In this document: positions 1 through 14,070 of the stretch, one piece after another
How the letters are laid out: the number at the start of each line of letters is the position of its first letter
Numbering within the stretch: the stretch's first letter is position 1
Source: a virus
Taxonomy: Duplodnaviria > Heunggongvirae > Uroviricota > Caudoviricetes
Length of the DNA stretch: 14,070 bases
IMG/VR virus record: IMGVR_UViG_2648501165_000006
Reading direction: 5' to 3' (one strand)
The notes under the pieces: generated by a model
The model's input: the letters and a program-made list of their open reading frames with translations, nothing else
The model's database searches: none
Told to the model about the DNA's origin: nothing
Made by a program: the position numbers and the translations under genes

Positions 1-47
1 CTCTCCAGGAAACCCGGGGCGGTTCAACCGATGCTCTTAAAGCTCAA

Positions 48-842
48 TTGGCATCAACGCAGAGTTCAAAAGAGTACAAAAATGATCGCAGCAAGGCGAT
101 GAATTCTGCTGTCAGCAATATGGCGCAGTGGTTCCGTTGGGATCCGTCTGCGGATGACCAGACGCCGGAAGCAGCTAGATTCCGTAATGACTATCAGACG
201 CTGTATGACATTAACTACCGCGTTGCTGGTGGTAACGCTGACGTAGCGAAGCAAATGACCAACCAGCAGATAGCCCGCACCTGGAGTATCAGCGAGGTTA
301 ACGGAGAAGCGCAGTTTATGAAATATGCACCGGAGGCGCTTTATCAATATGGGCCGTCAGGCTGGCAGGCGGCGCAGTGGAAAGCTGAAAAAGAACGGCT
401 GATGTACGGTGAGCGCAAAGAGATTATAACAACCAGCCCGACGTTGCTTGGGATCACGTCAGGTAATGCTCCTGTAGTTGAGACAAAAACCCCTGAGAGT
501 CGTATTAATGGAGAATTATTCATAACCCCTGACGTGTTAACACCCCGTAATGGTGATTACGCCATTATGGTAAGAACTAAGGATGAAAATGGCATCGATC
601 GGGTCCAGCCGTTTTATAACAAACATGGGCGTCCTATGCGTTGGGAACCATCACTAGAAGATTGGGAACCCTATAAGAAAATGCAGCAGGAACGGGAGCA
701 GTACGAGCAGGAAGAAATTATGCGTGGACAGGCTATACGAAACTTCAAAGACAAGCATCGCGCTCTGGATGAGCAGTATCAGCGCCTGCATAACGAACGT
801 ATGGACAAATTTAAAGATTACTTTTCGTGGGGATCTAAATAA
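48..842 (+). CDS. Phage virion or ejection-associated protein, function unknown; 5' end possibly beyond the window
   Basis: The reading frame is open back to position 3 with no in-frame stop, and the first in-frame start is TTG at 48. The stop TAA (840-842) overlaps the ATG of the next gene (842-844), indicating translational coupling. The C-terminus is charged and coiled-coil-like. Confidence 0.5.
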   Translation: MASTQSSKEYKNDRSKAMNSAVSNMAQWFRWDPSADDQTPEAARFRNDYQTLYDINYRVAGGNADVAKQMTNQQIARTWSISEVNGEAQFMKYAPEALYQYGPSGWQAAQWKAEKERLMYGERKEIITTSPTLLGITSGNAPVVETKTPESRINGELFITPDVLTPRNGDYAIMVRTKDENGIDRVQPFYNKHGRPMRWEPSLEDWEPYKKMQQEREQYEQEEIMRGQAIRNFKDKHRALDEQYQRLHNERMDKFKDYFSWGSK

Positions 843-3800
843 TGCCAGTTTATGCACAAGCTGAAGATCTTAATAACGGACTGATCCCGTCAGGTAACGT
901 TTTGCCGGAACAAACTGGGTTTGATGTTGCCCTTCCGGAAGGGGCTAATCCTGAGCCATTGCCACCTGAGCCTTCCGTATGGGGGGCTGCAATGCGACAG
1001 AACAATATTCTGTCTGGTTTTTTCCGCCCAGCCAGACAGTTTGAACCGGTCGAGGGTTATAACCCATATGCTGATAAAAATGAGTTGCACGGTTATGAAT
1101 ACTGGGGGGCGAAATTTGCAGATTCCCGATCGCCAGAGGAAACGGCGTGGATTAAGCAGCAGATAGATGATGAAAATGAAGACAGACGTTTATTGTCTGA
1201 TGCTGGCGTAGTTGGAACCCTTGCCAGTATTGCTGCGGGAATGGATCCGGTTACTGTTGCGTCAATGTTTATTCCCGGTGCTCAAGGAGGGGCACTGGCG
1301 CGTATTGGCTCACAGATTGCGATTGGTGCTGCCGGTACAGCATTAAGCGAGGTTGTACTGAATAATCAGCAAATAACACGCTCATGGGGTGAAAGTGCCG
1401 CTCACGTTGCAGCGGGTGCGATGATGAGCGGCGTGTTTGCCAGTGCTGGTGTTGCGCTTTCGCCATCCGTCCGGGCTGCAGCCACACGTGAGGTTGCTGA
1501 TGCTCTTGATAATATGAGCATTACATCAGCGACTGACAGGGCTGCCGCTTCGCTTTCCGATGGTGGTAGTGTTGGTGCTATGAAAATTGATACAGCGGCT
1601 CTGGATGATTTAACCCCTGTTTCCGGTGGGTGGGTTGGAAAGGCTGCATGGAAAGCAGGGAGCTATCTTACTCCTTTGACAAGGTTAATGGAGTCTCCGT
1701 CCAAGACGGTGCGAAAAACAGCGCTGGAGTTAGCCGAAAATAATTTCACCCTTAAAGGAAATGAAAGGGGGATTGAAACACCGGTAGCTGTAGAAACCCG
1801 TACACGTGGATGGCAGCGTGAAGAAGCTGCTGTTGTTGTCGGAAATAAACAGGCATACGCAAAGTATAAAGCTGATGGTGGTGACATGAGTTTTGATTCA
1901 TTTCGTCAGCAGGTTGGGAATGCTATGCGAAGCGGTGATGTGCATGCTAATCCTGTTGTTCAGGAAACGGCGCAGGCGATGCGAACTGTATTAAATCGGG
2001 TGAAAGTTGAAATGCAAAAGCTTGGTTTATTGCCGCCAGATGAAGAACTGAAAGCATTAGGCCAGGCAAGCTATTTCCCACGCATATATAAAGTTGGAAA
2101 AATAATCAGTGAACGCGATAAATTTCGACGTATTTTGGTTGACTGGTGGTCGAGAGGAAATAAAACACTGGATCCTGAGGATGCTGAAATTGCAGCGGAT
2201 ATCGTAATTAATAAAATTACTGGTGCTAAGGTTCCACAGGATTTTGTCAGCGTATTTTCTGTAAAAGCCGCAGGTAGTACGAAAGAAAGAACATTAAATG
2301 TTTCTGATAGTCTTATCAGGGATTATCTTGAAAGTGATGTGAATTACGTGCTGCAACGTCATATCCGTGAAGCGGCAGCAGAAATTGAGTTGACGAGAAC
2401 ATTTGGCAAACGAACTATGACTGAGCGTCTGCAATTAATTGAGGACGAATATGACAGTCTGTTACGGGAAGTGCCTGAAAAAATAAAGGCGAAATATGAC
2501 GAAAGTGTGGCAAATCTGAAAGCACGTTATGAGAGCAATGGTGAAGTTGTTCCTCAGGGTAAACTCGATTCATTAATGCGAAAGTACGAAAAGGAATTAC
2601 GGAAAGAACAGTCCAGACTTTCAAAATCAAGAGCAAATGATCTCAGAGACATAACAGCATTACGCGATCGTCTTGTTGGTACATATGGTATGCCTGATGA
2701 TCCGTCTTCGTTTTTTGTTCGTGCTGGCGCTTTTCTGCGGGATGTGAACTTCACGACCAAACTCGGTGGAATGACAGTATCAGCTATTCCAGATCTGGCC
2801 AGAGGGGTTATGGTTAATGGTTTCCGTAACACCATGAAAGGCTATGCTTCTCAGATATCCCAATCACCGGCATTTAAGGCCAGCAAAGAAGAGATGTTGA
2901 AGATGGGGATTGGATTGGAAGCTGTACTACATTCACGTTCTCGTGCAATTGGTGATCTTGTTGACAGTTCTTCCAGGACAACAGCAGTCGAAGCAGGAAT
3001 GGAGCGAATTACTGATGCCTTCGGCAAGCTGACACTCATGGATCGATTTAATGACATAAACAAATCCATGAACGGAATGCTCACGTCAGACGGTATTTTG
3101 TCTGGTGCGTTTTCTGCACGTCGCATGGCAAAACTCGGTATCAACGACAATATGGCTGCGCGTATTCGCAGTGAGTTCGAGAAACATGGTGAGGTAATTG
3201 ATGGATGGCACATTGGTAACTTTGATAAATGGGACGATCAGTACGTTGCCGGAGTATTCCAGTCAGCGGTTCTGAAAGACGTTAATAACACTATCATCAC
3301 CCCCGGTATTGGTGACACACCTTTATGGGCGAGTACTCCAATGGGGCGAACGATATTTCAGTTTAAATCATTCACAACGGCTTCATACAACCGTGCGCTA
3401 CTTGGTGGGTTACAGGAAGGAACTGCGCAATTTTATTATGGCACTGTATTTCAGATTGCTCTTGGCTCACTGGTCTATGCGCTAAAAGAAGCATCGAAAG
3501 GGAAAAATGTTGACTGGTCACCAGAGAAGCTGGTGCTTGAGGGTATAGATAGATCCGGTATTCTTGGGCCATTGATGGAATATAACAACATGGCTGAAAA
3601 GGCTACTGGTGGTGCTGTTGGGCTGGGGGCTTTATTTGGCACTGGCACACAGTCTAGGTATGCCAGTCGTGGATTCGTAGGATCTCTATTCGGACCGTCA
3701 TTTGGTCTTGCGGATAGCATCATTGATGTGACCGCAGGAGTGTTGAATGGTGATGCCGGTGATCGTATTGTGCATAATGTCCGAACCCTGATACCAGGCA

Positions 3801-3856
3801 ATAACCTGTTCTGGATTGCGCCACTAATAAACCAGGTGGATCCGGTGATGCGGTGA
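842..3856 (+). CDS. Large (1004 aa) phage internal virion / DNA-ejection (core) protein candidate
   Basis: Long ORF with a Gly/Ala-rich hydrophobic stretch (GAQGGALARIGSQIAIGAAGTALSEV...AAGAMMSGVFASAGVAL) and an extended charged coiled-coil region. It sits upstream of the immunity region and tailspike, as ejection proteins do in P22-like and epsilon15-like podoviruses. Function is inferred from size, composition and position only. Confidence 0.55.
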   Translation: MPVYAQAEDLNNGLIPSGNVLPEQTGFDVALPEGANPEPLPPEPSVWGAAMRQNNILSGFFRPARQFEPVEGYNPYADKNELHGYEYWGAKFADSRSPEETAWIKQQIDDENEDRRLLSDAGVVGTLASIAAGMDPVTVASMFIPGAQGGALARIGSQIAIGAAGTALSEVVLNNQQITRSWGESAAHVAAGAMMSGVFASAGVALSPSVRAAATREVADALDNMSITSATDRAAASLSDGGSVGAMKIDTAALDDLTPVSGGWVGKAAWKAGSYLTPLTRLMESPSKTVRKTALELAENNFTLKGNERGIETPVAVETRTRGWQREEAAVVVGNKQAYAKYKADGGDMSFDSFRQQVGNAMRSGDVHANPVVQETAQAMRTVLNRVKVEMQKLGLLPPDEELKALGQASYFPRIYKVGKIISERDKFRRILVDWWSRGNKTLDPEDAEIAADIVINKITGAKVPQDFVSVFSVKAAGSTKERTLNVSDSLIRDYLESDVNYVLQRHIREAAAEIELTRTFGKRTMTERLQLIEDEYDSLLREVPEKIKAKYDESVANLKARYESNGEVVPQGKLDSLMRKYEKELRKEQSRLSKSRANDLRDITALRDRLVGTYGMPDDPSSFFVRAGAFLRDVNFTTKLGGMTVSAIPDLARGVMVNGFRNTMKGYASQISQSPAFKASKEEMLKMGIGLEAVLHSRSRAIGDLVDSSSRTTAVEAGMERITDAFGKLTLMDRFNDINKSMNGMLTSDGILSGAFSARRMAKLGINDNMAARIRSEFEKHGEVIDGWHIGNFDKWDDQYVAGVFQSAVLKDVNNTIITPGIGDTPLWASTPMGRTIFQFKSFTTASYNRALLGGLQEGTAQFYYGTVFQIALGSLVYALKEASKGKNVDWSPEKLVLEGIDRSGILGPLMEYNNMAEKATGGAVGLGALFGTGTQSRYASRGFVGSLFGPSFGLADSIIDVTAGVLNGDAGDRIVHNVRTLIPGNNLFWIAPLINQVDPVMR

Positions 3857-3867
3857 GTTAAACGCCT

Positions 3868-4458
3868 TTAGCATGATTCAGGGGAAACCCCAATATTAAA
3901 TATGAGTGACTCTCCTGAATCAGCATAATAATGTAATATTATTGACTTACGTTGTTTTCTTGCTTCGTAGAATAAACGCTCTTGCGGCGATAATTTGTGA
4001 AAACTGCCGGATGCACAATATATGTTTTTTAACTTTTCGCTGGTTGCTTTTATTGTATCTTCTGAGATGTATTTTAGGTATTTATCCGTATAGATGTTGC
4101 TACTATAAGAAATTAATGTTTTGCTGTTGTTGTGATGTATTGTATTTTTATCGTTGAAGTCTGTATTTTTATTTACTGTCATTAGGTTTTTAATGATTAC
4201 ATGTAATGCAATAGTCTCCCCATCATCAATTCCATATTTGATGTCATAGTCAGTATATTTATTTGTTATACCGCTTCCTGATAGCGGCACTATGTACTCT
4301 GAGAAAAATGAGTTTGCCGCGTGACCATCAAGAGCAATAGCAGTTTTTTTGTGGTAAAAATAAAACAATATTGAGAGAGTCAAAATAATAGCGACGCCTA
4401 ATGCAACCTTTAATATAGATATGGTTTTCAAAATATCGCTCCTTGTTGTAACATACAT
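3868..4458 (-). CDS. Membrane-anchored hypothetical protein in an AT-rich moron (candidate superinfection-exclusion or defence effector)
   Basis: Visibly AT-rich ORF. It has one long N-terminal hydrophobic segment (ILKVALGVAIILTLSILFYFY) followed by a ~165-aa soluble domain with two Cys. The start is ambiguous: TTG at 4479 (ORF track), ATG at 4458, or TTG at 4431 preceded by AGGAG at 7-nt spacing. It lies immediately downstream of the RHH regulator gene on the same strand. Confidence 0.5.
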   Translation of the reverse strand: MYVTTRSDILKTISILKVALGVAIILTLSILFYFYHKKTAIALDGHAANSFFSEYIVPLSGSGITNKYTDYDIKYGIDDGETIALHVIIKNLMTVNKNTDFNDKNTIHHNNSKTLISYSSNIYTDKYLKYISEDTIKATSEKLKNIYCASGSFHKLSPQERLFYEARKQRKSIILHYYADSGESLIFNIGVSPESC

Positions 4459-4521
4459 CAGTAATGTGGCGTTTTTCAATTGTATTAAAGACGTGTAATA
4501 TGTACACGCCTTTTGTTCTTC

Positions 4522-4953
4522 CTATTCAGGTATTTCAATTCCAAAACCATCTGCATCCCATGAGTTTTCACAGATGATGTAACCTAGTTCATTGAGCTTA
4601 TTAAATGTTTTTTCAAAGATGATCTGGTAATCATTATCTGCAAGTGATTCCAGTTCAAGGTCATTAAGGTTTATATAAAAACTTGTATGTCCAAGTGTTA
4701 TTTTCTTATTGATTTCATTAAAAGTTCTTTTGAAAATAATATTTGATATTTCATGCCGTGCATTGTTTGCAATAATTTTTGCTTCATAAGCAGAAATTAC
4801 GTCATCTTCATGAATATCTTTCAGAAAGCTGGTGTCAAGACGTTGTACTATTTCAGCGTTCATTGAGCGCTTATTGGCTTTTGCAGAAATTTCTATTTTT
4901 TCTTTTACTTCAACGGGAAGTCTGATCCTTAGTTGTGGATCTTCTCTGCTCAT
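4522..4953 (-). CDS. Arc/Mnt-family ribbon-helix-helix transcriptional regulator with a ~90-aa C-terminal extension
   Basis: The N-terminus MSREDPQLRIRLPVEVKEKIEISAKANKRSMNAEIVQRL matches the Mnt/Arc RHH pattern (basic beta-strand, then helices, with the ...RSMN.E... motif). The likely start is ATG at 4953 with a GGTGA ribosome-binding site; the ORF-track start at 4983 is TTG. The gene is AT-rich. Confidence 0.6.
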   Translation of the reverse strand: MSREDPQLRIRLPVEVKEKIEISAKANKRSMNAEIVQRLDTSFLKDIHEDDVISAYEAKIIANNARHEISNIIFKRTFNEINKKITLGHTSFYINLNDLELESLADNDYQIIFEKTFNKLNELGYIICENSWDADGFGIEIPE

Positions 4954-4998
4954 GTTCTTCACCAAATATTGAGTTACTTGCAATGATTGAAGTATGCC

Positions 4999-5059
4999 TC
5001 ACCGTGTGCTTGACATCAATGACGCACGGTGTGACAATTGTTTTGCCCCACGGTGGGGC
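4999..5059. promoter_or_regulatory. Divergent immI-like control region: sigma70-like promoter (TTGACA 5010-5015, 17-nt spacer, GACAAT 5033-5038) overlapped by repeated CACCGTG / CACGGTG operator-like half-sites
   Basis: CACCGTG at 5000-5006 and its reverse complement CACGGTG at 5025-5031 flank the -35 element. A third copy sits inside the near-palindrome GCCCCACGGTGGGGC at 5045-5059, just upstream of the AAGGAG ribosome-binding site (5061-5066) of the Arc-like gene. Confidence 0.4.
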
Positions 5060-5073
5060 TAAGGAGATATGAA

Positions 5074-5241
5074 ATGCAAAAAGCAAAAGAGATGTGTCAA
5101 CGACGAGTTCGTTTTCCGGACGATGTGAAGTTAGCTATTGAAAGAAATGGCGAAAAAGAATGCCGAAAGTTCAATACAGAGATTATCTATCAGCTGAGGA
5201 AAGTGTATGGACTCACTGGTGAGAAGAATAGCGTGGCATAA
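5074..5241 (+). CDS. Arc-like small ribbon-helix-helix repressor (55 aa)
   Basis: ATG at 5074 is preceded by AAGGAG at 7-nt spacing. The product MQKAKEMCQRRVRFPDDVKLAIERNGEKECRKFNTEIIYQLRKVYG has the size and RHH pattern of phage P22 Arc. The ORF-track start at 5038 lacks a ribosome-binding site. Confidence 0.6.
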   Translation: MQKAKEMCQRRVRFPDDVKLAIERNGEKECRKFNTEIIYQLRKVYGLTGEKNSVA

Positions 5242-5247
5242 AACAGC

Positions 5248-5280
5248 GAAGCCCAACGGTGGCCAGACCGTCAGGGCTTC
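5248..5280 (-). terminator. Hairpin between the Arc-like and antirepressor genes, terminator-like on the minus strand (candidate sar-type antisense RNA terminator)
   Basis: 7-bp stem GAAGCCC / GGGCTTC with an internally structured loop. On the minus strand the hairpin is followed by a T-rich tract (TGTTTTAT); on the plus strand it is not. Confidence 0.35.
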
Positions 5281-5313
5281 AGTATCGTAAAACTACGTAT
5301 AGGAATTAACGAC

Positions 5314-6140
5314 ATGACGAGTATAGCAACAGCGCTATCTACTATCAACGTGCCATTCCACGGCGCAGAACTTTATGTTGTCAATCACAACGGAGAACCG
5401 TACACCCCAATGAAACCTATCGTTGAAGGCATGGGTATGGATTGGGCTTCACAGTTTACGAAAATGAAGCAGCGGTTTAAAACCTGCATTGTGAAAATCA
5501 CAATGCAGCTTCCTGGGGATGAACAGCGCCGTGAGATTATTTGTTTGGCACTTCGCAAACTTGCTGGCTGGTTGCAAACCATCAGCCCTAACAAAGTCCG
5601 CCCTGAAATCCGCGACAAGGTAATCCAGTATCAGGAAGAGTGTGACGATGTTCTCTACGAGTACTGGACTAAAGGCCATGTGGTTAACCCACGCAAAGCT
5701 AAAAAGGCGTTGCCGGGTAAAATAACCACTGAACAGCAGGAAGCCATTAAACAACTCGTCATGAGTCGCGGTCAGTCTCTGCCAAAAGAAAAACAGGCTA
5801 AGGCGATGATCACCATGTGGTCGTCACTGAAATCTCATTTTGGCTGTTCGTACAAAGAAATTGATGAAGATCAATTCGCCGAAGCGTTGTCTCTTGTTGC
5901 TCGGGTTCCGCTTGAAGGGGAGCATCTCCCTGCTGGATCTGCATCAGAGAATGATGAAGTGGCAGTCAAGATGTTAGATGCGCTTCGTGAGGCAATTAAA
6001 ACACAGACAAAATGTTATGGTTATCCGCTGAAGCCCGGCTACCGCAGTCTGATTCATTCGCCGTCTGGTGTTCTCGGCCTGACGGAGAACNNNNNNNNNN
6101 CCACGCGGAGTACATCAACGACAAGGCAGGGTTCTTCTGA
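5314..6140 (+). CDS. Antirepressor (Ant-like N-terminal domain plus KilA-C-like C-terminal domain), interrupted by an assembly gap
   Basis: The N-terminus MTSIATALSTINVPFHGAELYVVNHNGEPYTPMKPIVEGMGMDWASQF is antirepressor-like. After the N run, the frame ...HAEYINDKAGFF-stop (ending at 6138-6140) matches the C-terminus of the minus-strand antirepressor 7124..7810. The ORF-track extension to 6315 is a frame artefact of the N10 placeholder. Confidence 0.6.
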
Positions 6141-6164
6141 CAGAACGGCGGCACAGGGATGTGC
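6028..6164 (+). repeat. Inverted repeat copy A (antirepressor C-terminal module plus ~25 bp of 3' UTR), gapped
   Basis: 6028-6090 and 6101-6164 are near-identical to the reverse complement of 7101..7359, for example CTGAAGCCCGGCTACCGCAG...GGCCTGACGGAGAAC and CACGCGGAGTACATCAACGACAAGGC. Confidence 0.8.
6091..6100. other. Assembly gap (10 N placeholder) inside a repeated antirepressor C-terminal module
   Basis: A literal run of ten n characters. By comparison with the paralogous copy at 7101..7359, the true missing length is probably ~120-130 bp. Confidence 0.95.
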
Positions 6165-6190
6165 AAAACGGAACTATCGTGACATGTCAC

Positions 6191-6215
6191 AGGCCGCTTT
6201 CGCGGCCTTGTTTTT
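6191..6215 (+). terminator. Rho-independent terminator downstream of the antirepressor gene
   Basis: Stem AGGCCGC (6191-6197), loop TTTC, stem GCGGCCT (6202-6208), then TGTTTTT. Confidence 0.6.
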
Positions 6216-6255
6216 AACGAATGCCACCGCCGCCCGGGCGGGAATCCGCAGACAC

Positions 6256-6277
6256 AAAAAAGCCCGCAACGCGGGCT
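6256..6277 (-). terminator. Rho-independent terminator immediately after the 181-aa minus-strand gene
   Basis: On the minus strand: stem AGCCCGC, loop GTT, stem GCGGGCT, followed by T6 (the plus-strand A-run at 6256-6261). The hairpin overlaps the stop codon at 6277-6279. Confidence 0.6.
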
Positions 6278-6822
6278 TATTCCTTCCATTTATCAGAAAA
6301 AAGCTCTTCTTCTAAAGGCATTGGTTCTGTTTTTGTTTTCTCAAAGAATTGATAACTGATAGTGATTGCTTCCTCTTTAAACTCTTCTTGCTCAGTTATG
6401 TTGTGGGCATCTGCGTCAACAAAAAACATAACCAGCGCATCACGATTGTGATTTACCGAATAAACTAAAAAGCAATCACTTGTTGGTATGCATTTTACTT
6501 GCACAGACGCTATATTTTTCCATGCATCCCAAGATGATTTTTTACCAGTGTGTTTTTTATCACTATCTTCTGGAATATAGTCTTGGTTATCGACATGAGT
6601 ATGCCTGACATTTAGTTTAAGCATTTCTGTCGGACGAGCAAATGCAGCATCTTTACCAAGAGATGGATGGTATCCCGTTTTCCAATACTGGGTAAAGGCA
6701 TCAGATACTTTCTTCAGCTCAAGATCAGATGCACAAAGGGCCGAGAAATTTTGCGTATGCAATACTCGACCCTTATATCTGACAATTTGATTTTTATCAT
6801 TCTGCGACGCAGACGAACTCAT
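6277..6822 (-). CDS. Hypothetical 181-aa protein, candidate toxin or abortive-infection effector (possible YafO-like motifs)
   Basis: ATG at 6822 is preceded by AAGGA. The motifs ...EMLKLNVRHTHV... and ...CFLVYSVNHNRDALVMFFVDA... resemble, from memory, conserved blocks of YafO-family mRNA-interferase toxins; this is unverified. The gene is flanked by its own terminator and lies between convergent antirepressor genes. Confidence 0.5.
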   Translation of the reverse strand: MSSSASQNDKNQIVRYKGRVLHTQNFSALCASDLELKKVSDAFTQYWKTGYHPSLGKDAAFARPTEMLKLNVRHTHVDNQDYIPEDSDKKHTGKKSSWDAWKNIASVQVKCIPTSDCFLVYSVNHNRDALVMFFVDADAHNITEQEEFKEEAITISYQFFEKTKTEPMPLEEELFSDKWKE

Positions 6823-6976
6823 AATTTTCCTTATTGTTACGAGAATCAAAGAAAGCTCGGGATACGCGACTTGCGTGATCTTTTGTCATAGTAACTTTTA
6901 CGTACTCTACGCTTCCATTGAAAGAACGTCTTGCGGCAGCTTGCGCTCTACGCATCTGCAATTTTTCGTTTCGCAT
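6797..6976 (-). CDS. Small 59-aa ORF upstream of and overlapping the 181-aa gene (candidate antitoxin or regulator)
   Basis: ATG at 6976 is preceded by GAGG at ~7-nt spacing. The N-terminus is Arg-rich (MRNEKLQMRRAQAAARR...). It overlaps the downstream gene start by 26 nt in a different frame. It is absent from the ORF track, which appears to omit ORFs of this size (shortest listed is 60 aa). Confidence 0.35.
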   Translation of the reverse strand: MRNEKLQMRRAQAAARRSFNGSVEYVKVTMTKDHASRVSRAFFDSRNNKENYEFVCVAE

Positions 6977-7100
6977 GACATTACCTCATATCTCATAAGT
7001 TCATTACACGGATTAATAAAAATGAAACCAATCCGTTTACCCTTGAGGTAATAGTACGCTATTCACCCACAGTCTGCAATCTGTACAGAATTATTTAAAG

Positions 7101-7359
7101 GCACATCCCTGTGCCGCCGCCCGTCAGAAGAACCCAGCCTTGTCGTTGATGTACTCCGCGTGAGTCTGGATATCACGCAGGCATTTGCTCACACCGACGA
7201 TGTAGCAGAACATGGTGGTCAGCTCCGCCGCCGCGCCCGATACATCGTGCCCGTCGTCCTGTAACTGGTTAAGCAGATTCATCAGCAGTGAGTTCTCCGT
7301 CAGGCCGAGAACACCAGACGGAGAATGAATCAGGCTGCGGTAGCCGGGCTTCAGTGGGG
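7101..7359 (-). repeat. Inverted repeat copy B (C-terminal module of the Bro-N antirepressor plus 3' UTR)
   Basis: The reverse complement matches copy A with a few mismatches. The repeat ends at GCACATCCCTGTGCCGCC (7101-7118). Confidence 0.8.
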
Positions 7360-7810
7360 CACTGTAGGTTTTGTTCTCTATCTTCATTGCCTGCATCACT
7401 GCTGATGCTGTGGCGTTGGCTACCTGGTCGGCAACCATCTTTATGCGTTCTTCCTGCGGGAGCGAGTTTTTAATGTAACTTCCGGTGCGGCGGATCTGAG
7501 GAAGAACCTCACCTGTAACCCATTTACGAAAGCGGTAGGGGATAGTGCCTGGTGTCACCGCATCGCGGCAGCGGAGGATCAGTGTGTAGAGGCCTGACTC
7601 GTTGATAATATTGGTTTCGCCTTGACGGCCTAAGTTAAATTTAGCCCTTTCATCATCATCAAGAGATTTTATTGACATAGTGGGGTTTGTCAGTTGAAGA
7701 GCTTTAATAACGTCTTTGGCAACAAACCAAGGATTTCCATCAATAACAATGGCTCGAATGGTTGCTTCTGATTCAAAATGAAAAACAGATGGGGTTACGT
7801 TAGCAGTCAT
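7124..7810 (-). CDS. Antirepressor with Bro-N-type N-terminal domain and KilA-C-like C-terminal domain
   Basis: From ATG at 7810 (ribosome-binding site AAGGTG) the N-terminus reads MTANVTPSVFHFESEATIRAIVIDGNPWFVAKDVIKALQL, the Bro-N signature. The C-terminal ~85 aa are near-identical to the gapped antirepressor at 5314..6140. The ORF-track extension to 7963 (MCKAHLFYGG...) is judged non-coding. Confidence 0.65.
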   Translation of the reverse strand: MTANVTPSVFHFESEATIRAIVIDGNPWFVAKDVIKALQLTNPTMSIKSLDDDERAKFNLGRQGETNIINESGLYTLILRCRDAVTPGTIPYRFRKWVTGEVLPQIRRTGSYIKNSLPQEERIKMVADQVANATASAVMQAMKIENKTYSAPLKPGYRSLIHSPSGVLGLTENSLLMNLLNQLQDDGHDVSGAAAELTTMFCYIVGVSKCLRDIQTHAEYINDKAGFF

Positions 7811-7963
7811 AGTGATCACCTTTGTAGTTAGGTTAATCACCACTACCGACGCCAATCGGTTGGTGGTGAACTGTGCAGGGTTGGCGTAACCGGCTACAAA
7901 GGACCCGGCGCACCTTTCGGTGCCCCCACACAGCCCACCATAGAATAGGTGCGCTTTACACAT

Positions 7964-7983
7964 AAAAAAAACCGCTTATGCGG
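7964..7983 (-). terminator. Weak terminator-like element (short GC stem followed by T8 on the minus strand)
   Basis: Plus strand reads AAAAAAAA then CCGC-TTAT-GCGG. On the minus strand the 4-bp GC stem is followed by eight T. The stem is short, so the call is weak. Confidence 0.25.
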
Positions 7984-8123
7984 CATATGTGCCTCTGTAG
8001 TAACTCGGGACGCCAATCCCGGCACTGGATTTTGCCAGTGCCCGATTACTATGGCACAAGAGGAGTGCGATGTAAATTTACCTCAAAGGTAAATATAAGC
8101 ACTCCACTTGGTAATTGCAAACC

Positions 8124-8381
8124 TTATCTGGTTTGCTTTCGTAATTGTTCGGCACAATAGTCGAGATGTGTTTGCAGATCCTGCATAGACATCTGTGAGC
8201 TGGTGACGTAGTTAATCAGTGCAGTCAGTTCGGCAAGTGGGCCATCGACATTAAATCCATCCTTATCGAGATCCCGGAGTAATTTCATCAAGTGCGATCC
8301 CTCCACCAGTGATCTGACGCCTCCCGGCGTGTGAATCCTTTCGGTAAATCCCTCTTCCAGTGGATAGTGATACTGCTGCAT
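8124..8381 (-). CDS. Stand-alone KilA-C-like (antirepressor C-terminal) domain protein, ~85 aa
   Basis: ATG at 8381 is preceded by GGAG. The sequence ...HTPGGVRSLVEGSHLMKLLRDLDKDGFNVDGPLAELTALINYVTSSQMSMQDLQTHLDY aligns by eye with the C-terminal modules of both antirepressors (...HSPSGVLGLTENSLLMNLLNQLQDDGHDVSGAAAELTTMFCYIVGVSKCLRDIQTHAEY). Confidence 0.55.
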   Translation of the reverse strand: MQQYHYPLEEGFTERIHTPGGVRSLVEGSHLMKLLRDLDKDGFNVDGPLAELTALINYVTSSQMSMQDLQTHLDYCAEQLRKQTR

Positions 8382-8576
8382 CTTATCTTCTCCATGCAAT
8401 AACTGTATAAATATACAGTAGCAAATAATTTGTTTGCTATCCAGCACGTTTTGCGAATCACCTGAAAGGTAATATCTGTTCGTATTTATGGGTTATCTAT
8501 CCATATATGGTTTTTAAGGTAATAGAATAACCGGATATGCGGCGCAACGGGTGCTGCGACTATCTGGAGATTTAAC

Positions 8577-10571
8577 ATGACGGTCTCAACCGAAGTTGAC
8601 CACAACGAATATACAGGTAACGGTGTTACAACTACGTTCCCTTATACCTTTAGGATTTTCCAGAAATCTGATCTGGTGGTGCAGGTGATTGACCTTGACG
8701 AGAATATCACTGTGCTGGCTCTTGATACTGATTACGCAGTCACTGGTGCGGGAGGCTATAGAGGCGGTAATATAATACTGTCGAAGGCATTGGCCAACGG
8801 TTATCAGATCTCTATATCACGAGAGCTCCCGGTTACTCAGGAAACAGATCTGCGTAATCAGGGTAAATTCTTTGCAGAGGTGCATGAGGATGCGTTTGAT
8901 AAGCTAACGATGCTGATTCAACAATGTCGTAGCTTGTTTCGTCTTGCACTTTGCAAGCCATCAAGTATTGCAAACTGGTACGACGCTTTAAATAACAGGA
9001 TTAGAAATCTTAAAGATCCAGAAAGCCCTCAGGATGCAGTAACTTTAAGTTATCTTGAAGGGTATATAGAAGGTGGTGATAGTACTTTGCGTCCAGATAT
9101 TACAAGAACTGGAGCTGTAGGGAATAATATACAGCAAGCCATAAACTTATCTATAGCCGGTCAAACTGTAATTACGATGAAAGATGATGAAATTGTATCT
9201 TCATTGTTAAATGAATATGGTGTTGAAATTGAGCAACGCAGGGGGCGTGTATTTAATACAGAAGGTGTTCAACTAACAACGTATTCTGACCCTCGTTCCC
9301 GTTTTGTAACTGGTGACCAATATCTTAATTATGTTATTAGCAAGATGATAAAAGCAGATGGCGTGGATAAATCACAGAAAACATATATTTTGTGGTCTGG
9401 TGACTCCACGATTGTTGGTGTTAACTCTGAATTATGGCCACCAGCAACTATTGCTGATTTTTATGCAAAGAGGTATGGAATTATTGATGTAAAAAATACA
9501 TCGTTAGGTCATTCAGGTAAAACTCTATACGAATGGGGTAATTGGTATATTGATCAGGAATGGTCTGTTTTTTCTGCTGCTGATTTGATTGTTTTACGAT
9601 GGGGAATTAACGATCCATATTATGGTTATACATTGGATCAAGTAAAAGACGCATTAGATAGAGGCCTTTCCAAGTTACGAAATAACAAATCAGTTTCCCA
9701 GCAATCAATTATTATCATGTCCCCAAACTCAACATCAGACACACCAAACGGACGTGATGAAAAATGGTATGAACAGTTAACAGCCGTACTTAGAGCCAAA
9801 GCAAAACAATATAAGTGTATGTTTTTTGATACTTACGGTATGTGGCAGGATTCGCGAGGATCTGCTGGTAACTGGCTTGATGACCCTTATGGCGATGGCA
9901 GGGGAATACACCCAAACTCAACATTTAGCGCACAGATACATAAATTATTATTTGAATATATTTATGGACCGTGTGCTGTTATAAATGGGAGTAGCAACCT
10001 TTTTTCTAACAATGGTTCTTCCATACAATTCATCAATAGCTCATATCCGCCAAATACTTTTCACATGGGGACTTCATGGTGGAGAACAAACCCTGATGAT
10101 GCTTCTTGGCCTCTTGATGGTGTTATTCAGGTTGATAGATTTGTTGACGGAATAGTAGTACAAAAAAATTATGGTTATTCTTCAGATAATGCTCGCGTTT
10201 GCTTAATGAGGATTGGAAGGATTAGTGAGAATACATGGAGTACATGGCGAGGTAATCAGTATGATATGAGTGGCATATTGCAAAATGGTTGGTCTGTAGG
10301 TGAGGCAAGAAGTGGAACATATCAGAAATCAGCCGAGGGCGTTGTTACTTTATCTGCTGTTTTAACAGGTGGAAATACATCTGTTGGCACGGTTATTATG
10401 GTATTGCCAGAAGGGTTTAGACCAAAGAATGATATTTCTTATATTCCATCAGGTACTGATTCATCGGTTGCCCTCATTAATATACTTTCAAACGGTAAAG
10501 TTACAATTCAGAGCTATCCGTCAGGAACTGTTCTTGTAATTAATACGACATTCCCTTCATTAGTTAATTAG
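8577..10571 (+). CDS. Tailspike / tail fibre protein with a conserved N-terminal particle-binding domain, a central SGNH/GDSL esterase module and a C-terminal beta-rich domain
   Basis: ATG at 8577 with a GGAG ribosome-binding site. The N-terminal ~120 aa (MTVSTEVDHNEYTGNGVTTTFPYTF...DLRNQGKFFAEVHEDAFDKLTMLIQQ) fit the podovirus tail-fibre adaptor pattern. SGNH blocks are present: GDS at codons 275-277 (nt 9399-9407), GIND (LRWGINDP), and DGRGIHP with the His at nt 9909-9911. The 3' two-thirds is visibly more AT-rich than the 5' end. Confidence 0.75.
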   Translation: MTVSTEVDHNEYTGNGVTTTFPYTFRIFQKSDLVVQVIDLDENITVLALDTDYAVTGAGGYRGGNIILSKALANGYQISISRELPVTQETDLRNQGKFFAEVHEDAFDKLTMLIQQCRSLFRLALCKPSSIANWYDALNNRIRNLKDPESPQDAVTLSYLEGYIEGGDSTLRPDITRTGAVGNNIQQAINLSIAGQTVITMKDDEIVSSLLNEYGVEIEQRRGRVFNTEGVQLTTYSDPRSRFVTGDQYLNYVISKMIKADGVDKSQKTYILWSGDSTIVGVNSELWPPATIADFYAKRYGIIDVKNTSLGHSGKTLYEWGNWYIDQEWSVFSAADLIVLRWGINDPYYGYTLDQVKDALDRGLSKLRNNKSVSQQSIIIMSPNSTSDTPNGRDEKWYEQLTAVLRAKAKQYKCMFFDTYGMWQDSRGSAGNWLDDPYGDGRGIHPNSTFSAQIHKLLFEYIYGPCAVINGSSNLFSNNGSSIQFINSSYPPNTFHMGTSWWRTNPDDASWPLDGVIQVDRFVDGIVVQKNYGYSSDNARVCLMRIGRISENTWSTWRGNQYDMSGILQNGWSVGEARSGTYQKSAEGVVTLSAVLTGGNTSVGTVIMVLPEGFRPKNDISYIPSGTDSSVALINILSNGKVTIQSYPSGTVLVINTTFPSLVN

Positions 10572-10578
10572 TTGTTTT

Positions 10579-10605
10579 TAGATTGCGACTAAAAATCGCA
10601 ATCTA
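10579..10605. repeat. Perfect 10-bp inverted repeat with 7-nt loop (TAGATTGCGA-CTAAAAA-TCGCAATCTA) immediately after the tailspike stop
   Basis: Read directly from the sequence. It is flanked by a T-run upstream and an A-run downstream, which is not the geometry of a plus-strand intrinsic terminator. Confidence 0.6.
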
Positions 10606-10722
10606 AAAAACACAAATGATGATTTTGTTGTTTACTTATAACATAATAATTCATATATGGTTTGGTTTTGATGGTGTTCTACCAGAAACTGGAGATTTGA
10701 TGAATGTTAAATGGTGGTTGAT

Positions 10723-11127
10723 ATGTCATTTCAAATAACTAATGATCATGTAAATCAGTATCTTACTGTTGGTTCTCTTGCTGCGGTTATTGGTGGGACT
10801 CCACCTGAAGTTGCTTTGGGCTCACTTGCCGGAGCTGTGATTTTTGTTACCTCTGCTATCGAGTATCCAATCCGTCGTCGTGTTCTTCTGTCAGTGCTCA
10901 GCTTTATTTGCGGCCTTCTCTTTTACAAACCAGCAGCATCAATTCTTATTGGCATAGCCAGCCTGATCCCTACCATCACACAGGACTCTTTTGAGAAAGG
11001 GATTGTTTTCTCTGCTGGCGCATTCGTGTCAGCAATTGTCGCTGTGCGTATTGGTATCTGGCTCTATCACCGTTCCGATAATCCACGCGAATTAATGCCG
11101 GGGAGAAAAGACGATGGTAACGCATGA
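10723..11127 (+). CDS. Holin-like membrane protein (about four predicted transmembrane segments)
   Basis: Hydrophobic segments (LTVGSLAAVIGG..., LAGAVIFVTSAI, VLLSVLSFICGLLFY, ILIGIASLIPTI, IVFSAGAFVSAIVAVRIGIWLY). It is the first gene of the lysis cassette. The start is either ATG at 10723 or at 10711. Confidence 0.5.
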   Translation: MSFQITNDHVNQYLTVGSLAAVIGGTPPEVALGSLAGAVIFVTSAIEYPIRRRVLLSVLSFICGLLFYKPAASILIGIASLIPTITQDSFEKGIVFSAGAFVSAIVAVRIGIWLYHRSDNPRELMPGRKDDGNA

Positions 11128-11422
11128 GCTTTTTTTACTTATCACCAATGCGGTTATTTGTACTGGCATAGCAATTCGCGTTGTCACTTTCCAGCGTAAC
11201 GGATCTCAACATCGAAGATGGGGTGGGTGGATTGCTTATTTCCTGATTGTTGCTGCTGCGAGTATTCCAGTTCGTGTCGTTTATGCAATCTGGTTACGCA
11301 CGCCAATGGCTGTGGATTTATCTGAGGTCATTATCAACGCTGTCATGCTTGCTGCGGTTCTTAAAACTCGCGGTAACGTCGTTCAGATTTTCAAAATAAC
11401 GAGGTCTAAATATGGAGATTAA
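11114..11422 (+). CDS. Second small membrane protein of the lysis cassette (holin or antiholin candidate)
   Basis: ATG at 11114 is preceded by GGGAGA. It overlaps the end of the upstream gene by 14 nt and the start of the endolysin gene by 11 nt. It has about three hydrophobic segments and a basic C-terminus. Confidence 0.5.
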
Positions 11423-12041
11423 ACAATTCCAGCGAGCTGCTGGTATTAGCGAGGCGCTGGCCGCTCGCTGGTTCTCGCATATAACTTCTGCGATGAAAGA
11501 GTTTGGTATCAGCAAACCAGAAGATCAGGCAATGTTTATTGCTCAGGTCGGGCATGAGTCTGGAGGCTTCACCCGGTTGCAGGAAAATTTCAACTACAGC
11601 GTAACCGGATTGGCTAACTTCGTTCAGGCTGGGCGTCTCACTCAGGGGCAGGCTAATGCACTTGGTCGCCGTGCTGGTGAACCACCATTGCCACTCGAGC
11701 GCCAGCGCGCGATCGCAAATCTGGTGTACAGCAAACGCATGGGGAACAATGCCCCTGGTGATGGCTGGAATTACCGTGGGCGCGGGCTTATCCAGATTAC
11801 CGGTTTGAATAACTATCGTGACTGTGGAAACGGTCTGAAAGTTGACCTGCTGGAGAATCCTGAACTGTTGGCGCAGGACGAATACGCGGCTCGTAGCGCG
11901 GCGTGGTTCTTCTCCAGCAAAGGTTGCATGAAGTATACCGGCGATATTGCACGTGTAACTCTGATTATCAATGGTGGCAGGAATGGCATCGACGACCGGC
12001 GCGCGCGGTACGTCACTGCCAGTAAGGTGCTGGCTGTATGA
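11412..12041 (+). CDS. Endolysin, glycoside hydrolase family 19 (chitinase-like lysozyme) type
   Basis: Motifs [12 protein letters not shown] and [15 protein letters not shown] are typical of GH19-type phage endolysins. From memory it closely resembles endolysins of epsilon15-like Salmonella phages such as SPN1S; this is unverified. GAGG ribosome-binding site, and the stop overlaps the Rz start (ATGA). Confidence 0.8.
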
Positions 12042-12520
12042 TCTGGGTATTCGTAAAAGCATACTGGAAACAGATGCTTATCGTGTTGATGCTTGCTGCT
12101 CTGTTCATCGTCGGAGTGGTTGCTTGGAATATACACGGCAGCCGCCAGTACGATGCCGGGTATGCGCAGGCGGAAGAAGACCGCAAAGACGAAGAAGACA
12201 AAGTTCGTCAGTACTACGAACAGGAGAAAGTGACCAATGAACGTGAAGCTCAGCAGAGGATCGACCAGGCGCGCAATGATGCTCTTGATGCTGCCGCTCG
12301 CGCTGGCCGGTTGCAGCAACAACTCTTTGCCATCCGTGAGCAGCTCAGGCAGTATAACGCCATTGTCGGCGCTGGGACGTCAGCCGCAGACACCGGAGTT
12401 TTGCTTGCCGACGTGCTCAGCAAATCTCTCGAGAGAAACAGACAACTGGCAGAGTATGCTGACCGGGCAGCCGAAGCCGGAAGAGTCTGCGAAAAACAGT
12501 ATGACACCCTGACCAGATAG
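12038..12520 (+). CDS. Rz: Rz-like inner-membrane spanin (i-spanin)
   Basis: N-terminal transmembrane segment ([18 protein letters not shown]) followed by a charged coiled-coil periplasmic domain. It lies directly after the endolysin gene and contains an embedded +1-frame lipoprotein gene. Confidence 0.75.
12237..12512 (+). CDS. Rz1: Rz1-like outer-membrane lipoprotein spanin (o-spanin), entirely embedded in Rz in the +1 frame
   Basis: AGGAG ribosome-binding site 9 nt upstream of ATG at 12237. The signal peptide has a basic n-region, a hydrophobic core and the lipobox LAGC. The mature part is Pro/Ser-rich, and the gene is nested in Rz as in lambdoid phages. Confidence 0.65.
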   Translation: MNVKLSRGSTRRAMMLLMLPLALAGCSNNSLPSVSSSGSITPLSALGRQPQTPEFCLPTCSANLSRETDNWQSMLTGQPKPEESAKNSMTP

Positions 12521-12630
12521 CATGGCATTTTTCATGGTACTGATTTCCTGTGACGGTATATAAAACGGTACGAGGAAAATTTAGTTTTGGAAAAATGTTA
12601 TCACTCAATTGGTTATGGTATCCGTAAATA

Positions 12631-12645
12631 ATTGAGTGGGAATGA
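12631..12645 (+). other. Putative attR core / remnant of the guaA 3' end (ATT GAG TGG GAA TGA = I-E-W-E-stop)
   Basis: This short reading frame opens only 2 codons upstream at TAA, so upstream sequence is not guaA-like. It ends with IEWE-stop, which I recall as the C-terminus of GMP synthase. Convergent host genes and a terminator follow. Flanking 9-bp inverted repeat TCACTCAATT (12601-12610) / AATTGAGTG (12630-12638). Confidence 0.4.
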
Positions 12646-12675
12646 TTTTAATCCCTGCACTATGAATGAACAAAA

Positions 12676-12702
12676 CCCTCTGTTACTACAGAGGGTTTTT
12701 TA
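12676..12702 (+). terminator. Strong rho-independent terminator (likely the native convergent terminator between guaA and the yfgI-like gene)
   Basis: 8-bp stem CCCTCTGT (12676-12683), loop TACT, stem ACAGAGGG (12688-12695), then TTTTTTA. An A-run precedes it, so it may act in both directions. Confidence 0.8.
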
Positions 12703-12739
12703 TCTTCAAGAATCATAGGCTTGAAGTTACTAACATCGA

Positions 12740-13279
12740 TTAATTAAACCAGCTGTCCGATTTGTTCTCTTCTGCTTTGCCCACGCTTTTCATCAGATCG
12801 CGACCGCCTTCAGTCATATTTCTGTTGGCGTCAGCTTCAGATTGCACCACATCGGTTTGCGCAGCTTTGTGCTTCAGTTCCTGATCGATAAATTCGTTTT
12901 CTCGCTTAACGCGGGCTTCTTCTTTCGCCAGCGCCAGTTTTTGTTTCTGAATCTCTAAGCTGCGTAGCTCATCTTCATAACTTTGATCGCGTTTTTTGTC
13001 CGCAGAGGCTTCGGCGTCCAGTTTATCCTGACGAGCTTTCTTATTTGCTGCTGCCGTTGCCGCTCTTTTGTTAGCGGCGGCCTGGGCATTTGCGCGACGT
13101 TGCTTCTCTTGCTGGATTTCCCTGTTGCGCTCCGCGACCCATTCGTCATGCTGCCTTTGCTCTTCATTTTTACCTTGCTGTTCAGCTTCTGCTACAGCAG
13201 AGAGTTGATCCTGCAATGATGAGGCGATAGCCGGATAGCTTAAGGAGGCCAAGATGGCGCAAAGAAAAACTTTCTTCAT
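12740..13279 (-). CDS. yfgI: Host periplasmic Lys/Ala/Gln-rich protein with signal peptide (YfgI-like)
   Basis: Strong AGGAGG ribosome-binding site before ATG at 13279. Signal peptide MKKVFLCAILASLSYPAIA followed by a charged, low-complexity coiled-coil region. Size (179 aa) and pairing with an upstream glycine-zipper lipoprotein match my recollection of E. coli yfgH-yfgI next to guaA. The symbol is from memory and unverified. Confidence 0.5.
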   Translation of the reverse strand: MKKVFLCAILASLSYPAIASSLQDQLSAVAEAEQQGKNEEQRQHDEWVAERNREIQQEKQRRANAQAAANKRAATAAANKKARQDKLDAEASADKKRDQSYEDELRSLEIQKQKLALAKEEARVKRENEFIDQELKHKAAQTDVVQSEADANRNMTEGGRDLMKSVGKAEENKSDSWFN

Positions 13280-13294
13280 GACTCCTCCTGATTA

Positions 13295-13810
13295 TTAGCT
13301 CTTTTCAGGACATTTAGTATTTGGCTGAATACGCGTTTCGTTATACGTTGTGGTAATAACAACGGCTAAACCTGTCGTAAACTGGCACTCTTTACCCACC
13401 TGGGTAGAGGTATACACTTTGGTGCCTTCCTTATATGTTAAAGAAACACCTTCCACTAAGGTTTTATCATTCACCATAGAACCCGCTGCCGCGCCTACAG
13501 CTCCGCCGCCAACTGCCCCTGCCGTCGTTCCGGAATTGCTGCCAGAACCGACGTTGTGGCCGATAACACCGCCAGCGACTGCGCCAATAAGCGCGCCGAA
13601 GGCTTGTGCGTTCCGTTTATTTTGGGAGTTGTCTACGGCAACTTTTGCGGGAAGAATGGAAATAATATTAACGGTTTTAGTTTCTTGTTTGGTATTCAGT
13701 TGATCGGTTTGATAAACATCGGCGGCATGATCGTCAGCATTTGACTGGCATCCTGCCAGAGTGAATGACGCTAACATTGCCACAGGCAGAAGACATTTTT
13801 TAAATTTCAT
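13295..13810 (-). CDS. yfgH: Host outer-membrane lipoprotein with a glycine-zipper region (YfgH-like)
   Basis: Lipoprotein signal peptide MKFKKCLLPVAMLASFTLAGC (lipobox LAGC) and a glycine-zipper stretch (GALIGAVAGGVIGHNVGSG...GAVGGGAVGAAAG). ATG at 13810 with an AGGA ribosome-binding site; the ORF-track start at 13813 is GTG. The symbol is from memory and unverified. Confidence 0.5.
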   Translation of the reverse strand: MKFKKCLLPVAMLASFTLAGCQSNADDHAADVYQTDQLNTKQETKTVNIISILPAKVAVDNSQNKRNAQAFGALIGAVAGGVIGHNVGSGSNSGTTAGAVGGGAVGAAAGSMVNDKTLVEGVSLTYKEGTKVYTSTQVGKECQFTTGLAVVITTTYNETRIQPNTKCPEKS

Positions 13811-14070
13811 CACTATTCCTTGTTATACACATTACGAAAAATAAGACATTTAAGATCATCAAAAGAGGAAAGTAAATGTATTGCGTATAAAGGGATAGAT
13901 TAAATTTATTAAAATTCACGCAGGGAATAATTTATAAAAATATATCATTACAACATATATATTAATTTTATATTTATTTCGCAGCCAAACAGGATAAACA
14001 TCAGTCAGGACAAAGACGTAAAATTTAAGATGAAAGAATATCTGCCGCTTTGATAATTCCAAAGAGCAAA

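Follow-up and report, generated by a model that had tools for sequence, protein, structure and literature searches.

In the window, the whole 14,070-nt stretch of viral DNA analysed here, the segment 3868-4953 is occupied by two minus-strand ORFs, genes A and B. They are two adjacent yet separable accessory units in the variable 'ant moron', which runs from the last ejection-protein gene to the tailspike gene. Gene A is very probably an mnt-equivalent; the arc-ant synteny, the operators and the sar RNA beside it mark it as part of a mobile immI-type module and not as the regulator of a private operon. Gene B probably encodes an independent, periplasm-facing membrane protein. The complete reading, in which A is the immI-type mnt-equivalent and B is a separate exclusion protein, we consider evenly balanced.

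This type of region (ant moron, immI, sie slot) is already known, and the region has otherwise been sequenced, and annotated as hypothetical, in a known type of phage. What is new is the occurrence of an immI-type module in a non-P22 podophage and in siphovirus tail operons, a putative Mnt-type repressor with a different, uncharacterised C-terminal domain and, in gene B, a member of a rare, uncharacterised family with a predicted pilotin-like periplasmic fold. A literature search by protein accessions and PHROG identifiers returned no paper that mentions protein A or B, and the TL-2011b papers are silent on both genes.

The interval between the internal-core and tailspike genes

The virion genes upstream of the two ORFs encode a T7 gp14-family core protein, a 905-aa SLT protein and a 1004-aa internal protein (842-3856), and the window is 99% identical to Escherichia phage TL-2011b across 3700-5320. 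Judged from its genes, the phage is an epsilon15/TL-2011b-type podophage, carried as an E. coli prophage, with virion genes that are not P22-type; a preliminary description of this DNA had drawn a parallel with P22-like phages, which does not extend to the epsilon15/TL-2011b-like virion genes. The interval from 3868 to ~8450, bounded by the last internal-core gene and the tailspike gene (8577-10571), corresponds in relative position to the variable 'ant moron' of P22-like phages (PMC2629481). The lysis genes are found at 10711-12520, away from gene B.

The computed GC content of 3868-4953 is 0.327, compared with a mean of 0.442 for the window. This is the minimum among all 1086-nt windows; equally low ones make up 0.4%, and every one of them overlaps 3868-4953. 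GC3 is 0.31 in gene B and 0.24 in gene A, with most neighbours at 0.38-0.56; since it is low in both genes, the AT bias is not merely an effect of amino-acid composition. The AT-rich accessory DNA of the preliminary description is thus confirmed, as the difference did not vanish on computation. Homologues of gene A and of gene B are also AT-richer than their surroundings in every host.

A moron, as defined by Juhala and Hendrix, differs in composition from its flanks, is missing from close relatives, has its own promoter and terminator, and is expressed from the repressed prophage. Genes A and B agree with this definition in composition (GC 0.327 vs 0.442) and in patchy presence, as 10 of the 46 E. 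coli prophages that share the same core-gene 3' end carry neither of them. Promoter-like and terminator-like sites are also present, the former no more often than shuffled sequence would give. In all 36 carrier E. coli genomes both genes are intact, single-copy and chromosomal (5,426 complete genomes screened). Over six alleles, pN/pS was 0-0.11 for gene A and 0.2-0.9 for gene B, the counts being small. Genes A and B are real and under purifying selection, gene B being the less constrained of the two. The features of the region are collected in Table 1.

Table 1. Features in and around the two accessory units, with positions in the window.
Feature	Position	Strand	Remarks
Gene B	3868-4431	-	187 aa; bitopic membrane protein with its anchor at residues 9-26; the alpha/beta domain, in which C139 and C187 are invariant, is probably periplasmic
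A-B spacer	4432-4521	-	90 nt; hairpin at 4492-4508 (11-bp stem, RNA fold); promoter-like sites at 4506-4479 and 4479-4450; SD AAGGAG
Gene A	4522-4953	-	143 aa, ATG at 4953; putative Mnt-type RHH repressor; DNA-binding domain at residues 2-46, followed by an alpha/beta domain of ~95 aa
Control region	4995-5059		three palindromic candidate operators centred at 5003, 5028 and 5052; core CAC(C/G)GTG; overlapping back-to-back promoter-like elements
Promoter-like element toward gene A	TTGATG 5019-5014, CATACT 4996-4991	-	17-nt spacer; consensus match, read by eye
Promoter-like element toward arc-ant	TTGACA 5010-5015, GACAAT 5033-5038	+	17-nt spacer; consensus match
Arc-like RHH gene	5074-5241	+	55 aa; divergent from gene A; PHROG Arc-like repressor matches at 2e-5
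sar antisense RNA	5245-5312	-	over the arc-ant junction; Rfam RF00262, 45.2 bits vs gathering score 43, E=4.4e-7
Antirepressor gene ant	5314-6090	+	P22_AR_N domain, Pfam PF10547, E=1.2e-44; broken by a 10-N assembly gap at 6091-6100

A probable Mnt-type repressor gene in an immI-type module

Residues 2-46 of the gene A product match Pfam Arc (PF03869) with E=1.1e-14 and 54.5 bits (cut-off 20.4), and searches of the protein in Pfam, NCBIfam and PADLOC gave no domain other than Arc. Among solved structures its closest relative is P22 Mnt (1mnt, E=3.5e-7), over about residues 3-45 (1mnt residues 2-44), and it matches phrog_1388 over its full length. The AF2 model of the protein (pLDDT 79) resembles Arc 1par in Foldseek with probability 0.99 and TM 0.70.

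We found 262 homologues of gene A, of 142-150 aa, across Enterobacterales. The aligned ones are 58-69% identical over their full length and have a near-invariant N-terminus, MSREDPQ(L/F)RIR(L/I)P; one protein cluster of the family was seen on 759 contigs, that from Y. pestis on 557. In all loci examined (Y. pestis lambda-like prophages, Enterobacter and Proteus siphovirus prophages, a Providencia contig and the present window) the family A gene is divergent from an Arc-like gene of 55-59 aa, after which come Bro-N or P22_AR_N antirepressor genes. The order of A, arc and antirepressor thus recurs in five genera (E. coli, Y. pestis, Enterobacter, Proteus and Providencia). Directly downstream of the family A gene, the Yersinia and Enterobacter loci continue with a convergent tail gene.

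An immI region of the P22 type is recognized by an mnt-type gene divergent from arc-ant, together with a sar antisense RNA over the arc-ant junction, and both are present in the window. A promoter-like site (5348-5320) and a terminator-like site (5269-5250) on the minus strand fit the predicted sar RNA. In TL-2011b, ant is 945 nt long.

The control region between gene A and arc has a comparable organization. As seen from a scan of the 14-kb window, the only three CACSGTG sites (5000-5006, 5025-5031 and 5049-5055) all fall within 56 bp. Each CAC(C/G)GTG site centres a palindrome (5045-5059 reads GCCCCACGGTGGGGC), and the centres are spaced 24-25 bp apart. The central candidate operator falls in the spacer and the -10 of the rightward promoter-like element, and the one at 5000-5006 falls in the spacer of the leftward TTGATG-17-CATACT element, which scores 8/12 against the consensus here and has CATAAT as its -10 in other genera. 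The operator/promoter core of ~60 nt is near-invariant in five genera, and the flanking leaders diverge. No LexA box was found in the A/arc control region; the sole perfect box in the window lies at 8403-8418.

By analogy with P22, the layout would follow the logic of Pant/Pmnt with Omnt/Oarc, where either RHH protein could occupy a given site. The RHH domain of gene A would bind the CAC(C/G)GTG palindromes that overlap the divergent promoters, and we infer that the candidate operators are occupied by the gene A product. In a lysogen, gene A would repress the arc-ant promoter as Mnt does, and the antirepressor would thus be kept off.

Similarity of gene A to 1mnt stops at residue 45. P22 Mnt is ~83 aa long and has a C-terminal coiled-coil tetramerisation domain. 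We therefore did not retain gene A as an orthologue of P22 Mnt, as in its 143 aa the coiled-coil tetramerisation domain is replaced by an unrelated alpha/beta domain. In the AF2 model (pLDDT ~85), residues 55-143 begin with a helix of 33 residues, after which come a strand, a second helix and more strands. The domain has no PDB relative by fold (Foldseek) or by sequence, and in isolation no Pfam match. It is kept across the whole family, whatever gene lies downstream. It would take the place of the Mnt coiled coil and provide oligomerisation for cooperative binding to the three sites 24-25 bp apart. An oligomerisation domain is the most likely interpretation, and it rests on the Mnt analogy because the domain has no structural relative.

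The preliminary description had seen in this product an Arc/Mnt RHH N-terminus, now supported by Pfam Arc and 1mnt alike, and a long extension as a possible sensor or effector. The extension is real and conserved across the family; nothing, however, suggests a sensor or effector role for it. The profile searches and Foldseek comparison proposed at that stage place the RHH part with Arc and Mnt and leave the C-terminal domain without a relative. Enterobacterales prophages commonly carry the family A module, which is apparently unstudied and probably influences prophage induction cross-talk.

Gene B, its genomic slot and its relation to gene A

The ORF of gene B spans 3868-4479, and its likely start is the TTG at 4431, which has AAGGAG 7 nt before it. 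PGAP and the annotation of TL-2011b start the gene at the same TTG, and so does the phrog_8033 profile with its 187 positions. The product has a single hydrophobic segment at residues 9-26 (Kyte-Doolittle peak 2.47), with ~160 residues beyond it. In a full HMMER scan of 1.84 billion representative proteins there were 17 matches, compared with 4 and 11 in word-indexed searches. Family members share 28-43% identity with the E. coli protein; where an organism is named it is Providencia or Proteus, and the other members are encoded on metagenomic or viral contigs. Their alignment has sixteen invariant columns, including C139 and C187, and every member has its cysteines 48-50 residues apart and a hydrophobic core of 18-23 residues, flanked on the N-terminal side by a stretch with a charge of +2 to +3 and on the C-terminal side by an acidic one. 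This pattern of charge and hydrophobicity points to an N-in, C-out topology with a periplasmic domain, which is probably stabilized by a C139-C187 disulfide. For the E. coli protein the topology is less clear than for the family, because HKK directly follows its anchor. Inspection of sequences across the family revealed no canonical lipobox.

Gene B had no match of note in Pfam, NCBIfam or PADLOC, and its isolated C-terminal domain had none in Pfam either. In PHROG its sole match was phrog_8033, and tblastn against 50,697 phage records returned TL-2011b only. A match to Thoeris ThsB/TIR (E=0.015) is not significant and was taken as noise.

In the AF2 model of B, built on a shallow alignment of 14 sequences, the elements follow in the order alpha-beta-beta-beta-alpha-alpha-beta-beta-short helix. 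The AspS/PA3611 fold is alpha1-beta1-beta2-beta3-alpha2-alpha3-beta4-beta5-alpha4 with a conserved alpha2-alpha4 disulfide, and at the level of the model B has this topology and the equivalent cysteine pair; in AspS, this disulfide ties alpha2 to alpha4 (PMC3542185). The modelled periplasmic domain is thus of a PA3611/AspS pilotin-like fold, the resemblance being at fold level only. Identity between B and AspS (YghG/GspS-beta) or PA3611 is 8-14%; hhalign of family B against E. coli YghG gave a probability of 0.7%, which is not significant, with the first cysteines aligned. A PDB profile search with B recovered neither 3npd nor 4ftf, and Foldseek of the model against the BFVD viral structures gave nothing significant. 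Unlike AspS, B lacks a lipobox; it has an inner-membrane anchor that looks uncleaved and one strand more at its N-terminus, and its phage-borne gene is linked to core-protein genes rather than to a T2SS. Relative to AspS/PA3611, the E. coli protein also has a disordered insert of its own at residues 87-102.

Wherever the context of a locus could be read, the B-family gene converges on the last internal-core gene, which encodes 937-1133 aa and lies 10-35 nt away, and this linkage holds down to 28% identity. The loci comprise three from Providencia, two from Proteus, four metagenomic ones, five from IMG/VR, six from E. coli, and TL-2011b. Some of the B-bearing phages have T7 gp14-family core genes. 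In the window the order is B, mnt-like gene, arc, sar, ant, with B convergent to the last ejection-protein gene; elsewhere the neighbours of B include a secreted protein of 175-180 aa, a lipoprotein and a multi-pass membrane protein, and in some Proteus loci the space from core gene to tailspike holds just B and one gene of ~90 aa. In the inspected genomes without B, the slot is taken by a 175-aa N-terminally anchored protein or by a 98-aa protein with two membrane segments. Two further points of the preliminary description are upheld here. The second product is a membrane protein with a single anchor and no known motif, and it occupies the sieA position, where sister prophages have other small membrane proteins.

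Our best guess, offered tentatively from the analogy with SieA and HK97 gp15, is that B is a superinfection-exclusion protein acting at the DNA-entry step. Anchored in the inner membrane with its N-terminus in and its C-terminus out, B would present a disulfide-stabilised periplasmic domain. This domain would bind the periplasm-exposed part of the trans-envelope channel that the ejected core proteins of incoming related podophages form, and the binding would block DNA entry, as SieA does in P22. The position of the gene, its orientation against the late operon, the envelope location of the product, the replacement in the slot in sister prophages and the faster protein evolution are consistent with such a role. 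The likeness to SieA-type exclusion, a block on related phages after adsorption from which they escape by mutations in their ejection proteins, is one of position and architecture. None of the homologues of B has a known function, and B has no sequence similarity to SieA, HK97 gp15 or any PADLOC model. A bolder version, which we regard as doubtful, makes B a new class of exclusion protein in which a pilotin-like domain tethered to the inner membrane captures a segment, exposed in the periplasm, of the core proteins ejected by epsilon15/T7-core-type podophages and prevents formation of the DNA channel, the gene being locked to the core gene that it polices, and makes the C-terminal domain of A a new oligomerisation or sensing domain of widespread Mnt-type repressors. 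If B is an exclusion protein, it would extend the SieA-type DNA-entry block to a different podophage lineage through an unrelated architecture. It would also provide a handle on the epsilon15/T7-type ejected core channel where it crosses the periplasm, and escape mutants should map the contact site.

It is also conceivable, though unlikely, that B is a lysogenic-conversion factor acting on a host envelope machine rather than on incoming phage. It might mimic a pilotin and bind the S-domain of a secretin, or some other partner in the periplasm, or it might modulate the O-antigen or surface structures. The modelled PA3611/AspS-like fold with its equivalent cysteine pair would suit such a role, an AspS-type pilotin (YghG) is present in E. 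coli, epsilon15-like phages are known serotype converters (PMC7380047), and B is AT-rich and on the strand opposite to the late genes. However, B differs from a pilotin in lacking a lipobox and in having an inner-membrane anchor, and shares no sequence homology with YghG. Moreover, B stays strictly linked to the ejection-protein gene both in hosts that have T2SS-beta and in those that lack it, which argues for a phage-related partner.

A dedicated defence system, in which A and B are a single moron operon whose RHH protein, with its extension as a sensor, controls the membrane effector, is distinctly improbable. The two genes are adjacent, in the same orientation and equally AT-rich, they occur together in all 36 E. 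coli genomes and in TL-2011b, and the U-tract at the intergenic hairpin is weak, so that read-through from the gene A promoter is plausible. Yet the two families are distributed independently, so that A and B do not make up a conserved unit. Prophages of Yersinia, Enterobacter, Proteus and Providencia carry family A but no B; conversely, family B is found without A in Providencia and Proteus prophages and on metagenomic and viral contigs, gene A being missing from the Morganellaceae and metagenomic B loci. Also against an operon are the 90-nt spacer with its 11-bp hairpin and promoter-like hexamers (such sites upstream of B are no more numerous than in shuffled sequence), and the operator motif CACSGTG, which has no copy near B in the 14-kb window. 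The layout of one metagenomic locus (L015) argues the same way, as a strong terminator stands before B there, followed by a TTGAAC-17-TACCAT motif (read by eye); in homologous loci, B is preceded by a terminator or a divergent gene. Furthermore, the candidate operators of A lie on the arc-ant promoter, A is always paired with arc and ant, and its extension is conserved family-wide regardless of the downstream gene. The control of B by the RHH protein, as first proposed, is thus not supported; the two genes are separable, and the evident target of A is the divergent arc-ant promoter. In P22, sieA lies downstream of mnt and has its own promoter (PMC10883804). As a separate, lineage-linked gene, B would probably likewise have its own promoter, with possible read-through from gene A, and we infer that it is expressed in the lysogen.

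That B serves the lytic cycle of the phage itself, for example by helping or regulating, from the periplasm, lysis or the function of the core proteins, is very unlikely. The gene is kept beside the core-protein gene over deep divergence, even in the minimal Proteus cassettes, which could reflect such a function; but it is transcribed against the late operon, and the lysis genes lie elsewhere (10711-12520). Core proteins, moreover, act before phage gene expression and are packaged in the cytoplasm, whereas the B domain is predicted to be periplasmic. B is also dispensable, because the 10 of 46 closely related E. coli prophages mentioned above do without it. A type II toxin-antitoxin pair of RHH antitoxin and membrane toxin, suggested by the upstream RHH gene and a weak FitA-like RHH match (8.8e-5, under the Pfam cut-off), is scarcely credible, as A and B are 90 nt apart and do not co-occur across lineages as a tight pair would, the B domain is predicted to be folded, disulfide-containing and extracytoplasmic and is not a known toxin fold, and A belongs to the mnt/arc/ant module.

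Comparison with known systems

HK97 gp15 is a small moron inner-membrane protein encoded beside DNA-delivery genes, which is expressed from the prophage and blocks genome entry in a way that depends on features of the incoming tail (PMC3594210). B is likewise small, moron-encoded, predicted to be in the inner membrane and adjacent to genes of the DNA-delivery apparatus. In contrast to B, gp15 is a YebO-family protein of a siphovirus with a target linked to the tape-measure protein, and the two have no similarity.

SieA is expressed from its own promoter, acts on the ejection-protein conduit and occurs in sequence types that are <30% identical (PMC10883804), a divergence that resembles the 28-43% identity within family B. 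SieA and B are alike in relative gene position, in orientation, in being membrane proteins and in size (162-164 vs 187 aa). In SieA, however, three membrane segments are predicted and a large periplasmic domain is missing, whereas B has one anchor and a folded domain of ~160 aa. Homology of B to SieA was considered and rejected, as B has no similarity to the three SieA types and one hydrophobic segment against three transmembrane ones.

The closest counterpart of the region as a whole is the P22 immunity I region (sieA-orf59a-mnt / arc-sar-ant). In both, a leftward mnt-type RHH gene is divergent from arc-ant. Both have overlapping promoters, palindromic operators and a sar antisense RNA, represented here by promoter-like sites and candidate operators, and both carry, downstream of mnt, a membrane-protein gene that converges on the gene of the last ejection protein. 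The block also resembles that of P22-like phages in lying between the ejection genes and the tailspike gene and in being variable among related phages (PMC2629481). Unlike P22, the host phage here has epsilon15/T7-core-type virion genes, the mnt-like protein has 143 aa and a predicted alpha/beta C-terminal domain in contrast to the coiled coil of Mnt, and the candidate operators are three in number and different in sequence. In a further departure from P22 immI, the module of family A is also found inside siphovirus tail operons.

Cargo at homologous loci and reach of the repressor family

In two Proteus loci (L024 and L025), the mnt/arc/ant module, in which a homologue of gene A (the Mnt-type repressor gene) diverges from an Arc-like gene and the antirepressor gene ant, is adjoined by an AIPR abortive-infection gene. 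In two IMG/VR contigs (L034 and L035), a lipoprotein gene, recognized by LPAM_1 and an LSGC lipobox, is divergent from the homologue of gene B, the membrane protein gene. The region therefore gathers envelope and defence cargo. In the window, a YafO-like toxin gene lies between both antirepressor modules and is AT-rich (GC 0.37).

Features of the variable stretch and of homologous loci
Feature	Location	Strand	Match or source
YafO-like toxin gene	6277-6849	-	Pfam 9e-6; phrog_1651
Bro-N gene	7124-7963		
C4 antisense RNA	7859-7945	-	Rfam RF01695, 79.5 bits
isrK	7965-8041	-	Rfam RF01394, 74.2 bits
c4 a1/b1 target	8002-8054	-	Rfam
AIPR abortive-infection gene	L024 and L025, 1358-3046		Proteus
Lipoprotein gene	L034 and L035, 3980-4366		IMG/VR contigs; LPAM_1, LSGC lipobox

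As Pseudomonas phage PfAC03 (OR801191.1, a 12.4-kb record) carries a relative of gene A at 3511-3888, with 40% identity over residues 1-125, family A extends past Enterobacterales.

Flanking structural genes

The product of the gene in the tailspike position, 8577-10571(+), has a T7 tail-fibre-like N-terminus, common to Proteus phage tailspikes, and a GDSL/SGNH esterase domain (PF13472, 7e-15). The T7-like N-terminus together with the esterase domain suggests a receptor-binding protein with a deacetylating function. At the other side, a 45-nt segment in the 3' end of the gene for the 1004-aa core protein (3806-3850) recurs with 100% identity in ~34 E. coli genomes, in DNA that carries no annotation; many of these genomes are ST131, and they are without the remainder of that gene. 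The matches may reflect a scar of recombination or what is left of a prophage.

Antirepressor genes and their control

The ant gene is broken by 10 N at 6091-6100 (flanks 5314-6315), and the C-terminus of the Bro-N protein is repeated on both sides, as YGYPLKPGYRSLIHSPSGVLGLTEN and HAEYINDKAGFF. Most probably the N run marks a gap left where the assembly collapsed a repeat, the 333-aa ORF listed there being an artefact.

A perfect LexA box (CTGTATAAATATACAG, 8403-8418) is found just upstream of a small gene, 8124-8381(-), whose product matches phrog_450 and has a likeness to the antirepressor C-terminus. This gene may encode a small antirepressor under SOS control, a third induction input.

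Directly upstream of the Bro-N gene is the cluster of Rfam RNAs (7859-8054(-)), comprising C4, isrK and the c4 a1/b1 target. Judged by these matches, the C4/isrK/Bro-N set is an antirepressor switch of the P1/P7 type, the second one within the same region.

Follow-up and report, generated by a model that had tools for sequence, protein, structure and literature searches.

Sequence comparisons support the identification of positions 4984-5073 of the window (the entire 14,070-nt stretch of DNA analyzed here) as the predicted promoter/operator region of an antirepressor switch of the phage P22 immI type. The explanation that accounts best for this region, to which we give a probability of about 0.7, is an immI-type switch built on three operators, with a proposed division of labor between two divergently encoded RHH repressors, one Mnt-like and the other Arc-like. 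The P22 immI region, Arc and Mnt serve as textbook examples of how RHH proteins recognize DNA and of the antirepressor control of prophage induction; the present system is an uncharacterized and widespread variant of this theme and is not fundamentally new. What is new relative to P22 is the different operator set, the promoter geometry and the architecture of the Mnt-like protein. Literature searches found no description of these operators or of this Mnt-like/Arc-like pair, and no binding, footprint or transcription-start data.

The window comes from a P22-like Escherichia coli prophage, and the region shares 98.8% identity with Escherichia phage TL-2011b (NC_019445), which is likewise P22-like and stems from an EHEC strain of serotype O103:H25. 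Its gene set and order are those of P22 immI (PMC2629481), both systems having a divergent mnt-type gene, an arc-type gene, sar with its promoter inside ant, and ant, in the same orientations. The first of these in the window (4522..4953, minus strand) encodes a long-form Mnt-like RHH repressor of 143 amino acids, which starts at the ATG at 4953 and not at the TTG at 4983; the divergent intergenic spacer between it and the arc-like gene is 120 bp long. The N-terminus of the protein matches the Pfam Arc family (1.1e-14), its closest solved relative is P22 Mnt (1MNT, 3.5e-7), and it matches over its full length (positions 1-143 of 143) PHROG 1388 (5.1e-72), a family of long Arc/Mnt-type proteins of unknown function. 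Whereas P22 Mnt has about 82 amino acids and a short tetramerization tail, the AlphaFold model of the window protein (pLDDT 81.5) displays, beyond the RHH, a long helix as well as a small alpha/beta domain; structural comparison found no recognizable relative of this alpha/beta domain.

On the other side of the spacer lies the gene of a small RHH repressor (5074..5241, plus strand; 55 amino acids, with its ATG at 5074), which is the first gene of the ant operon. We assign it to the small Arc-type RHH repressors with moderate confidence: it matches PHROG 228, "Arc-like repressor" (3.4e-5), and P22 Arc in hhalign (E = 3.6e-4, probability 37%), and it shares 37% identity over 38 amino acids with the Mnt-like N-terminus (BLASTP, E = 8e-7), the Q-x-R-x-R-x-P β-strands of the two proteins being in register. 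A Pfam search with the Arc-like protein gave no match, a profile search against the PDB returned only weak Arc matches (E = 0.09-0.2), and its AF2 monomer model is of low confidence (pLDDT 59.7). The matches to Pfam Arc and 1MNT for the one protein, and to PHROG 228 and P22 Arc for the other, bear out the earlier note, which had called the divergent RHH genes Mnt-like and Arc-like.

Downstream, a sar-type antisense RNA (5245..5312, minus strand) spans the arc-ant junction and covers the ribosome-binding region of ant. It scores 45.2 bits with Rfam RF00262, for which the gathering score is 43, and the match takes in the whole model (positions 1-68 of 68); its fold has a z-score of -3.3, and its terminator-like hairpin (5269-5250, minus strand) covaries in relatives. 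A Psar-type promoter, TTGATA-17-TATACT (5320..5348, minus strand; 10 of 12 matches, with TG), is situated inside the 5' end of ant, at the same place as Psar in the P22 annotation. The gene for the antirepressor Ant (5314..6140, plus strand) is recognized by Pfam P22_AR_N (PF10547, 1.2e-44), and its TL-2011b ortholog is annotated as anti-repressor Ant, with 314 amino acids; in the window, a run of 10 N at 6091-6100 interrupts the gene. With the layout aligning with annotated P22, and with Ant and sar identified independently, the resemblance to immI suggested earlier holds.

Reading the sequence between the two repressor genes finds in place all the elements previously reported there. CACCGTG is at 5000-5006 and CACGGTG at 5025-5031, and the third copy lies in the palindrome GCCCCAC-G-GTGGGGC at 5045-5059, which does adjoin the ribosome-binding site of the arc-like gene—AAGGAG at 5061..5066 (plus strand), by direct reading 7 nt before the ATG at 5074 and with its GGAG at an equal distance from the arc-like start in relatives. 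The Pant-type promoter toward arc-like and ant (5010..5038, plus strand) consists of TTGACA at 5010-5015, a 17-nt spacer and GACAAT at 5033-5038, with the TG at 5030-5031 forming an extended -10. It was independently returned by a promoter scan of 4400-5500, at 10 of 12 matches with TG upstream, as one of four promoter-like sites, and its start is predicted near 5045. The block TTGAC(A/T)NCAATGACGCACGGTGTGACA(C/A)T of this promoter is nearly invariant across 54 distinct sequences, and the window version aligns in register with Pant as annotated in P22.

The short motif CACSGTG occurs three times in the window, against 1.3 expected; all three copies fall inside 5000-5055, and the chance of three uniformly placed hits spanning 56 bp or less is 4.7e-5. 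These motifs had been described as half-sites; they are rather the centers of complete palindromes conserved across genera, and the predicted operator family is (T)GNCNCAC-N-GTGNGNC(A), represented by three complete palindromes of 15-21 bp. To evaluate them, relatives were gathered from GTDB genomes and IMG/VR, with the Arc-like protein at 65-81% and the Mnt-like protein at 52-69% identity; the GTDB genera are Raoultella, Kluyvera, Citrobacter, Rouxiella, Pluralibacter, Dryocola, Proteus, Mixta, Yersinia pestis and Xenorhabdus. The control-region comparison rests on 72 distinct regions out of 166 loci from Enterobacterales and IMG/VR phages.

The first operator, O1 (GCCTCAC-C-GTGTGCT, 4996..5010, center 5003), matches the pattern with one mismatch, abuts the -35 of Pant and sits in the spacer of a candidate Pmnt considered below. 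The proposed overlap of the motifs with the -35 is accordingly to be qualified: CACCGTG at 5000-5006 merely flanks this element, and it is the full O1 15-mer that touches its first T. O1 of relatives is a perfect palindrome, GCCCCAC-N-GTGGGG(T), with each arm position matched in at least 67 of the 72 regions, while the version in the window's lineage keeps the NCNCAC rule and has an O2-like purine at -4 in its right arm. The second operator, O2 (AATGACGCAC-G-GTGTGACAAT, 5018..5038, core 5021-5035, center 5028), is an exact match that fills the -35/-10 spacer of Pant and overlaps the -10. At -4 it has G in the left arm (69/72) and A in the right arm (72/72), where O1 and O3 have a pyrimidine across the distinct regions; its -6 is A or T and its center G (71/72). 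By sequence, O2 is therefore a separate class, stricter than O1 and O3, and this class is kept in all arc-containing relatives. The third operator, O3 (TTTGCCCCAC-G-GTGGGGCTAA, 5042..5062, core 5045-5059, center 5052), likewise an exact match, is located at approximately +1 to +15 of Pant and forms an inverted repeat with 9 of 10 arm matches; its arms come in 17 variants among relatives, and its central base is free. The half-sites of the window are thus GTGGGGC in O3, GTGTGAC and GTGCGTC in O2, and GTGAGGC and GTGTGCT in O1.

A fourth copy of the motif, GCCCAACGGTGG at 5251-5262, was considered as a fourth operator and ruled out, as it lies inside the sar terminator hairpin, whose stem covaries while its sequence changes completely in relatives; the exact 12-mer GCCCCACGGTGG of this copy is also present in TL-2011b.

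All three operators are kept in the 72 distinct regions, and the layout is constant. From the mnt-like start it runs through TTAT-GCCCCAC-N-GTGGGG-TTGACA-NC-AATGACGCAC-G-GTGTGACA(C/A)T, followed by 7-10 variable nucleotides, (T)GCC(C/T)CAC-N-GTG(G/A)GGC(A), the ribosome-binding site and arc. In all six arms, G at -7, C at -5, C at -3, A at -2 and C at -1 are essentially invariant, with -6 and -4 varying. The central base is G47/C17/T5/A3 in O1 and G43/C15/A12/T1 in O3, and the DNA on either side of O3, from the -10 and up to the ribosome-binding site, varies in both sequence and length. Hence, with invariant arms, free centers in O1 and O3 and variable DNA between the sites, the palindromes have the hallmarks of symmetric protein-binding sites.

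The comparison with P22 brings out how the switch has been remodeled. In both systems, the -35 is TTGACA, 17 nt separate it from the -10, and a palindromic operator follows the -10 at a distance of 6-7 nt. Toward arc, P22 reads TTGACA-[tgatagaagcactctac]-TATATT-ctcaat-AGGTCCACGGTGGACCT-gtattgtGAGGTgaat-ATG and the window TTGACA-[tcaatgacgcacggtgt]-GACAAT-tgtttt-GCCCCACGGTGGGGC-taAGGAGatatgaa-ATG. O3 is the positional homolog of the annotated P22 Omnt (AGGTCCACGGTGGACCT), and only the outer bases differ (GTGGACC to GTGGGGC). The earlier claim that the operator sequences differ from those of P22 is consequently right in that there is nothing resembling Oarc here, but not in full, for O3 keeps the identical 9-bp Omnt core CCACGGTGG. 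O2 takes the position of P22 Oarc but is of Mnt-type sequence: the P22-type Arc operator ATGATAGAAGCACTCTACTAT between -35 and -10 is not in the window, and no TAGA-box occurs anywhere in the control region. O1 has no counterpart in P22, giving the window three operators, all of the Mnt type, against two in P22. P22 Mnt binds its symmetric site as a tetramer, the half-site being GTGGACC, in which G3 is the base of highest specificity (PMC2726951); this half-site is absent from the window operators. The reading residues of the Mnt proteins are R2, Q6, R8 and R10 in the window versus R2, H6, N8 and R10 in P22, and those of the Arc proteins Q9, R11 (K11 in relatives) and R13 versus Q9, N11 and R13. 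Because the reading residues thus differ (Q6/R8 for H6/N8, and R/K11 for N11), a DNA-binding specificity distinct from that of the P22 proteins is plausible.

The promoters also appear to be arranged differently. In P22, Pmnt and Pant are annotated on opposite strands with nearly the same span, and a single Arc operator underlies the two. When the window sequence was inspected by eye for a minus-strand Pmnt as in P22, the -35 of which would lie downstream of the Pant -10, no acceptable hexamers were found. A candidate Pmnt is instead placed at 4991..5019 (minus strand), with the -35 TTGATG at 5019->5014, which overlaps that of Pant on the other strand, a 17-nt spacer containing O1, and the -10 CATACT at 4996->4991. 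Its hexamers are weak in the window (8 of 12), where the promoter scan did not report it; the scan did pick up the equivalent TTGATG-17-CATAAT of relatives in one of them (L003). The TTATG flank of O1 is invariant while the equivalent flank of O3 varies, which suggests that O1 is under a further constraint, imposed by the -10 of the candidate Pmnt. From this sequence evidence, we infer a conserved Pmnt placed back to back with Pant around O1. The two window promoters would accordingly have only the -35 region in common and be displaced by about 25 bp, with predicted starts about 61 bp apart, that of Pmnt near 4984; the existence of a third operator may be understood from this displacement, since each promoter has its own spacer operator.

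A wider comparison of Mnt-type proteins and their sites yields a graded recognition series. P22 and eps34 combine R2, H6, N8 and R10 with GGTCCAC-G-GTGGACC; ST160 combines R2, Q6, N8 and R10 with AGACCAC-C-GTGGTCT; Pseudomonas Pf-type loci combine R2, Q6, K8 and R10 with GGA(C/T)CAC-N-GTG(G/A)TC(C/T); and the window's family combines R2, Q6, R8 and R10 with GCCCCAC-N-GTGGGGC. Throughout, the CAC-N-GTG core and R2/R10 remain constant, and the outer bases shift along with residues 6 and 8. Given the constancy of this core across the Mnt-family series, all three window operators are to be classed as Mnt-type. The Arc-like protein presents with Q9, R11/K11 and R13 the same triad as Q6, R8 and R10 of the Mnt-like protein.

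Two sets of more distant relatives add to this picture. Some Pseudomonas Pf prophages, which differ from the window in host and phage type, have a long, divergently transcribed Arc/Mnt-type repressor with the N-terminus MSREDPQFKLRMP and 42% full-length identity to the window protein. Their loci (L174-L177) carry two or three CAC-N-GTG palindromes in the same layout around TTGACA as in the window but have a single arm type, GGA(C/T)CAC, lack arc-like gene, sar and ant, and are followed by an excisionase-like gene. In some Pseudomonas Pf filamentous prophages, a long Arc/Mnt-type gene is reported to replace repressor C (PMC7549136). The "ant moron" region is a variable slot before the tailspike gene in P22-like phages (PMC2629481), and its remnants in ST160/SE1, ST64T and L retain a Mnt-type repressor and a single upstream palindrome (AAGACCAC-C-GTGGTCTT in ST160) with the same CAC-N-GTG core as in the window; they differ from the window in lacking arc, sar and ant and in having one operator and a short-form Mnt.

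Taken together, it is highly probable that the three palindromes are the operators of both RHH repressors and control both promoters. The assignment of proteins to sites, the start points of transcription and the signs of regulation are inferences on our part, and we propose the following course of events. A strong Pant would transcribe the arc-like gene and then ant, and a weaker, back-to-back Pmnt the mnt-like gene; an RHH repressor on O1, O2 or O3 would, by the placement of these operators, block RNA polymerase. In the lysogen, the long Mnt-like protein would occupy O3, the Omnt homolog, and O1, whose arms are of the O3 type, thereby keeping ant silent and limiting its own synthesis through Pmnt autoregulation. 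Following infection, Pant would give rise to the Arc-like protein, which would bind O2 and shut this promoter after a burst, with sar RNA adding antisense control of ant translation on top. The specific assignment of the Mnt-like protein to O3/O1 and of the Arc-like protein to O2 is tentative, with odds a little short of even. Some overlap in site use is likely, since both repressors carry the Q-x-R/K-x-R reading strand. Further, in Mixta and Xenorhabdus O3 has O2-type arms with the proteins unchanged, which weakens a strict rule of one protein for one arm type. The Mnt-like protein may bind O2 too, given that in the arc-less Pf-type loci a single long Mnt-like protein must serve every palindrome. 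The reading residues of both repressors are invariant across relatives, and hence operator/protein covariation within the family gives no assignment of sites; the sole change, K11 to R11 in the Arc-like protein, coincides with the altered O1 but is a single event in one lineage.

Several other accounts of the region were weighed against this division of labor. One that is possible, though on balance improbable, is that both RHH repressors read one code and compete or cooperate on a common three-operator platform, as may be suggested by their same Q-x-R/K-x-R strand and by the one GNCNCAC-N-GTGNGNC frame at all sites. The long Mnt-like protein would then be the maintenance repressor, possibly bridging O1 and O3 via its extra C-terminal domain, and the Arc-like protein would be an infection-phase repressor tuned to O2 as the site with purine at -4. 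We regard it as unlikely that the long Mnt-like protein is the sole user of all three operators, in a cooperative array that would stem from the control region of the PHROG 1388 family, with the Arc-like protein acting elsewhere, acting weakly or only modulating. Such an array would fit the arc-less Pf-type loci, which keep their two or three palindromes with just the one 42%-identical long Mnt-like protein, the presence of exactly three sites in 44 of 48 Mnt-like loci, and the Mnt-family CAC-N-GTG core of all the window operators, a core that P22 Oarc lacks. However, O2 is a distinct class precisely in the arc-containing relatives, the arms being uniform in the arc-less systems, and the Arc-like protein is a clear RHH paralog of the Mnt-like N-terminus with the same reading strand. 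Moreover, an alignment of the relatives' control regions revealed no other conserved block in the mnt-like/arc-like spacer that could be offered to the Arc-like protein as its operator, and P22 Arc autoregulates from the position equivalent to O2.

It is still less probable that O3 is mainly an RNA element, a 5'-terminal stem-loop of the arc-ant mRNA affecting its stability or translation. The O3 transcript would form a G+C stem of 6 bp with a 3-nt loop two bases before AAGGAG, and the 66-nt leader folds at -15.9 kcal/mol (z = -2.4). Yet the same type of palindrome is found at O2 and at O1, the latter being upstream of both predicted starts and hence untranscribed, and about one-fifth of the relatives have GCCCCAC-N-GTGAGGC—a change that leaves the plus-strand RNA with a C.A mismatch yet is neutral for a symmetric DNA site, where it conserves a pyrimidine at -4. 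The homology of O3 in position and sequence to the annotated P22 Mnt binding site also speaks for DNA. RNA and operator roles of O3 are mutually compatible. Finally, we give very little credence to the repeated motif being a chance or compositional feature of the promoter with no function of its own. CACSGTG is short, and three or more copies turn up in 33 of 200 shuffles of the window, but three copies within 56 bp occur in none of 2000 dinucleotide shuffles. In addition, the generalized operator GNCNCACNGTGNGNC, allowing at most one mismatch, matches only at 4996, 5021 and 5045, all in the control region, against 0.25 expected, and conservation across genera extends to all three sites but not to the intervening DNA.

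The module is found in 38 of 5426 complete E. coli genomes at 96-99.8% nucleotide identity, and these, like TL-2011b, have the stretch from mnt-like to the 5' region of ant, including all three operators, in common with the window; over this stretch, TL-2011b and the genomes are 98.8-99.8% identical to it. In TL-2011b only the "Arc-like repressor" and the "anti-repressor Ant" are annotated, with operators, promoters and sar left unannotated; its mnt-like gene has an extra C and is truncated after 14 codons, position 5041 is A instead of the G in the window, and the sar hairpin loop is also different by one base. In other E. coli prophages, the match is limited to the sar/ant junction (5240-5330), from which it follows that the mnt/arc control part is a mosaic, exchangeable module. 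Its relatives extend to at least 10 other genera and more than 130 viral contigs. Among relatives, the cassette of mnt, operators, arc and sar precedes at least three unrelated antirepressor N-termini—P22_AR_N, Bro-N and a third type—and hence behaves as a portable control unit.

These observations extend the current understanding of the immI system and do not overturn it. The Mnt family offers a natural four-step series of reading-strand specificities (H/N, Q/N, Q/K, Q/R) with matching operator changes, and the three-operator design could show how paralogous repressors with near-identical reading heads divide one promoter. As a compact regulated promoter, it may also be usable in engineering. 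If both repressors do read one shared code, then a portable control unit would have been placed before many unrelated antirepressors across Enterobacterales, and its long Mnt-like component would have taken over as primary repressor in some filamentous phages of Pseudomonas. For the P22-like prophages of pathogenic E. coli, the plausibly distinct specificity of the repressors would define a separate immunity, that is, heteroimmune, class.

In one locus related to the sar/ant module (L127, IMG/VR 2808606796_000003), a natural deletion upstream of arc joins the left arm of the predicted palindromic operator O1 to the right arm of O3, taking out the -35 element, O2 and the -10 element, as is expected of recombination between repeated operators. 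The sequence on the far side of O1 also varies: between the start of the mnt-like gene and O1, most relatives (L003-L093) share a conserved A/T-rich block of ~25 nt, AAAAATTCACAATA(A/T)GTAAATTATG; this block is absent from the window lineage, in which unrelated sequence takes its place upstream of O1.

A similar operator layout occurs in Pseudomonas Pf-type loci (L174-L177; IMG/VR, upstream of position 1501), which code for a long Mnt-like protein of 140 aa with 42% identity. Its gene is divergent from that of an excisionase-like protein, and the control region features a TTGACA surrounded by two to three palindromes of the form GGA(C/T)CAC-N-GTG(G/A)TC(C/T), with the strings CAATG and ATTGTTTTG held in common. 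The layout of the palindromes and the shared strings suggest that homology extends beyond the protein alone to the whole control region, even across very different phage types.

At the other end of the module, a mosaic boundary lies at window 5240-5330: in more than 100 further prophages of E. coli, similarity (80-92% identity) is confined to the segment comprising sar and the start of ant, and the genes upstream of it are unrelated, for example one for a ClpX-type zinc-finger protein. Hence, from these alignments, the junction with sar appears to be where ant control modules are exchanged. Inside the sar terminator hairpin, at 5251-5262, lies a fourth, degenerate copy of the left half and core of the operator (GCCCAACGGTGG), which is exact in TL-2011b (GCCCCACGGTGG); we judged it to be incidental because it is not kept in relatives.

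The deposited genome of TL-2011b has one additional C in its mnt-like gene at ~6475-6480 (window ~4925-4930; GATCCCTTAG against GATCCTTAG), which cuts the protein off after 14 codons, and only a shorter downstream ORF is annotated there. This could be either a sequencing error or the mark of a natural mnt-defective phage.

The ant ORF of the window is itself broken by a run of 10 Ns (6091-6100), over which the reading frame is not continuous. Given this frame break and the 314 aa of Ant in TL-2011b, the run stands for ~130 nt of masked or unassembled sequence. The cause is probably a long inverted repeat: Ant and a second antirepressor have a near-identical C-terminal segment (window 6040-6140 vs 7124-7330; …PLKPGYRSLIHSPSGVLGLTEN…HAEYINDKAGFF), and the two copies lie on opposite strands. 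A third, stand-alone ORF on the minus strand (8124-8447) encodes a sequence related to the antirepressor C-terminus.

The second antirepressor belongs to a module of a type unlike sar/ant, on the minus strand at 7124-8041 and convergent to the sar/ant module. Between the two modules sits a minus-strand ORF for a YafO-like toxin (6277-6849; Pfam PF13957, 9e-6), whose equivalent in TL-2011b carries the annotation YafO-family toxin and has a small ORF immediately upstream of it. The Bro-N antirepressor gene (7963-7124, minus) has immediately upstream of it an isrK sRNA (8041-7965, minus; 74 bits) and a C4 antisense RNA (7945-7859, minus; 79.5 bits), an arrangement matching the control style of P1/P7 c4-ant or Gifsy-1 IsrK. 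With this convergent module, the prophage thus has two antirepressors, each under a different RNA-based control.

Follow-up and report, generated by a model that had tools for sequence, protein, structure and literature searches.

The window analysed here, a 14,070-nucleotide stretch of virus DNA (IMG/VR record IMGVR_UViG_2648501165_000006), comes from a P22-like podophage or prophage of Escherichia coli; locally, it is ~97% identical to Escherichia phage TL-2011b and 99.7% identical to a prophage of E. coli 13E0780. The region of interest contains a divergently oriented gene for an Mnt-like repressor, a Pant-like promoter, a gene for an Arc-like repressor and then the antirepressor gene ant, which is the arrangement of an immI-type module, as in P22. 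The genes and signals of this module are as follows.

4953..4522, minus strand: mnt-like divergent repressor gene, 143 aa, with an N-terminal Arc/ribbon-helix-helix domain (Pfam Arc, PF03869, E 1.1e-14, residues 2-46)
5010..5038, plus strand: Pant-like promoter TTGACA-17-(TG)GACAAT, identified by promoter scan in the position of Pant in P22; it would drive arc-ant and converge with the promoter Psar described below
5047..5059, no strand: palindrome CCCCAC-G-GTGGGG (CCCCACGGTGGGG) just downstream of Pant, a putative Mnt operator like GGTCCACGGTGGACC in P22
5074..5241, plus strand: gene for an arc-like ribbon-helix-helix repressor, 55 aa, 33% identical to P22 Arc (pairwise E 4e-5)
5301..5305, plus strand: AGGAA, the Shine-Dalgarno sequence of ant, located 8 nt 5' of the ATG; it is complementary to the loop of the sar stem-loop I described below and proposed to be the site masked by sar
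5314..6315, plus strand: antirepressor gene ant, 333 aa (Pfam P22_AR_N, PF10547, E 1.2e-44), the presumed target of sar
6191..6208, plus strand: terminator-like hairpin (pattern scan) inside the 3' end of ant (stop codon 6313-6315), which closes the arc-ant operon
6278..6260, minus strand: facing terminator that would halt leftward transcripts before ant

The Ant protein of the window is 39% identical to P22 Ant over 217 aa (E 8e-41). The 55-aa product of the upstream gene shows no match to Pfam at E 0.01, and its designation as Arc-like comes from the weak pairwise similarity to P22 Arc and from the name 'Arc-like repressor' given in RefSeq to its counterpart in TL-2011b. The segment between the two genes, together with the beginning of ant, contains on the opposite strand a set of features that resemble those of the P22 sar antisense RNA.

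5313..5241, minus strand: predicted sar antisense RNA, ~70-73 nt, with the 5' end at G 5313 and the 3' end in the U-run 5243-5240
5313..5284, minus strand: sar stem-loop I, a 5-bp stem GUCGU/ACGAU with a 20-nt loop that contains UUCCU (RNA folds)
5281..5247, minus strand: sar stem-loop II, the terminator hairpin, 14 bp with one bulged U and the 6-nt loop CUGGCC (RNA fold, repeat search, pattern scan)
5245..5240, minus strand: U-tract UGUUUU after the hairpin, overlapping the arc stop codon at 5239-5241 (sequence and terminator scan)
5320..5328, minus strand: extended -10 box of Psar, TGcTATACT, within ant codons 3-5 (AGT ATA GCA; promoter scan)
5343..5348, minus strand: -35 box of Psar, TTGATA (5/6), with a 17-nt spacer, overlapping the T-I-N codons of ant (promoter scan)

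An earlier reading made from the letters of the window alone (hereinafter, the sequence-only reading) noted at 5248..5280 a 7-bp GC-rich stem with a structured loop, followed by a T-rich tract on the minus strand only, and both observations hold. A repeat search recovers perfectly complementary 7-nt arms, GAAGCCC at 5248-5254 and GGGCTTC at 5274-5280, separated by 19 nt, and RNA folding of the minus strand adds 6 bp and a closing U-G pair within these 19 nt, so that the 'structured loop' is actually the upper part of the 14-bp bulged hairpin. Past the hairpin, the minus strand reads GCUGUUUUAU, with a U-run at 5243..5240, whereas the plus strand downstream of the hairpin (AGTATCGTAAAAC / AGUAUCGUAAAAC) contains no T-run. 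A pattern scan also reports the site as a minus-strand terminator-like element. Thus, the site combines a G+C-rich hairpin with a U-run on the transcribed strand, as expected of an intrinsic (Rho-independent) terminator, with a short U-tract. The weak points of this terminator are the bulge and the presence of just four consecutive U. The 3' end of P22 sar was reportedly placed by Liao et al. in 1987 at the tail AACUUUACG, which is a poorer U-tract than the UGUUUU of the window. The 73-nt minus-strand RNA as a whole folds with -23.7 kcal/mol (z = -2.77), a value attained by 1 of 200 shuffled sequences.

A minus-strand promoter, which the sequence-only reading had suggested should be sought in 5320..5370, is found by the promoter scan at 5348..5320, inside ant codons 3-12. 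This sequence, TTGATA-17-TGcTATACT, matches the consensus in 10 of 12 positions and has the TG of an extended -10 box, compared with 8 of 12 for P22 Psar, and transcription from it is predicted to start at about G 5313, one base 5' of the ant ATG. Hence, at the level of motifs, the putative RNA has its own sigma-70 promoter on the opposite strand within the first codons of ant, as is characteristic of sar. Promoter-like matches in this region are not enriched overall (4 found vs 3.9 expected). In P22, Psar is activated by convergent transcription from Pant.

The promoter can be followed through the relatives of this locus that are described below. Each of the 29 distinct 5' ends of ant in sar-positive loci has a TGn-TAnnnT box on the minus strand, and 26 of them have it in the register +6..+11. 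The -10 hexamer varies (TATACT, TAAACT, TAAATT, TAAAAT, TACACT and others) because the overlapped codon switches among Ile, Leu and Val. Nevertheless, each of the 26 in-register ends has A at the wobble position that faces the first T of the hexamer (codons ATA, TTA and GTA), and the invariance of this base despite the exchange of the three amino acids points to a constraint that comes from the antisense -10 box and not from the encoded protein. For the -35 box of the window, which overlaps the conserved T-I-N codons, conservation is inseparable from the constraint on the protein.

An Rfam scan of the whole window at gathering thresholds identifies the sar family (RF00262) on the minus strand at 5312..5245, with a score of 45.2 bits (gathering threshold 43), an E-value of 1.3e-6 and an alignment to model positions 1-68 of 68. 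The margin above the threshold is ~2 bits. In the equivalent place, the same model yields 97.8 bits for P22, 84.6 bits for CUS-3 and 44.8 bits for TL-2011b, and a covariance model built in this analysis matches the window at 5313..5239. The predicted RNA consists of two stem-loops, the second of which is an intrinsic terminator (predicted length 73 nt vs the known 68-69 nt); it is antisense to the leader of a P22-type antirepressor gene, covers the Shine-Dalgarno sequence, has its 5' end next to the start codon and, as in P22, is complementary to the entire arc-ant intercistronic region. The UUCCU in the loop of stem-loop I is the complement of the ant Shine-Dalgarno sequence. Stem I is short in the window, with 5 bp, one of them G-U.

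The geometry is identical to that in the P22 record, where sar occupies 15021..15090, its promoter 15097..15125, and the ant ATG is at 15091. Alignment of the window with P22 reveals conservation of the lower terminator stem, of the CATGAnnAGTATAGCAA block that combines the ant start with the opposite-strand -10 box, and of the A-rich flanks. The sequence-only reading had proposed an RNA analogous to sar but "sequence-unrelated" to it, and this part of the proposal was wrong: the window scores above the Rfam sar threshold, and its lower terminator stem, -10 box and ant start align base for base with those of P22. Taken together, the Rfam match, the alignment and the identical placement indicate orthology rather than analogy. 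Thus, the region is very probably an orthologue of P22 sar, a cis-encoded antisense RNA that represses ant, and, judging by sequence, the locus belongs to the known sar family as a somewhat divergent, unannotated member. The remainder of the sequence-only reading, namely, that the hairpin would end a leftward, sar-like RNA that begins near the ant start or ribosome-binding site, is supported: the predicted RNA is ~70 nt long, begins at the ant start codon and spans the ribosome-binding site of ant, like sar in P22. Homology in sequence and structure, the promoter and terminator motifs with their geometry, conservation, covariation and strand bias are established at this locus; that sar is made here, pairs with the leader and represses translation, we infer from P22, by homology and identical geometry.

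Relatives of the locus were collected by homology of the Ant N-terminal domain, i.e., blindly with respect to the RNA. The 30 loci from one genome per species, in Yersinia, Erwinia, Rosenbergiella, Izhakiella, Mixta, Raoultella, Providencia, Photorhabdus, Xenorhabdus and other genera, and 80 loci from viral contigs gave ~50 distinct upstream regions. These regions contain a minus-strand two-hairpin fold with a U-rich tail, with the exception of a few distant ones (L008, L019, L030, L033 and L035), and loop I of the relatives carries the anti-Shine-Dalgarno motif CUCC/UUCC. Both hairpins are retained upstream of ant homologues in 40 distinct relatives across Enterobacterales; the sequence-only reading was to be abandoned if the hairpin proved not to be conserved in related prophages, and it is conserved. 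With Rfam sar at E <= 1, full-length minus-strand matches directly upstream of ant are detected in 13 of 20 representative loci, and only 3 of these 13 score above the threshold, which implies that the curated family covers just the part of sar diversity that is near to P22. In the loci without sar upstream of ant (L008, L019, L021, L025, L030, L033, L034 and L035), no known RNA was found at gathering score in the sar position.

In plain MAFFT alignments, the register of stem I was inconsistent and RNAalifold recovered the terminator only; therefore, a covariance model with a hand-written structure was built and the sequences were realigned. This model matched all 31 chosen distinct loci in the same place and on the same strand. 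At E <= 1, the search also drew weak plus-strand matches to the palindromic hairpin (16-21 bits), and the final cut-off was E <= 0.09. In the 31-locus alignment, 91.9% of the cells pair, compared with 81.8% after shuffling, and the covariation score is 0.388 vs 0.214, with none of 500 shuffles reaching the observed value in either case; when the partners are slid by 1-3 columns, pairing falls to 31-54%. Double-sided (compensatory) changes are present in 12 of the 20 pairs (stem I, 5 of 7; terminator, 7 of 13), counts that lean toward the model given that the alignment was fitted to a hand-written structure and the sequences are mutually related.

The gene upstream of sar is variable. In most of the relatives it encodes a ribbon-helix-helix protein, with very different sequences, and in some its product is unrelated (a zinc-finger-like protein, as in CUS-3, or a membrane protein, among others); because the upstream gene is not Arc-like in some relatives, the immI module is typical of sar but does not strictly define it. 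The stop codon of the upstream gene always lies 64-76 nt before the ant ATG. sar moves with the 5' end of ant and not with arc. The stem-loop I of the window is found with both the window-type and the P22-type terminator, and the same is the case for the stem-loop I of L038, so that the two hairpins recombine independently of each other.

Several alternatives to an antisense RNA orthologous to sar have to be considered. The hairpin could have a role in the sense arc-ant mRNA alone, be it in processing, in stabilising the arc mRNA 3' end or in modulating ant translation, with no antisense RNA involved. The complementary structure must also form in the target, and the sense strand of the window folds into a strong hairpin as well (-22.5 kcal/mol, z = -3.89), nearly as stable as the antisense fold, so that the strand is assigned from the U-run, the promoter and the comparison of relatives and not from the folding energy in this sequence. 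In each of the 40 distinct spacers, however, the sense fold is the less stable of the two (mean -19.4 vs -29.0 kcal/mol for the antisense fold), and the antisense fold includes, on average, 4.3 G-U pairs, compared with 1.2 in the sense fold. Given that G-U pairs are A-C mismatches on the opposite strand, this asymmetry implies selection on the minus-strand RNA. Along with the U-run on the minus strand alone, the minus-strand TGn-TAnnnT box maintained through amino acid change, and the Rfam match on the minus strand, these observations make a role in the sense mRNA alone very improbable.

The borderline Rfam score and the bulge in the hairpin relative to P22 might also be taken as signs that the locus is a decayed or silent remnant, homologous to sar, whose RNA has ceased to be made or to regulate ant. 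Such decay appears quite unlikely because Psar is closer to the consensus than its P22 counterpart, the arc, ant and mnt open reading frames are intact, and the variant is recurrent: the window version of sar is found in many E. coli genomes and viral contigs, and at least 80% of the segment composed of arc, sar and the 5' end of ant is present in 36 complete E. coli genomes and a part of it in 249. Finally, there is a likeness between the upper part of the hairpin (CCCAACGGTGGCC, 5251-5263) and the palindrome CCCCACGGTGGGG at 5047-5059, with 12 identical bases in TL-2011b (GCCCCACGGTGG), so this part of the hairpin could be imagined to function as DNA, as a second site for the Mnt-like repressor. 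Only one half-site matches, however, and chance predicts 1.55 matches per window to a 9-mer with up to one mismatch; the same hairpin occurs without the operator (L010) and the operator occurs with different hairpins (P22 and L014); and stem I, the promoter and the covariation would be left unexplained. An operator-like sequence was therefore rejected as the main explanation of the hairpin, in view of the inconsistent co-occurrence across lineages and the near-chance expectation, and a function of this element as DNA is highly improbable. The likeness between CCCAACGGTGGCC and CCCCACGGTGGGG is an unexplained resemblance.

The P22 sar RNA is 68/69 nt long and blocks the ribosome-binding site of ant through pairing with the ant mRNA between the two genes, arc and ant (PMC12197685, PMC7968456); it is required for the proper control of antirepressor synthesis and for the establishment of lysogeny (PMC12197685, PMC7968456, PMC2629481, PMC11016777), and sar reads are present in RNA-seq data from P22-infected cells (PMC13397905). 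If the locus of the window is a sar orthologue that functions in the same manner, leftward transcription would proceed from the sigma-70 promoter Psar within the first 12 codons of ant, convergent with Pant, starting at ~5313 and terminating at the hairpin and U-run at 5281..5240, beside the arc stop codon. Loop I would display the ant anti-Shine-Dalgarno sequence, and pairing of sar with the leader of the arc-ant mRNA would occlude the ant ribosome-binding site, block the initiation of translation and limit the synthesis of the antirepressor. The targets would be the transcripts from Pant and probably also read-through transcripts of the late operon (the "ant moron" within the late operon), so that sar would add a third level to the control exerted by the Arc-like and Mnt-like repressors.

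The main value of these observations lies in annotation because sar is missing from the records of TL-2011b and CUS-3 and from the RefSeq annotations of E. coli prophages, and ~250 complete E. coli genomes carry DNA related to this locus. No new mechanism is implied. The survey of the family adds covariation support for both sar helices, which is of modest value, and the overlap with ant provides a clean example of an antisense promoter that constrains codon choice in the overlapped gene. Furthermore, the Rfam sar model misses most of the members outside Salmonella and E. coli. A more far-reaching reading, in which sar is a broad, modular family that moves with the 5' ends of P22_AR_N genes across Enterobacterales (Yersinia, Erwinia, Mixta, Providencia, Photorhabdus and Xenorhabdus), mostly with sub-threshold Rfam scores, and in which independently exchanged stem-loops act as specificity types and the sar of the window is possibly constitutive, is tentative and, on balance, rather unlikely. 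Should it be correct, the specificity types of sar and the ant leader could decide whether antirepressors are cross-repressed among co-resident or superinfecting phages, and the near-consensus Psar could make the sar of the window constitutive in the lysogen; even so, such a family would be a modest extension of the known biology.

Among other small phage RNAs, the OOP RNA of lambdoid phages is likewise a short cis-antisense RNA that has its own promoter and intrinsic terminator and modulates a lysis-lysogeny regulator. However, OOP overlaps the 3' end of cII and has no sequence relation to the sar of the window; it acts through RNase III cleavage and not through masking of a ribosome-binding site. 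The c4 RNA of P1 and P7 (RF01695) is more similar in its effect, being also a small phage RNA that masks the ribosome-binding site region of an antirepressor operon, but it is encoded upstream of its target with both on one strand, whereas sar of the window is convergent with its target, fully complementary to it, and has its own promoter and terminator. The c4 RNA arises by processing of the operon transcript, and its pairing involves short loop sequences. A c4 identity for 5241-5320 was rejected because the C4 model has no match there and the RNA is convergent with its target. The C4 model does match the window at 7945..7859, an RNA of a second type; the second antirepressor module of this phage, with a Bro-N domain and under c4/isrK control, lies 1.5 kb away.

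Within the sar family, TL-2011b is 98.5% identical to the window over 5230-5360 and likewise scores just above the Rfam sar threshold. CUS-3 has stem-loop I and the ant start in common with the window but differs in its P22-type terminator and its non-Arc upstream gene. In the records of both phages, sar is unannotated. Compared with P22, the window differs in the sequences of stem-loop I and of the upper stem and loop of the terminator, where pairing is kept via compensatory changes, and its terminator, unlike that of P22, has a bulged U. The -35 box also differs, with TTGATA in the window being closer to the consensus than GTGTTA (3/6) in P22; the stretch is different because ant of the window lacks two codons that are present in P22. 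Otherwise, the two loci are alike in the placement of the promoter, the RNA start, the terminator and the arc stop codon. In both, sar is encoded opposite ant with its 5' end abutting the ATG and with TGcTATACT in ant codons 3-5, and consists of two stem-loops with the anti-Shine-Dalgarno sequence in loop I, the lower terminator stem GAAGCCC/GGGCUUC and the 3' end at the arc stop codon; and in both, the neighbours are an Mnt-like repressor, Pant, an Arc-like repressor and a P22_AR_N antirepressor.

The window encodes a second small-RNA-controlled antirepressor module of the P1/Gifsy type (7124-8076, minus strand), located 1.5 kb away from the sar/ant module. Its components follow one another on the minus strand in this order:

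8076..8048, minus strand: promoter-like site TTTACA-17-CATAGT (sequence motif)
8041..7965, minus strand: isrK-like RNA (Rfam, 74.2 bits) that has its own terminator
7945..7859, minus strand: C4 antisense RNA (Rfam, 79.5 bits)
7810 (ATG) to 7124, minus strand: ORF with a Bro-N domain, downstream of the C4 RNA

The loop of the C4 RNA, CCUUUGUAG, is a perfect complement of the segment 7827..7819, CUACAAAGG, and this segment overlaps the Shine-Dalgarno region belonging to the Bro-N-domain ORF. The E. coli phage TL-2011b likewise possesses the pair of isrK-like and C4 RNAs.

Four other genes of the window deserve mention:

842-3856, plus strand: 1004-aa ORF at the position that the injection (ejection) protein genes occupy in P22
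4522-4953, minus strand: Mnt-like repressor, 143 aa, with the Arc/RHH domain limited to residues 2-46
6277-6849, minus strand: YafO-like toxin ORF (Pfam YafO_toxin, E 9e-6)
8577-10571, plus strand: candidate tail fibre or tailspike protein of 664 aa, with a weak match to the T7 tail-fibre N-terminal domain and a GDSL/SGNH domain

No Pfam match was found for the 1004-aa ORF, the counterpart of which in TL-2011b is annotated as a hypothetical protein. The YafO-like toxin ORF is sandwiched between the sar/ant and Bro-N antirepressor modules, and two terminator-like hairpins, at 6191-6208 (plus strand) and 6278..6260 (minus strand), face each other; in TL-2011b, a YafO family toxin is annotated, and the small ORF upstream of it may encode an antitoxin. 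In the 664-aa protein, the weak match to the T7 tail-fibre N-terminal domain is combined with a lipase-acylhydrolase domain of the GDSL/SGNH type (E 7e-15); this domain architecture suggests a receptor-binding protein with deacetylating or esterase activity, not an endorhamnosidase of the P22 type.

The Mnt-like repressor is considerably longer than P22 Mnt (143 vs 83 aa), no Pfam match was found for its C-terminal part (about 95 aa), and a shorter ORF (342 nt) is annotated at this position in TL-2011b. Immediately 3' of Pant, the predicted promoter of arc and ant, lies the palindrome CCCCAC-G-GTGGGG (5047-5059), which is similar to GGTCCACGGTGGACC, the Mnt operator of P22. The Pant -35 box is flanked on both sides by an inverted repeat, CACCGTG (5001-5007) and CACGGTG (5027-5033), which may be the operator of the Arc-like repressor. 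Comparable palindromes are present 5' of arc in locus L007 of Erwinia and locus L014 of Mixta. In the sar terminator, the upper stem CCCAACGGTGGCC (5251-5263; also 6019-6033 in locus L001) resembles the operator-like palindrome as well, and in TL-2011b the two share 12 identical nucleotides (GCCCCACGGTGG). The co-occurrence of the two is inconsistent from lineage to lineage; the resemblance could be coincidental, or reflect a half-operator or the footprint of a recombination event.

Among the relatives, sar is a mosaic (CUS-3, L038, L042 and L007). In CUS-3 (L002, 2479-2546) and L042, stem-loop I of the window type is combined with a terminator of the P22 type, and in L007, stem-loop I of the L038 type with a terminator of the window type. 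The sole annotation of the CUS-3 sar region is 'bsq2 boundary sequence', and the gene 5' of sar in this phage is not arc, yet sar scores 84.6 bits. In L023 (Photorhabdus cinerea), a sok antitoxin RNA of the hok/sok system (120-265; Rfam, 98.7 bits) precedes the sar/ant module at a distance of about 0.9 kb.

Some more distant antirepressor genes of the P22_AR_N family lack sar (L019, L021, L025, L033 and L034, from Xenorhabdus, Providencia, Symbiopectobacterium and Serratia). Upstream of these genes, on the same strand, there is another conserved structured sequence, for which no Rfam family was detected at threshold in any of the five loci. L021, L025 and L034 share the sequence GAGCC...GGCAAAGGTTCATT, which is similar to P22F, a leader RNA reported from RNA-seq of P22 (PMC13397905); L019 and L033 carry a separate sequence, with the flanks GAGCCTGAGAAG...CAGCAGGCTC.

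Follow-up and report, generated by a model that had tools for sequence, protein, structure and literature searches.

The antirepressor Ant of the Salmonella phage SPC32H (Rep-Ant system, PDB 5D50/5D4Z; Kim and Ryu, 2013; Kim et al., 2016, both as related in PMC9638917 and PMC7380047) is a tetramer which, in the summary given by PMC9638917, takes the repressor tetramer apart by holding two of its dimers; antirepressors of this kind are under SOS/LexA control (PMC7380047). The P22 immI region (mnt - arc - sar - ant) has the ejection genes on one side and the tailspike gene on the other, and in the isrK-orf45-anrP region of Gifsy-1 (PMC4825925), as in the c4 control of ant in P1/P7, a short ORF leads into the antirepressor gene. 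Domain shuffling is described for phage regulators of the Bro-N/KilA-N type (Iyer, Koonin and Aravind, 2002, PMC88810).

In the window (the whole stretch of DNA that was analysed: 14,070 nucleotides of the IMG/VR virus record IMGVR_UViG_2648501165_000006), three antirepressor genes have one effector domain in common, the SPC32H Ant fold: the first copy stands alone, preceded by a LexA box, the second is joined to P22_AR_N in an mnt/arc/sar context, and the third to Bro-N behind isrK and C4 (Table 1). Taken as a whole, the locus is probably best explained as the immI-like anti-immunity region that an E. coli prophage of the TL-2011b/phiV10 type (Uetakevirus) carries between its ejection-protein genes and its tailspike gene. 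On this explanation the inverted repeat around the moron slot exists because the two genes share a domain, and does not serve as a flip switch. All the components of the region are already known. A preliminary description of the window had reported the inverted repeat and proposed that it could mediate inversion or module shuffling and that it marks a recombination hotspot: the observation was confirmed and the proposal was partly supported, for shuffling and the hotspot but not for inversion.

Table 1. Coordinates of the features of the antirepressor region (positions in the window)
Feature	Position	Strand	Evidence or remark
Mnt/Arc-family ribbon-helix-helix repressor	4522..4983	-	Pfam Arc PF03869, E=1.2e-14
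Small gene for an Arc-like repressor, directly before ant	5038..5241	+	PHROG 228 'Arc-like repressor', E=2.3e-5
sar antisense RNA (P22 immI type), abuts ant start codon	5245..5312	-	Rfam RF00262
Left antirepressor, P22_AR_N + SPC32H-Ant-like C-terminal module	5314..6140	+	Pfam P22_AR_N, E=5.7e-45
Left arm of inverted repeat	6028..6164	+	125 nt present in window, plus gap; full arm in L001-L003 and L021
10-N assembly gap in left arm	6091..6100		stands for 128 nt, placed via L021
Conserved left boundary of cargo slot	6165..6252		96-99% conserved in all cargo types
Conserved terminator, end of cargo unit	6253..6279	-	stem 6278-6260 (terminator scan)
Cargo gene 1, YafO-like toxin, 181 aa from RefSeq-equivalent start	6277..6822	-	Pfam YafO_toxin
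Cargo gene 2, 59-aa ORF, putative antitoxin	6797..6976	-	PHROG 6685 (unknown function), E=3e-45
Conserved right boundary of cargo slot, adjoins right arm	7037..7100		kept in 5/8 alternative cargo types compared
Right arm of inverted repeat	7101..7354	-	holds 6 SNPs (7196-7276) matching left-arm state
Right antirepressor, Bro-N + SPC32H-Ant-like module, 228 aa	7124..7810	-	Pfam Bro-N, E=7.8e-20
C4 antisense RNA (P1/P7 immI type), Bro-N gene leader	7859..7945	-	Rfam RF01695, 79.5 bits vs 45
isrK Hfq-binding RNA, upstream of C4 and Bro-N gene	7965..8041	-	Rfam RF01394, 74.2 bits vs 50
Stand-alone antirepressor, ortholog of SPC32H Ant	8124..8381	-	PDB 5D50_E 'Anti-repressor protein', E=1.6e-47
Perfect LexA box	8403..8418		22 nt upstream of stand-alone ant ATG (8381)

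The surroundings of the left antirepressor gene are those of P22 immI: the genomic position is the same, and so is the order of an Arc-family repressor gene (minus strand), a small Arc-like gene (plus strand), sar and a P22_AR_N-type ant. The sar match covers the full-length model and is marginally above threshold (45.2 bits, gathering score 43); the counterpart of the small gene in phage TL-2011b (gp41) is annotated as 'Arc-like repressor'. After the assembly gap in its gene was filled (see below), the left antirepressor has a true length of 314 aa and the C-terminal end HAEYINDKAGFF*. Pfam matched P22_AR_N alone in this reconstructed protein, with no match to P22_AR_C, and the difference from P22 is that the P22_AR_C half is replaced here by a module resembling SPC32H Ant. 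The gene at 4522..4983 occupies the position of mnt in P22 immI, and the RefSeq name of its counterpart in the closed chromosome L001 is 'Arc family DNA-binding protein'.

The right antirepressor gene is immediately preceded, on the same strand, by isrK and C4 (Rfam), which is the layout of Gifsy-1 and P1/P7. An upstream ORF extends the Bro-N gene in frame back to position 7963, whereas in Gifsy-1 it overlaps by AUGA; the same in-frame fusion has been noted for S. dysenteriae (PMC4825925). The C-terminal module also differs from those of the P1/P7 and Gifsy-1 antirepressors. In phage ZX5 (vB_EcoP_ZX5), the Bro-N antirepressor gene ORF4 falls within a 94.9%-identical DNA match, and overexpression of ORF4 was pro-lytic and reduced lysogeny (PMC9782041).

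The stand-alone antirepressor (85 aa) matches 5D50_E at full length (residues 2-84) and is a near-identical ortholog of the crystallised SPC32H Ant; no related locus that reaches far enough lacks its gene. As in SPC32H, a LexA box lies upstream of ant: CTGTATAAATATACAG is the sole zero-mismatch LexA site in the window, and none was found upstream of the two fused antirepressor genes. The immunity region lies outside the window; in the related phage TL-2011b, gp10 is homologous to Rep over its full length (5D50_A 'Repressor', E=6.6e-42), so that the cognate repressor is present in this lineage. All these are epsilon15-like podophages. The locus departs from SPC32H in having two extra, diverged copies of the Ant fold (40% identity), which are fused to P22_AR_N or Bro-N and placed under other control elements; no description of such fused copies in SPC32H was found in the literature covered, which relates SPC32H at second hand.

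It was borne out that one C-terminal module ends both antirepressors although their N-terminal domains are unrelated (P22_AR_N in one and Bro-N in the other, by Pfam), and, as had been claimed, the third copy at 8124..8381 is related to them by its protein sequence (78 aa aligned at 40% identity, E=1e-15). At the DNA level, the third copy and the fused module are 46% identical (28% at third codon positions), and because of this divergence the stand-alone copy is taken as an old paralogue and no recombination substrate. The fused module (residues 147-223 of the right antirepressor) matches PDB 5D50_E over 77 residues (E=1.9e-13), PHROG 450/15539 is common to all three antirepressor proteins, and the Pfam scan returned no family for the module. 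The shared module is a version of SPC32H Ant (PDB 5D50) that has diverged from it, and a previously unnamed module without a Pfam family could now be given a solved structure and a mechanism. Module shuffling was observed in relatives, where the module is also joined to AntA (L093) and ORF6N (L102) domains, in addition to P22_AR_N and Bro-N. Of 5,426 closed E. coli genomes that were searched, 532 contained the module. The pattern is like that of the Bro-N/KilA-N regulators, with the difference that the module here lacks a Pfam family and is identified with a structurally solved antirepressor.

The inverted repeat follows from the layout of the two fused genes, because they converge and have near-identical 3' modules which, with about 25 bp downstream, make up its 254 bp. 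Self-comparison of the window, the check proposed at the outset, recovered the reported repeat of ~260 bp at the two antirepressor 3' ends, with a right arm of 254 nt (7101-7354), an inter-arm segment of 936 bp (6165-7100) and an overall identity of 96-98% (6028-6090/6102-6164 against 7354-7101). A repeat scan of the window returned the same two arm blocks. In inverse orientation, 6028-6090 and 7354-7292 are identical at 61 of 63 positions, and 6102-6141 and 7162-7123 at 39 of 40, the latter block running through both TGA stops (6138-6140 on the left, 7126-7124 on the right); the ~25 bp of repeat beyond each stop were equally found (6143-6164 against 7122-7101, 20/22 identical, one 1-nt indel). 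In closed genomes and phage TL-2011b, the uninterrupted repeat measures 253-258 bp and is 94-96% identical (blastn E ~1e-111 to 1e-119). The repeat and the shared module were not found mentioned in the literature covered on TL-2011b, ZX5 and phiV10.

Where the left arm is gapped, the window has 10 N in a row, an assembly gap, so that only 125 nt of this arm are physically there. Because this run interrupts the left ant gene, the ORF finder runs out of frame to 6315, an annotation lesson in how an N run makes an intact gene look frameshifted. An assembly artefact, i.e. a chimeric scaffold join or a collapsed repeat giving an arrangement absent from the real genome, was weighed: the 10-N gap falls exactly within the left arm, and at the gap the nearest closed-genome relative changes from L002 (99.5% identical on the left) to L001 (99.8% on the right). 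However, the N-free contig L021 joins the same left and right sequences by exactly 128 nt; it is 100% identical to the window left of the gap and 99.7% right of it, with 7 differences across about 12.1 kb, and its 128-nt fill restores the reading frame exactly, giving an in-frame 314-aa Ant. The artefact would also agree with the left-arm bases found in the right arm precisely over the stretch homologous to the gap, and with the several copies of the module in many E. coli genomes (median of 2 places per genome), but the colinear architecture of the window (type A) recurs, with its repeat intact, in two closed chromosomes (L001, L002) and in phage TL-2011b, and its left junction is present in 36 closed genomes. 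For the architecture, these sequences already largely refute an artefact, which we find hardly credible at all. The repeat is a predictable breakpoint in short-read assemblies.

Across about 18 related loci, which are phylogenetically non-independent, 23 polymorphic sites were shared by the left and right arms and no fixed difference separated them. Left-right identity was 95.1% within a genome and 94.7% between genomes, about equal to that among left arms (95.9%) or among right arms (95.7%), and both variants of the post-stop tail were found in both arm positions. Because polymorphisms are shared and fixed differences are absent, there is support for the view that the arms recombine with each other and evolve in concert; they are a clear case from nature of coding repeats, inverted to each other in one phage, that evolve in this way. 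Third codon positions account for 33 of the 40 variable coding columns, and 36 arms encode 5 protein variants; gene conversion between the arms, together with purifying selection on the protein, would keep the two copies nearly identical. Right of the gap, the sole differences between the window and L021 are six right-arm SNPs, all to the left-arm state; as these SNPs lie just where the right arm corresponds to the assembly gap, they could stem from a repeat collapsed in assembly and not from conversion.

Segments bracketed by inverted repeats are invertible in phages Mu (G segment, Gin) and P1 (C segment, Cin) and in shufflons. On a rival reading, the 254-bp arms would drive frequent inversion of 6165-7100, RecA-dependent or recombinase-driven, and the two orientations would differ in how the toxin cassette is expressed or in which 3' end each antirepressor gene has. 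The arms give RecA sufficient length (identical left/right runs of 39-158 nt in relatives and of 137 nt in the reconstructed window), and an inversion would be nearly silent for both antirepressors, as the module proteins are identical. The proposed inversion of 6165..7100 was nevertheless not borne out: sequence checks of type-A loci, which took in 9 closed genomes and each IMG/VR locus that has the two arms, gave a single cargo orientation throughout, and the YafO, DUF2335, DUF4760 and 210-aa cargo types recur, always in one orientation. A cargo-independent query for the inverted junction matched 12 of 5,426 genomes, none of them with an intact P22-type Ant on the left, and no inverted junction was seen among closed type-A genomes (36 with the type-A left junction; three sampled ranks were all of the native form).

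Flipped cargo units, which favour inversion, were encountered only in two related closed genomes of type B, L099 and L102. There, the repeats extend through the whole Bro-N genes and the flipped block includes the Bro-N gene and its upstream region; the outer repeat of L099 (509 nt at 99% and 297 nt at 90%) is absent from type-A loci. This points to the longer outer repeat as the place of the crossovers. A Pfam scan of window proteins, which covered those outside the lysis region and other than the short ORFs, found no site-specific recombinase family and no invertase as in Mu, P1 or shufflons; the repeats here are also coding 3' ends of ~254 bp, not short recombination sites. Frequent inversion of the cassette is in our judgement highly improbable. 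Inverted repeats of this module family can mediate inversion, judging from L099 and L102, and rare or transient inversion may take place in type-A loci.

On the main reading, all three antirepressors would bind the same Rep and each would respond to a different signal. The module of the fused proteins is only 40% identical to the characterised Ant, which weighs against this reading. We put forward only tentatively, as rather unlikely in this full form, that three independent induction inputs act on one repressor via three Ant-fold paralogues: the LexA box would bring in SOS, and the other two inputs would be a Mnt/Arc/sar circuit as in P22 and an RNA circuit of isrK and C4 as in P1 and Gifsy. 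Conversion would then keep the fused copies matched to the Rep allele, and the repeat would be kept by this specificity and would only occasionally cause larger rearrangements (type-B loci, flipped cargo units). Such an arrangement suggests that some temperate phages may wire several differently regulated antirepressors to one repressor, and, if true, it would bear on how polylysogens coordinate induction.

Morons are autonomous promoter-gene-terminator insertions in temperate phages. The inter-arm segment resembles them: its cargo is AT-rich (GC content of 36-40%, against 55-58% in the arms), is bounded by its own terminator, varies in identity among near-identical phages and often encodes toxin or membrane proteins. 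It differs from them in having fixed conserved boundaries and a fixed orientation between two convergent paralogous gene ends, and can serve as an example of a fixed-boundary moron slot with toxin and membrane cargos. The hotspot of cargo exchange that had been proposed was found as such: related prophages carry at least 11 cargo types between conserved boundaries, and in all of these every cargo ORF is on the minus strand, co-oriented with Bro-N. The left boundary contains a terminator-like hairpin for ant (6191-6208, plus strand, terminator scan) and is also present in ZX5 and phiV10, both without the left arm; in many relatives a 192-bp ORF for a TM peptide is inserted at 6252/6253.

The cassette of the window had been called toxin-antitoxin-like, and the toxin part of this name stood. 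Cargo gene 1 (RefSeq name 'type II toxin-antitoxin system YafO family toxin') matches YafO_toxin PF13957 marginally (26.2 bits, cut-off 25, E=9e-6) and PHROG 1651 (E=5e-51), with no NCBIfam match. The antitoxin part was not supported: the 59-aa ORF, which overlaps the toxin start by 26 nt and is annotated as a CDS only in TL-2011b (gp45), matched no antitoxin family in Pfam, NCBIfam or PHROG, and no YafN/RelB-Phd-type antitoxin was found upstream of the toxin. A sigma-70 promoter scan of 6977-7100, including the conserved right boundary, gave no passing site, and by eye only a weak TTGCAG-17-TACTAT match was seen in that boundary; since the right boundary has no consensus sigma-70 promoter, transcripts that start at the Bro-N gene may have to read through into the cargo.

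This moron slot, lying downstream of the Bro-N gene with terminator-bearing boundaries and AT-rich interchangeable cargo, would turn over by using the conserved flanks as homology between related phages, probably by double crossover. Alternatively, the arms themselves could drive the turnover, with double crossovers inside the module copies swapping the morons and the repeat creating the hotspot. The arms are the best-conserved sequences flanking the highly variable segment, but the cargo breakpoints lie outside them, at 6252/6279 and about 7037, i.e. 88-115 bp and 64 bp from the arm ends, in separate conserved boundary elements. Crossovers at the module would account for the change of nearest closed-genome relative within the arm in the window and L021, for the type-B loci, where the junction of the inverted Bro-N gene and the left boundary is inside the arm (L004rc 4340-4402), and for the four different N-domains joined to the module with breakpoints at its 5' edge. 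However, a second variable slot, between the Bro-N leader and the stand-alone ant, has no flanking repeat, and ZX5 and phiV10 differ from the window in having the right arm only. In ZX5, where a single gene bears the module and there is no inverted repeat, the slot is nevertheless present with the same boundary and TM ORF, and its cargo is of the DUF2335 type; in phiV10 the right arm abuts a homolog of the left boundary and the slot is empty. The slot therefore predates the second arm, and because ZX5 has both slot and cargo with one arm, cargo turnover does not need the inverted repeat; turnover driven by the arms is an improbable alternative to exchange in the conserved flanks.

The phage TL-2011b has the same three antirepressor genes, inverted repeat and YafO cargo as the window, and differs from it by two extra insertions: the 192-bp TM ORF and, ahead of the stand-alone ant, a segment of 1,089 bp.

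From the ejection-protein gene to the tailspike gene, the region is syntenic with epsilon15/phiV10-like podophages; the nearest phages were TL-2011b and, from Uetakevirus, ZX5 and phiV10. The inverted repeat was confirmed where the preliminary description had placed it: window positions 6028-6090 pair with 7354-7292 (61/63, by repeat search and arm alignment), 6102-6141 with 7162-7123 (39/40, both TGA stops included) and 6143-6164 with 7122-7101 (20/22, one 1-nt indel). The right arm measures 254 nt and the enclosed segment 936 bp. What interrupts the left arm is an assembly gap of ten N (6091-6100); as a result, the ORF finder carries the plus-strand antirepressor out of frame to 6315.

An assembly artefact, such as a chimeric scaffold join, had been considered and was rejected. 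Colinear regions with an unbroken repeat of 253-258 bp (94-96% identity) were found in the closed E. coli chromosomes of UTAK-1 (L001) and OkiPb01683 (L002) and in phage TL-2011b (L003). In addition, an N-free IMG/VR contig (L021) matched the window with 100% identity to the left of the gap and 99.7% to the right, with exactly 128 nt between. Insertion of these 128 nt into the window restored an in-frame left antirepressor of 314 aa, ending in HAEYINDKAGFF before the stop. Both repeat and scaffold join are thus genuine. The reconstructed left arm agreed with the window right arm at 227/232 positions, with an identical run of 137 nt, a length that suffices to break a short-read assembly.

As described previously, the two antirepressors have N-terminal domains that are unrelated by Pfam (P22_AR_N and Bro-N) and one common C-terminal module. 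No Pfam family matched this module, and NCBIfam gave nothing useful for any key protein. The fused module matched the 'Anti-repressor protein' of PDB 5D50 (E=1.9e-13), of which the stand-alone copy is a near-identical full-length ortholog (E=1.6e-47); secondary summaries describe 5D50 as the complex of Rep and Ant from Salmonella phage SPC32H. At the level of sequence, these PDB matches are already decisive for the identity of the module with SPC32H Ant. TL-2011b gp10 is a full-length homolog of the SPC32H Rep repressor (E=6.6e-42 against 5D50_A), and a cognate target therefore exists in this phage lineage. The stand-alone third copy was also borne out at the protein level (40% identity to the fused module, E=1e-15); when the DNA was compared in codon register, identity was only 46% and third codon positions were saturated, so this copy is an old paralogue.

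The module has been shuffled, as had been proposed. Its N-terminal partners were P22_AR_N, Bro-N, AntA (locus L093; Pfam AntA E=8e-28) and ORF6N (locus L102), besides the stand-alone form, and arm DNA identity across the different fusions was 94-97%. Conversely, P22_AR_N genes carried other C-termini at 58/80 IMG/VR loci, and loci L011 and L024-L027 carried the Ant-module and the stand-alone copy without Bro-N. Such joining of one module to unrelated N-terminal domains resembles the domain shuffling of Bro-N/KilA-N regulators (Iyer et al., 2002, as reported in a citing paper). The Bro-N antirepressor gene of ZX5 (ORF4), whose overexpression lowered the prophage titre approximately 1,000-fold (PMC9782041), falls inside a DNA segment that matches window 7099-8600 with 94.9% identity. 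In the deposited phiV10 sequence (L086 3560-4239), a frameshift or deletion within the common module divides the Bro-N antirepressor into p23 and p22; this may reflect an inactive copy or a sequencing error in the record.

Each of the three module-bearing genes sits behind its own, different known control element (see table). For the P22_AR_N gene, the order of Arc repressor, Arc-like gene, sar and antirepressor matches the layout of P22 immI. The Bro-N gene carries an in-frame fusion to a short ORF upstream and follows C4 and isrK, in the same layout as the isrK-orf45-anrP operon of Gifsy-1 (PMC4825925). Upstream of the stand-alone ant, 22 nt from its ATG, lies a LexA box without mismatch (CTGTATAAATATACAG), the only such site in the window; the LexA-box search upstream of both fused antirepressor genes found none. 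SOS/LexA control of SPC32H-like antirepressors is summarised in PMC7380047. The three control elements may provide three separate inputs to one Rep. The LexA box and the presumed promoter of stand-alone ant overlap. In this one prophage, two different antirepressor genes have phage regulatory RNAs at their 5' ends, three in all (sar, C4 and isrK). At the position of sieA in P22 immI, a minus-strand gene encodes a 203-aa predicted membrane protein (PHROG 8033, function unassigned), which may be a superinfection-exclusion gene.

Features of the window, with coordinates, strand and supporting matches
Feature	Position	Strand	Details
Ejection-protein gene	842-3856
Predicted membrane protein	3868-4479	minus	PHROG 8033
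Arc-family repressor	4522-4983	opposite to P22_AR_N gene	Pfam Arc E=1.2e-14
Small Arc-like gene	5038-5241		precedes P22_AR_N gene
sar antisense RNA (P22 type)	5245-5312	minus	Rfam 45.2 bits, gathering threshold 43
Left antirepressor		plus	P22_AR_N, Pfam E=5.7e-45
Left boundary element	6165-6252		carries ant terminator 6191-6208
Cargo-terminator boundary element	6253-6279		terminator 6278-6260
Right boundary element	~7037-7100
Right antirepressor		minus	Bro-N, Pfam E=7.8e-20
C4 antisense RNA (P1/P7 type)	7859-7945	minus	Rfam 79.5 bits, above gathering threshold
isrK RNA	7965-8041	minus	Rfam 74.2 bits, above gathering threshold
Stand-alone ant (third module copy)	8124-8381
LexA box	8403-8418		zero mismatches
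Tailspike	8577-10571		T7-tail N-terminus and SGNH hydrolase domain
Terminator-like hairpin	10567-10617		after tailspike
Two holin-like genes	10711-11422
Endolysin	11412-12041
Rz/Rz1-type spanin pair	12038-12520 and 12237-12512		embedded
Terminator-like hairpin	12663-12708		after lysis module

Variation was scored across 36 arms. Identities were nearly equal for left arms among themselves (95.9%), right arms among themselves (95.7%), and left against right within (95.1%) and between genomes (94.7%). Polymorphic sites were common to both positions in 23 cases, left-only in 9 and right-only in 13, with zero fixed differences, and both variants of the post-stop tail were found at both positions. 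Judged from these patterns, the arms do recombine, as gene conversion. Variation in the coding part was overwhelmingly synonymous (33/40 variable columns at third positions, only 5 protein variants), and both module copies are thus under purifying selection.

The window and the contig L021 differed at 7 positions over ~12.1 kb. Six of these were clustered within 81 bp of the right arm (7196-7276) and were the sole differences in the ~6 kb to the right of the gap; at all six sites the window right arm has the left-arm base, and the L021 right arm has the state seen in UTAK-1. The tract is either a fresh left-to-right conversion tract or a collapse artefact, the latter being an alternative because the tract coincides with the stretch homologous to the gap. 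The conversion reading is slightly favoured, because an identical run of 137 nt, if real, would be enough to explain the assembly gap.

The segment between the arms is a moron slot. In the window, it carries a YafO-like gene (Pfam 26.2 bits, cut-off 25; PHROG 1651; RefSeq 'YafO family toxin') and, upstream with a 26-nt overlap, a 59-aa ORF in which Pfam, NCBIfam and PHROG searches recognised no antitoxin family. The earlier label 'toxin-antitoxin-like' is thus plausible, though only half demonstrated. Comparison of 20 two-arm loci and then six further closed genomes, the check proposed previously, revealed at least 11 distinct cargos in one and the same place, including the YafO pair with or without a 192-bp insertion encoding a TM peptide, DUF4760, a DUF2335 pair, a second YafO-like pair and several unknowns. 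Closed genomes hold an estimated 50 or so loci with two arms and around 480 with a single arm. Every cargo ORF was on the minus strand, in the direction of the Bro-N gene, and the GC content of cargos was 36-40%, against 55-58% for the arms. A sigma-70 scan of the right boundary found no cargo promoter.

Replacement of cargo occurred between conserved boundary elements and not at the arm edges. ZX5, joined across the record origin, has one module-bearing gene, yet retains a left-boundary homolog, the TM ORF and a DUF2335 cargo; the slot is therefore independent of the inverted repeat. In phiV10, the right arm abuts the boundary, with no cargo. The preliminary description was thus right about a recombination hotspot for cargo, but the repeat as its cause is wrong or at least unsupported, given boundaries outside the arms and the arrangement in ZX5.

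The product of the 192-bp insertion, at 6252/6253, is a 53-aa 'transmembrane anchored protein' (WP_000708858) that resembles a signal peptide. The window, L001 and L021 lack the insertion; most other loci have it, whatever the cargo type. Between the Bro-N leader (isrK) and the stand-alone ant (window ~8042-8123), there is a second variable slot. It is nearly empty in the window, and contains a 1,089-bp insert in TL-2011b (L003 4669-5757), a 729-nt ORF in locus L090 (4446-5174), and, in loci L092 (4617-5556) and L098, a distinct YafO-family toxin pair, which lies on the plus strand relative to the backbone.

Inversion of the cassette was the other role proposed for the repeat. Among the loci compared, orientation corrected, no cargo pair matched on opposite strands, and a synthetic flipped-cassette query against 5,426 closed E. 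coli genomes gave no colinear match; inversion of the window cassette is thus wrong or at least unsupported. Four ~80% matches to the whole-cassette inverted query, apparent inversions, proved to be non-colinear joins from type-B loci, in which the left gene is also a Bro-N-module gene (type-A denoting the architecture of the window).

An inverted-junction query that does not depend on the cargo, made by joining the reverse-complemented left boundary to the right arm, matched 12 of the 5,426 genomes. Ten were inspected directly; UTME-9 and UTME-10 share the feature patterns of UTME-12 and UTME-14 in the match tables. Type-B loci accounted for 10/12, with a second, plus-strand Bro-N-module gene beside an inverted P22-type ant remnant and the cargo in its usual orientation relative to the ejection-to-tail backbone.

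The cargo unit was flipped against the backbone in the other two, CUVET21-H2 (L099, 3021-5344) and MS 196-1 (L102, 2444-6095). The L099 cargo protein is that encoded on the other strand in L090 and L091, and a 2,327-bp block comprising arm, cargo, Bro-N gene and leader is the exact inverse of L091 (98.4%). The L102 block also takes in a complete Bro-N gene with its leader and matches L101 with 98.6% identity over 2,251 nt. The inverted repeat at these loci reaches 509 nt at 99%, plus ~300 nt of leader, and both flips are best explained as crossovers in this longer outer repeat, which is absent from type-A loci. None of the 12 genomes had an intact P22-type Ant on the left. The type-A left junction was found in 36 closed genomes at ≥80% coverage, and the sampled ranks 1, 17 and 33 were full-length native matches. 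For the type-A cassette, the sequences compared exclude rapid switching, and rare inversion is possible.

In type-B loci (L004, L005, L095-L098, L100, L101), the P22-type ant is cut to an inverted 5' remnant, and the second Bro-N-module gene at the left position has its own isrK/C4 leader, giving an inverted repeat of 432-509 nt plus ~300 nt. A parsimonious pathway from type-A to this arrangement of inverted Ant remnant and inverted Bro-N duplicate was sought, and none was derived. L102 also carries two cargo units in tandem and the ORF6N-module fusion gene.

On the favoured reading, the repeat is a by-product: two genes that converge have one effector module in common, and gene conversion homogenises the copies. 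All the component families are already known, and public genomes contain the architecture without remark on it. New are the assignment of the module to SPC32H Ant, the arrangement in three control contexts and the evidence that the arms evolve in concert.

Outside the antirepressor region, the tailspike N-terminus was conserved to ~8986 and the C-terminal receptor-binding part was swapped among relatives (L002 and L088-L102 compared): the window has an SGNH/GDSL hydrolase, and relatives have endosialidase, GH28-related or other tail-fibre domains. Two holin-like genes and the endolysin precede an embedded spanin pair, and strong terminator-like hairpins follow the tailspike and lysis modules.

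Follow-up and report, generated by a model that had tools for sequence, protein, structure and literature searches.

Toxin-antitoxin (TA) genes are commonplace cargo in prophages. Among the RelE-like RNases of Escherichia coli, YafO is to our knowledge the least understood. The YafO protein of strain K-12 is an mRNA interferase that cuts translated transcripts and arrests growth, from which cells are rescued by its upstream partner YafN (PMC2814082); the ribosome dependence of the cleavage is disputed (PMC8546651; PMC11980606). Our literature search returned no paper that links YafO with Uetakevirus phages or with phage TL-2011b, or that gives the YafO family an anti-phage role, and no solved YafO structure turned up in the PDB searches made here.

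Here we describe a two-gene cassette in a stretch of phage DNA of 14,070 nucleotides (IMG/VR record IMGVR_UViG_2648501165_000006; hereafter the window), which encodes a YafO-like protein of 181 amino acids and, upstream of it, a protein of 59 amino acids. We consider it likely that the pair constitutes a type II TA-like moron, in which a YafO-type RNase with a RelE fold is combined with a translationally coupled neutraliser, the neutralisation and the biological role being what we propose. The toxin family was already known through automatic annotation, whereas the partner family, the long-form architecture of the toxin and the missed call of the small gene are new.

As in the YafN-YafO pair of K-12, the gene for the putative antitoxin comes first and the two genes abut or overlap, implying coupling. 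The toxin cores are homologous along the whole of YafO and have the motifs GKDA..RP, VRHxHV and DAH in common. The phage toxin, however, is 181 residues long as compared to 132 for YafO, with an extra N-terminus predicted to be disordered, a Trp-rich helix insertion and a conserved acidic tail. Furthermore, its partner is a basic orphan protein of 59 residues, whereas YafN is a Phd/YefM-type protein of 97 residues, and the pair is phage cargo with a phage-type promoter, unlike the SOS dinB-yafNOP operon of K-12. Differences are also seen for the ribosome-dependent mRNA interferases HigB2, HigB, RelE, YoeB and YafQ (RelE/ParE, BECR fold), with which the phage toxin has a sequence identity of 3-17% and which it exceeds by about 75 residues. 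It is also net acidic where these toxins are basic, and its partner is unrelated to HigA, RelB and YefM.

The TA and abortive-infection morons of prophages, such as those in the tin/old hotspot of P2 and gop-beta-cII of P4 (PMC9122126), resemble the cassette in being small, autonomous units of low GC content that occupy a variable slot and have their own promoter and terminator. A distant relative of the phage toxin is even located inside the P2 gpA-gpQ hotspot itself. In contrast to the defence morons of P2 and P4, the phage YafO-like family is without a match to a curated defence model: in PADLOC-DB v2, neither protein matches such a model at E <= 1.

Prophage setting of the cassette

The right part of the window is 99.8-100% identical to the E. 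coli UTAK-1 prophage, and the window is about 98% identical to Escherichia phage TL-2011b. The annotated neighbours of the cassette encode injection and structural proteins, an Arc-family protein, an antirepressor, a BRO-N protein, a tailspike, holins and an endolysin, followed by the host genes yfgI and yfgH. These neighbours and the similarity to phiV10 identify the source as a Uetakevirus (epsilon15/phiV10-like) prophage of E. coli that occupies the guaA-proximal attachment site (PMC9782041).

The cassette is located in the immunity (immI)-like region of the phage, between two convergent antirepressor genes. The gene for the BRO-N domain antirepressor-type protein (7124-7810, minus strand; identified from annotation and as an ORF) lies upstream of the cassette and is co-directional with it, and ant (5314-6140, plus strand), which codes for a phage antirepressor N-terminal domain protein, is convergent with it. 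The coordinates of ant come from the annotation of a matching genome and were mapped across a gap, a run of 10 N at 6091-6100 that stands for 129 nt of the 3' region of the gene. An ORF of 333 amino acids at 5314-6315 in the mechanical ORF list is an artefact because it was read through this run; ant ends at 6140.

The sequence-only reading of this DNA had pointed to inverted repeats that bracket the cassette. These are real, with a left arm at 5990-6164 that is broken by the N run and a right arm at 7101-7392, and each arm corresponds to the 3' end of one flanking gene (ant on the left, Bro-N on the right) and continues for about 25 nt past the stop codon. The repeat arises because the two convergent antirepressor genes have homologous C-terminal domains, so that their 3' ends are inverted copies. 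The arms are 83-100% identical in the window; in L001, a genome free of the gap, they match over 258 nt with 95% identity.

The GC content of the cassette is 36-40%, as compared to 46-55% in the flanks. The cassette was found in 61 of 5,426 complete E. coli genomes (about 1%) and, among deposited phage genomes, in TL-2011b only, with a distant cousin in phage EC.W1-9. What the ant/Bro-N slot holds varies between prophages, some of which carry other cargo there, and these differences agree with the earlier suggestion that this region collects cargo genes.

Two such slots may be mentioned here. In E. coli 2015C-4498, the cargo (positions 4939-5994 of the locus) consists of a frameshifted DUF2335 gene, an ORF of 108 amino acids and an ORF of 53 amino acids. 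In TL-2011b, and likewise in many E. coli prophages, an additional gene for a "transmembrane anchored protein" of 53 amino acids (6114-6275 of the TL-2011b locus) adjoins the YafO cassette.

Architecture of the two-gene unit

Both genes of the cassette are on the minus strand. The small ORF (6797-6976; ATG at 6976, TGA at 6799-6797) encodes the 59-aa protein, a putative cognate antitoxin or neutraliser, and is preceded by a GAGG Shine-Dalgarno sequence at 6984-6987 with a spacer of 7 nt; the block ATGAGG..TGTCATG at its start is invariant across eight diverged loci. The ORF for the putative YafO-family toxin (6277-6822; ATG at 6822, stop at 6277) has an AAGGA Shine-Dalgarno sequence at 6828-6832, within the small ORF and five bases before the ATG, and the AAGG part of it is conserved in related loci. 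Both Shine-Dalgarno elements were read from the sequence. The ORFs overlap by 26 nt of dual-coding sequence (6797-6822, minus strand), in which the C-terminus of the small protein, NYEFVCVAE, and its stop codon are encoded over the N-terminus of the toxin, MSSSASQN. Such an overlap implies that translation of the two genes would be coupled.

Downstream of the toxin gene, an intrinsic terminator at 6250-6278 on the minus strand (called by the terminator scan at 6278-6260) is formed by an 8-bp stem with six GC pairs, a 3-nt loop and a T run, and its stem starts on the final base of the toxin stop codon. At the other end, just past the Bro-N stop codon, a weak hairpin with the structure GGCAC-N6-GTGCC-TTT and a 5-bp stem was read from the sequence at 7097-7115 on the minus strand; the scan did not call it, and its counterpart in locus L030 has a compensatory GGCGC/GCGCC stem. 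It is possible that this hairpin is the terminator of the Bro-N gene and insulates the cassette. The first reading of the DNA had given both ORFs, their overlap and a good GAGG ribosome-binding site as we find them, but of the terminators that it placed on both sides of the pair, the downstream one is clear and the upstream one is a weak hairpin.

The segment at 6250-7079 on the minus strand has the anatomy of a moron, that is, an independently transcribed and self-contained cargo unit, here with two genes. We base this on the presence of its own predicted promoter, ribosome-binding sites and terminator, on its low GC content and sparse occurrence, and on the use of the same slot by other cargo.

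An enlarged protein of the YafO family

The 181-aa protein matches the Pfam family PF13957 (YafO_toxin) with 26.3 bits, just above the gathering cut-off of 25, at E 8e-6 and over positions 3-92 of the 101-position profile, and the identical protein is named "type II toxin-antitoxin system YafO family toxin" by PGAP. Since the Pfam margin is thin, independent homology tests were made. A profile search over 1.84 billion cluster representatives retrieved only 61 relatives, and the resulting alignment contains 63 sequences, of which 43 match PF13957 (best E 1.4e-26). A scan of species-representative genomes found no relatives, and loci were therefore taken from viral contigs and from look-ups of the exact protein.

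Aligned with K-12 YafO by hhalign, the 63-sequence profile gave a probability of 97% (E 8.8e-11) over YafO residues 2-129; a narrow profile of 22 sequences gave a weak local match only. Likewise, AlphaFold2 with the 63-sequence alignment produced a confident model (pLDDT 92) with the RelE/HigB (BECR) toxin fold, and a model based on the 22 close homologues only (pLDDT 54) was discarded. Foldseek searches with the model against the PDB and BFVD gave nothing significant, sequence searches of the PDB with profiles of both cassette proteins returned chance-level matches only, and NCBIfam provided no useful match. We take its family and fold to be close to certain: the 181-aa protein belongs to the YafO family as an enlarged, long-form representative with the RelE/HigB fold, and is as such a putative endoribonuclease toxin.

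The core that is homologous to YafO corresponds to residues 19-160. The predicted disordered N-terminus comprises residues 1-18, the Trp-rich helix insertion residues 80-112 approximately, and the conserved acidic C-terminal tail, PMPLEEELFSDKW, extends 20 residues beyond YafO and is placed with high confidence by the AlphaFold2 model. With this extension, insertion and tail, the protein departs from the single-domain size of about 130 residues that characterizes the YafO family. The resemblance to YafO that the sequence-only reading had noted is thus upheld by Pfam, hhalign and the fold model; the peptide blocks it quoted are present, and it correctly described a protein some 50 residues longer than YafO with an acidic tail. 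The Pfam check that it proposed for both proteins gave the match above for the 181-aa protein and no significant one for the 59-aa protein. The module is less uncharacterised than it supposed with regard to the toxin, which already carries the PGAP label.

No substitution of G56, H76 or H140 is seen in any of the 63 relatives, whether short or long, which argues for an active enzyme, and we predict that the 181-aa protein is catalytically active. The toxin gene is under strong purifying selection, with dN/dS values of 0.04-0.12. We also considered the possibility that the RelE fold of the 181-aa protein is catalytically dead or has been put to another use, such as in a structural or regulatory phage protein, and that the small ORF is co-transcribed with it but unrelated. 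Its acidic pI, its extra insertion and tail and its marginal Pfam score would fit such a scenario, as would the PHROG families, which are annotated as "unknown function." However, the two histidines and the glycine are common to the short canonical YafO-like proteins, the purifying selection is strong, the one frameshifted toxin lies beside an intact partner and the toxin was never seen without a small upstream ORF. We therefore regard this possibility as highly improbable.

A small orphan partner

The small ORF is a real gene, because selection is seen only in its own frame and because it is present in all related viral loci. Its dN/dS is 0.17-0.36 in this frame, with pN close to pS in the other two frames, across five lineages. 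The ORF has no CDS call in the 100%-identical RefSeq genome L001, and the product is listed as "hypothetical protein gp45" in TL-2011b. As a consequence of its absence from the PGAP annotation, the "YafO family toxin" there looks like an orphan.

The 59-aa protein matches phrog_6685 from end to end (E 3e-45). A search of 5.8 billion clustered proteins yielded 35 relatives, none of which (0/35) has a Pfam domain or an informative name. The best Pfam match of the protein itself has an E value of 0.041, which is below the cut-offs, and a comparison with YafN by hhalign gave a probability of 0.15%, indicating that the two are unrelated. There was also no similarity to PDB sequences, to known antitoxins or to DNA-binding families and domains. 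On the basis of these comparisons, the protein is neither of the YafN/Phd type nor a member of any known antitoxin family, but represents an orphan family. It is basic, with a pI of 10, and nearly all of its positive charge is found within residues 1-20, an Arg-rich stretch (RRAQAAARR).

For the same genome pairs, synonymous sites have diverged less within the small ORF (pS 0.19-0.50) than within the toxin gene (0.45-0.77). A structured RNA was considered as the cause of this low divergence and rejected, as the RNA of the leader and small ORF folds no better than shuffled sequences (z -1.48). The mean nucleotide identity between lineages is 97% in the 26-nt overlap, as compared to 75-86% in the rest of the operon. 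The overlap is thus conserved although the first 18 residues of the toxin are predicted to be disordered, and the simplest explanation is a constraint on the C-terminus of the small protein. We suggest that the 59-aa protein is probably the antitoxin or neutraliser of the 181-aa toxin.

Conservation of the pair

The overlapping small ORF is present and intact upstream of the toxin gene in all 46 relatives from viral contigs, including those with toxins of only 36-44% identity, in which the small protein retains the strand-helix core and the NEF...AE end. Seven more distant relatives of the toxin have a small Pfam-less ORF (55-139 amino acids) directly upstream or overlapping in every case examined. 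The contexts of these distant relatives include a siphovirus tail region, a site after a lysis cassette, a P2-like phage, phage EC.W1-9 and the neighbourhood of a YafO-like protein with the canonical size of 132 residues. In the P2-like phage, a toxin relative of 27% identity is located between the portal and gpA genes; the gpA-gpQ interval of P2 is a published defence hotspot (PMC9122126). The antitoxin-first arrangement of the two genes, which was noticed in the first reading, is thus kept throughout the family.

In one locus (L044, 4001-4538), a deletion of 8 nt frameshifts the toxin, of which 112 residues are left, and the small ORF is intact. Of the 46 loci, all have an intact partner and 45 an intact toxin, and the combination of a broken partner with an intact toxin was not observed (0/46). 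In its gene organization, the cassette agrees with type II TA systems, with adjacent, co-directional small genes, one of them homologous to a known toxin, and a conserved pairing.

In phage EC.W1-9 (locus L059, 2059-2974), the toxin relative is 31% identical and preceded by an annotated ORF of 139 amino acids. Only the last 35 residues or so of this ORF resemble the core of the small partner (MSVEKSHAISRRMF), which suggests that the true start codon may lie further downstream than annotated.

A pair of this kind could also serve addiction or stabilisation only, or be selfish cargo, with no anti-phage function, and would then persist because loss of the prophage region releases a stable toxin. 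This alternative, which differs from the TA-like moron favoured here in biological role only, is compatible with the generic TA architecture and with the lack of a match to curated defence families, and the canonical YafNO is a chromosomal stress-induced TA system with no known defence role (PMC2814082). Integrated prophages, however, gain little from post-segregational killing, and the pair is found in slots for exclusion genes, both in the ant/Bro slot with its alternative cargo and in the P2 gpA-gpQ hotspot (PMC9122126). We therefore think it very unlikely that the cassette serves addiction alone.

Charge and regulation

The partner proteins for which a pI was calculated (eight, all basic) have values of 9.2-11.3, whereas the long-form YafO-like proteins have values of 4.5-6.7 (loci including L046-L056). 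This charge polarity is opposite to that of textbook RelE-type pairs, and it is odd for an RNase said to act on ribosomes.

A putative promoter precedes the small ORF at 7037-7079 on the minus strand, with a -35 element TTGCAG at 7079-7074, a spacer of 17 nt and a -10 element TACTAT at 7056-7051. It is followed by an operator-like palindrome, TTACC-N5-GGTAA (7037-7051, minus strand), which abuts the -10 element and is placed at about +1. The consensus promoter scan made no call because the -35 element matches at only 3/6 positions. Nevertheless, the promoter-like element is conserved in eight diverged loci, as TTGCAG or TTGACG, 17 nt, and TACTAT or TAATAT, and then the invariant palindrome.

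The window contains three copies of the palindrome, as compared to 0.37 expected, and all of them abut the -10 element of leftward promoter-like sites. Of the two copies outside the cassette, one precedes the Bro-N leader (8078-8092), placed as in the cassette with respect to the -10 element, and the other, with one mismatch, is located upstream of a gene for an 85-aa protein (8458-8472). Phage phiV10, which has no such cassette, carries the palindrome as well, and so does E. coli 2015C-4498, where it precedes the different two-gene cargo (the DUF2335 pair) in the same ant/Bro slot. The palindrome is absent from the relatives of the cassette in other phage types. The idea that the palindrome is the antitoxin's own operator is weakened by its occurrence in phiV10 and before unrelated cargo, and its presence at such non-cassette sites makes classical autoregulation unlikely. 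The palindrome is more likely a regulatory site of the Uetakevirus phages that the cassette adopted, and as a phage feature it is likely the operator of a Uetakevirus regulator. It is thus probably a phage factor, and not the antitoxin itself, that controls the cassette.

The reversed charge polarity and the regulation borrowed from the phage leave room for a rival reading of the cassette as an RNase switch. One hypothesis is that the genes are a phage-timed host-shutoff or regulatory pair, rather than a TA or defence module expressed in the lysogen, which would be switched together with the antirepressor genes via the shared palindrome and promoter. The YafO-like RNase would then remodel host or phage mRNA during induction or infection, and the small basic protein would be an RNA- or DNA-binding cofactor or a timer instead of an antitoxin that sequesters the toxin. 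In line with this hypothesis, the Bro-N leader and the 85-aa gene are preceded by the same layout of -35, -10 and palindrome, which is also seen in the cassette-less phiV10, the small protein has its charge in residues 1-20 and lacks an antitoxin-type domain, and the large protein is acidic. On the other hand, the pair occurs without the palindrome in other phage types, in tail and lysis regions and in the P2 hotspot, as is typical of autonomous morons, and the strict pairing and the broken toxin beside an intact partner fit TA logic. We consider phage-timed shutoff distinctly unlikely.

A broader and more speculative interpretation, which we view as unlikely, is that the long-form acidic YafO-like proteins and their always basic, Arg-rich partners are a distinct two-component family with an altered logic of charge and role. 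Instead of simply sequestering the toxin, the small protein might then act as a sensor or be directed at RNA or the ribosome, for example, and the acidic tail of the RNase might be autoinhibitory. In the Uetakevirus phages, the family would have been wired to the antirepressor promoters via a shared phage operator, forming an RNase switch timed by induction or infection.

Proposed function and significance

For the TA-like moron that we favour, we hypothesize the following course of events. Transcription would start at the promoter whose palindrome near +1 is common to the promoters of the neighbouring antirepressor genes. The 59-aa protein would bind and neutralise the toxin, probably via its strand-helix core VKVTMTKxHAxRVSRAF and its C-terminus NYEFVCVAE. 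Free 181-aa toxin would cut mRNA, so that translation and growth stop. The likely benefit to the prophage would be the exclusion of other phages by abortive infection or the retention of the prophage itself.

If confirmed, the cassette would provide a new antitoxin family for YafO-type toxins and a long-form YafO subfamily as cargo of Enterobacterales phages. The analysis also exposes a gene that is systematically missed, the 59-aa ORF. The practical payoff is modest: about 1% of the complete E. coli genomes carry a candidate for a prophage exclusion module. Furthermore, the pair is a compact one for asking how a basic partner controls an acidic RNase with the RelE fold.

Other observations in the antirepressor region

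The inverted repeat raised the idea that the cassette is an invertible segment, which we rejected because the inverted order is absent from the E. coli complete-genome-assembly records (0/1,144). In a single draft contig (L006, IMG/VR UViG_2740892230_000001, 2755-4885), the cassette is inverted between the repeat arms relative to arc and ant. This order is probably a misassembly, since the contig ends inside the repeat and no such order is found in the complete-genome-assembly records.

The 85-aa gene (8124-8381, minus strand) is a free-standing copy of the antirepressor C-terminal domain that aligns with Bro-N residues 147-224 at 40% identity (E 1e-15). The antirepressor C-terminal domain is therefore present three times within 2.5 kb.

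Finally, Rfam matches at the gathering level were obtained for the sar RNA just upstream of the ant ATG (5245-5312, minus strand) and for the C4 antisense RNA and isrK in the Bro-N leader (7859-7945 and 7965-8041, both minus strand). RNA regulators of the P22-type and P1-type immI regions are therefore adjacent within one prophage.

Follow-up and report, generated by a model that had tools for sequence, protein, structure and literature searches.

A tailspike of an epsilon15-like Escherichia coli prophage in which a mobile SGNH module, probably a polysaccharide deacetylase, takes the place of the beta-helix depolymerase

How does a phage engage the polysaccharide of its host when its tailspike has no beta-helix depolymerase? 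The question is raised by a 664-aa spike encoded in the window (the whole 14,070-nucleotide stretch of caudoviricete DNA analyzed here; IMG/VR record IMGVR_UViG_2648501165_000006), in which a swapped-in SGNH esterase module stands where a sugar-cutting domain is usual. The open reading frame is intact and starts with ATG (Table 1). Its gene is 100% identical to positions 1440085-1442079 of NZ_CP157165 (WP_046123179, from bovine E. coli UTAK-1), where the product is annotated as an "SGNH/GDSL hydrolase family protein," and over its right-hand 8 kb the window matches the UTAK-1 genome at 99.8% identity.

The window represents a temperate podovirus prophage, epsilon15-like (Uetakevirus-type) and integrated beside yfgI in E. 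coli. Morphogenesis genes of the prophage encode a portal, a capsid protein, a core protein of the T7 gp14 family, an SLT-domain protein, and a 1,004-aa internal protein. A moron/antirepressor block of 4.7 kb is inserted upstream of the spike gene, and the accessory genes ahead of the spike, on the reverse strand, encode an Arc-like protein, antirepressors, and a YafO-family toxin. On the 3' side lie two holins, a GH19 endolysin, and an Rz-like protein, followed by host yfgI and yfgH. The spike gene, which probably encodes the only tailspike of the prophage, is thus placed as gp20 is in epsilon15, after the internal-virion-protein genes and before the holin/endolysin/Rz cassette. The gene order is the same in epsilon15, except that its spike and lysis cassette are separated by two O-antigen conversion genes, which are missing here.

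Table 1. Features of the spike locus (positions in the window)
Feature	Positions	Strand	Basis
Ribosome-binding site GGAG, 7 nt 5' of the spike ATG	8566..8569	+	seen directly in the sequence
Tailspike gene, 664 codons plus stop	8577..10571	+	ORF; 100% identity to WP_046123179
N-terminal tail-attachment adaptor, epsilon15 gp20/T7 gp17-N type, aa 1-155	8577..9041	+	tblastn, PHROG, PDB
Hinge and neck, aa 156-250; mobile module starts at ~aa 175	9042..9326	+	pLDDT, similarity to MDR_56
SGNH/GDSL hydrolase domain, aa 251-470	9327..9986	+	
Block I, G-D-S-T, aa 275-278, predicted nucleophile Ser277	9399..9410	+	invariant, 60/60
Block II, G-H-S-G, predicted oxyanion-hole glycine Gly311	9507..9518	+	Gly311 at least 90% conserved
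Block III, G-I-N-D, aa 343-346, Asn345	9603..9614	+	G343, N345, and D346 invariant
Block V variant, D-G-R-G-I-H-P, aa 440-446, His445	9894..9914	+	alignment
C-terminal beta-sandwich knob, Ser/Asn/Gly-rich, aa 471-664	9987..10568	+	
Stem-loop right after the spike stop codon	10576..10608	+	13-bp stem, 7-nt loop

An earlier reading, made from the sequence alone, had described a conserved N-terminal adaptor, an SGNH hydrolase, and a beta-type C-terminal domain, and this anatomy was recovered in full. In tblastn searches, the adaptor was 74% identical to residues 1 to 178 of epsilon15 gp20 and 74 to 85% identical to the first 161 to 178 residues of the spikes of epsilon15, phiV10, TL-2011b, and others. 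It also matched PHROG 1640 (E = 1.4e-111) as well as those N-terminal portions of the Dpo31/Carin-1 fibres whose structure has been solved (PDB 28lx/8ck1; E = 4e-27); the score against Pfam PF03906 was under the cutoff (20.3 versus 25.2 bits). An AlphaFold2 monomer model, built from a 60-sequence alignment (mean pLDDT, 83), has a confident beta domain at residues 9 to 82 followed by helices at 104 to 144. A hinge with pLDDT below 50 spans residues 152 to 175, with values of 73 to 79 beyond it, and leads into a small neck in which N212, G215, G223, G246, E248, and Y249 are conserved family-wide (60 homologues). The neck is followed by an alpha/beta domain (residues ~250 to 470) and an all-beta domain (residues 475 to 660; pLDDT, 90 to 98), the latter corresponding to the knob, whose residues 471 to 664 have Ser, Asn, and Gly contents of 13.9, 8.8, and 10.3%, respectively.

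Base composition changes along the gene, from a GC content of 0.44 (GC3, 0.42) over codons 1 to 155 to 0.37 to 0.385 (GC3, 0.19 to 0.27) over the codons that follow. The shift proposed in the earlier reading is therefore real, but "GC-balanced," its term for the 5' end, goes too far, as that end, too, is lower in GC than the E. coli average. That reading had taken the shift as a sign of horizontal swapping of the receptor-binding module, and the swap is directly supported by genome comparisons, because 491 complete E. coli genomes share only nucleotides 1 to ~465 of the spike gene (~84% identity, megablast) and because the module rides on other adaptors. The rest of the gene was present in only 3 of 5,426 complete E. 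coli genomes. One of the three, that of strain MDR_56, carries the same neck-SGNH-knob module (as does protein cluster P0002, with 270 members) in a spike (WP_078081080) with a P22-type head-binding domain (PF09008), encoded by a P22-like prophage at argW, in place of the epsilon15-type adaptor found here. Similarity between the two spikes starts at ~aa 175 and reaches 79% amino acid identity over residues 175 to 664 and 90% in the SGNH core, and the swap junction lies within the hinge, at about residues 155 to 175.

At the level of protein clusters formed at 50% identity, an exhaustive profile-free search returned 839 at E ≤ 1e-3, 549 at E ≤ 1e-10, and 251 at E ≤ 1e-30, and among the best 150 hits listed, most extend over SGNH domain and knob alike. 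The module was found on five adaptor types (epsilon15/T7-type, P22-type, TSP1/Gp66-type, tail-collar, and Mtd-type); its N-terminal partners include the TSP1/Gp66 type in 13 of 60 sequences, as well as pectate-lyase-like segments. The module is therefore rare in E. coli but not among phages, and the statement in the earlier reading that esterase tailspikes are much rarer than other kinds holds for E. coli and is outdated as a general one (PMC7693777, PMC13123978, bioRxiv 10.64898/2026.07.31.742079). Synonymous divergence from the MDR_56 copy was uneven, with a dS of 0.53 in the SGNH core, 1.37 in the knob, and saturation in the neck; the lower value in the core hints at further mosaicism within the module. 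The locus is a clean case of one receptor module moving among epsilon15-type, P22-type, siphovirus, and other tail adaptors, and such module shuffling is useful for host-range prediction and for engineering phages or spike-based diagnostics.

The central domain belongs to the SGNH hydrolases. Pfam PF13472 (Lipase_GDSL_2) matched residues 275 to 448 at 56.4 bits (cutoff, 32.9; E = 7e-15) and also matched all 60 homologues. Structure prediction, proposed in the sequence-only reading for residues ~250 to 460, gave for the alpha/beta domain the three-layer alpha/beta/alpha, flavodoxin-like fold. The GDS that it had placed at 9399-9407 opens the tetrapeptide G275-T278 (9399-9410), and the GDS, GIND, and DGRGIHP motifs are no product of chance, because PF13472 scores above its cutoff and because the residues are conserved in 60 homologues with identities down to 23%. 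In that alignment, conservation is 90% or higher at G311, D440, R442, H445, and P446. A second GDS, at residues 167 to 169, is incidental and not of the catalytic type. The observation from which this work started is thus confirmed, and the structural parts of its interpretation are supported.

The best structural matches of the domain are carbohydrate acetylesterases. The structures listed with the AlphaFold2 model are the 1yzf lipase/acylhydrolase (20.3), the Ape1 peptidoglycan O-acetylesterases (20.2 and 19.6), an acetylxylan esterase (19.2), the SFP21A tail fibre (9lna; 16.6), and G7C gp63.1 (4qnl; 16.0). Relative to the closest diverged copy, dN/dS was 0.12 in the SGNH domain and 0.16 in the knob; such purifying selection argues that the spike is a functional protein.

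Block V departs from the canonical DxxH spacing. It reads D-G-R-[GA]-[IV]-H-P instead of D-x-x-H, and the canonical Asp position, three residues before the His, is therefore occupied by Arg (R442, in 57 of 59 sequences). D440, five residues before the His, is also present in 57 of 59, H445 and D435 are present in 59 of 59, and the Pro right after H445 is invariant in the 59 aligned sequences. In an hhalign comparison with a small SGNH protein of canonical type, the alignment ends before this block. The triad Asp of DxxH is common but not universal in the SGNH superfamily, and it is not among the four residues that give the superfamily its name. Judging from the alignment, either Asp440 may complete the triad or the enzyme may work as a Ser-His dyad. 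This noncanonical block is part of the value of the finding.

As far as described phages are concerned, the closest relatives of the spike by sequence are those of the Pectobacterium Studiervirinae phages PPWS4, PP47, PP81, and Q19, which consist of a T7-like N-terminal domain and an SGNH C-terminal domain and for which activity has been predicted only (PMC7693777). PPWS4 gp45 aligned with the spike at 29% identity over 438 aa (BLASTP E = 7e-42), from the neck through the SGNH domain into the beginning of the C-terminal domain; the alignment ends at residue 548, so that the distal C-terminal part of our spike is unmatched. Both proteins contain an identical GDGRGIHPN string, and a PPWS4-type spike was matched in Foldseek at E = 3.7e-41. 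The PPWS4-type spikes follow the same T7/epsilon15-type adaptor logic and occupy the same gene position before the holin, but the phages that carry them are lytic and T7-like and infect a plant pathogen, unlike the temperate, epsilon15-like E. coli prophage of the present spike. Because architecture and the GDGRGIHPN string are common to both, the spike is an already described kind of receptor-binding protein, and no new principle is involved, since deacetylase tail spikes, including those of this architecture, have been described before.

Likeness to the experimentally characterized esterase spikes is of another order. The earlier reading had compared the spike with that of the N4-like phage G7C, and the two are analogous in fold and role, but they do not belong to one family. 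G7C gp63.1 (PDB 4QNL) gave an hhalign probability of 0.7% (E = 0.085), and its Tail_spike_N (TSP1/Gp66-type), Gp63_3rd, G7C_GBD (galactose-binding-like), and G7C_C domains, the C-terminal ones included, are all absent from our spike; in G7C, moreover, gp63.1 shares a branched complex with a second spike. Epsilon15 gp20, in contrast, is homologous in its adaptor, comes from the same phage type and gene position, and likewise has an SGNH esterase, a "petal" with measured esterase activity (bioRxiv 10.64898/2026.07.31.742079). However, gp20 is a 1,070-aa protein in which the petal, with a canonical DxxH, is appended to a beta-helix endorhamnosidase and a beta-sandwich, whereas our spike has the esterase only; the petal was rejected as a sequence relative of the SGNH domain (hhalign E = 0.65) and, like G7C gp63.1, has fold and role but not family in common with it. 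Pectobacterium phage PP99 gp55 removes O-acetyl groups from 6-deoxy-L-talose (PMC6989608). As a sequence homologue it was likewise rejected, tblastn having given no match of the spike to PP99 or to the Vi phages; in Foldseek, PP99 (E = 5e-10) and Vi06 (E = 4e-11) resemble the spike at the fold level only, with 9 to 15% identity. In Klebsiella prophages, SGNH receptor-binding proteins are among the commonest, and two of them are active on pNP-acetate (PMC13123978). Together with the Vi-antigen acetylesterase fibres of Vi phages and PP99 gp55, they share with our spike its proposed functional class, that of SGNH esterases in tail proteins of temperate or lytic phages that deacetylate capsule or O-antigen.

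On this evidence, we consider it probable that the spike is a deacetylase-only tailspike, composed of an adaptor and a horizontally acquired SGNH/knob module, that acts on an O-acetylated surface polysaccharide, and the SGNH module most likely strips acetyl groups from such a polysaccharide on the host. In the mechanism we propose, residues 1 to 155 would dock the spike on the phage tail, presumably as a trimer, and a flexible hinge would connect this adaptor to the receptor module (residues ~175 to 664) of short neck, SGNH esterase, and distal knob. The knob and the esterase cleft would bind the O-acetylated polysaccharide; Ser277, activated by His445, would act as the nucleophile, with Gly311 and Asn345 stabilizing the oxyanion, and O-acetyl esters would be hydrolyzed with the polysaccharide chain left uncut. 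Repeated cycles of binding, deacetylation, and release could then carry the virion down across the polysaccharide layer until it reaches the outer membrane. Deacetylation with a descent-type mechanism has been demonstrated experimentally for G7C gp63.1, as summarized in PMC13123978 and PMC10743462. In addition, the homologous spike of L010 is directly followed by an Acyl_transf_3 gene and a gene for a secreted SGNH protein. Judged from its genes, this pair looks like an O-acetylation conversion module, and it ties the spike family to acetyl-based surface chemistry.

Which acetyl group might be removed? UTAK-1 belongs to serogroup O45, one of the "big six" STEC serogroups, and has an O-acetyltransferase gene within its O-antigen cluster. 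The O45 repeating unit consists of FucNAc, 2-O-acetyl-6-deoxytalose, and Glc (PMC12093740, PMC7685785), and together these points make 6dTal2Ac a specific candidate. We tentatively suggest the 2-O-acetyl group on the 6-deoxy-L-talose of the O45 O-antigen as the substrate, an assignment that is possible but less likely to be right than wrong. Removal of the 2-O-acetyl of 6-deoxytalose gives a testable receptor hypothesis for the prophage of bovine E. coli O45 and O84. The second serogroup enters because E. coli OkiPb01711 (O84), whose O-antigen cluster contains an acyltransferase gene, has a spike copy of 99.3% identity, encoded by another mosaic prophage that likewise occupies the yfgI site, and the O type of the lysogen is therefore not a unique predictor of the receptor. 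The O-antigen cluster of MDR_56 is a Rha/Fuc cluster of another type than those of O45 and O84. Reading the receptor off the lysogen serogroup was accordingly set aside as weak.

Because near-identical or related spikes occur in strains with differing O-antigen clusters, a common receptor is a live rival to an O-antigen. The spike would still be an esterase, and its substrate would be an acetylated glycan independent of serogroup, such as colanic acid with O-acetylated fucose or enterobacterial common antigen. Both of these glycans are O-acetylated, spikes of 99.3 to 100% nucleotide identity are found in O45 and O84 strains on different mosaic prophage backbones, and both genomes have complete colanic-acid clusters with wcaF and/or wcaB acetyltransferase genes. 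The same distribution could, however, also arise if prophages outlast serogroup switches, given the frequent exchange of O-antigen clusters in E. coli. The O45 and O84 clusters each encode their own acetyltransferase, the characterized esterase spikes act on O-antigen (G7C, PP99, and the epsilon15 petal) or Vi capsule (Vi phages), and colanic acid, for its part, is poorly expressed at 37°C. We therefore regard a serogroup-independent glycan as unlikely, although it is the strongest of the alternatives.

A further idea, to which we give slightly less weight still, joins the block V variant to the distribution of the spike. The DGR[GA][IV]HP family could use noncanonical catalysis in which the invariant Arg of block V binds the substrate through an anionic group. 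It is also conceivable that the spike recognizes a feature common to different serogroups, including its O45 and O84 hosts, or it may strip acetyl groups installed by a prophage, that is, reverse an acetyl-based seroconversion. We speculate on the latter because of the acyltransferase and SGNH gene pair directly behind the L010 spike.

The replaced Asp could also be read as damage, with the SGNH domain catalytically dead or impaired, retained as a carbohydrate-binding scaffold in a spike that is a nonenzymatic adhesin. In favor of such a reading, the canonical Asp position is Arg in nearly the whole family, and we found in the literature no measured activity for any member of the spike's sequence family. 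However, more than 500 diverged clusters, under purifying selection, keep the Ser, Gly, Asn, and His with little or no variation, a pattern typical of a working active site, and the conserved Asp440, two residues upstream of the Arg, could replace the missing Asp. Active SGNH enzymes with a Ser-His dyad also exist, the Streptomyces scabies esterase being an example (Wei et al. 1995, as cited in PMC7693777). A dead domain is thus very improbable. Least probable of all is a domain that acts on lipids or transfers acyl groups, whether as an LPS/phospholipid deacylase that weakens the outer membrane or as an acetyltransferase, since in structure it is most like carbohydrate acetylesterases, an enzyme carried on a virion finds no acetyl donor outside the cell, every characterized SGNH protein of a phage tail deacetylates polysaccharide (PMC6989608, PMC13123978, bioRxiv 10.64898/2026.07.31.742079), and a distal knob of the receptor-binding-protein type fits glycan recognition.

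Several signals surround the spike gene. The string CTGGAGATTT of its ribosome-binding site occurs a second time, ahead of the holin gene. The stem-loop that follows the stop codon has a minimum free energy of -18 kcal/mol (z = -4.1), and none of 200 shuffled sequences folded equally well; epsilon15 has an annotated terminator at the matching place after gp20. The structure is probably a transcription terminator or attenuator, a role that we infer because no T-run lies 3' of the stem, and a simple terminator scan returned chance-level sites only, the hairpin not among them. Short direct repeats flanking the spike gene were considered as cassette boundaries and rejected, as there are two copies only and 3 of 200 shuffles did equally well. 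Each copy lies just 5' of the start of the next gene, and the repeats may instead be expression signals.

Comparison of the prophage of the O84 strain OkiPb01711 (L012, 1-8800) with that of UTAK-1 (L001, 12154-19805) showed that the two have the spike and lysis genes in common, whereas their internal virion proteins and accessory genes differ. Therefore, the spike moves between distinct mosaic backbones integrated at one and the same site. Another epsilon15-like prophage, recovered from a sequencing-run assembly (L009), adjoins yfgG/pdeF, and yfgI and yfgH are absent beside it. Its spike (8001-9992) has the same adaptor as the window spike but a module (neck, SGNH domain, and knob) that is just 51% identical, indicating that the adaptor-module pairing has arisen or diverged more than once. 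In blastn searches, the SGNH-plus-knob region had two matching places in UTAK-1 (NZ_CP157165) and three in OkiPb01711 (NZ_AP042673), of which the best place alone was located in each genome; additional partial copies or related segments are thus present elsewhere in both.

Divergence is uneven within the module itself. Relative to the homologue in E. coli strain MDR_56, dS was 0.53 in the SGNH core and 1.37 in the knob and was saturated in the neck; the far lower value in the core suggests sub-module recombination. Throughout the phage SGNH family to which the window spike belongs, block V reads D-G-R-[GA]-[IV]-H-P. The position three residues before the His (His-3), where the canonical triad has Asp, is a near-invariant Arg in this family. 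At His-5, Asp is conserved.

The neighborhood of the spike also differs among phages. In epsilon15 (L007, 12255-13646), two O-antigen conversion genes separate the spike from the lysis cassette, whereas in the window the holin directly follows the spike, 139 nt on, and no conversion gene was recognized across the whole window. In a siphovirus-like prophage contig (L010, 7911-11708), the module of the spike is 76% identical. Directly behind this spike lies an Acyl_transf_3 membrane acyltransferase, and a small secreted SGNH protein with a canonical DGVH is encoded on the opposite strand. The acyltransferase and the small SGNH protein look like an O-acetylation conversion pair adjoining the esterase spike.

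Two short direct repeats precede both the tailspike and the holin and could either mark the edge of a cassette or be an expression signal present in two copies. For the ATyCATATATGGTTT pair, 2 matches were found versus 0.14 expected, a count equaled in 3 of 200 shuffles.

Features of the window around the spike and holin genes
Feature	Position (strand)	Description
Accessory genes	3868-4983 (-), 6277-6849 (-)	203-aa protein without family match; Arc-like DNA-binding protein; YafO-family toxin homologue
Listed ORF	5314-6315	Spans assembly gap
Assembly gap	6092-6101	10-N run within antirepressor gene
BRO-N gene	7124-7963	Carries repeat of GYPLKPGYRSLIHSPSGVLGLTEN
ATyCATATATGGTTT	8499-8513, 10649-10663	Upstream of tailspike and holin start codons, respectively
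CTGGAGATTT	8564-8573, 10689-10698	Upstream of tailspike and holin start codons, respectively
SGNH core	9327-9986	
Block V	9894-9914	aa 440-446
Knob	9987-10568	
Holin	10711/10723	

The reverse-strand accessory genes form an insertion that separates the spike from the internal virion protein. They are AT rich (GC, 0.33), and no antitoxin partner of the YafO-family toxin homologue was recognized. Because the assembly gap coincides with the segment GYPLKPGYRSLIHSPSGVLGLTEN, which is repeated in the BRO-N gene, the ORF listed across it is a chimera.

Follow-up and report, generated by a model that had tools for sequence, protein, structure and literature searches.

A junction between phage and host DNA at the guaA 3' end of Escherichia coli with the features of an epsilon15/phiV10-group attR site

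The 14,070-nucleotide stretch of DNA analyzed here (the window) contains at 12521-12739 what is almost certainly an attR site (P-O-B'), formed where a temperate podovirus from the epsilon15/phiV10 group (Uetakevirus, with TL-2011b the closest record) has integrated into the E. coli chromosome at the guaA 3' end. The junction is already known, being the att site of a known phage group at a published integration site. A phage-derived arm is joined through a short core to a host arm that carries the native guaA terminator and is followed by two host genes, with the features arranged as follows.

12521-12630, no strand assigned: P arm, phage-derived, aligning without gaps to the left attP arms of phiV10 and epsilon15, with no alignment to K-12
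12631-12647, plus strand: att core ATTGAGTGGGAATGATT, 17 bp, the overlap of phage and host, including the guaA remnant I-E-W-E-stop (12631-12645)
12648-12739, no strand assigned: host B' arm, the native guaA-yfgI intergenic region, aligning to K-12 3' of guaA
12672-12699, no strand assigned: native bidirectional intrinsic terminator from a terminator scan, a strong hairpin with a T-run, identical in K-12
12740-13279, minus strand: yfgI (DUF5384), host, from the Pfam DUF5384 match (7.5e-62) and the RefSeq annotation of matching genomes
13295-13813, minus strand: yfgH, a glycine-zipper lipoprotein, host, from the Pfam glycine zipper 2TM match and RefSeq annotation

An earlier reading made from the sequence only had recognized the codons ATT GAG TGG GAA TGA as the C terminus of GMP synthase in a frame opening just two codons upstream at TAA, with phage DNA to the left, and each of these points is borne out. 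The five codons occupy 12631-12645 with the in-frame TAA at 12625-12627, and they match the 3' end of K-12 guaA, whose product terminates in ...KPPATIEWE*. The BLASTN comparison with the K-12 guaA-yfgI region that had been proposed as a check, carried out with the whole window, returns a single alignment covering 12631-14070 at 98.75% identity. In the pairwise alignment to the guaA 3' end, the base-for-base identity starts at 12631, the first base of ATTGAG, and the sequence leftward of it is unrelated. Approached from the phage side, the matches to free phages stop at 12647 (phiV10, ZX5, HEMP4, and others) or at 12648 (epsilon15). The core therefore extends past the 15 bp of coding sequence to a full length of 17 bp. 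A six-way alignment of the window, the UTAK-1 attL and attR, the epsilon15 and phiV10 attP, and the K-12 attB shows the window to be composed of phage P arm, core, and host B' arm, with ATTGAGTGGGAATGATT identical in all of the other five sites.

The core is identical throughout to the attP/attB core that was defined by experiment for phage vB_EcoP_ZX5, attgagtgggaatgatt. In that phage the sequence lies 190 bp upstream of int and in the host it corresponds to the guaA 3' end, as verified at attB, attL, and attR by PCR with Sanger sequencing (PMC9782041). The same paper gives phiV10 and epsilon15 this core and site as well (PMC9782041), and a TL-2011b-type phage of EHEC O103:H25 has been described as inserted at guaA (PMC3293862). 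The assignment to an epsilon15-like phage integrating at guaA thus agrees with both the Uetakevirus matches and the published site. The vB_EcoP_ZX5, phiV10, and epsilon15 sites have in common with the window the core, a collinear P arm, the arm-type motif, the Rz/Rz1-attP-int layout, and the host target, the difference being that the window holds the integrated form (attR) and the three phages were compared as attP. Strand exchange must fall within the shared 17 bp, in which inspection for a 6-8 bp overlap with inverted core-type sites revealed no clear dyad. The 17-mer occurs once in the 14-kb window, with no second copy of the core, as is expected because the window covers only part of a prophage of ~40 kb.

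The other end of the prophage is seen in relatives of the window, which itself holds neither attL, int, nor guaA. The closest of 5,426 complete E. coli genomes, none of which is identical to the window, is UTAK-1 (NZ_CP157165) with 99.0% identity overall, 99.8% over 6102-14070 and 97.9% over 27-6090. From guaB and guaA (1,578 nt), the UTAK-1 map continues through a tyrosine integrase gene and an entire podovirus-like prophage to the lysis genes, and then reaches yfgI and yfgH. The direct repeat that had been predicted for the far prophage end is present in this genome as two copies of the 17-mer 39,637 bp apart (7503-7519 and 47140-47156 of locus L005). The attL copy ends an intact guaA beside the tyrosine integrase, and the second copy forms an attR junction like that of the window. 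UTAK-1 GuaA has 525 amino acids, ends in PPATIEWE*, and differs from the K-12 protein at one residue. Integration leaves guaA undisrupted, because its final four codons and stop lie within the core and are regained at attL. The wording "into guaA" used at first is accordingly misleading, the target being the extreme 3' end of a gene that stays intact. The UTAK-1 prophage between guaA and yfgI is complete, with int, attL, and attR.

In the proposed mechanism, a phage tyrosine integrase with an arm-binding N-terminal domain would recombine the attP core ATTGAGTGGGAATGATT with the identical guaA end in a lambda-style integrative reaction, attP lying between the Rz/Rz1 lysis genes and int. This would rebuild guaA intact at attL, beside int, and would leave the core of the window as an orphan duplicate at the far end, joined to the native guaA terminator, yfgI, and yfgH. 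The UTAK-1 integrase has the matching domains (Arm-DNA-bind_3, Phage_int_M, and Phage_integrase), and we infer that the integrase acts on these att sites in the source strain. To judge from sequence, the system appears to share with lambda-type recombination the P-O-P' arrangement, an int gene beside P', an arm-binding integrase domain, arm-type repeats in both arms, and an IHF-like motif. It differs from lambda in the integrase subfamily, which the phiV10 record gives as P4-like, and in having its target inside the end of a protein-coding gene.

The P arm contains the following candidate protein-binding elements.

12550-12559, plus strand: predicted arm-type integrase binding motif GTGACGGTAT, identical to the "integrase" sites annotated in the epsilon15 record
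12563-12572: a second, related arm motif AAAACGGTAC
12594-12618, no strand assigned: conserved P-arm block TGTTATCA[C/G]TCAATTGGTTATG, holding the IHF-like motif and the left arm of an inverted repeat

The match to GTGACGGTAT at 12550-12559 is the only one with one mismatch or fewer in the 14-kb window, and the motif is present on both attP arms in phiV10 and epsilon15. Conservation was read from an alignment of 75 distinct P arms taken from core-carrying IMG/VR contigs. Positions 12535-12572 are 90-100% conserved in this set, positions 12594-12618 are 80-99% conserved with the exception of 12604 (C or G), and CGTAAATA, immediately 5' of the core, is 99% conserved; the stretches between these blocks vary. 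The IHF consensus is WATCAANNNNTTR, and the IHF-like sequence TATCACTCAATTG (12599-12611) fits it at 12 of 13 positions with the mismatch at the variable position. The epsilon15 record annotates IHF sites at the position equivalent to the 12594-12618 block. The conserved blocks probably bind Int and IHF.

A 9-bp inverted repeat had been described as flanking the core. The repeat is real and perfectly complementary, with CACTCAATT at 12602-12610 and AATTGAGTG at 12630-12638. The right arm shares 8 bases with the core, whose left end it forms, so that the repeat does not flank the core; the left arm belongs to the conserved IHF-like block. Considered as a pair of core-type integrase sites, the repeat was rejected, the arms being 19 bp apart, which is too far, and one of them lying outside the region of identity. 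This reading is also countered by polymorphism at position 12604, where the left arm has its third base and about half of the relatives carry C or G, and by epsilon15, which keeps 6 of the 9 repeat positions. As a possibility, the sequence TATCA[C/G]TCAATTG, pairing with the left end of the core, might be an extra Int or IHF site that sets directionality.

The phage part of the window belongs to the epsilon15/phiV10 group (Uetakevirus), the best phage record being TL-2011b with 97% identity over 85% of the window. Across the lysis module and P arm, identity is ~89% to phiV10 and ~82% to epsilon15. The genes leading up to attR are listed below.

8577-10571, plus strand: tail fiber/tailspike, with Pfam Lipase_GDSL_2 (7e-15) and PHROG tail protein families (1e-111, residues 1-162)
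10711-12041, plus strand: lysis cassette, from Pfam and PHROG holin/endolysin families
10711-11127 and 11114-11422, plus strand: two holin-family genes, Pfam Phage_holin_8 and Phage_holin_3_7
11412-12041, plus strand: GH19 endolysin, Pfam Glyco_hydro_19
12038-12520, plus strand: Rz-like spanin (DUF2514), with DUF2514 (8e-45), phrog_312 (3e-59), and phrog_11621 (1e-40)
12237-12512, plus strand: Rz1-like gene embedded in Rz, matching the epsilon15 and phiV10 annotation

The order of tail fiber, holins, GH19 endolysin, Rz/Rz1, and attP is shared with the epsilon15 and phiV10 records, and Rz/Rz1 are the final phage genes before attP. The GH19 endolysin and the tail-then-lysis order cited in the sequence-only reading are thus found both in the Pfam/PHROG matches and in the two reference phages. 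Domain searches also return anti-repressors and an SLT-domain internal virion protein. The tail fiber is composed of a conserved epsilon15-type N-terminal region of ~160 residues followed by a GDSL/SGNH esterase domain. Relative to vB_EcoP_ZX5, phiV10, and epsilon15, the window is mosaic in the receptor-binding part of the tail fiber and in the anti-repressor/moron region. The segment at ~8918-10735 is shared with neither TL-2011b nor phiV10 and is identical in UTAK-1; a receptor-binding module has been exchanged here, and it may be an O-antigen deacetylase. An ORF at 6277-6849 on the minus strand, whose UTAK-1 counterpart is annotated as a type II toxin-antitoxin YafO-family toxin, lies in the mosaic region between anti-repressor genes at 5314-6315 and 7124-7963. 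TL-2011b (JQ011317), a prophage of EHEC O103:H25, holds the same attR and host flank in its deposited record, and differs from the window in the C-terminal part of the tail fiber (~8918-10735) and in some moron genes.

The opposite end of the window carries a further boundary.

1-26, no strand assigned: outer end of an IS3-family insertion sequence, interrupting the prophage gene for the SLT-domain internal virion protein

Every phage or prophage match begins at window position 27, which places the junction at 26/27. The sequence of 1-30 matches 35,101 places in 4,115 E. coli genomes with a median of 5 per genome, and in O26 strain RM10386 the match lies 17 nt past an IS3-family transposase with a programmed frameshift. 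TL-2011b has no insertion sequence at the position of window 26/27, and the SLT-domain gene of the UTAK-1 prophage, unlike that of the window, has no IS3-family insertion. With the end of such an element inside a virion gene, this prophage copy may be defective and may not make particles.

The interrupted virion gene speaks for the alternative that the junction is a fossil, in which Uetakevirus integration at guaA did take place and the prophage is now defective with an attR that no longer works. So does a truncated prophage occupying the same site in NZ_OZ261667, its capsid gene annotated as incomplete. We nevertheless regard a dead attR as unlikely in the window, though it deserves some weight. 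An insertion in a virion gene stops particle formation and need not stop excision, and there is no damage in the P arm, the core, or the arm-type motif, all of which match active phages. The int end lies outside the window, and nothing indicates that int has been lost.

The same few guaA bases are used by the genomic island GIsul2, which integrates at 5'-GAGTGGGA-3' at the guaA 3' end with guaA remaining functional (PMC9376610). As this target lies within the core of the window, the junction could in principle have been left by a different guaA-targeting element such as a GIsul2-type island and not by a phage. We consider this extremely improbable, since to its left the phage lysis genes run on without a break into DNA collinear with the phiV10 and epsilon15 P arms up to the core, with island DNA absent between the lysis genes and the core. 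GIsul2 further differs from the element in the window in being an island, with a shorter core and different arms. A chance resemblance of I-E-W-E-stop to the guaA end within phage DNA, which five codons taken alone might suggest, can be dismissed, as the host identity sets in at the motif's first base and runs unbroken over 1,440 bp, and the 17-mer is a proven att core. Even a tolerance of 3 mismatches gives an expectation of 0.05 chance occurrences in the window.

On the host side of the attR junction, the strong native terminator and the yfgI and yfgH genes convergent to guaA, both anticipated in the sequence-only reading, are found as described. The K-12 order is yfgH, yfgI, and then the convergent guaA, with 92 bp between the guaA and yfgI stops. 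The hairpin at 12672-12699 folds with -20.1 kcal/mol on the plus strand and -21.1 kcal/mol on the minus strand (z = -5.8 and -5.5), and because a hairpin with a U-run folds equally well on both strands the terminator is taken to be bidirectional. It sits between the former guaA end and yfgI and, in the lysogen, is located downstream of the phage lysis genes, where it presumably now ends the late (lysis) transcript of the prophage. Directly after the core, at 12648-12654, the host flank reads TTAATCC compared with TGACC in K-12, and TTAATCC is present in all lysogens examined and in many empty sites. A recombination scar was considered for this variant and rejected, as a synthetic empty site carrying it matches many non-lysogens at 100%. 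Since it is also found in unoccupied sites, TTAATCC is a host lineage polymorphism.

The phage P' arm, on the attL side and outside the window, has a hairpin terminator of its own, which agrees with the native one of guaA at 25 of 27 positions, flanks included (L005:7564-7600 on the attL side of UTAK-1 and L007:2282-2314 in phiV10, to be compared with window 12672-12699). It has the same 8-bp stem as the native terminator, CCCTCTGT/ACAGAGGG, positioned 44 nt past the core compared with 23-25 nt in the host. UTAK-1 shows a compensatory variant of the P' stem, CCCCCTGT/ACAGGGGG, and epsilon15 a one-sided variant. A tentative explanation, somewhat doubtful at present, is that the guaA 3' region was at one time acquired by the phage, which retains it as a portable gene end with terminator. 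If true, integration would supply guaA with a phage-borne version of its terminator and leave the native one to the lysis operon.

The P-core-B' junction is found in 550 of the 5,426 complete E. coli genomes (~10%), and the uninterrupted guaA-terminator site in 4,548. Among the matches listed for GTDB species representatives, the 17-mer occurs across many phyla and is preceded by the GuaA C terminus ..KPP[AG]TIEWE* at 107 of 120 loci. The target is thus a highly conserved piece of an essential-pathway gene, in keeping with the usual logic of att site choice. The other 13 of the 120 listed loci (L024, L027, L048, L054, L060, L066, L068, L080, L081, L083, L099, L103, and L128) have no GuaA C terminus before the 17-mer. 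Several of them end in ...ATA before the core like the phage P arm, L027 and L103 are alike on both flanks, and L024 carries, 36 nt upstream of the 17-mer, a degenerate second copy. Such loci may mark where further elements that target guaA have att junctions in distant taxa, or they may have arisen by chance, and because ~70 chance matches are expected in 596 Gb they are unreadable one by one. The core-carrying contigs of IMG/VR are mostly P-core-B' junctions, so that many predicted viral contigs of this phage group carry host flank past attR. The E. coli-type B' arm is present in 68 of the 120 listed (L129-L248), and B' arms of other types, such as TCGCGTCTGGCAACAGCC..., point to integration of this phage group at guaA in further enterobacterial hosts.

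The significance of the assignment is small outside annotation, for which it sets the prophage boundary at 12647/12648 and identifies the element as a TL-2011b/phiV10-like Uetakevirus prophage, a type common in bovine and EHEC-associated E. coli. The guaA-site junction is usable as a PCR or in-silico marker of occupancy, and a prophage at the guaA 3' end does not inactivate guaA.
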